Source: Flavobacteriaceae bacterium (GTDB lineage Bacteria; Bacteroidota; Bacteroidia; Flavobacteriales; Flavobacteriaceae). Taken from it: a DNA stretch of 32,000 bases. The DNA is taken from assembly GCA_965224465.1 (NCBI GenBank), contig OZ245049.1, positions 4,380,001-4,412,000 of the forward strand. The letters are read 5' to 3'. Below the pieces are notes generated by a model that saw nothing but the letters and a program-made list of their open reading frames with translations, did not search any database and was not told the origin of the DNA. This document shows, in pieces, positions 1-32,000 of this stretch. Made by a program: the position numbers and the translations under genes. Position 1 is the stretch's first letter. Each line of letters opens with the position of its first letter.

Positions 1-10
1 TTTAGTCTAT

Positions 11-70
11 GCTAGGTGTCCGTTATACCAAATATATTCCCAAGTGATGGTTTAGAATTGGTATTATTAC
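11..70 (+). repeat. Interspersed intergenic repeat, 5' module only (partial copy)
   Basis: gctaggtgtccgttataccaaatatattcccaagtgatggtttagaattggtattatt aligns by eye with the 5' halves of the copies at 16381, 18723 and 27526 (shared ctaggt / ataccaa / ccaagtga / ggtttaga blocks). Lies downstream of the PspC gene stop. Confidence 0.6.
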
Positions 71-179
71 ACAAGACTCCATGATAGTTGATTTTTAATA
101 TTTATGTAAAACTGTTCTTATTTGTCTGTTTTTTAAAATGTATAGTACCGAATTGTTGTTTTTTAAGGTTCAATTGTTA

Positions 180-1928
180 CTAGTCAATTGTAATCCCACT
201 AGTATCAATTTTTATTTCGGTACTTTTAGTATTGTTCGTCATTTTTAGTTTTAAACGATTGCTGTTTATCGATAAATTAAAAGTGTCATTTTCAGGGTCA
301 TAATTACGACCGTAATCGTCTTCGTCACAGTCCAAACAATACAAGCCGTCTTCTGTCATTTTATAATTGTGTTTGGCCATATCGTTGTCATTAATATATT
401 GAATGTTTTTGATGTTTCTTATAAATGTGCGTGTATTTGCATTTAAGTAAACACTACTTCCGATGGGTAAATAAACAATTATATGTACGGATTGATCCTT
501 AAATTTATTACTGATAGAAGACAGGAAATAACTATTCAATAGTAAGTTGTTGTCATTTAAATTAAATTCGTATTCAATAGCATCTGCTGAATTATTAGCA
601 ATCAATCTTGATTTAGCCTCCGTGTTTTTTCTAATTTTTATTTTAACATTATTACTGTCGCTTTGTCTAATATCCAGTCGTATTCGGCTCGATAGTAGAT
701 TTTTAGTATCTCCGTCATATACAGTCTCATAATCATTTCGGTAATGTATACTACTTCTATTACTCAGTTCTTCGTTGTTAATCATCTTTATTTTTAAAGG
801 AGCATTATTGACTAGTAATAAATTTTCCTTTATAGTGGATACTCCTACGTGCGCATGTCTAGCAGCAAATTCAATTCCAGAAAATGACAAGCCTAAAATG
901 GCTATAATCCATATTCCTAATAAAGAAAGCTTTGTGGTTAGCCCCAACGATTTTACATTGTTAGATAAGATACGTAATCCTATAATAAATAATATGATGA
1001 AAGGGATTCCAATTGCTAAAAAGAAAAAGAGTCCTAGTAGCCAAAATGGAATTATTGAATCATAAATAAATGGAGGGAATTTGATCATGTCGTTTCCAAA
1101 TCCTAAAATCTCAAAACTCCCCCAAGAAAACAGACCTACTATAAGTCCGATAAGTGTTGCAGCCGATATAAAAATAATCAATGCACCTATTAACTTTCCG
1201 AATATTTTAAAAAGCACTCTAAATAATTTCCCGATTGTTTCTAGGATGTCTTGGATACCAGATTTTGCTTGTTTTTCATATTTATTGTATTCTGTATTCT
1301 TTATTTTTTCTGAAAATGCATTTGCTCCTTCTTTTACATGCTCAGAAATATCAGCAAACTCTTCTCTAATCTTTTTTTCGATGGTGCTGATAGTTACAGC
1401 CTCTCCTTTCATTTGTAATTTTTCTGCTGTGGTTTCTGCGACAGGTAATAATATCCATAAAAACGGATATAATAATAAGGTCATTCCGCTAGTTAAAGGG
1501 GTTAAAATAATCCATATAATACGCATCCAGAAAGTATCCATACCCACATAATGTGCCAATCCAGAACTTACACCTCCTAAAAATTTATCGTCTCTGTCTC
1601 TAAATAGTTTTTTATTAGAACTGCGTTTACGAGTTCTTGGTTGATCTTCAAAAATGTCTTCATCAATGGCATAATCTTCTGGTTGTCCCATTACTTTTGT
1701 GACTTCCTCTATGTCAGTTTCATTAATTACTTGGCGTTCGTTTTTAACACGTTCTGTTAATAACTCCGCAATACGAGCCTCAATATCCGCTATGATTTCA
1801 TCCTTTCCCTGTGGGTCATCACTCAGAGAGCGACGAATGGAATCTAGGTATGTTTTTAGTTTTTGATAAGCATTTTCATCAATATGAAAAAAGATACTGC
1901 CCAAATTTATATTAATTGTTTTGTTCAT
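180..1928 (-). CDS. PspC domain-containing membrane protein
   Basis: 582-aa ORF. PspC-type segment KLFRDRDDKFLGGVSSGLAHYVGMDTFWMRIIWIIL followed by several hydrophobic helices. Overlaps the upstream PadR gene by 17 nt, the PadR-PspC pairing typical of Bacteroidota. Confidence 0.85.
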   Translation of the reverse strand: MNKTININLGSIFFHIDENAYQKLKTYLDSIRRSLSDDPQGKDEIIADIEARIAELLTERVKNERQVINETDIEEVTKVMGQPEDYAIDEDIFEDQPRTRKRSSNKKLFRDRDDKFLGGVSSGLAHYVGMDTFWMRIIWIILTPLTSGMTLLLYPFLWILLPVAETTAEKLQMKGEAVTISTIEKKIREEFADISEHVKEGANAFSEKIKNTEYNKYEKQAKSGIQDILETIGKLFRVLFKIFGKLIGALIIFISAATLIGLIVGLFSWGSFEILGFGNDMIKFPPFIYDSIIPFWLLGLFFFLAIGIPFIILFIIGLRILSNNVKSLGLTTKLSLLGIWIIAILGLSFSGIEFAARHAHVGVSTIKENLLLVNNAPLKIKMINNEELSNRSSIHYRNDYETVYDGDTKNLLSSRIRLDIRQSDSNNVKIKIRKNTEAKSRLIANNSADAIEYEFNLNDNNLLLNSYFLSSISNKFKDQSVHIIVYLPIGSSVYLNANTRTFIRNIKNIQYINDNDMAKHNYKMTEDGLYCLDCDEDDYGRNYDPENDTFNLSINSNRLKLKMTNNTKSTEIKIDTSGITID

Positions 1929-2265
1929 TGTTTGAAGGTTTTGTGGAGATTACTTCGTTTACAGAAGTTACTAGATTACTCCATGTATTGTTTAATTCGG
2001 TTAAAAATAAAATACCATCTTTTGTAAGTGCATAGTATTTTCTTGGGGGGCCTGAGGTGGATTCTTCCCATCGATAACTTAGGAGTCCTGCGTTTTTAAG
2101 ACGGGTAAGTAGGGGGTATATTGTTCCCTCCACAACCAGTAATTTAGCGTCCTTTAAATGTGATAGGATTTCTGAAGTATAGGCATCTCCGTGTTGTAAT
2201 ATGGATAAGATGCAATACTCTAAAACCCCTTTACGCATTTGTGCTTTTGTGTTTTCTATTTTCAT
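1912..2265 (-). CDS. PadR family transcriptional regulator
   Basis: 117 aa. Winged-helix PadR signature MRKGVLEYCILSIL...YTSEIL...VVEGTIYPLLTRLKNAGLLSYRWEES...PRKYYALTKDG. Confidence 0.9.
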   Translation of the reverse strand: MKIENTKAQMRKGVLEYCILSILQHGDAYTSEILSHLKDAKLLVVEGTIYPLLTRLKNAGLLSYRWEESTSGPPRKYYALTKDGILFLTELNNTWSNLVTSVNEVISTKPSNNEQNN

Positions 2266-2291
2266 CGGTAAATGATTTTAGTGCCCGTTGT

Positions 2292-2663
2292 TTATTTGAT
2301 AAAATCAATTGTAAAAGGGTATTTATAGGATTCGCCATTATTTGCGGATATGCTAGCTGTAATAATGACGATAATTTTTAAAATAAGATATGGAATATAC
2401 AAGATGATTACTGCTATGAGCCCTAATCCTAACGAAAAAATGGTGATAGGGACAATAAAAATAGCCAATAAAAAACCATATAAAACTAGACTTAATTGGA
2501 AATTTACTGCTGATTTTCCATGGGAGTCTGTAAAAGAACTTTCATGTCTTTTGAGCATCCACATTATTAAGGGGGCAATAATGTTTCCGAAAGGGAAAAA
2601 GTAACCTGCGAAACCTGATAAATGCGTGAATATACTGTAGTTTTTATCGTTTTTAGTAATCAT
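2292..2663 (-). CDS. DUF4870-like small membrane protein
   Basis: 123 aa. THLSGFAGYFFPFGNIIAPLIMWMLKRHESSFTDSHGKSAVNFQLSLVLY matches the DUF4870 pattern as I recall it. Lies 26 nt upstream of padR on the same strand, so probably the first gene of the operon. Confidence 0.7.
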   Translation of the reverse strand: MITKNDKNYSIFTHLSGFAGYFFPFGNIIAPLIMWMLKRHESSFTDSHGKSAVNFQLSLVLYGFLLAIFIVPITIFSLGLGLIAVIILYIPYLILKIIVIITASISANNGESYKYPFTIDFIK

Positions 2664-2709
2664 AGTTAGTTGTCTTTAGTATTGTCTATTGCAAATATAT
2701 GGATAAAAA

Positions 2710-2734
2710 CTAGTATTATGCAAAGCATAGTACT
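2710..2734. promoter_or_regulatory. Imperfect palindrome, candidate operator in the divergent promoter region
   Basis: agtattatgc-aaa-gcatagtact (2712-2721 / 2725-2734), 9 of 10 arm positions complementary. A related half-site tagtattgtctattgca lies at about 2678-2695. Sits about 50-70 nt upstream of the DUF4870-PadR-PspC operon start. Confidence 0.35.
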
Positions 2735-2758
2735 AAAGTTTAACAAAGTTTAACATTT

Positions 2759-2766
2759 TAAGTTTG
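2759..2766 (+). promoter_or_regulatory. Candidate Bacteroidota -7 promoter box (TAnnTTTG)
   Basis: TAAGTTTG matches the TAnnTTTG consensus exactly, 19 nt upstream of the ATG at 2785. A single short motif in AT-rich DNA. Confidence 0.3.
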
Positions 2767-2784
2767 TTTTGTACATTGGATTAA

Positions 2785-3276
2785 ATGCTTATATTGTACG
2801 CTTTAACTAAAATAGTATCTATGAAAGTAACAGCTAGAAAAATGAATTGGTTTTCTATGTTTAAAATGCCAGCGGCTTTTTTTACAGGAGTGCGAATGAA
2901 AGAAATTACAGATACCAGTGCTGTGGTGACTGTGAAATACGGTTGGACAAACCAGAATCCTTTTAATTCTATGTATTTTGCTGTACAGTCCATGGCAGCA
3001 GAACTTACAACAGGGGCTTTGGTGATTCAGAAAATTCACGAAAGCGGTAAGAAAATATCTATGCTGGTGACTAATCACAACGGAAATTTCACGAAGAAAG
3101 CAACGGGGAGAATCACTTTTATTTGTGACAATGGGCAAGAAATTGAAGCGGCTATTAAGCGAACTATTCAAACGGGTGAAGGGCAAACCATTTTGTTAAA
3201 ATCTATAGGTAAAAACGAAGATGGTATTCAGGTTTCTGCCTATGAATTTGAATGGAGTGTGCGTTTGAGACCATAG
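2785..3276 (+). CDS. DUF4442-like hot-dog fold (thioesterase-like) protein
   Basis: 163-aa ORF. FKMPAAFFTGVRMKEITDTSAVVTVKYGWTNQNPFNSMYFAVQSMAAELTTGALV resembles DUF4442 family proteins. An alternative start is the ATG at 2821. Confidence 0.7.
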   Translation: MLILYALTKIVSMKVTARKMNWFSMFKMPAAFFTGVRMKEITDTSAVVTVKYGWTNQNPFNSMYFAVQSMAAELTTGALVIQKIHESGKKISMLVTNHNGNFTKKATGRITFICDNGQEIEAAIKRTIQTGEGQTILLKSIGKNEDGIQVSAYEFEWSVRLRP

Positions 3277-3530
3277 ATGAACCTCTTTGTGGCAATAGAT
3301 TGGACGTATTAAAATTTTTAGGGTTATCATTTTAAGAGGTCAATGTAACGTGCATTGTTGCCTATTGATGAGATACGTCCAAAGAATACTTTAAATAATA
3401 AGATATTGAATTTAATCCCTTATTTGAGGAGGGGGCGCCTGGGGCTTTCACAAAGTAGATACTGTTTTCTGGAAACATGCTCGTGGATTTGGTAGAGCTT
3501 GTTAATTATAGGTGCTGTAAAATCACCTAT

Positions 3531-3725
3531 AATACCTATTACAATCCAAAATGATCGCTATAAATAGGTTGTTTTACGTTCTAGCGTTGTTAAAAAACAG
3601 AGCAAAAAATAATTCTATTTCTAAACCCTCACTTGGAAATGTATTTGGTATTGCTTCACCAAAGCTCTGCCTCGAACTAAAAAATAGTCTTTCGGAAGTA
3701 TACGACGCACCCTTGGGTAGAGGCT
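3531..3725 (-). repeat. Interspersed intergenic repeat, long form (5' extension + 5' module + 3' module)
   Basis: The reverse complement reads agcctctacccaagggtgcg..atacttccgaaag...aataccaaatacatttccaagtgagggtttagaaatagaattatttttt..aacaacgctagaacgtaaaacaacctatttatagcg..ttttggattgtaataggtatt. Collinear with the copy at 13205-13396. Carries an insertion of about 12 nt (cagagcaaaaaa). Confidence 0.8.
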
Positions 3726-3804
3726 GTTGATTTGCTGCGATGCTTGTTTTTTTTGTGAACTTGTATCATTATAAATTTAATGTTTTTATAAACTTAGGTT
3801 GGTA

Positions 3805-4467
3805 TTAGTTCTCTAATGCTGTTAGTTCTGTATGATTTTTGTGTAGTTTTTTAAGTAATCGTCCGTAAATTAATTTGTATATAAACCAAATTACAATGAT
3901 GAATACAGCAACTATAACAATTACAATAAGACTTGATAATAGCCATACTTTTAAAGGCATGTGTGGGTCTTCGATTCCATCTAATAGCATTGCATCGTTA
4001 TATCCTTTAGATATCCCTAATAATAGGGCTATAGTAAAAATTATTGCGGATGCCCCCAAGTTAAATAAAATATAATAGTGAACAACTTTCCTAGTATTGA
4101 TAATTGTATTGATTAGTTGTTTGATGTTTTTTGCAACTGATATTTTTTTGTATTGATAAAAGAATAAGCCGATAAATGCGAGTATCACCACGTAAATAAA
4201 TATAGATATAATTTCGAAATAGTGATAAATCTCCATTTCTTTCATTATTTCAATTCCCTTGTGGTTTCCATCAAAATAGGCTGATAAAATTCCAATTATA
4301 AGCCCCAGTCCTAATTCTATCAAACTGATGATAAAAATCCATTTTACCGTTGTTGAAGATTTAGAATGTATCATTCTATATATTTCGATAGAAGATACTT
4401 TCTCTTTATCGGGGGTAGTTTGTTTGTTCCAGATATTTTTTAATCCGTCTAGTTCCATCATCATCAT
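3805..4467 (-). CDS. Multi-pass membrane protein co-transcribed with the ECF sigma factor (possible anti-sigma/partner)
   Basis: 220 aa with at least 4 hydrophobic helices. Its first ATG shares one nucleotide with the sigma gene stop (TAATG at 4465-4469), suggesting translational coupling. No recognisable zinc-finger anti-sigma motif. Confidence 0.6.
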   Translation of the reverse strand: MMMMELDGLKNIWNKQTTPDKEKVSSIEIYRMIHSKSSTTVKWIFIISLIELGLGLIIGILSAYFDGNHKGIEIMKEMEIYHYFEIISIFIYVVILAFIGLFFYQYKKISVAKNIKQLINTIINTRKVVHYYILFNLGASAIIFTIALLLGISKGYNDAMLLDGIEDPHMPLKVWLLSSLIVIVIVAVFIIVIWFIYKLIYGRLLKKLHKNHTELTALEN

Positions 4468-4955
4468 TAGGGATTTAAAAGTTGTTTTAATTTGTTTTTT
4501 GTTCGGTTTAATTTTACCCGAACATTTCCTTCGCTTGTTCCCAAAGTCTCCGCTATATCTTTATAAGGAGTGTCTTCTAAGTACATAAAAATCAATGCTT
4601 TTTCTATATCGGAAAGCCATCGGATTGCTTTGTATAATTGTTTTAATTGTTCGTCGTCCTCTGGAGCTTCGTCTTTTAATTTAAAATGAATGGTGTCTAA
4701 ATTATTGGTCTTTATTCTACGAGTCGATTTTCTATACAGTGTAATCGCCGTGTTTAGGGCAATGCGATACATCCAAGTACTAAATTTTGAGTCGCCCCTA
4801 AATTTTGGATAGGCCTTCCAAAGTTGTATGGTTACTTCTTGAAATAAATCTTTGTGATCGTGTGAATTTGTAGTGTAAATACGACAAATCTTGTGCACAA
4901 TGTTCTGATTGTTCTCAAGTTCATTCACAAATTTCAATTCTAATTGTTTATCCAC
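4467..4955 (-). CDS. RNA polymerase sigma-70 family (ECF-type) sigma factor
   Basis: 162 aa. Region 2 DLFQEVTIQLWKAYPKFRGDSKFSTWMYRIALNTAI and region 4 HTH YKDIAETLGTSEGNVRVKLNRTKNKL. Confidence 0.9.
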   Translation of the reverse strand: MDKQLELKFVNELENNQNIVHKICRIYTTNSHDHKDLFQEVTIQLWKAYPKFRGDSKFSTWMYRIALNTAITLYRKSTRRIKTNNLDTIHFKLKDEAPEDDEQLKQLYKAIRWLSDIEKALIFMYLEDTPYKDIAETLGTSEGNVRVKLNRTKNKLKQLLNP

Positions 4956-5004
4956 TTGATAGTTTGGTTTTGTTTTATATGTCCACTAAAAGTACAAAAT
5001 GTTA

Positions 5005-5092
5005 CAGAAATAGTTCGTAAAAATTTTAAGAAGACTAGAACTGTGAGATAGGACGTTAAAATTATAAAAATAGTCAGTACCTGGTTGTATCC
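5005..5092 (+). repeat. Possible degenerate copy of the interspersed repeat
   Basis: cagaaatagtt..actagaactgt..gacgttaaaattataaaaatag..ggttgtatcc loosely parallels agaaatagaatt..gctagaacgtaaaacaaactatttatag..ggtgttatcc of the 27.5 kb copy. Similarity is weak. Confidence 0.3.
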
Positions 5093-5197
5093 GATACGAT
5101 GAGATTCCATTTCAAAAATTAGATATATAAGTCAAGAATCTAGAGGCAGTTTAAGACGATGCTTGCCCTGATTCCTAAATCAAAAAAAGTCTTATTT

Positions 5198-5248
5198 AAA
5201 AAAAAAGAGTCGTTTTCAAGATTTTACTACTTGATACAACTCTTTTTT
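5198..5248 (-). terminator. Imperfect hairpin flanked by A and T runs, probable terminator of the DUF4369 gene
   Basis: agagtcgttttcaag (5206-5220) pairs imperfectly with cttgatacaactct (5230-5243). The A-run on the plus strand before the stem becomes a T-run on the minus strand. Confidence 0.45.
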
Positions 5249-5261
5249 AAGGGGATTAAAT

Positions 5262-5963
5262 TTACTTAATTACGTTGGAACTTTTTATAGTATCTATATA
5301 TTTTTGTAATTCTATTCCGTATTTAGATTTTTTTACTTTTTTAGACAAGGATTTATTTATGGTATCTAACAAGCTAACATTGGCATTGTATAGGTCTGTT
5401 AAGGCTAAATAAGGAGCGATTTCATTTTTTGAATGCGTAACTGCAAAATTAACGGTGTATAAGTACTTTCGTTTGAGCAGGCTTTTTTCTTTTTTGCTAA
5501 TTTCTTCTACCATTTCAAGATCTTTGTCACGTTGCGCTTCAAAATTTGCTTTGATCAAATCCAATTGTTTGTCATTGAATTTTTTAATCATCTTATTGTA
5601 TTGTTCCAACAAATTTTGGTTCTTATGCCCTTTTATTTTTGCTGAATATACGAGCTTTTCTAATTTACTATTAATGGTGATTTCTCCTTTATCACCAAAA
5701 AAAGTAATGTGTTCGTTCGATTTTTTATCTAAGGTTAGGTAATATACCTCAGGACTGATAATGTTATCTACAAGGGTAAATTCGCTATTGCCATCTATCA
5801 CTACAGAGTCTACAATTACCAATGCGGCATCTTCTACTTTTTGTAAATAAACAGTTCCTTTTTTAAGCCCTTTAATATTTCCTTTTACAGTCATATTGCC
5901 TTGTTTAGAAGTACAAGAAATTAAAATGATTATGAGTATTGCGAAAGCACTTAATTTTTTCAT
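5262..5963 (-). CDS. DUF4369 domain-containing lipoprotein
   Basis: 233 aa. Lipoprotein signal MKKLSAFAILIIILISC, then VKGNIKGLKKGTVYLQKVEDAALVIVDSVVIDGNSEFTL..PEVYYLTLD, typical of DUF4369 N-terminal domains. No thioredoxin domain follows. Confidence 0.7.
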   Translation of the reverse strand: MKKLSAFAILIIILISCTSKQGNMTVKGNIKGLKKGTVYLQKVEDAALVIVDSVVIDGNSEFTLVDNIISPEVYYLTLDKKSNEHITFFGDKGEITINSKLEKLVYSAKIKGHKNQNLLEQYNKMIKKFNDKQLDLIKANFEAQRDKDLEMVEEISKKEKSLLKRKYLYTVNFAVTHSKNEIAPYLALTDLYNANVSLLDTINKSLSKKVKKSKYGIELQKYIDTIKSSNVIK

Positions 5964-6000
5964 TTGAGTTTGATTATAAATATATAGTTCGTTTTATTGT

Positions 6001-7308
6001 TTATTGAGCTGCAATTTGCATTAAAATAGTACATCCAATGGCAGCTACTGTTCCTACGGCATATCCAAAGACTGCTAATAAGACACCTACCGTGGCTAAG
6101 GAAGGGTGAAATGCAGCCGCTACAATTGGTGCAGAAGCGGCTCCTCCTACGTTTGCTTGGCTTCCTACAGCTAAGAAAAAATAAGGGGCTTTGATTAATT
6201 TGGCTACCAATACCATAAGGGCAGCATGTATTGTCATCCATACAACTCCAATAGCAATTAGCCCTACATTGTCTAATATCATGGTCAAGTCCATTTTCAT
6301 TCCGATGGATGCCACTAAAATATAGATAAATACACTTCCTATTTTACTCGCTCCTGCTCCTTCGTAATTCTTCGCTTTTGTAAAAGAAAGCAAGATAGCT
6401 ATAATGGTAGAAAGGCTAATCATCCAAAAGAATTTAGAACTCAAGAAAGTGAACATGTTTTTGGTAGTTACATTTTTAATGTTATTTACAAAATCATTAA
6501 AAACACCACTTAGGATGTCAGCGCCAAAATGAGCAATACTCACCGTTCCAAATGCAATTGCTAAGATAACCATTAAGTCTGCTAAGCTCGGGTTTCTAGT
6601 TACACTTTCACTAAATTTGGATACTTTTTCTTTTAGAGCTTCGATGGCGGAACTGTCAGCTCCCAACCATTTGTCTATTTTATCTGTTTTTCCAATTCCT
6701 AATAGTACGACTGCCATCCATATATTTGCAACAACAATGTCTACAAATACCATTCCTCCGTAGAGTTTTGGGTTGTATTTATAAATTTCCAACATGGCAG
6801 TTTGGTTCGCGCCTCCTCCGATCCAGCTTCCTGCAAGGGTAGATAATCCACGCCATACAGCATCCGGTCCAATACCTCCTACAGTTTCTGGAGATACCAT
6901 GGAAATTAACAAAATGGCTAAAGGACCTCCTATTATAATCCCAACAGTTCCAGCAAAAAACATTGCCAATGCCTTCCAACCTAAGTCAAAAACTGCTTTT
7001 AAATCGATACTTAAAGTCATTAAAACCAATGCTGCAGGTAATAAAAAACGACTGGTAATATAATAAATATTAGATTTGTGTTCGGTGATTTCACCTACTG
7101 CATTTGTTGTTTCCCATTCAGGAGCTATAATTCCAAAAGTAGTAAATATAGCAGGAATCATATAAGCCATGAAAAGTGCAGGGACAAATTTGTAGAATTT
7201 TTTCCAAAAGAAATTGTTACTAGAAGAGGTATAGAAAACAATACCCAAAGAGAGTATTAATAATCCGAATACCATGGTGTCTTGTGTTAAAAAAGGGACC
7301 TTATCCAT
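6001..7308 (-). CDS. DUF819 family integral membrane protein
   Basis: 435 aa, highly hydrophobic. C-terminal FLAVGSQANVGGAASAPIVAAAFHPSLATVGVLLAVFGYAVGT matches the conserved DUF819 block as I recall it. Confidence 0.8.
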   Translation of the reverse strand: MDKVPFLTQDTMVFGLLILSLGIVFYTSSSNNFFWKKFYKFVPALFMAYMIPAIFTTFGIIAPEWETTNAVGEITEHKSNIYYITSRFLLPAALVLMTLSIDLKAVFDLGWKALAMFFAGTVGIIIGGPLAILLISMVSPETVGGIGPDAVWRGLSTLAGSWIGGGANQTAMLEIYKYNPKLYGGMVFVDIVVANIWMAVVLLGIGKTDKIDKWLGADSSAIEALKEKVSKFSESVTRNPSLADLMVILAIAFGTVSIAHFGADILSGVFNDFVNNIKNVTTKNMFTFLSSKFFWMISLSTIIAILLSFTKAKNYEGAGASKIGSVFIYILVASIGMKMDLTMILDNVGLIAIGVVWMTIHAALMVLVAKLIKAPYFFLAVGSQANVGGAASAPIVAAAFHPSLATVGVLLAVFGYAVGTVAAIGCTILMQIAAQ

Positions 7309-7420
7309 AAGTGAGTTTTGTTTTCGCTAAAATACCAAAATTTATGATTTTACTAAGCAAAAAATGACAATGGTTAACTATATTTGTTCAGGTAAGTTCA
7401 AACACGTTGATATGTCCATT

Positions 7421-7462
7421 TGTATTCCCCAATATATGAAGGGTTTAAATAGGATATATTTT
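7421..7462 (+). repeat. Possible degenerate 5'-module copy of the interspersed repeat
   Basis: tgtattccccaatatatgaagggtttaaataggatatatttt compared with tatttccaagtgaaggtttagaaatagaattatttttt. Lies just upstream of the first S46 gene. Confidence 0.3.
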
Positions 7463-7487
7463 AATTAAAAACATTAAATTAAAACAA

Positions 7488-9629
7488 ATGAAATTTTTAA
7501 AAGTACTCGTTTTTTTTATCACCTTTAGTGCTGTAGCACAAGAGAATGGAGGGATGTGGATTCCTTCTTTGCTGGATGGATTCAATGAAGCAGAAATGCA
7601 AGACATGGGGATGAAAATGTCTGCCAAGGATATTTATGATGTGAATAATTCTAGTTTAAAAGATGCCATTGTACATTTTGATGGTGGTTGTACATCGGAA
7701 GTTATTTCTAATTCGGGATTATTATTAACAAATCATCATTGTGGATATCGTAGAATTCAACAACACTCAAGTGTAGATCACGATTATTTGAAAGATGGTT
7801 TCTGGGCAAAGGAACTGGGTGACGAGTTAGTAAACGAAGGGATGGCTGTAACGTTTATCAAACGTATAGACGATGTAACGGATGCCGTTTTTGAGGGGAT
7901 TACCGAAGGAATGGACGCAAAATCTAAAAGAGATTTGATAAGTCAAAACATCGAAAAAGCTCAAAAAAACGCTCAAAAAGAAGCCACGGAATCTGTTTAT
8001 GTGAAATCTTTTTTTAAAGGAAATCAATATTTGTTATTTGTAGTTGAGGTATTTAAAGATATTCGTTTGGTAGGAGCACCGCCATCATCTATTGGTAAAT
8101 ATGGAAAAGATACTGATAACTGGATGTGGCCGAGACATACAGGTGATTTTTCACTTTTTAGAATCTACGCAACAAAAGATAATAAACCTGCGGAATACGC
8201 AGCAGACAATGTTCCTTATACACCAAGACACTTTTTACCAATCTCTATGGACGGTGTAGAAGAAGGAGATTTTAGTTTAATTTTTGGATTCCCAGGGCGT
8301 ACCAACGAGTATTTACCTGCGGTAGCTATTGATCAAACAGTAAACGTGTTAAATCCTGCTAAAATTGAGATTCGTGCAAACGCTATTAAAATTGTAGATG
8401 AATTTATGCGAAAGGATCAAGCGATAAAAATTCAATATGCTTCTAAGTTTGCAGGAGTCGCTAATTATTGGAAAAAATGGATCGGAGAAAATACTGGAAT
8501 TAAAAAAGCAAATGCGATTGCAAAAAAAAGAGTATTTGAAAAGGAATTTTCTAAAAGAGTCGCAGCTAAAGATATAGAAGGGTATAAGACATTGTTGTCG
8601 GATTTTGAAACGTTATACAAACAAATTGAAGAAGTAGCACTTGCTAGAGATTACTGGGTAGAGGTTGTGTATCGCAATGTAGAAATGTTAAAAGCTACAT
8701 TTCGTTTGTATCAATTAGAACAAGCCTATGTTAGAGGAGGAGAAGTAGGATTTGAAAAAGCAAGAACAGCTACGTTAAAAGGATTTGAAAAATTCTACAA
8801 GGATTATAGTCCAATAGTAGACAAGCCTGTATTTGAGAAGTTGGTATCCTTATATAAAAATAAGGTGCCGAGTGAATTTGTTCCTGAAAGCGTAAAAAAC
8901 GCAAATATAGTGGCAGTAACAAATGATGTGTTTGCAAATTCTAGATTGCTAAGTTTAGAAGGTGCAAAAGACTTATTGTCTGGAACGGCAGAAGAGGTGA
9001 TGGCTAAGATCAAAGCTGATAAAGCATTTGCTTTTGGTAAAGGATTTCACGAAATGTTCTTTAATGTTATCAATCCAAAATACGGTCAGATAAACGAGAA
9101 AATTGCAGCTACTCAAAAAACATATATGAAAGCATTGATGGAGTTGTTTCCAGAGAAAAAATTCTTTCCAGACGCCAATAGTACTTTGAGAGTTTCTTAC
9201 GGAACTATTCGTAGTACAGATCCTAGAGACGGTGTTACCTATAAATCTAAAACATATTTAGAAGGTGTTATTGCAAAATACAAACCAAATGATTATGAAT
9301 TTGATTTACCTCAAAAATTAATAGACCTTTATAATGCAAAGGATTATGGACCGTATGCAGAATCAAATGGGAAGCTGCCAGTTTGTTTCTTAGGAACAAA
9401 TCACATTACAGGAGGGAATTCTGGAAGTCCAGTAATTGATGCTCATGGTAATTTAATTGGATTGGCATTTGACAGTTCTTGGGAAGGAACTATGTCGGAT
9501 ATGTATTATGATGTAGATATCGTTCGCTGTATCAGTGTTGATATTCGCTATGTCTTGTTTATCATGGATAAATTTGCAGGTGCAGATAGATTGATGAAAG
9601 AACTTAAATTAGTGCATCCAAAGAAATAA
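7488..9629 (+). CDS. S46 family dipeptidyl-peptidase (DPP7/DPP11 family), secreted or periplasmic
   Basis: 713 aa. Signal peptide MKFLKVLVFFITFSAVAQE, GGMWIPSLL start of the mature protein, catalytic His context LLLTNHHCG, catalytic Ser context TGGNSGSPVID (S645). Confidence 0.95.
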   Translation: MKFLKVLVFFITFSAVAQENGGMWIPSLLDGFNEAEMQDMGMKMSAKDIYDVNNSSLKDAIVHFDGGCTSEVISNSGLLLTNHHCGYRRIQQHSSVDHDYLKDGFWAKELGDELVNEGMAVTFIKRIDDVTDAVFEGITEGMDAKSKRDLISQNIEKAQKNAQKEATESVYVKSFFKGNQYLLFVVEVFKDIRLVGAPPSSIGKYGKDTDNWMWPRHTGDFSLFRIYATKDNKPAEYAADNVPYTPRHFLPISMDGVEEGDFSLIFGFPGRTNEYLPAVAIDQTVNVLNPAKIEIRANAIKIVDEFMRKDQAIKIQYASKFAGVANYWKKWIGENTGIKKANAIAKKRVFEKEFSKRVAAKDIEGYKTLLSDFETLYKQIEEVALARDYWVEVVYRNVEMLKATFRLYQLEQAYVRGGEVGFEKARTATLKGFEKFYKDYSPIVDKPVFEKLVSLYKNKVPSEFVPESVKNANIVAVTNDVFANSRLLSLEGAKDLLSGTAEEVMAKIKADKAFAFGKGFHEMFFNVINPKYGQINEKIAATQKTYMKALMELFPEKKFFPDANSTLRVSYGTIRSTDPRDGVTYKSKTYLEGVIAKYKPNDYEFDLPQKLIDLYNAKDYGPYAESNGKLPVCFLGTNHITGGNSGSPVIDAHGNLIGLAFDSSWEGTMSDMYYDVDIVRCISVDIRYVLFIMDKFAGADRLMKELKLVHPKK

Positions 9630-9644
9630 GAATTCAAAAAAAGT

Positions 9645-9703
9645 AAACATCCATTAGCAACACTATATTAGAAAAGATAGCTGTCTATTGGATGTTTCTT
9701 TTT
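9645..9703 (+). terminator. Possible terminator hairpin between the two S46 genes
   Basis: aaacatccattag (9645-9657) and ctattggatgttt (9685-9697) are complementary with one mismatch. The loop is 27 nt and the hairpin is followed by cttttttat. The large loop makes this uncertain. Confidence 0.4.
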
Positions 9704-9727
9704 TATCATTTAAAAAAAATATAATAT

Positions 9728-11920
9728 ATGAAGTTTTTAAAATTGATGGCTTTTGCTACCGTACTTTTTTTAGTAGGGTGTAAAACTACACAAAGCACAC
9801 AGAGCGCTAAAACAAGCAGCATTGATGCAAAAAAGGCGCAAGGTGGGATGTGGATTCCTTCTTTATTGGAAGGGATGAATGAAGCAGAAATGCAACATTT
9901 AGGGATGAAAATGTCGGCACAGGATATTTACGACGTAAATAATTCTAGTTTAAAAGATGCCATCGTTCATTTTAATGGAGGATGTACTGCCGAGATTATT
10001 TCTTCTCAAGGCTTGTTATTGACAAATCATCACTGTGGATATGGACAAATCCAGTCTCATTCTTCCGTAGATCACGATTATTTACAAGATGGTTTTTGGG
10101 CGATGAACAAATCCGAAGAATTAACAAACCCAGGGATGACGGTTACTTTTATCAATAGAATTGATGATGTGACACTACAAGTTATGGAAGGGGTCTTGGT
10201 ATCTATGGACTTGAGAACACAGCAGCGTTTGATTGATAAAAATATTTCAAAAGTAACCAAGAACGCTTCAAAAGAAGCTTGGCAAAAGGCACATGTAAAA
10301 TCTTTTTACAAAGGGAATCAATATATTTTATTTGTAACCGAGCAGTTTAAAGACATTCGTTTGGTAGGTGCGCCTCCTACATCTATTGGGAAATTTGGAT
10401 CAGATACAGATAACTGGATGTGGCCACGTCACACAGGAGATTTCTCGATGTTTAGAGTGTATGCGGACAAGAATAACCGCCCAGCAGAATATTCAAAAGA
10501 CAATGTTCCTTATACGCCAAAACACTTTTTGCCTATAAGCTTAGACGGTGTTGCTGAAAATGATTTCACATTAGTGTTCGGTTTTCCAGGGAGAACCAAC
10601 GAATATTTACCTGCCGTAGCGATTGACCAAATTGTACATGTTTTAAATCCTGCGAAAATTGACATTCGTGCCAATGCCTTAAAAATTGTAGATGGATTTA
10701 TGCGTAGTGATAAATCGATTAAGATTAAATACGCCTCTAAGTATGCTAGAGTAGCCAATTATTGGAAAAAATGGATAGGAGAGAATCAAGGAATTCAGAA
10801 GTCAAATGCTATTGCTCAAAAAGTAGCCTTGGAAACTGAGTTTTCAAAGCGTGTTGTAGCGAAAGATTTAACTGGGTATACTTCTTTGTTAAGTGATTTT
10901 GAAACCTTATATGCGGAAGTAGAAGAGGTAGCTTTGGCACGTGATTATTGGGTTGAAGTGGTGTACAGAAATGTTGAGTTATTGAATGCGTCGTTCAAAT
11001 TATATCAATTAGAAAATGCTTTTGAGCGTGGAGGTGAAGCTGGATTTAATAAGGCTAGAACTGCTACGTTAAATCGTTTTAAAGGATTTTATAAAAATTA
11101 CAGTCCAAAAGTAGATAAGCCTGTTTTTGCTAGATTGGTGCAAATGTACAAAGAAGGAATGCCTGTAGCATTTTTAAATGAGGTGTTAAAGAATGGAAAT
11201 ATTACTGAAATGGCAGATGATATTTATGCAAATTCAGCATTGGTTTCTCTTGCTAAAGTAAAAATATTATTAGAAGGTTCTCCGCAAGAAGTAATTAAAA
11301 AACTAAATGCGGATGTAGGTTATAAAGTGGGGAAAGCTTTGTCTGCAGATTTTAACAATCTAATCAATCCTAAGTTTAATGAGCTAAACATTAAAATAGC
11401 CGCTGTTCAGAAAAAATACATGAAAGCATTGATGGAGTTGTTTCCAGAAAAACGATTCTTTCCAGATGCCAATAGTACATTACGTGTAACTTATGGACAG
11501 GTAAAAGGGTATGATCCAGTGGATGGTGTTTCTTATGGGAATACAACTTATTTAGGAGGCGTTATGGAGAAATTTGTTCCTGGTGATTATGAGTTTGATG
11601 TGCCGAAAAAATTACAAGAATTGTACAAATCTAAAGACTTTGGGCAGTATGGTGTAAACGGAAAAATGCCAGTGTGTTTTATAGGAACAAATCATACCAC
11701 TGGAGGTAATTCAGGAAGTCCGGCTATAGATGCTCATGGAAACTTAATTGGATTAAATTTTGACCGTGTTTGGGAAGGGACTATGAGCGATTTAAATTAC
11801 GATGCAGCTATCTGTCGCAATATTATGGTGGATGTACGTTATGTATTGTTTATTGTAGATAAATTTGCAGGAGCTAGTCATTTAATTGATGAAATGAAAT
11901 TAGTGCACCCTAAGAAGTAG
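9728..11920 (+). CDS. S46 family dipeptidyl-peptidase paralogue, predicted lipoprotein
   Basis: 730 aa, collinear and highly similar to the upstream gene. Lipobox FLVGC plus a linker of about 20 aa before GGMWIPSLL. Also has LLLTNHHCG and TGGNSGSPAID (S662). Confidence 0.95.
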   Translation: MKFLKLMAFATVLFLVGCKTTQSTQSAKTSSIDAKKAQGGMWIPSLLEGMNEAEMQHLGMKMSAQDIYDVNNSSLKDAIVHFNGGCTAEIISSQGLLLTNHHCGYGQIQSHSSVDHDYLQDGFWAMNKSEELTNPGMTVTFINRIDDVTLQVMEGVLVSMDLRTQQRLIDKNISKVTKNASKEAWQKAHVKSFYKGNQYILFVTEQFKDIRLVGAPPTSIGKFGSDTDNWMWPRHTGDFSMFRVYADKNNRPAEYSKDNVPYTPKHFLPISLDGVAENDFTLVFGFPGRTNEYLPAVAIDQIVHVLNPAKIDIRANALKIVDGFMRSDKSIKIKYASKYARVANYWKKWIGENQGIQKSNAIAQKVALETEFSKRVVAKDLTGYTSLLSDFETLYAEVEEVALARDYWVEVVYRNVELLNASFKLYQLENAFERGGEAGFNKARTATLNRFKGFYKNYSPKVDKPVFARLVQMYKEGMPVAFLNEVLKNGNITEMADDIYANSALVSLAKVKILLEGSPQEVIKKLNADVGYKVGKALSADFNNLINPKFNELNIKIAAVQKKYMKALMELFPEKRFFPDANSTLRVTYGQVKGYDPVDGVSYGNTTYLGGVMEKFVPGDYEFDVPKKLQELYKSKDFGQYGVNGKMPVCFIGTNHTTGGNSGSPAIDAHGNLIGLNFDRVWEGTMSDLNYDAAICRNIMVDVRYVLFIVDKFAGASHLIDEMKLVHPKK

Positions 11921-11936
11921 TTTCGTTTACGGAATA

Positions 11937-11979
11937 GAAAAAGCCCTAGCTACGTTGTGTAGCTAGGGCTTTTTGTTTT
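11937..11979. terminator. Bidirectional rho-independent terminator (S46 paralogue 2 / fabH)
   Basis: Perfect 11-bp stem agccctagcta (11942-11952) / tagctagggct (11960-11970) with a 7-nt loop. A T-run follows on the plus strand and an A-run precedes it, which is a T-run on the minus strand. Confidence 0.85.
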
Positions 11980-12050
11980 AATATTGGTATTGATTGTGGT
12001 TTAATAATTGTTTTGCTCTAATGCTGGGCTAACAATTATATACAAGTTTT

Positions 12051-13058
12051 TTACCATCTAATAATCACACTTCCCCATGTAAATCCACTACCAAAGGCAG
12101 CCAATACAATAAGGTCGTTGTCTTTTATTTTTCCTTTTTCAAAGGCTTCACTTAAGGCGATAATTACAGAAGCAGCGGTTGTGTTACCGTAGTTCATGAT
12201 GTTATTGTATACTTGATCGTCTTCTAATTTGAATTTTCGTTGGATAAATTGAGCAATACGAAGATTTGCTTGATGTGGTACTAATAAGTTAATATCACAA
12301 ACTTCAAGGTTGTTGGCTTGCAATCCTTCCATAATGGCTTCAGAAAAACGAACTACCGCATGTTTAAATACAAAAGTACCATTCATGTATGGGAAGTAAG
12401 ACTCGTCGTCTTTATTGTTTTCTTTTAAGATTTCAGTTACCCATCGTTTACTACTAGGGCCTTCTACAATCAATTCTTTTGCGTGTTTTCCTTCGGAGTG
12501 TAAATGTGTAGATAAAATTCCTTTGGTATTGTCTTCTGTTCTTGATAATACGGCAGCTCCTGCTCCATCTCCAAAAATCACAGAAACACCTCTACCGCGT
12601 GTTGTTAAGTCCAGTCCAGAGGAGTGCCATTCAGATCCTACAACAAGAATGTTTTTGTACATACCTGTTTTTATAAATTGATCGGCAACGGAAAGTGCAT
12701 AGATAAAACCAGAACATTGATTGCGTACATCTAAGGCTCCGATGGTTTTCATTCCAAGCATTTCTTGCAGTTCAACTCCTCCTCCAGGGAAGTAATTGTC
12801 AGGGCTTAAAGTGGCAAAAACTATAAAGTCAATGTCATCACTTGTCAGTCCCGCTTTTTCTATAGCAATTCGAGCAGCTTTCGCTCCCATAACAGAGGTG
12901 GTATCATCACTTCCTGGCTTTATCCATCGTCTTTCCTTAATACCAGTTCTTTCCTGAATCCACGCATCATTAGTGTCCATTAATTCAGATAAATCGTTGT
13001 TTGTAACGATGTTATCAGGGACATAATAACCTAGTCCAGTTATTTTCGAATTATACAT
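12051..13058 (-). CDS. fabH: Beta-ketoacyl-ACP synthase III
   Basis: 335 aa. ITGLGYYVPDNIVTNNDL..WIQERTGIKERRW, active-site Cys context RNQCSGFIYAL, His context VPHQANLRI, Asn context YGNTTAASV. Confidence 0.93.
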   Translation of the reverse strand: MYNSKITGLGYYVPDNIVTNNDLSELMDTNDAWIQERTGIKERRWIKPGSDDTTSVMGAKAARIAIEKAGLTSDDIDFIVFATLSPDNYFPGGGVELQEMLGMKTIGALDVRNQCSGFIYALSVADQFIKTGMYKNILVVGSEWHSSGLDLTTRGRGVSVIFGDGAGAAVLSRTEDNTKGILSTHLHSEGKHAKELIVEGPSSKRWVTEILKENNKDDESYFPYMNGTFVFKHAVVRFSEAIMEGLQANNLEVCDINLLVPHQANLRIAQFIQRKFKLEDDQVYNNIMNYGNTTAASVIIALSEAFEKGKIKDNDLIVLAAFGSGFTWGSVIIRW

Positions 13059-13204
13059 AAAGTTAAATTTTTTGATATATTTTATGTAAAATTACTAAAA
13101 TTCGATAGGGCGTACAACTTAAATTTTACGATTCTGCAAAACAAACGTTTCTGTAACATTTATTGTTCAGGTTGTTTAAATTAAATGATGAGCAAAAATC
13201 AATA

Positions 13205-13396
13205 GCCTCGATCCAAGGGGGCGAGGGATACTTCCAAATGATTATTTTCTGTTTTATGGCTGAACCTAGGAGAATTATTTTTTGTTTTAGCTAGGTTGAA
13301 AACCTAAGGATGGTCTTAGATATCGTTTTGATTTTCAATAACGCTAGAACCTAAAATAAACTATTTATATCGGTTGTTTGGGGTTGTAGTTGGTAT
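13205..13396 (+). repeat. Interspersed intergenic repeat, long form
   Basis: agcctcgatccaagggggcgagggatacttccaaatgattatttt...gctaggttgaaaacctaaggatggtcttagatatcg..aataacgctagaacctaaaataaactatttatatcggttgtttggggttgtagttggtatt. Collinear with the reverse complement of 3531-3725 and with the cores at 16381 and 27526. Confidence 0.8.
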
Positions 13397-13519
13397 TAAA
13401 CCCTTAATGAGGGGTTGGGTGTTCCTTTTAAGTAGCACATTGGGGGGTGTGTGGGTTTTTTAAAAAAGCTATATTAAAATGAGTTTTGAATAGGAGCTCT
13501 TTTTTTTTAGAGGTTTGAT

Positions 13520-14206
13520 TTAGTATAGTTTATAAACGTCTTCTAATTTTTTTCTTTTGATATCTGGTACAAAAACATCTTTGGCAGGATAGCCAATGGG
13601 AAGTAATAAAAAAGCACGTTCGTTGCTAGGTCTGTCTAAAATTTTCTCCAAGAATCGCATGGGGTTTGGAGTGTGAGTAAGGGTGACTAGTCCTGCATTA
13701 TGAATGGCAGAAATTAAGAAACCACATGCCAATCCAACCGATTCGTTGACATAATAGTTTTGTTTTTTTTCTCCGTTAGCATCTACTTCGTATGGTTTTT
13801 TAAATACGACAATAAGGTAGGGAGCAGTTTCTAAAAAAGGTTTGTCAGCATTGGTTCCAAGAGGTGCTAAATCTCTGATCCAACTGTCATTCATACGTTT
13901 GGTATAGCTTTTTTCTTCTTCGGCTTCTGCAGCTTCTCTTATTTTTAGTTTAATTCGGGGACTTTGAATTAAGCAAAAAGTCCAAGGTTGTTTATTTGCT
14001 CCGCTGGGTGCGGTAGAAGCTGTTTTGATAAGGTTTTCTAATATTTCAATAGGAATTAGTTTGTCTGAAAAATGACGTATTGACCTTCGTTTATCCATAA
14101 AGTTGAAATGTGCTTTTGTTTTCTTAAGTATTTCATCTTCTGTGTATTGTTCGGGGATGTGAGTTAGGTGTTTAAAGCCATCAATTAAAATATAGTCAGT
14201 TGTCAT
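13520..14206 (-). CDS. Nitroreductase superfamily flavoprotein, iodotyrosine deiodinase (IYD)-like
   Basis: 228 aa. RRSIRHF...TASTAPSGANKQPWTF...EAEEEKSYTKRMNDSWIRDLAPLGTNADKPFLETAPYLIVVF...LLPIGYPAKDVFVPDIKRKKL runs parallel to animal IYD as I recall it. Confidence 0.85.
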   Translation of the reverse strand: MTTDYILIDGFKHLTHIPEQYTEDEILKKTKAHFNFMDKRRSIRHFSDKLIPIEILENLIKTASTAPSGANKQPWTFCLIQSPRIKLKIREAAEAEEEKSYTKRMNDSWIRDLAPLGTNADKPFLETAPYLIVVFKKPYEVDANGEKKQNYYVNESVGLACGFLISAIHNAGLVTLTHTPNPMRFLEKILDRPSNERAFLLLPIGYPAKDVFVPDIKRKKLEDVYKLY

Positions 14207-14364
14207 TAGCGTAATTTTTCTAAAGATAAGGAATTAATTTTAGAGGATTCTAATTAAAGGAGGCTCTTTTTGTTGATATTCTGCCATCTTGTCATAATGT
14301 GTGGTTTGGTATTTTTTTTGACTATGATTTGGTATATCAATATAAAAACTAAAAAAAAATATAT

Positions 14365-16245
14365 ATGGCAACAGGAAACATTAATGTAACGGCAGAAAAT
14401 ATATTCCCGATTATAAAAAAATTCTTGTATTCGGATCACGAGATATTTTTGCGTGAGTTAATTTCGAATGCAACCGATGCAACTTTAAAATTAAAACACC
14501 TGTCTACTTTAGGTGAGGTAAAAGGAGATATTGGAACTCCAATGTTAGAGGTGAAAGTAGATAAAGAGGCTAAAGAAATACGCATTATCGACCAAGGAAT
14601 TGGGATGACGGGAGAAGAAGTTGAGAAATACATCAACCAAGTAGCATTTTCTGGAGCAGAGGAATTTGTAGAGAAATACAAAGATGCAGAAACAGGAATT
14701 ATTGGTCATTTTGGTCTTGGTTTTTATTCTGCTTTTATGGTAGCTGAAAAGGTAGAGATTTTTACAAAATCATTCAAAGAAGGATCTCAGGCAGTGCGAT
14801 GGGAATGTGATGGAAGTCCTAAATATACTTTAGAAGATACAGAAAGAACAGAAAGAGGAACAGAGATTGTATTGCATATTGATGAAGATTCATTAGAGTT
14901 TTTAGAAGAAGGACGTATCAATGAGTTGTTGAGTAAATACAATAAGTTTATGCCTATTCCAATTAAATTTGGAACAAAAACAGAAACCTTGCCTTTACCA
15001 AAGGATGCTGATAAAGATGCTAAAGCCGAAGAAATTACAGTAGATAATATTGTAAATAATCCGACTCCAGCATGGACTAAAAAACCAGCTGATTTAAAGG
15101 ATGAAGATTATAAAAGCTTCTACCGTGAATTGTATCCAATGCAGTTTGAAGAGCCTTTATTTAATATTCACTTAAATGTAGATTATCCATTTAACTTAAC
15201 AGGAATTTTATACTTCCCTAAGTTAACACCTAATATGGATCCTAAAAAGGACCGCATTCAATTGTATCAAAACCAAGTATTTGTTACGGATAATGTAGAG
15301 GGGATTGTACCAGACTTTTTACAAATGTTACGTGGAGTAATTGATTCTCCAGACATTCCTTTAAACGTGTCTCGTTCTTATTTACAAACGGATGGTGCAG
15401 TGAAGAAAATTGCAAGTTATATCACTAGAAAAGTAGGTGATAAATTAGCTGGATTATTCAAAAGTGATCGTGAAGCTTATGAGAAAAAGTGGAATGATAT
15501 TAAGATGATCATCGAGTATGGTATGTTAACAGAAGACAAATTCTTTGAGAAATCAGAAAAATTTGCTTTATACCCAACGGTAGATGATACCTTCTTTACC
15601 TATGCAGAATTAGAAGAGAAAATCAAAGCCAACCAAACCGATAAGGATGGTAAAATGGTAGTATTGTATGCTTCTGATGTAAAAGGACAACACAGTTTTA
15701 TCCAGTCTGCTAAAGACAAAGGATACCAAGTATTATTATTAGATACTCAGATTGCACCGCACTTAATTCAAAAATTAGAAGGGGCAAAGGAGAATGTAAT
15801 GTTTGTACGTGTGGATTCGGATCATATTGATAATTTGATTAAAAAAGACGAGGATGTTATTTCTAAGTTGAGTGATGAAGAAAAAGAAACATTAAAGCCT
15901 ATAATTGAGGCAAATGTTCCTAAAGAATCTTATACAGTTCAATTAGAAGCAATGGATTCTGCAGCCAATCCATTTATGATTACACAACCAGAATTTATGC
16001 GTCGTATGAAAGATATGCAAGCTACAGGTGGTGGAATGATGGGAATGGGGAATTTTCCTGATATGTACAACTTGGTTGTGAATACCAACAATCCTTTAGT
16101 AAGTGAAATTTTATCTTCTAAAGATGAAGAGCTTCAAAAACGATTGATTACACAAGCATTTGACTTAGCAAAATTATCTCAGAATTTATTACAAGGTGAA
16201 GACTTAACAAACTTTATCAAACGTAGTTTCGAAATGATAAAATAA
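14365..16245 (+). CDS. htpG: Molecular chaperone HtpG (Hsp90 family)
   Basis: 626 aa. N-terminal GHKL ATPase motifs FLRELISNATDA, IDQGIGMT and IGHFGLGFYSAFMVA. Length and organisation match bacterial HtpG. Confidence 0.97.
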   Translation: MATGNINVTAENIFPIIKKFLYSDHEIFLRELISNATDATLKLKHLSTLGEVKGDIGTPMLEVKVDKEAKEIRIIDQGIGMTGEEVEKYINQVAFSGAEEFVEKYKDAETGIIGHFGLGFYSAFMVAEKVEIFTKSFKEGSQAVRWECDGSPKYTLEDTERTERGTEIVLHIDEDSLEFLEEGRINELLSKYNKFMPIPIKFGTKTETLPLPKDADKDAKAEEITVDNIVNNPTPAWTKKPADLKDEDYKSFYRELYPMQFEEPLFNIHLNVDYPFNLTGILYFPKLTPNMDPKKDRIQLYQNQVFVTDNVEGIVPDFLQMLRGVIDSPDIPLNVSRSYLQTDGAVKKIASYITRKVGDKLAGLFKSDREAYEKKWNDIKMIIEYGMLTEDKFFEKSEKFALYPTVDDTFFTYAELEEKIKANQTDKDGKMVVLYASDVKGQHSFIQSAKDKGYQVLLLDTQIAPHLIQKLEGAKENVMFVRVDSDHIDNLIKKDEDVISKLSDEEKETLKPIIEANVPKESYTVQLEAMDSAANPFMITQPEFMRRMKDMQATGGGMMGMGNFPDMYNLVVNTNNPLVSEILSSKDEELQKRLITQAFDLAKLSQNLLQGEDLTNFIKRSFEMIK

Positions 16246-16270
16246 GAAATCAATCTTATTGATTTTTGAG

Positions 16271-16300
16271 AAATCCACCTGTTAAAGGGTGGATTTTTTT
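16271..16300 (+). terminator. Rho-independent terminator of htpG
   Basis: aaatccacc (16271-16279) pairs with ggtggattt (16288-16296) around an 8-nt loop. The T-run continues to 16300. Confidence 0.8.
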
Positions 16301-16380
16301 GTACCTATTTTTGAGACTCAAGATGTTATTGTAGTCTTGTATTCCTGTGTTGTGCTTATTTTTTACACGATTCCCATACT

Positions 16381-16490
16381 AATACCAAATTATATTTCCA
16401 AGTGAAGGTTTAGAAATAGAATTATTTTTTAACAACGCTACAACGTAAAATAAACTATTTATATCGGCTATTTTGGGTTTTAGTTGGTGT
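16381..16490 (+). repeat. Interspersed intergenic repeat, full core copy
   Basis: aataccaaattatatttccaagtgaaggtttagaaatagaattattttttaacaacgctacaacgtaaaataaactatttatatcggctattttgggttttagttggtgt. About 5 mismatches by eye to the copy at 27526 over the central ~70 nt. Confidence 0.85.
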
Positions 16491-16509
16491 ACTATCACAA
16501 TAACTAACC

Positions 16510-17412
16510 CTACATAATATAAAAAGTATCCGTAGTTAATGGTTCTGGAACATCAGGATCATTAATCAACTGTTTTAAGTTGATTTCTAGAGTTGTAGAA
16601 ATTGCAGTAGATGAGGTGTCTGTAGGTTTGTTTTCAAAGGGATCCTGCATGTCAAAAGCTATTTTTTCCAACAGGAAGAAGGGAATAGAAATACAAACAA
16701 TTAGAGGTGTATATACAAGAACATTACTATTGTCTAAGTAAAACGAAAAAGACAAAGACACTAAGAATAAATAGATAAATAAATGTAGTGTTAGTCTATA
16801 CGTTTTAGGGAAGTACGTGTTTTTAATGCGTTCTGCTTGTCCCATACACGTTCCCAAATTGGAGATGGTTTGATCTATTTGTATTTGTTGAAATTGATTG
16901 ATGACACCTTTTTTTAATAAAGACATTACACCTTTAGACTGTCTGTCTAGTATTGCTAGTGGGATGTTTAAGTGTTTTTGAACCTCTATAGATTCCTCTT
17001 TGTCAAGAAAATGCGCATGGTGTTTTAGAGGGTCTTGGTTTCTTAAAGACCTACTTAAAGCGTAATTCCATGCTATTTGGCGGTAGGTGATTTTAGAAAG
17101 TTCAGGGCTTATAGTCTCGGAGTCTTTGCTGTAGTTTTTTATTTGAATTATTAAGGAGCGTGTCTGAATTAAGATGGTTCCCCATATTTTACGTGCTTCC
17201 CACCATCGGTCGTAAGACTGACTCAGTTTAAAAGAGAGTAATAAGGAGATAGAAGTACCTAGAAGACCACTAAATGTAAGAGGTAATTTGAATATAATAT
17301 GACCGTAACTTGTTAGGAAATATATAAATATGGATAAAAAGGTACTGATAAGTAAGTCCCATTTTATTTTGTGAAAGAAATATGAAATAGGGATTCTGCT
17401 ATTGACTATCAT
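16510..17412 (-). CDS. Bestrophin-like (UPF0187/YneE family) ion channel
   Basis: Conserved SYDRWWEARKIWG motif and 4 hydrophobic helices. I prefer the internal Met (MIVNSRIPISYFF, 300 aa) to the ORF-track start at 17487. Confidence 0.8.
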   Translation of the reverse strand: MIVNSRIPISYFFHKIKWDLLISTFLSIFIYFLTSYGHIIFKLPLTFSGLLGTSISLLLSFKLSQSYDRWWEARKIWGTILIQTRSLIIQIKNYSKDSETISPELSKITYRQIAWNYALSRSLRNQDPLKHHAHFLDKEESIEVQKHLNIPLAILDRQSKGVMSLLKKGVINQFQQIQIDQTISNLGTCMGQAERIKNTYFPKTYRLTLHLFIYLFLVSLSFSFYLDNSNVLVYTPLIVCISIPFFLLEKIAFDMQDPFENKPTDTSSTAISTTLEINLKQLINDPDVPEPLTTDTFYIM

Positions 17413-17598
17413 AAGAAGGTTTCTGTGGGTATAGATGCTATCGGAGCATGCTATGATTGTTTTTTTAGTGAAGCGGTAAAAGTACAAACTATCTTGACTG
17501 TGTGCAATTTGTTGGTGGGTTTTTATACATGTATTTGTTGACGTTCAGTTTTTGAAAAAAAGGTGTATATTATTTTGTGTGGTAATTGTTTTTTGCTA

Positions 17599-18722
17599 CT
17601 TAAATTCAACTAATAAACGCAACTTTTCGATTTGATTCTATGATGGTTATATTTTCAAAACAGAAAAGTAGGAAAACCTACCTTTCTTGTCTTGATGGAT
17701 ATGTATCTTACGGTCTCAAATCTCGAAAAAAGAAGTTGTATGAAACACATCACCCAAGCGCAAAGATACACAATTTGTTGCATGTTAAAACAAGGTTATA
17801 AACAGGTTGAGATAGCAGCTGCTATAGGAAAAGACAAGTCTGTTATTAGCAAAGAGATTAAGCGTAATTCAGACAAAAGAAATGGAGTTTACAAGCATGA
17901 ATTAGCCCAAAAAAAGTATGCTAAACGTCATAAAGAAAAGCCTAAAAGAAAACGCTTTACAGAAGATATTCAACAAGCAATAGAGTTGTTATTGCGAGAC
18001 GATTATAGTCCTGAGCAAGTAGTTGGTGTCCTAAAAAAACAAGGTAAAGAAACGGTGTCTATTGAGCGTATATATCAGCATATTAGGGAAGACAAGAGGA
18101 ATGATGGTGATTTACATACACACCTTCGCAGACAGGGAAGGAGATATAGAAAACGTGGCTCATCAAAGGATTCTAGAGGGGTTATAAAGAATCGTATTAG
18201 TATAGAACAACGCCCTGAAGTTGTTGAACAAAGAAATCGATTTGGAGATTTAGAGGTCGATTTAATCATAGGTAAAAACCATAATCAAGCCATACTTACC
18301 GTAAATGATAGAGCTTCTGGAATGCTTAAAATGAAAAAAGTAAGCTCTAAAGAAGCAGTTGTTGTCACTAAAGCTATCAATGAAATATTAGAAGACTGGA
18401 AGCCTTATCTACATACTATAACAGCTGATAATGGAAAAGAATTTGCAGGCCATGAGCAGGTTGCAGAAAATTTATGTATTGATTACTTTTTTGCGCATCC
18501 ATATCACTCTTGGGAAAGAGGATCTAACGAAAATTTAAATGGTTTGATTAGACAATATTTTGCCAAAGGAAGTGACTTTACAAACCTAACAGATCAAAGA
18601 ATCAAAGAGGTAGAAACAAAATTAAATAACAGACCTAGGAAGAGACATAAATATCAAAACCCTATATTTGTAATGGAACAATTATTATTTAACTAAAAGT
18701 TGCGTTTGTGACTTGAATTCAG
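17599..18722 (+). mobile_element. IS30 family insertion sequence (about 1.12 kb)
   Basis: Terminal inverted repeats taaattcaactaataaacgcaactttt (17601-17627) and aaaagttgcgtttgtgacttgaattca (18695-18721) are about 27 bp and imperfect. They enclose a single DDE transposase gene. I could not identify a target duplication. Confidence 0.8.
17740..18696 (+). CDS. IS30 family transposase
   Basis: N-terminal HTH (ITQAQRYTICCMLKQGYKQVEIAAAIGKDKSVISKEIKRN). DDE core DLEVDLI ... ITADNGKEF ... SWERGSNENLNGLIRQYF. The likely start is the ATG at 17740 rather than the TTG at 17692. Confidence 0.9.
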   Translation: MKHITQAQRYTICCMLKQGYKQVEIAAAIGKDKSVISKEIKRNSDKRNGVYKHELAQKKYAKRHKEKPKRKRFTEDIQQAIELLLRDDYSPEQVVGVLKKQGKETVSIERIYQHIREDKRNDGDLHTHLRRQGRRYRKRGSSKDSRGVIKNRISIEQRPEVVEQRNRFGDLEVDLIIGKNHNQAILTVNDRASGMLKMKKVSSKEAVVVTKAINEILEDWKPYLHTITADNGKEFAGHEQVAENLCIDYFFAHPYHSWERGSNENLNGLIRQYFAKGSDFTNLTDQRIKEVETKLNNRPRKRHKYQNPIFVMEQLLFN

Positions 18723-18780
18723 CCTAGGTTAGTGTAATACCAATTGAATTTCCAAGTGACGGTTTAGATGTATTCGTATA
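18723..18780 (+). repeat. Interspersed intergenic repeat, 5' module only, abutting the IS30 right end
   Basis: cctaggttagtgtaataccaattgaatttccaagtgacggtttagatgtattcgtata is homologous to 11-70 and to the 5' halves of the full copies. Confidence 0.7.
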
Positions 18781-19171
18781 AGCCTCCAAAACACCTCAAA
18801 AGAGACATTTTTTAGAGATTCTTATATTTACAATAAATCAGTTTTTTTTTAACCGTAAAATTTCATCTTTTTGTTAAAACCACTGTTTTAAAGCTTAATA
18901 AATGTTAATTTATTTAATTATTAACATTTTTTATGATGTCTTACTGAGAATGTGAAAAATATTAATTTTCCGATTTGAAAGAAATAGTCCTTAATGTCGT
19001 GTTTCTAAACATATAGCTACGTATTTGAGTTTAAATACAAAGCGAAAGAGGTGGCTTTTAGCAGGTTTTTATTTCCTCTTTTTATTTGTTTATGAGACTA
19101 TTTTTTTAGGCTGTTCTATCATATGTTTCTATATTTATTTCAGTTTAATTAAATAATTTAAATAAATTGTT

Positions 19172-22100
19172 ATGAAAAAGAATTATACAACAGTACTAAC
19201 AATTGTGTTATGTGCTGTTTTGATTTTGTTTGTTTCACCTGTTGAGGCTCAAAATCACGAAAAACACTACGAGTGTAGTAGGCAGCAAGTTAGGGAGCTT
19301 GTTGGGAGTGTGGATCCAGGTTATTTACCTGCAAATGAATTTCTTAGTTATAGTAAAAGCGGCTCTAAATCGAAAAGTCAAGCGATGCGGTTTTCTGATT
19401 GGTATGGTGTCAATGGTAATGCCTTGGTCACTAAATTAAAAAAAAGTACCGATTACAGTACAGAACTAAAGTCATTATTCGACTTCGATGAATCATACGG
19501 TAAGTATATCTTCTCGAGTAGGAATGTAGAAAGTGTTGCTAGGGCAATGTACTACATTTCTATCTCACATAACGGGGACTATACGAGTGGTATGTACGGT
19601 CTTGTATTTTACTTACACGCTGCTACATATCATGAATTTTATGAAAAATCGATTCATATAGATGATAATGCTATGACGTGGTATGAATATGCATGTTTAT
19701 CCTTTACTCAAAATGCTAAATTGTACGATCTAAAGCCAGAAGCATTGAATATCTTAAGTGAGTTTCTCATCATGGTAGATAATGATAAAATTAGACATAA
19801 GCCAGTAGTTGTTGATATGATTAAAAAAGTCATGTCTAATTTAGTACAAGTAAAAAATTGGAAAAGTTTAGTCAAAAAACCGAAAGTATTGAGAACATAT
19901 TCTGTAATGGCAAACAGAATCTTCTTTTATATGTTTAGAGGTATTGGTAAAGAGGAATTAAAGAAAGGGGAAAAGAAAAGGAAATCAAAAGAACTAGTTA
20001 ATGTTATAGCAAAGGACCCTAATTTTATTAATCTTGTTTCACAAATAGCCCTTGATAAAGAGATAGGTGAAAACAAGAAATTGAAATTCCTTCAAAATAA
20101 TGCCATAGGAGAATTAGTGAGAGCTGCTTCTGAAAAGAAATTAGTTCCATTGTTAGAAAAACATCTTGTAGCTATTTCTAGAAAATACAAACGCTTAGAT
20201 GTAAGAAGGTTAAAGTGTGTAGAGGCTCTTAATAAATATTGTAATTGCGCTAAATATGATTTGTGTAGAGATATGACTGCTTTAAGAAAAGAGTTAGATG
20301 ATAAATTATTCACCCATATATGGTCGTTCGACAATGGTAAAATGTTAATAAAAACCCCTCTTAGCTACCAGGAAGTTGAACCATTGTACTATGCAGCCAA
20401 GGAGGTGGAAGCACAAATGTACAGAATACTTCAAACAGATAAATCGGTACTTGATGACAAGAACGTAACCCTAAATATGGTTGTTTATGGTACATTATCT
20501 GACTATAGCGAATATCAAACTTTTCTTAATAATTTATCTTCCGACAATGGAGGTATGTATATCGAAAAAGATGCAACATTTTATACATACCAACGTACAG
20601 AGCAAGAGAGTGTATATTCTCTCGAGGAGCTATTTCGTCATGAGTATACCCATTATTTACAAGGGAGATATATAGAGAACGGTTTTTGGGGGGATACAGA
20701 TTTTTTTAAAAAAGCGAGACTTACTTGGTTCGAGGAAGGAATGGCTGAATTTATGGCAGGGAGTACCTCTTCAGATGGTATACGTTTTAGACGTAGTATG
20801 ATGAATAATATAAAAAGAGATGGAGCAAATAGAATGCCTGTAAGCGAAACTATCGGAGCAAATTATTCTAGTGGATTCAAGTTTTACAGATATTCATATA
20901 TGATTTGGTTATACTTATATCATAACCAATATCAGGACATGAAAATATTAATGGATCTAATTAAAAAGGATGATATTAGTGCTTTCGATAGAAAAGTTAA
21001 CACTTTAAAAAACTCTTCTGCTTTTCAACGCAATGTAGATACGTTTATAACCAATTCCATTGCTAAAACAGAGGATTGGTGGGTTCCTACCACAGCATAT
21101 CTTTCGCATGATTTGTTAAATGTAAAATCACTTAAAGATATAGCAACTGAATTTAAGAGAATTACAGGGATAAAAAATATTTCTGTTGTTTCGGATGCGA
21201 GTACATCTATTGCAAGATTTGGGATAAAAGGGAAGCTTACAAGCGGTAGATTCAATCAAGAGTTAGATCAGATCATAAAAAAATTAAATGAAGATAAGTA
21301 TATAAACAACTTTGATTTTTTAGTGGGGTATTATAAGAATGTAAATCGGAATACTGCCGATTTTTATATCACAGGGTCTCTAAAAGATAAAAACTCTAGT
21401 GATACTGCAGTATGTGATTTCGAAATAAGTTCACGCGTAGGTATTATAGGGAAAGAGATTGTTGTGACAAGTACATCAACAGGATACATTAATGCTTATC
21501 TATGGGTAGCTCAAGGAGGATACGTACTATCAGAAAAAAACAATACCACAAAAATAAGATTTGATAAAGCAGGAACATATAATATTAGCTTAGAAATAAA
21601 AGATAATAATTCGAGAAAATATAGTAAAACAATAACGAATGCAATAGAGATTTTTGATAAATCAAATACCAAATATTGTATACCAAAAACGAGTGATAGT
21701 TATGCACATATAAAATCGGTTAAATTTGCAGAAATAGAGAATAAAAATGATATGTTTAATACAGATGGTTATATTCATTTTTCTGATCAATTAGGAGTTC
21801 TCGAAAAAGGTAAAAGCAATAATCTTATTGTAGACAATTCTTACAAGATGAAAAGTTCAAGAACTAAAGCGTGGATAGATTGGAATCAAGATGGTACTTT
21901 TGATGCTTCAGAAAAAGTGATGGACAAATCAGGAAAACTTGTTCCTCAGGTGGTTGTAACAACACCGATGGACGCAATAACAGGGGTTACTCGTATGCGT
22001 ATAAGATATATGTTGAGTAAAAATTTAGATCCATGTAAGGATAATTCCTATATAGGAGAAACACATGATTATACACTTATAGTGAAGGGTAGTAGCCTCT

Positions 22101-22453
22101 ATAAAGATGCACTTTCTGCTTCAGTAGCCTCTAATATAAGTAGTAATTCAGCACATTTAAACAGGACAGCCGGTACCGATAATACCAGTGTGAGTAATTA
22201 TCTTGATTATTCTAAAGACGTAAGTTTTAAGGCGTATCCTAATCCTTGTGTAGATAATATAATTCTTGAAATGTCAAAAGAGTATGTTGATGCTGACATC
22301 TCGATACTTAACTCTTTAGGGATGATAGTATTTAAGACAAAGATAAAAGGTCTTAATGCAGTACTTAATATGAGTAGTTTCCCTAGAGGGGTGTATGTTA
22401 TCTCAATAAAAAGTGGTGCTAATATGACAAGTAAACATGTAGTTAAAAAATAA
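19172..22453 (+). CDS. Secreted M9 family collagenase with PKD-like, GEVED and T9SS C-terminal sorting domains
   Basis: 1093 aa. Signal peptide. Zinc site ELFRHEYTHYLQGRY (H490-E-Y-T-H494) and WFEEGMAEFMAG (E522), as in clostridial/Vibrio M9 collagenases. PKD-like segment around VCDFEISS...AGTYNISLEIKD. GEVED-like WIDWNQDGTFD...GETHDYTLIV. C-terminal KAYPNPCVDNIILE...GVYVISIKSG is a T9SS CTD. Confidence 0.9.
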   Translation: MKKNYTTVLTIVLCAVLILFVSPVEAQNHEKHYECSRQQVRELVGSVDPGYLPANEFLSYSKSGSKSKSQAMRFSDWYGVNGNALVTKLKKSTDYSTELKSLFDFDESYGKYIFSSRNVESVARAMYYISISHNGDYTSGMYGLVFYLHAATYHEFYEKSIHIDDNAMTWYEYACLSFTQNAKLYDLKPEALNILSEFLIMVDNDKIRHKPVVVDMIKKVMSNLVQVKNWKSLVKKPKVLRTYSVMANRIFFYMFRGIGKEELKKGEKKRKSKELVNVIAKDPNFINLVSQIALDKEIGENKKLKFLQNNAIGELVRAASEKKLVPLLEKHLVAISRKYKRLDVRRLKCVEALNKYCNCAKYDLCRDMTALRKELDDKLFTHIWSFDNGKMLIKTPLSYQEVEPLYYAAKEVEAQMYRILQTDKSVLDDKNVTLNMVVYGTLSDYSEYQTFLNNLSSDNGGMYIEKDATFYTYQRTEQESVYSLEELFRHEYTHYLQGRYIENGFWGDTDFFKKARLTWFEEGMAEFMAGSTSSDGIRFRRSMMNNIKRDGANRMPVSETIGANYSSGFKFYRYSYMIWLYLYHNQYQDMKILMDLIKKDDISAFDRKVNTLKNSSAFQRNVDTFITNSIAKTEDWWVPTTAYLSHDLLNVKSLKDIATEFKRITGIKNISVVSDASTSIARFGIKGKLTSGRFNQELDQIIKKLNEDKYINNFDFLVGYYKNVNRNTADFYITGSLKDKNSSDTAVCDFEISSRVGIIGKEIVVTSTSTGYINAYLWVAQGGYVLSEKNNTTKIRFDKAGTYNISLEIKDNNSRKYSKTITNAIEIFDKSNTKYCIPKTSDSYAHIKSVKFAEIENKNDMFNTDGYIHFSDQLGVLEKGKSNNLIVDNSYKMKSSRTKAWIDWNQDGTFDASEKVMDKSGKLVPQVVVTTPMDAITGVTRMRIRYMLSKNLDPCKDNSYIGETHDYTLIVKGSSLYKDALSASVASNISSNSAHLNRTAGTDNTSVSNYLDYSKDVSFKAYPNPCVDNIILEMSKEYVDADISILNSLGMIVFKTKIKGLNAVLNMSSFPRGVYVISIKSGANMTSKHVVKK

Positions 22454-22493
22454 ACTATTTATATCGGTTATTTTGGATTGTAATGGTGTTATA
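22447..22493 (+). repeat. Interspersed intergenic repeat, 3' module only
   Basis: aaaataaactatttatatcggttattttggattgtaatggtgttata matches the 3' halves of the copies at 13337, 16441 and 27596. It overlaps the collagenase stop codon (taa, 22451-22453). Confidence 0.7.
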
Positions 22494-22526
22494 CCTGGAG
22501 ACTCTTATGTCTATTCCGAATTAATA

Positions 22527-22554
22527 TCTAAATCACTGGGTGTAAATTGAATTG
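22527..22554 (-). repeat. Short inverted fragment of the repeat 5' module
   Basis: The reverse complement caattcaatttacacccagtgatttaga resembles caattgaatttccaagtgacggtttaga at 18741-18768. Confidence 0.4.
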
Positions 22555-22566
22555 TTTTTTATGTTG

Positions 22567-22615
22567 ACCAAAATTATAAGGATAGCAAAAGCTATTCTTA
22601 TAGTTTTGGTTTTTT
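22567..22615 (+). terminator. Strong rho-independent terminator of the collagenase gene
   Basis: 20-bp stem accaaaattataaggatagc (22567-22586) / gctattcttatagttttggt (22591-22610) with two G-U pairs, loop aaaa, then ttttt. Confidence 0.85.
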
Positions 22616-22890
22616 AGGTGCTATTACGAATGTTGTAGTTGTTTAGTTTTTGGATACGTGGTCTGGAGATGTTTTTCTTCAAGAAGAAGAAGAAGTTTTG
22701 GTGTTTAGATGATGTACTTATAAACAAGATTTACGGTTAAACGTGTCTTTTGACGATCAAATTATTATGAGAATTCTGCATATGCATAGCTTATTTTGGT
22801 GATTAACAGCAAAAAGATTGCAAATTTATAGGTATATTTTGCTATTCTTGTTATATTTAGCTCTTAATCAAACAAATTAACAGCAATATT

Positions 22891-25800
22891 ATGAAGAAAA
22901 ACTTATTTATTACAGTGGTTTTTTTACTCATAGGCTCTTTGACAACGTTGTATGCGCAACAAATCGATGTTAAAGGGACTGTGTCAGACGCTTCTGGAAA
23001 TACCTTACCAGGAGTAAATGTTATTGTAAAAGGACAAAAAAAAGGAACTGCCACTGATTTTGATGGTATGTACCAGATTTTGATTCAAAAGAAAGAAACG
23101 CTAGTGTTTTCTTATGTTGGGTTTAAAAGTAAAGAAGTACTCGTTACAAGTGTCGTTTTAGATGTGGTTCTAGAAGAGGACGCGAATCAATTGAACGAGG
23201 TTGTAGTGACAGCCTTAGGGATCAAAAGAGAAAAAAAATCACTTGGCTACGCAGTGCAAGCAGTCAAATCAAGTGAGTTGTTAGAAGGGAATAGTAATAG
23301 TCTGGTAAATGGTTTGCAAGGGAAAGTTTCTGGTGTGACTATTGTTAATTCTGGAGGTGCTCCAGGAGCCTCAGCAGTTATTATGATTAGAGGAGGTTCT
23401 TCTATTACAGGAAATAATCAACCGTTATTTGTGGTAGATGGAATTCCAATAGATAATTCTACTACGTCTAGTTTAGAGGTGTCTAGTTCTAACAGAGCTT
23501 CTGATATTAATCCAGAGGATATTGAAAGTATTTCGGTGTTAAAAGGGCCTGCAGCTGCAGCGTTGTACGGGATTCAAGCTGCCGAAGGTGCCATTATTAT
23601 TACTACAAAAAGAGGGAAGATTGGTGTTAGTACGGTCTCTTATTCTGGATCTATGTCTGTTAATAATGTACTTGGTACAGTTAAAGTACAAGATGTATAT
23701 GGTCATGGGAAACAAATTGTAGGTAAAGATAATACAACTATAGATCCTGAATCTCCTTTTTCTTGGGGAAATAAAATAACAGGAAAGACCTATAAAAACA
23801 TTGATAATTTTTTTAATTCAGCAATTTCTAAGAACCATACATTAAGTTATTCTGCAGGTTCTGAAAAGGCTACGGTATATTTTTCTTTTGGAGACGTGTC
23901 TCAAGAAGGAGTTATAAAAGGGACAAGTCATGATAAAACATCGTTTAAAATAAACGTAACCAGTGAGGTGACTAAGAAATTATCTTTGGGACTTTCTGCT
24001 AATTATATAAATGTTAAAACAGAAAGTACCAAGCAAGGGAATTCTTCTGGAAGTAGTTTTAGAAGTCTTTTAGCATATCCTTCGGATGTTAATATGGAGA
24101 ATTATATAAATTCAGACAATTCGCAAAGAGAATTTTATTTAGATCAGCAAGTAGACAATCCTTATTGGAGTATCGATAATAGTCCAAACACATCCGAGAT
24201 TAATAGATTGTTAGGTGTGATTAGTTTAAATTATAAAGTTTTTGAAGACTTACACCTTTCTTATAAATTAGGGATAGACAATTATACGGAGTTCAATAAA
24301 AGAATTACAGGGACAGGATCACTTCTCGAAAATAGAGAAGATGGATATATCAGTCAGTTTGAGAAAGATCATAAACGATTTAATTCAAATTTAGTAGTGA
24401 CTTATGACAAGGATATTTCTGAAGACTTTGGTGTCAGTACCATGGTGGGGAATTCTGTAGAGGAGGTAGATATTAGAACTACGTATTCTAGAGGAGATGG
24501 ATTTCAGGCACCTGGGATTTACAGTATTGGAAATGTAAAATCGGAAGATCAAAAAATTAGTGAGTTGATCAGAAGAAAACGTATTGTGGGTGTTTTTGGG
24601 GAAGTAAAATTTAATTGGAAGAATGCGTTATTTTTAACGGCTACAGGGCGAAATGACTGGTCGTCTACACTTCCTAAAGATAAACGTTCCTTCTTTTATC
24701 CATCTGTTGGATTGTCTGGTGTTGTAACAGATTTATTAAAAAAATCAGGAAATGATATTACCTCAGAAAAGGGGCTTACGTATTTAAAATTTAGAACTAC
24801 GTGGGCTAAAGTTGGGAAGGATGCACCTATTGGAGCCTTGGAAAGTTCTTTATCTACCAATATAAATTCATTGGCAAGTTCTGGCTACACCTGGAATGGA
24901 GTGAATGTTGGGAATCCTAATTTGGAGCCTGAATTCACAAACAGTTTTGAAGTAGGAATGGATGCACGATTTTTTGAAAACCGTGTAGGGTTTGATATAA
25001 CTTACTATACCAGTAAATCTGAAAATCAAATATTAAGAGATATTCGCGTACCTCCCACAACAGGTACTTTTTACGCTACATTAAACGGAGGGTCTATTAC
25101 AAATAAAGGAGTTGAGGCTTTATTAAAATTAAAAGTATTGCCGTTTTCTTCCAAGTTAAAATGGGATATTGACTTGAATTTTGGAATGAATAAGAGTACC
25201 GTGAATGATTTACCAGGGTTTTTAAATGAAGTTTATTTATCAGATTCTTGGACATTCAATGCTACTGCAGCAGGTGCGGCTATCTTAGATGGTTCTTTAT
25301 TTGGATTGAGAGGGAAGCAGCCTAAATTAAATGATAAAGGAGAAGTGGTTATCGAGGCAAGTGGCTTGTATACATTGGTAGATACTACTTACGAGAATGT
25401 AAGTAGAATGCCAGATTGGACGTTAGGTTTCTCTAATACCTTGGCTTATGAAAACTTTAGATTGTCATTTTTAGTAGACATAGTTCAAGGAATAGACGTA
25501 TATAATGCAACGGAATCTGCTTTGGTGTTTTATGGTTTAAGCGATAGGACTATTGGAAGGGGAGAAACAGTAATCTTGCCAGGGGTAGACGCAGATGGAG
25601 TAAAAAACACGGTTCCAATAACTAAGGATCAGGCTTTTTATCAGGATTTTTATTCAAAGAATTCTCAGAATTTCATCGAGGATGGATCCTTTGCAAGACT
25701 GAGGTATGTAACCCTGTCTTACAAGTTTCCAAAAACAGTTTTGAGTAAAATTCATTTAGAATCTCTTCAATTATTTGTTACAGCTAGAAACTTGGTAACG

Positions 25801-25938
25801 ATAACTGATTATAGCGGAGTAGATCCAGAGGTAAATACGTTTGGAGCAGGAATAGCTGGGGCAGGTTCTATGTCTATTGATAACTTAGGTACACCAAATA
25901 CTCAGGGTGTAGATTTAGGAATAAAAGTAAGATTTTAA
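22891..25938 (+). CDS. SusC/RagA family TonB-linked outer membrane protein
   Basis: 1015 aa. Signal peptide. CarboxypepD_reg-like N-terminus (IDVKGTVSDASGNTLPGVNVIVKG..GTATDFDGMY). Plug motifs EVVVTALGIKREKKSLGYAV and NPEDIESISVLKGPAAAALYG. Long beta-barrel ending in ..KVRF. Confidence 0.93.
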   Translation: MKKNLFITVVFLLIGSLTTLYAQQIDVKGTVSDASGNTLPGVNVIVKGQKKGTATDFDGMYQILIQKKETLVFSYVGFKSKEVLVTSVVLDVVLEEDANQLNEVVVTALGIKREKKSLGYAVQAVKSSELLEGNSNSLVNGLQGKVSGVTIVNSGGAPGASAVIMIRGGSSITGNNQPLFVVDGIPIDNSTTSSLEVSSSNRASDINPEDIESISVLKGPAAAALYGIQAAEGAIIITTKRGKIGVSTVSYSGSMSVNNVLGTVKVQDVYGHGKQIVGKDNTTIDPESPFSWGNKITGKTYKNIDNFFNSAISKNHTLSYSAGSEKATVYFSFGDVSQEGVIKGTSHDKTSFKINVTSEVTKKLSLGLSANYINVKTESTKQGNSSGSSFRSLLAYPSDVNMENYINSDNSQREFYLDQQVDNPYWSIDNSPNTSEINRLLGVISLNYKVFEDLHLSYKLGIDNYTEFNKRITGTGSLLENREDGYISQFEKDHKRFNSNLVVTYDKDISEDFGVSTMVGNSVEEVDIRTTYSRGDGFQAPGIYSIGNVKSEDQKISELIRRKRIVGVFGEVKFNWKNALFLTATGRNDWSSTLPKDKRSFFYPSVGLSGVVTDLLKKSGNDITSEKGLTYLKFRTTWAKVGKDAPIGALESSLSTNINSLASSGYTWNGVNVGNPNLEPEFTNSFEVGMDARFFENRVGFDITYYTSKSENQILRDIRVPPTTGTFYATLNGGSITNKGVEALLKLKVLPFSSKLKWDIDLNFGMNKSTVNDLPGFLNEVYLSDSWTFNATAAGAAILDGSLFGLRGKQPKLNDKGEVVIEASGLYTLVDTTYENVSRMPDWTLGFSNTLAYENFRLSFLVDIVQGIDVYNATESALVFYGLSDRTIGRGETVILPGVDADGVKNTVPITKDQAFYQDFYSKNSQNFIEDGSFARLRYVTLSYKFPKTVLSKIHLESLQLFVTARNLVTITDYSGVDPEVNTFGAGIAGAGSMSIDNLGTPNTQGVDLGIKVRF

Positions 25939-25952
25939 AAAATAATTAGATC

Positions 25953-27443
25953 ATGAAAACATATAACTATATTTTATTTGTTGTTGCTGTATTATTTGTG
26001 TCGTGCAGTGATGATTATTTTGATGTAAACGGGTCGGAAACACGTCCTACAACATCTTCATTGGCTCCTCAATTTCGAATTCAGGGTGCTATTGAAAATA
26101 CGACCGCACAAGCTCAGTATCGAGGGTCTAGAGAAGTGTTGGGGATTACACAATATGGCTCTCAAAATGTAGCGAGTTACTATTCCGAATCTTGGAATAG
26201 GTACATAACTACGGGGCGCTATTTTTTATGGCAAAATGCTTATGTTTATTCCTTGCCTAATACAGCGGATCTTATTGTTTTAGGAAAACGAGATAATTCT
26301 CCGAATTTTTCTGCTGTGGGTAAGATATTAAGAGCGTATATCATGGGGATGGTCACGGATCAATACGGTGATATTGTGGTTCAAGGAACCTATGATGGTG
26401 AGAGTTCTATGAATATTACACCTAAATTCTCATCTCAAGAAGAGGTGTATAAAACTATTTTTAATTATATAGATCAAGCTGTTTTAGAATTAGATCAAGA
26501 GAGTGAAATAGCATTGAATATTGAGGATGGTGATGTATTGTACGCTGGAGATCATGAGAAATGGAAGAAATTTGCGTATGCTATAAAAGCACGGTACTTA
26601 AATCATTTGAATGCAGTTACTGCGGGTGATTTAGCCTATGATGCAGATGCTGTAATAGCGGCATGTAAATTAGCGATTGATTCGAATGAACTGACTGCGA
26701 AAAAAGTATATGGAGGTGGAGAAATGTCCAATGATATACAGCCTTTTTCTAGTGATGGTTATGGTTCTTCTCGTGTTGATTATTTTTCAGACTTTTTTGT
26801 AAACTTACTTAAAAACCCTCTTAATTTGACTGTTGCGCAATGGGATCCTCGCTTGACTGTGATTGTTCCAGAAGCTGTAAATGGTGGGTATAAAGGAGTG
26901 GTGACTGGTCGTGGATTGGATAAAACACTAAAAGATGATTATTCTTTAGGGAACGGTGGTTTCTATACAAGTCCTAATTCTGATACTGACATGATAAATT
27001 ATAGCGAAGTAAAGTTTATAGAAGCAGAAGCTAAATTTAGAAAAGGAGATTTAAGTGGTGCTTATGATGCGTTTAGAGTTGCCGTGGAAGCAGATTTTGA
27101 AAAGCTACATATTGATGCTTTACAAACCAATGCCTACTTGACGCTCTTAGATACAGAAATTGGTGCAACTAATATCTCTTTGGCGCATATTATGGTGCAA
27201 AAATACATTGTAAACGTATTCAATCCAGAAACATGGGTAGATATGAGAAGGATGGACTATAGTGATGAAATTTACCATGGATTAAAAAGACCTGAAAATG
27301 TGAATTTAGATATTTTTCCTGGTGATAATGATTGGATTAGAGCAATGGTGTATGAGTATAATGAAGAAGATAGAAATTATGAAAACATGCCAACCAACAA
27401 TCCTTATGTTCGCTTAACAACGCGTTTGTGGTGGAATAAATAA
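25953..27443 (+). CDS. SusD/RagB family nutrient-binding outer membrane lipoprotein
   Basis: 496 aa. Lipoprotein signal VAVLFVSCSDD. Starts 14 nt after the susC-like stop. Size and alpha-helical, TPR-like composition are typical of SusD-like_2-type proteins. Confidence 0.85.
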   Translation: MKTYNYILFVVAVLFVSCSDDYFDVNGSETRPTTSSLAPQFRIQGAIENTTAQAQYRGSREVLGITQYGSQNVASYYSESWNRYITTGRYFLWQNAYVYSLPNTADLIVLGKRDNSPNFSAVGKILRAYIMGMVTDQYGDIVVQGTYDGESSMNITPKFSSQEEVYKTIFNYIDQAVLELDQESEIALNIEDGDVLYAGDHEKWKKFAYAIKARYLNHLNAVTAGDLAYDADAVIAACKLAIDSNELTAKKVYGGGEMSNDIQPFSSDGYGSSRVDYFSDFFVNLLKNPLNLTVAQWDPRLTVIVPEAVNGGYKGVVTGRGLDKTLKDDYSLGNGGFYTSPNSDTDMINYSEVKFIEAEAKFRKGDLSGAYDAFRVAVEADFEKLHIDALQTNAYLTLLDTEIGATNISLAHIMVQKYIVNVFNPETWVDMRRMDYSDEIYHGLKRPENVNLDIFPGDNDWIRAMVYEYNEEDRNYENMPTNNPYVRLTTRLWWNK

Positions 27444-27475
27444 GGATACAATACAATACAATCAATAGTATAAAA

Positions 27476-27510
27476 AAAGAGTTGATAATTAAAAACTATC
27501 GACTCTTTTT
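27476..27510 (+). terminator. Rho-independent terminator of the SusC/SusD unit
   Basis: aaagagttgata (27476-27487) pairs with tatcgactcttt (27497-27508) with one G-U pair and a 9-nt loop. A T-run follows. Confidence 0.7.
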
Positions 27511-27525
27511 ATATGTGTTTTTTTA

Positions 27526-27641
27526 AGGTGTTGTATCAATTTAATTTCCAAGTGATAGTTTAGAAATGGAATTATTTTTTAACAACGCTAGAACGTAAAA
27601 CAAACTATTTATAGCTGTTTTTTTTGGTTTTAATTGGTGTT
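27526..27641 (+). repeat. Interspersed intergenic repeat, full core copy
   Basis: aaggtgttgtatcaatttaatttccaagtgatagtttagaaatggaattattttttaacaacgctagaacgtaaaacaaactatttatagctgttttttttggttttaattggtgtt. Its 3' end touches the stop codon of the convergent nuclease gene. Confidence 0.85.
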
Positions 27642-28437
27642 ATCCAAAAATAGTATTCAGGATCTTTGCCAATCGAATCCCTGCTTTTTGCAATTGATTA
27701 CGTACAGTTCCGAAATTTTTATAGGGATAATCATACCATAATTTATCACCAGACTTGGCACTGTCATATACTTTAATGGCAAGTTTTTGAGTTTCATAGG
27801 TCCAATCTAAAACAGTTCCTTCTTGGATCAATTGCACTTGTTTTTTTGTTAGCTTATCTGCATTGTTAGCTAATTCTACATAGCCCATGTTGTAATGGTC
27901 AATCATATCAGAATCCCATACGCGGTGTAAGTTGGTTCCTTTTCTAAACCATTGGACTTGTATGGTATTTCCTCCTTTGTCTTTACCGCGTCCTACGTGG
28001 AGTGGTTGGTGTAAATCACCGATTAAATGAATCAACATTTTTAAGTAAATAGCTTTGGTCTCTTTTGTTGTGTTGTTGCTTTTTATTTTTTGAATGCAGG
28101 TTTCAATTCCTACTATTAGATCACCTTTTGGGTTTTTTTTTGAGTCTTCGTATGTTGTATTGAATGGGAAATTTACATAATGCCAACTGTAAAAGCTACG
28201 GTATAAGCTGTTCTTGTCAGATTTTATCTCATCTCCAAAAGTAGATACAAAAGCCAAGCTTTTTCCATCTAGTAATTTTGAAATGTTTCGTTTGGCTCGT
28301 TTACTTAAGTATTGTTCGGCTATTTTTCCAGTAGTTCTGTGTCCTGTAGCTCCCCAATCTTCTCCCGTATTGGCAGAACCATGAAAGTGAATGCTTAAAA
28401 ACAAGAGACTTAATCCATATAATTTAAAAATGTTCAT
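27640..28437 (-). CDS. S1/P1 family nuclease (secreted)
   Basis: 265 aa. Signal peptide, then WGATGHRTTGKIAEQYL, SWHYVNFP, HLIGDLHQPLHVG, KGGN and LHRVWD, the metal-ligand blocks of S1/P1 nucleases. Confidence 0.88.
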   Translation of the reverse strand: MNIFKLYGLSLLFLSIHFHGSANTGEDWGATGHRTTGKIAEQYLSKRAKRNISKLLDGKSLAFVSTFGDEIKSDKNSLYRSFYSWHYVNFPFNTTYEDSKKNPKGDLIVGIETCIQKIKSNNTTKETKAIYLKMLIHLIGDLHQPLHVGRGKDKGGNTIQVQWFRKGTNLHRVWDSDMIDHYNMGYVELANNADKLTKKQVQLIQEGTVLDWTYETQKLAIKVYDSAKSGDKLWYDYPYKNFGTVRNQLQKAGIRLAKILNTIFG

Positions 28438-28534
28438 AAAAATAAATTTGAGGCTAAGATAAAATAAACTTCAATATAAATTTTGAAAAGTCGTAAATTT
28501 TATTATATCTTTACGATATCAAAATGATATCATT

Positions 28535-28957
28535 ATGAATCAAGAGGGTTTTAAGAAAGTACAAAGTGGGTATGTGGCGTTAGGGGTTCTAACATTACTT
28601 ATTATAGCAATAGGATATGGGACTTTTGTAGTGCATCAAGCAATTGCATTTTTAAGTGTTGCAGTTGTTTTATTGACAAAAGGTTTCTTTTTAGTGAATC
28701 CCAATACTTCTAAGGTGTTGTTGCTTTTTGGAAAATATGTAGGTACGGTAAAAGAGAATGGTTTTTTCTGGGCAAATCCTTTTTATACGAGACGAGATAT
28801 ATCTTTACGAGCGAGTAGCTTTGATAGTGAACGTGTAAAAGTAAACGACAAACTAGGGAATCCAATTATGATTAGTACCATTTTGGTTTGGCGTGTAAAT
28901 AACACATATAAAGCGGCATTTGATGTAAATAACTCACCTTACGCAATAATAATTTAG
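28535..28957 (+). pseudogene. SPFH/band-7 domain protein gene, 3'-truncated by IS insertion
   Basis: The N-terminal ~131 codons look native (TM helices, then FFLVNPNTSKVLLLFGKYVGTVKENGFFWANPFY..SLRASSFDSERVKVNDKLGNPIMISTILVWRVNNTYKAAFDV). From about 28930 the frame runs into the IS left inverted repeat and stops. Full-length homologues are roughly twice as long. Confidence 0.75.
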
Positions 28958-30103
28958 ATTTAAGGAAATAATTGTCTATATTGTTAATAACTTTGAGAAG
29001 AAAAAAGATAGATAATTTTGTTGATTTATATACCGATTATTTGATAAGTTCAAGTTCTTATACTACAGCAACAGGAATGTCTCACTTGCTTTGCATAAAA
29101 CATGATAAAATAACAAGAGCATTGTCAACAGGTGTTTACGACAGTAAATTTCTATGGAAAACGGCAAAAACTTATATTGAAGAATTGACACAATCAAAAG
29201 AAACCGTTATTTTAAGTTTTGATGATTCTATACAAGAAAAACAATATACAAAAGAAAGTGAACTTAACACTTGGCATTTTGACCACGTGTTTGGGAGGTC
29301 TGTAAAAGGAGTTAATTTTCTAACAGCTTTAATAGAAGTAGCCGGTATGCGTTTGCCTTGTGGTGTAGAGTTTATAAAGAAAGACCTTTGGGTAACCGAT
29401 AAAAAAACAGGAAAACAAAAGCGTAAAAGCAGCAAAACCAAGAATGAATTATTTAGAGATATGTTGCGAGAATGTAGTAGCAAAATACGCTTTGATTATG
29501 TTTTGGCTGATAGTTGGTTTTCATCTGTAGAAAATATGATATGCTGTAAAACAGCATTAAAAAATAATTTTATTATTGCTTTAAAAAGCAATCGAAGAGT
29601 AGCCTTATCATTAGAAGATAAGCAAAAAGGAATATACGTGAATATTAAAACATTACAGCCAGAACAGCAGACCGTGGAAGTTTGGTTTGAAAAACTAGAC
29701 TTTCCGCTGTTGCTTACAAAGCAAATTTTCAAAAACGAGAATGGTACAGTCGGCGAGTTGTATTTGGCTTGTAGTGATTTAAGTTTAGCGTATGACCAAA
29801 TAACTACAATCTACAAAAAACGGTGGGCAGTAGAAGAATATCACAAATCGATTAAAAGCAATACAGGATTTGCTAAATCTCCAACAAAAAAAATAGAAAC
29901 TCAAATGAATCATTTTGTCTTATCCATTGTAGCATATATAAAGTTGGAGTGGCTAAAACAAAGGACAGGAAAAAATCACTTTGCCATGAAAACACAAATT
30001 TATTTAGCCGCTCAAAAAGCAGCCTATAATGAACTCAAAAACTTATCAACACCCAAGGTAGCATAATCTCTTTTTTAGAGAAAATTATGCGTAACATGAG
30101 TAA
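28931..30103 (+). mobile_element. IS4-superfamily (IS701-like) insertion sequence, about 1.17 kb
   Basis: Imperfect terminal inverted repeats aactcaccttacgcaataat (28931-28950) and aattatgcgtaacatgagta (30083-30102) enclose one DDE transposase ORF. No target duplication is discernible. Confidence 0.7.
28972..30066 (+). CDS. IS4-superfamily DDE transposase
   Basis: 364 aa from a TTG start (start uncertain). Candidate DDE residues in SFDDS, LADSWF and E288. Exact Y-x2-R-x3-E-x6-K signature in YKKRWAVEEYHKSIK (Y281..K295). Confidence 0.85.
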   Translation: MSILLITLRRKKIDNFVDLYTDYLISSSSYTTATGMSHLLCIKHDKITRALSTGVYDSKFLWKTAKTYIEELTQSKETVILSFDDSIQEKQYTKESELNTWHFDHVFGRSVKGVNFLTALIEVAGMRLPCGVEFIKKDLWVTDKKTGKQKRKSSKTKNELFRDMLRECSSKIRFDYVLADSWFSSVENMICCKTALKNNFIIALKSNRRVALSLEDKQKGIYVNIKTLQPEQQTVEVWFEKLDFPLLLTKQIFKNENGTVGELYLACSDLSLAYDQITTIYKKRWAVEEYHKSIKSNTGFAKSPTKKIETQMNHFVLSIVAYIKLEWLKQRTGKNHFAMKTQIYLAAQKAAYNELKNLSTPKVA

Positions 30104-30107
30104 GTAA

Positions 30108-30147
30108 TAAAAAAAAGCTGAATGATGATTGATACCATCACTCAGCT
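30108..30147 (-). terminator. Rho-independent terminator of the 134-aa lipoprotein gene
   Basis: agctgaatgatg (30116-30127) / catcactcagct (30136-30147), 11 Watson-Crick pairs plus one mismatch, 8-nt loop. The plus-strand A-run at 30108-30115 gives a T-run after the stem on the minus strand. Confidence 0.7.
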
Positions 30148-30194
30148 TTAAGTTATAAATATTCACATTGACTATATAATATATATTATAAAAT

Positions 30195-30599
30195 TTAATA
30201 ACTGTAAAGATTAGATTTAATATTATAAGTTGTTTTTTTCCCATATATATCCACCAATTCAACAGAACTATTTGTTATACCCACGGAATTAAAAGATATC
30301 TTGATATAATTATCTACCTCATAATAATGTAACGTTTCAAAATCATCAAATGTATCATGAGAAATAGTAAATTTAGAAAAAGTTTCTGCATCTATACTCA
30401 TTTTCTCAAATGATATTATAATGCTCCATTTATCATTGGTAATATTAAAATTTTCCAATAAAGGACTATCATCATGAGAAGAGATAATACTTTCAATAGA
30501 TGATTCCATAATGTAATCTTTATCCTCCTTATTACAAGAAGTTAGAACAAGACCTGAAAAAATAACTAATCCCAAAAGTTTTAAAAATTGTGTTTTCAT
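30195..30599 (-). CDS. Hypothetical lipoprotein (no family recognised)
   Basis: 134 aa. Lipobox GLVLTSC. Very AT-rich. Has its own terminator and sits between two IS elements. I recognise no motif. Confidence 0.55.
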   Translation of the reverse strand: MKTQFLKLLGLVIFSGLVLTSCNKEDKDYIMESSIESIISSHDDSPLLENFNITNDKWSIIISFEKMSIDAETFSKFTISHDTFDDFETLHYYEVDNYIKISFNSVGITNSSVELVDIYGKKTTYNIKSNLYSY

Positions 30600-30682
30600 A
30601 GTAAAATATTTTAAAGTTTTATAAATTAAGTAATTATATATGAGAATAGTATAAAATAAAATACAAACTCTGCTAAAATAGT

Positions 30683-30692
30683 ATACGTTTAA
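30683..30692. repeat. Left copy of the 10-bp target-site duplication of the ISAs1 element
   Basis: atacgtttaa lies immediately outside the IS end cagggcaaactca and is identical to 31929-31938. Confidence 0.85.
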
Positions 30693-31928
30693 CAGGGCAA
30701 ACTCACACTTTAATGCTTAATACTTTTAACAGGTATGCTTGATTCCAGCCTGCTTTAAGTCTTTTTCCAGCAATACCTTGTTTCTCCGTTTTTTCGTTTC
30801 TCAATAGATTCAGGGCAATTTTCAATAGTATTGAATAGTTTTGAGCTGCATTTTTATTTCTTTTTCTAGAGGCATCCTCTGAGAATGCAACATCCAATGT
30901 CCAATGTAATTTATTCTCTACACCCCAATGAGAACGAATATGACTTTGATGATTTACAGCGGTATCTTTTAAGCTAGAAATGTAATATCTAGTTGCCTTT
31001 TCTGTTTGTTTATCACTGTTTTTGAACTCCCTTATACTTTCTATTTTTATAACTTGAGTCAACTTATTCCATTTATTATCTGCGTTCTTAATAAATTGAA
31101 AATCAGAAATTACGCTACATTTTCTAGTTTCAATTCTTCCATGACCAAGGTCAAAGTCTGTATCTATTTCTATGTTTTTTGAGAATTTGAATTCGTCCTT
31201 TATTTCCTCTAGTAGTTGTTTTTGATTTCCCTTTACGGCAAGTATGTAATTGGCATCATTTTTTATAATCTTATCCGCAATATCAGTTTGAGTTCCCATT
31301 GCGTCTATTGTAATTATATTGCCTTCTATACACAAAGTATCAAGTAATTCCGGGATCGCAGTTATCTCATTAGATTTTTCATTGACTCTAATTTGACCCA
31401 AAACTAAATTGTTTTGATCAGCCCATGCACTCACCATATGTACAGGTGATTTTTTTCCATTTGATTTTGCTCCTCTAAGCGCTTTTCCATCAATAGCTAT
31501 TACCTGCCCTTTTGATATAGTTGAAATAGTTGAAATAGAATTGACCCATTCTATGAAACATGTTTCAAGCTGAGAACTGTCTATCGACGAGAATACCCTG
31601 TTAATAGTGTCTTCTGATGGTATTCCATTTGGTAATTGTAGAAATTTCCTTAAAAAACCTTCTTTTGAACAAGCAAACTCAACCATTTGTTTCCATGTTT
31701 CTGCTCCACAAATGACTGAAATTATCCCAATAAGGAGGATGTCAACCAAGTTGTGCAACTTGTTTATATCGCTTCTAGGGTCTTCTATATTGCCAAAAAT
31801 ACTCATTATTTTACTGTCTGAATTCATATCGTTACCTATCTAATTATAAGTATAATATACTGATAATTAATTAGATAAGCAACTTAAATTCAATGAGATT
31901 AACTTAAAAATAGTATGAGTTTGCCCTG
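30693..31928 (-). mobile_element. ISAs1 family insertion sequence (1236 bp) with intact ends
   Basis: Terminal inverted repeat cagggcaaactca (30693-30705) / tgagtttgccctg (31916-31928) is perfect over 13 bp and extends imperfectly to about 20 bp. Flanked by a perfect 10-bp direct repeat. Confidence 0.9.
30703..31827 (-). CDS. ISAs1 family transposase
   Basis: 374 aa. FGNIEDPRSDINKLHNLVDILLIGIISVICGAETW, AIDGKALRG, ITIDAMGTQTDIA, ILAVKGNQKQL and HWGVENKLHWTLDVAFSEDASR are classic ISAs1/H-repeat transposase blocks. Confidence 0.93.
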   Translation of the reverse strand: MNSDSKIMSIFGNIEDPRSDINKLHNLVDILLIGIISVICGAETWKQMVEFACSKEGFLRKFLQLPNGIPSEDTINRVFSSIDSSQLETCFIEWVNSISTISTISKGQVIAIDGKALRGAKSNGKKSPVHMVSAWADQNNLVLGQIRVNEKSNEITAIPELLDTLCIEGNIITIDAMGTQTDIADKIIKNDANYILAVKGNQKQLLEEIKDEFKFSKNIEIDTDFDLGHGRIETRKCSVISDFQFIKNADNKWNKLTQVIKIESIREFKNSDKQTEKATRYYISSLKDTAVNHQSHIRSHWGVENKLHWTLDVAFSEDASRKRNKNAAQNYSILLKIALNLLRNEKTEKQGIAGKRLKAGWNQAYLLKVLSIKV

Positions 31929-31938
31929 ATACGTTTAA
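31929..31938. repeat. Right copy of the 10-bp target-site duplication of the ISAs1 element
   Basis: atacgtttaa, identical to 30683-30692. Confidence 0.85.
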
Positions 31939-32000
31939 TCTCAATAGTGTAATTACGAACAACAAATATACAGTAATAACTGTACCTAAACAAAAAAAAA

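Follow-up and report, generated by a model that had tools for sequence, protein, structure and literature searches.

A dense, mosaic family of non-coding hairpin repeats in the intergenic DNA of a Flavobacteriaceae genome

A 32-kb stretch of a Flavobacteriaceae genome with a G+C content of 33% (hereafter the window, meaning the whole stretch analysed) contained eight copies or fragments of one non-coding repeat: four full copies, a mini copy, two solo arms and one diverged copy. The repeat family is real and uncatalogued, has defined boundaries and is very dense in the window. A dense interspersed family had been described in an earlier note made from the sequence alone, and this was borne out by nhmmer E-values of approximately 1e-28 to 1e-31 for the four full copies. 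That note could not show that what it took as a 110-nt "core" arose by deletion from a rod-shaped hairpin of 165-200 nt and that the family is mosaic. It had named a MITE-like or REP/Correia-like element or a structured RNA as models, without recognising a named family, and our results support this placement as an interspersed hairpin repeat with no Rfam match. We consider that the repeat is best explained as a non-coding, non-autonomous mobile hairpin element of the bacterial MITE/REPIN/ERIC class that has expanded in the lineage of the window, with a probability of roughly 0.6.

An nhmmer profile was built from the four proposed cores, and its matches agreed with those of a repeat search and of a covariance model (Table 1). 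By these three methods, the copy coordinates read by eye were correct to within ca. 5-10 nt, and the partial copies placed near 11-70, 18723-18780 and 22447-22493 were recovered by nhmmer at 26-69, 18737-18771 and 22447-22490. Two further regions, 5005-5092 and 7421-7462, had been proposed as degenerate copies; neither gave an nhmmer match at E <= 10 or a match to the covariance model, which reached an E-value of only 1.6 at 7411-7460. The sequence at 7431-7462 belongs instead to the duplicated upstream region of two S46 peptidase paralogues. Covariance-model scores ranged from 87 to 112 bits for the window copies and from 132 to 185 bits for loci in related metagenome-assembled genomes (MAGs). 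Homology ended sharply at ATACCAA on the left and at TTGGTRT(TA) on the right, and in most copies these boundaries were the ends of the hairpin. Profile matches stopped there, in line with the earlier impression that the flanks are dissimilar between loci. The central parts of c16 and c27, read by eye as differing at about five positions, differed at about three, and the two copies differed at 18 of 113 aligned positions overall.

Table 1. Element copies, fragments and the associated module U located in the 32-kb window.
Feature	Position	Strand	Detection
c0, mini copy	23-68	+	nhmmer 26-69, E 2.2e-5; covariance model E 0.0015
c3, full short-form copy, A + C1 + C2	3528-3654	-	nhmmer 3530-3651, E 1.5e-28; covariance model 112 bits
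Module U (ca. 80 nt) on the 5' side of c3	3655-3735	-	pairwise alignment; nhmmer E 1.3e-23
Module U, second copy, directly upstream of c13	13196-13274	+	nhmmer E 4.6e-22; alignment
c13, tail of A + B + C1 + C2	13262-13401	+	nhmmer 13290-13398, E 3.3e-28; covariance model 92 bits
c16, A + C1 + C2	16380-16493	+	nhmmer 16382-16491, E 1.9e-31; covariance model 92 bits
c18, solo 5' arm	18735-18771	+	nhmmer E 2.2e-4 (core profile), 3.6e-6 (long-form profile)
c22, solo 3' arm	22447-22490	+	nhmmer E 6.6e-7
Diverged copy, A + B	22513-22625	+	long-form profile positions 3-96, E 3.2e-5; alignment
c27, A + C1 + C2	27531-27644	+	nhmmer 27535-27642, E 2.8e-28; covariance model 87 bits

The long form of the element (165-200 nt) was found in NORP129 and NORP167, congeneric MAGs from North Pond, and is one long imperfect palindrome. 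Its 5' arm, module A, runs from TAATACCAA to TTTCCAAGTGACGGTTTAGAAATGGAATTATTTTTT. Module B reads GTTTTAGCTAGG...GGATAGCCTTAGCTATCG...TTTTTT, module C1 is AACAACGCTAGAACGTAAAA and module C2, the 3' arm, is AAACTATTTATATCGGTCATTTTGGRTTKTAWTTGGTRTTA; an optional side module of ca. 23 nt (module D) occurs in some copies only. In the rod, module A pairs with C2 to form the outer stem, GTTTTAGCTAG at the start of module B pairs with CTAGAACG of C1 to form the inner stem, and the remainder of B makes up the apex, a hairpin (GATAGC-CTTA-GCTATC) between an A run and a T run. The "weak inverted symmetry" noted earlier for the ends is therefore present and had been understated, because the entire 5' arm pairs with the entire 3' arm. 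The terminal inverted repeats, TAATACCAA / TTGGTATTA, measure 9-20 bp and extend to a terminal stem of 12-20 bp, and the copies, which range from 46 to 200 nt, are non-coding. The long form includes a small ORF (MELFFVLARQKI), which was considered and rejected because its ATG is absent in half the copies.

The predicted fold was strong and strand-specific. As RNA, the long form at locus L004 had a folding energy of -47.7 kcal/mol (z -6.6) against -36.8 for the opposite strand, and that at L015 had -48.2 kcal/mol (z -5.2) against -27.6; with DNA parameters, the value for L015 was -22.2 kcal/mol against -18.6 for the opposite strand. Across 57 pairs in nine aligned copies, 90.9% of cells were standard-paired, compared with 38-52% when the partners were slid by 1-3 columns, and two-sided changes occurred at five pairs, including UA/AU and CG/AU exchanges in the terminal stem. 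An alignment of 13 copies placed the best-conserved parts inside the element (the core of A, C1 and the start of C2), and the termini were least conserved, varying by compensatory change. The internal loop, GGTTTAG opposite TATATCGG, was near-invariant. Compensating termini combined with near-invariant internal blocks fit recognition of a folded single strand better than recognition of terminal repeats, and lean towards a REPIN-like route or a protein- or RNA-binding role.

Set beside this long form, the copies in the window are derivatives with internal deletions or a mosaic make-up; each has lost part of the rod, and which modules are present varies from copy to copy. Module B is deleted in c16, c27 and c3, the deletions lying between T runs with different end points, and in c3 only GCTCTG remains of it. 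In c0, the 5' arm as far as GGTTTAGAA is fused straight onto the 3' terminus TTGGTATTA, giving a 46-nt hairpin in which both termini are kept. Copy c13 is without the 5' arm (most of module A) and matches positions 38-188 of the long-form profile (E 3.8e-25), and the diverged copy at 22513-22625 has a covariance-model match at 22569-22608 (E 0.007). Of these derivatives, c3 still folds in a rod-like manner (-26.2 kcal/mol, z -3.0); c16, c27 and c13 fold weakly (z -0.2 to -1.6). The window copies may be inert relics.

These features bear directly on the possibility of a classical MITE, that is, an internally deleted derivative of a DDE-transposase IS that is mobilised through TAATACCAA / TTGGTATTA and generates a short target duplication. 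The small, non-coding unit with terminal inverted repeats, the many dispersed copies in both orientations and the retention of both ends in the internal-deletion derivatives c0, c16, c27 and c3 are what such an element would produce, and the genome is rich in ISs, three of which lie in the window. However, the termini vary by compensatory change rather than being fixed, and the strand asymmetry of the hairpin would not be expected if only double-stranded DNA were recognised. In the flanks, the right end is usually followed by TA, as a MITE might leave it, but the left flank carries TA in only 3-4 of 10 copies. Target-site duplications, a search for which had been proposed in the earlier note, showed no consistent pattern in the flanks of these 10 copies; only c16 has ACTA on both sides, possibly by chance. 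The ends of the three window ISs (IS30-like, DDE_5 and ISAs1) are unlike those of the element, and no candidate mobilising gene was found among these ISs or the genes beside the MAG copies. A classical MITE in this strict sense is thus rather unlikely in our estimation.

No match to Rfam 15 was obtained in the window at the gathering threshold, and permissive Rfam searches with c16, L012, L004 and five MAG loci returned only chance-level matches over the element. No tRNA or tmRNA origin was found in the window. Together with the comparison of IS ends, these searches answer the concern that the repeat might be a fragment of a known tRNA or Rfam family or share its ends with the ISs nearby. The element had no blastn match in plasmid and phage collections and no match in pattern scans of viral contigs in IMG/VR, and literature searches on Flavobacteriaceae MITEs or REPINs yielded nothing describing it.

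Where the rod departs from Watson-Crick pairing, the element strand overwhelmingly has G-T (59 such cells, spread over 28 columns, vs 9 A-C cells over 7 columns), and the corresponding counts were 45 and 12 when the arms were aligned as a plain inverted repeat, without pairing bias. Because these wobbles sit on the element strand, the complementary strand is far less stable as RNA and slightly less stable with DNA parameters. A mutation bias of the replication strand acting after insertion was considered as the sole cause of the G-T excess and rejected: the L004 and L015 loci have opposite GC skew and the same asymmetry, and most wobble positions are common to all copies. The asymmetry therefore belongs to the family consensus and not to local mutation bias. 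In the window, where GC skew is positive throughout, the foldable strand lies on the G-rich strand in seven of the eight copies (p = 0.07, two-sided binomial, calculated by hand), a preference that is suggestive but not significant.

This asymmetry, with G-U wobbles nearly all on one strand and a much larger effect on RNA than on DNA energies, is one reason to consider a functional cis-acting RNA, located in 3' UTRs, read-through or antisense transcripts, in which the rod with its conserved internal loop would stabilise 3' ends, be processed by RNase III or otherwise, bind proteins or act as a (bidirectional) terminator. The element would then be kept by selection and not by transposition. That the internal blocks outlast the termini, and are conserved across species whose neutral intergenic DNA cannot be aligned, points in the same direction. 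Set against the pattern typical of MITEs, the internal conservation and the wobbles that stabilise RNA far more than DNA fit a functional RNA or protein binding at least as well. The window copies are harder to accommodate, as much of the rod is gone from them and their folding does not surpass that of shuffled sequence, and promoter-like sequence is not conserved.

The position of the copies relative to genes provided further evidence on both sides. All copies in the window and the MAGs are intergenic, at gene 3' ends and between convergent or co-directional genes, and none lies between divergent genes; Pfam searches confirmed the contexts described earlier (HtpG/bestrophin, SusD/S1-P1 nuclease and DUF4442/an ORF without a Pfam match). 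Four of the five copies between co-directional genes share the direction of those genes, as expected of a cis-acting RNA, but c13, between the minus-strand genes for FabH and a nitroreductase, is antisense to both. The conserved htpG terminator precedes c16 by ca. 80 nt, and 16 nt separate this copy from the stop codon of the bestrophin gene; c27 lies ca. 20 nt past the SusD terminator, and its 3' end abuts the stop codon at 27640-27642, where the convergent gene for the S1-P1 nuclease ends. The L010 copy likewise lies just downstream of the intrinsic terminator of the upstream gene. Low sense transcription is therefore expected at these three copies, and transcription from the gene closest to c16 or to c27 would produce the strand that folds poorly.

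Several copies are in intimate contact with their neighbours. Two copies, c27 and that at L004, have the TTA (TAA) stop codon of a convergent gene as their exact end point, and c22 contributes, with its first bases, the final two codons and the TAA stop of a gene (19172-22453) for an M9 collagenase-like protein. The earlier note had placed one copy between a stop codon and its terminator; the supposed terminator, at 22567-22610, corresponds to the apical hairpin of the diverged copy at 22513-22625, which had been missed. This hairpin, a 20-bp stem followed by a T run, was the sole terminator-like hairpin found after the collagenase gene in a terminator scan and looks like the intrinsic terminator of that gene, which accords with a role as a cis-acting RNA. 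The shape of a terminator, with its A and T runs, is confined to the apical hairpin of module B, was called as a terminator only at 22567-22610 and is missing from c16, c27 and c3, which are without B. In at least three cases, then, a neighbouring gene owes its stop codon or a terminator-like hairpin to the element.

A related alternative is an independent small-RNA gene present in multiple copies, each with its own promoter and terminator. The long form is stable, strand-specific and of a size typical of sRNAs, and the element is conserved across species. Against this, the flanks are unconserved, inspection by eye revealed no Bacteroidota-type promoter (TTTG ... TAnnTTTG) in a constant position, sigma-70-type promoter content was no higher than in shuffled sequence, and the rod has no terminator at its end. 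The copies are also truncated in many different ways, two of them abut or overlap neighbouring stop codons, and no Rfam match was obtained. We regard this explanation as extremely unlikely.

The distribution of the element among related genomes bears on the preferred reading, that of a mobile hairpin repeat. The HtpG encoded in the window is 84% identical to that of Lutibacter and 96% identical to those encoded by North Pond aquifer MAGs of uncultured Flavobacteriaceae; the congener NORP167 (L020) carries its 96%-identical HtpG on NVRM01000123. A pattern scan of species-representative genomes, in which 10 of the 16 matches listed were due to chance, located the element in at least four contigs of NORP167 and at least one of NORP129. 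The element is thus not confined to the window. The NORP167 copies adjoin rplT, ahpC, an alkaline phosphatase gene, sbcD and a glycosyltransferase gene, the genes beside the MAG copies being housekeeping genes, and one JGI metagenome contig carries a 3' arm.

In contrast to this presence elsewhere in related genomes, the regions syntenic with the window that were compared in five relatives (L018, L020, L022, L024 and L025), ca. 75 kb altogether, contained no copy (E < 0.1-1). The htpG terminator is kept in all relatives, and the DNA beyond it differs genome by genome; L018 and L020 have this terminator and no counterpart of c16. Similarly, the nuclease C-terminus ends at the same residue with c27 in the window and without the element in L018, and the FabH-nitroreductase spacer contains c13 in the window only. 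This absence at orthologous genes of five relatives weighs against a cis-acting RNA maintained by selection, which we consider unlikely but still a serious rival. No pair of filled and empty sites could be aligned across the junction among the nearest relatives, because these are only ca. 85% identical to the window in coding DNA, and the surrounding intergenic DNA was not alignable between the window and its relatives. Copies were 73-90% identical in pairwise comparisons, with identity no higher within than between genomes, and their divergence of 10-25% from each other implies that the expansion was not recent. Continuing turnover of copies from a conserved source sequence, together with expansion in the window lineage, is the simplest reading of this pattern, the alternative being conservation through function.

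Scattered similar sequences might also arise without mobility, as leftovers of segmental duplication on a local scale or as scars of recombination in 3' intergenic regions that are hypervariable. Module U, an extra stretch of ca. 80 nt, is common to c3 and c13 beyond the element itself and had no other copy in the 215 kb searched with nhmmer, and copies cluster at rearrangement junctions, a lineage-specific segment at 17.5-22.6 kb being edged by fragments. Copy c18 sits 16 nt past the right inverted repeat of the IS30-like element. Passive duplication, however, does not readily account for the same element with the same boundaries beside unrelated housekeeping genes in other genomes, or for homology that breaks off sharply at the hairpin ends in most copies. 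We judge it highly unlikely as the origin of the family.

If the element is a mobile hairpin repeat, new copies would be made by a trans-acting enzyme encoded elsewhere. What this enzyme recognises might be the element folded as a single strand or its conserved internal loop (GGTTTAG opposite TATATCGG), and not simple terminal inverted repeats. A route dependent on hairpins or single-stranded DNA, of the HUH/RAYT type, is slightly favoured over a DDE transposase with target duplication, although the former is no more than tentatively proposed and the latter appears doubtful. Copies might survive mainly at gene 3' ends because insertions there would do the least harm, and a target preference for TA or TTA beside stop codons is suspected. 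Read-through transcription would turn the copies into hairpins in the RNA, with possible incidental effects on termination or on the stability of 3' ends. A more specific and quite speculative proposal, which we think improbable at present, is a REPIN-like system of Bacteroidota, in which the rod hairpin, with a conserved internal loop and kept across species, would be copied via a single-stranded intermediate by an enzyme able to recognise hairpins, such as a domesticated HUH/RAYT-like one, and its foldable strand would lie on the lagging-strand template, or else a functional RNA platform in Flavobacteriaceae 3' UTRs.

By itself, the element opens no long-standing question and is not a new kind of system. 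Its occurrence as an intact long form in one genome set and as decayed forms in another could nevertheless be useful for studies of spread and erosion. It also marks 3' intergenic regions prone to rearrangement and can break metagenome assemblies.

Among known systems, REPINs and BIMEs comprise hairpin-forming, RAYT-associated REP doublets and the mosaic REP clusters of enterobacteria and pseudomonads, and REPIN-RAYT systems have been described mainly in Proteobacteria, not in Bacteroidota. Our comparison draws on established knowledge of REP biology and on two publications (PMC3733652, PMC6006769). REPINs and BIMEs resemble the present element in being non-coding and intergenic, with two inverted arms that form a long hairpin and with solo arms or singlets (here c18, c22 and L017). 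They are likewise built of mosaic modules, leave no target duplication, lie at gene 3' ends or between convergent genes and persist across related species at non-orthologous sites. The two differ in that the conserved GTAG/CGTC head of REP sequences is at neither arm end of the element in the 13-copy alignment, and that a REP unit measures 20-40 nt, whereas the arms of the element are ca. 50 nt long and the whole unit, with its structured apical domain, 165-200 nt.

Bacterial MITEs of the ERIC, Correia and bcr1 types are imperfect palindromes of 127-160 nt. The element shares with them a similar size, an imperfect palindrome that would yield an RNA hairpin when co-transcribed, an intergenic location in both orientations, internally deleted variants and possible side effects on mRNA stability or termination. 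Unlike them, it displays no TA or other target duplication, and its termini are less conserved than its internal blocks. The IS200/IS605-derived PATEs have separate subterminal hairpins at each end, whereas the two ends of the element pair together. Their left end is preceded on its 5' side by a conserved tetra- or pentanucleotide target, whereas the left flanks of the element have no common motif. Integron attC sites have RYYYAAC ... GTTRRRY core sites around a variable centre and occur in cassette arrays; the element ends in ATACCAA/TTGGTRT, is most conserved in its centre and has housekeeping genes, not cassettes, as neighbours.

Much work has been devoted to the interspersed hairpin repeats of Proteobacteria, Neisseria and Firmicutes. 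In Flavobacteriaceae, to our knowledge, they have hardly been described, the sole catalogued analogue being Flavo-1 (RF01705). Like the element, Flavo-1 is a hairpin with an A/T-rich apex and no assigned function that is scattered through Flavobacteriaceae intergenic DNA; in F. psychrophilum, its matches lie sense or antisense to transcribed regions, and many are untranscribed (PMC9723704). True Flavo-1 copies were detected in the same congeners (L015, L016, L018 and L020; 57-61 bits) and none in the window. Element and motif are distinct in both sequence and structure; against Flavo-1, the element scored 16.8 bits at best (E 0.43), compared with a gathering score of 42. The family described here is thus a second, larger and clearly mosaic example of such repeats in Flavobacteriaceae after Flavo-1.

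One segment of the window, on which the M9 collagenase-like T9SS gene lies together with an IS30-like element, was missing in relatives. Homology to L022, a locus from a related genome, resumed at window position 22647, within the 3' end of the L022 NUDIX gene; therefore, the window retains only a NUDIX remnant (22647-22800 region). The junction lies approximately 25-35 nt past the diverged element copy found 3' of the collagenase gene. This gene is also flanked by a solo 5' arm (c18) and a solo 3' arm (c22) of the element, in the correct order and orientation, with approximately 35 nt of the element middle absent from the pair. Such an arrangement could have arisen by chance; alternatively, the two arms could belong to a split copy or to a composite that carries cargo.

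The ends of the IS30-like element are 25-bp inverted repeats (AATTCAACTAATAAACGCAACTTTT) with 88% complementarity, and c18 begins 16 nt beyond its right end. It is one of three insertion sequences in the final 15 kb of the window, together with a DDE_5/DDE_Tnp_1-carrying element, by which a Band_7/SPFH gene appears to have been truncated, and an ISAs1-family element with CAGGGCAAACTCA... ends at either side. GC skew was positive across all 4-kb windows of positions 1-32000 (maximum 0.25) irrespective of gene orientation, and thus the plus strand is probably leading-strand sequence.

Two sequences were observed upstream of element copies. Module U was common to the 5' sides of two copies only (c3 and c13), and no further module U copies were found elsewhere among the 215 kb searched. 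In five of the 10 element copies, the 5' end was preceded, at a distance of ≤ 10 nt, by a GGTGT-like motif identical to the 3' terminus of the element itself; this motif may represent the leftover of an adjoining copy or a target preference.

Features in the window and in loci from related genomes (L015-L020)
Feature	Location	Details
Lineage-specific segment	window 17554-22646	
Solo 5' arm (c18)	window 18735-18771	
Solo 3' arm (c22)	window 22447-22490	
IS30-like insertion sequence	window 17603-18719	334-aa ORF 17692-18696 with HTH_38 domain
DDE_5/DDE_Tnp_1 insertion sequence	within window 28535-30105	transposase 28972-30066; imperfect inverted ends near 28923 and 30105
Band_7/SPFH gene	window 28535-28957	
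ISAs1-family transposase gene	window 30703-31827 (-)	DDE_Tnp_1_assoc + DDE_Tnp_1; IS region 30694-31925
Module U	window 3655-3735 (-), 13196-13274 (+)	AGCCTC.A.CCAAGGG.GCG..G.ATACTTCC.AA.GA.TATTTT...
GGTGT-like motif	window 14-18, 3665-3670 (-), 18726-18734, 27524-27529; L015 about 1478-1483	
S46 peptidase genes (tandem paralogues)	window 7488-9629, 9728-11920	DNA identity 74-78%
131-bp tandem unit	L020 7304-7879	4.3 repeats, 94% matches
Flavo-1 RNA motifs	L015 3732-3808, L016 3022-3097, L018 7560-7633, L020 7137-7212	57-61 bits

The S46 peptidase duplication was also present in the relatives L018 and L020, the latter from NORP167, a congeneric North Pond MAG. The S46-FabH spacer of NORP167 contains a 131-bp tandem unit, part of which (CTCATCTAATATCTCAATACTCAC) is similar to the left flank of the element copy at another related locus (L004); this unit is another repeat family in these genomes. 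In the window, the corresponding spacer is only 130 nt long, and no Flavo-1 matches were detected in the window. Genuine Flavo-1 motifs (gathering score, 42), which differ from the element in sequence and structure, were frequent among congeners, and one sits in the S46-FabH spacer.
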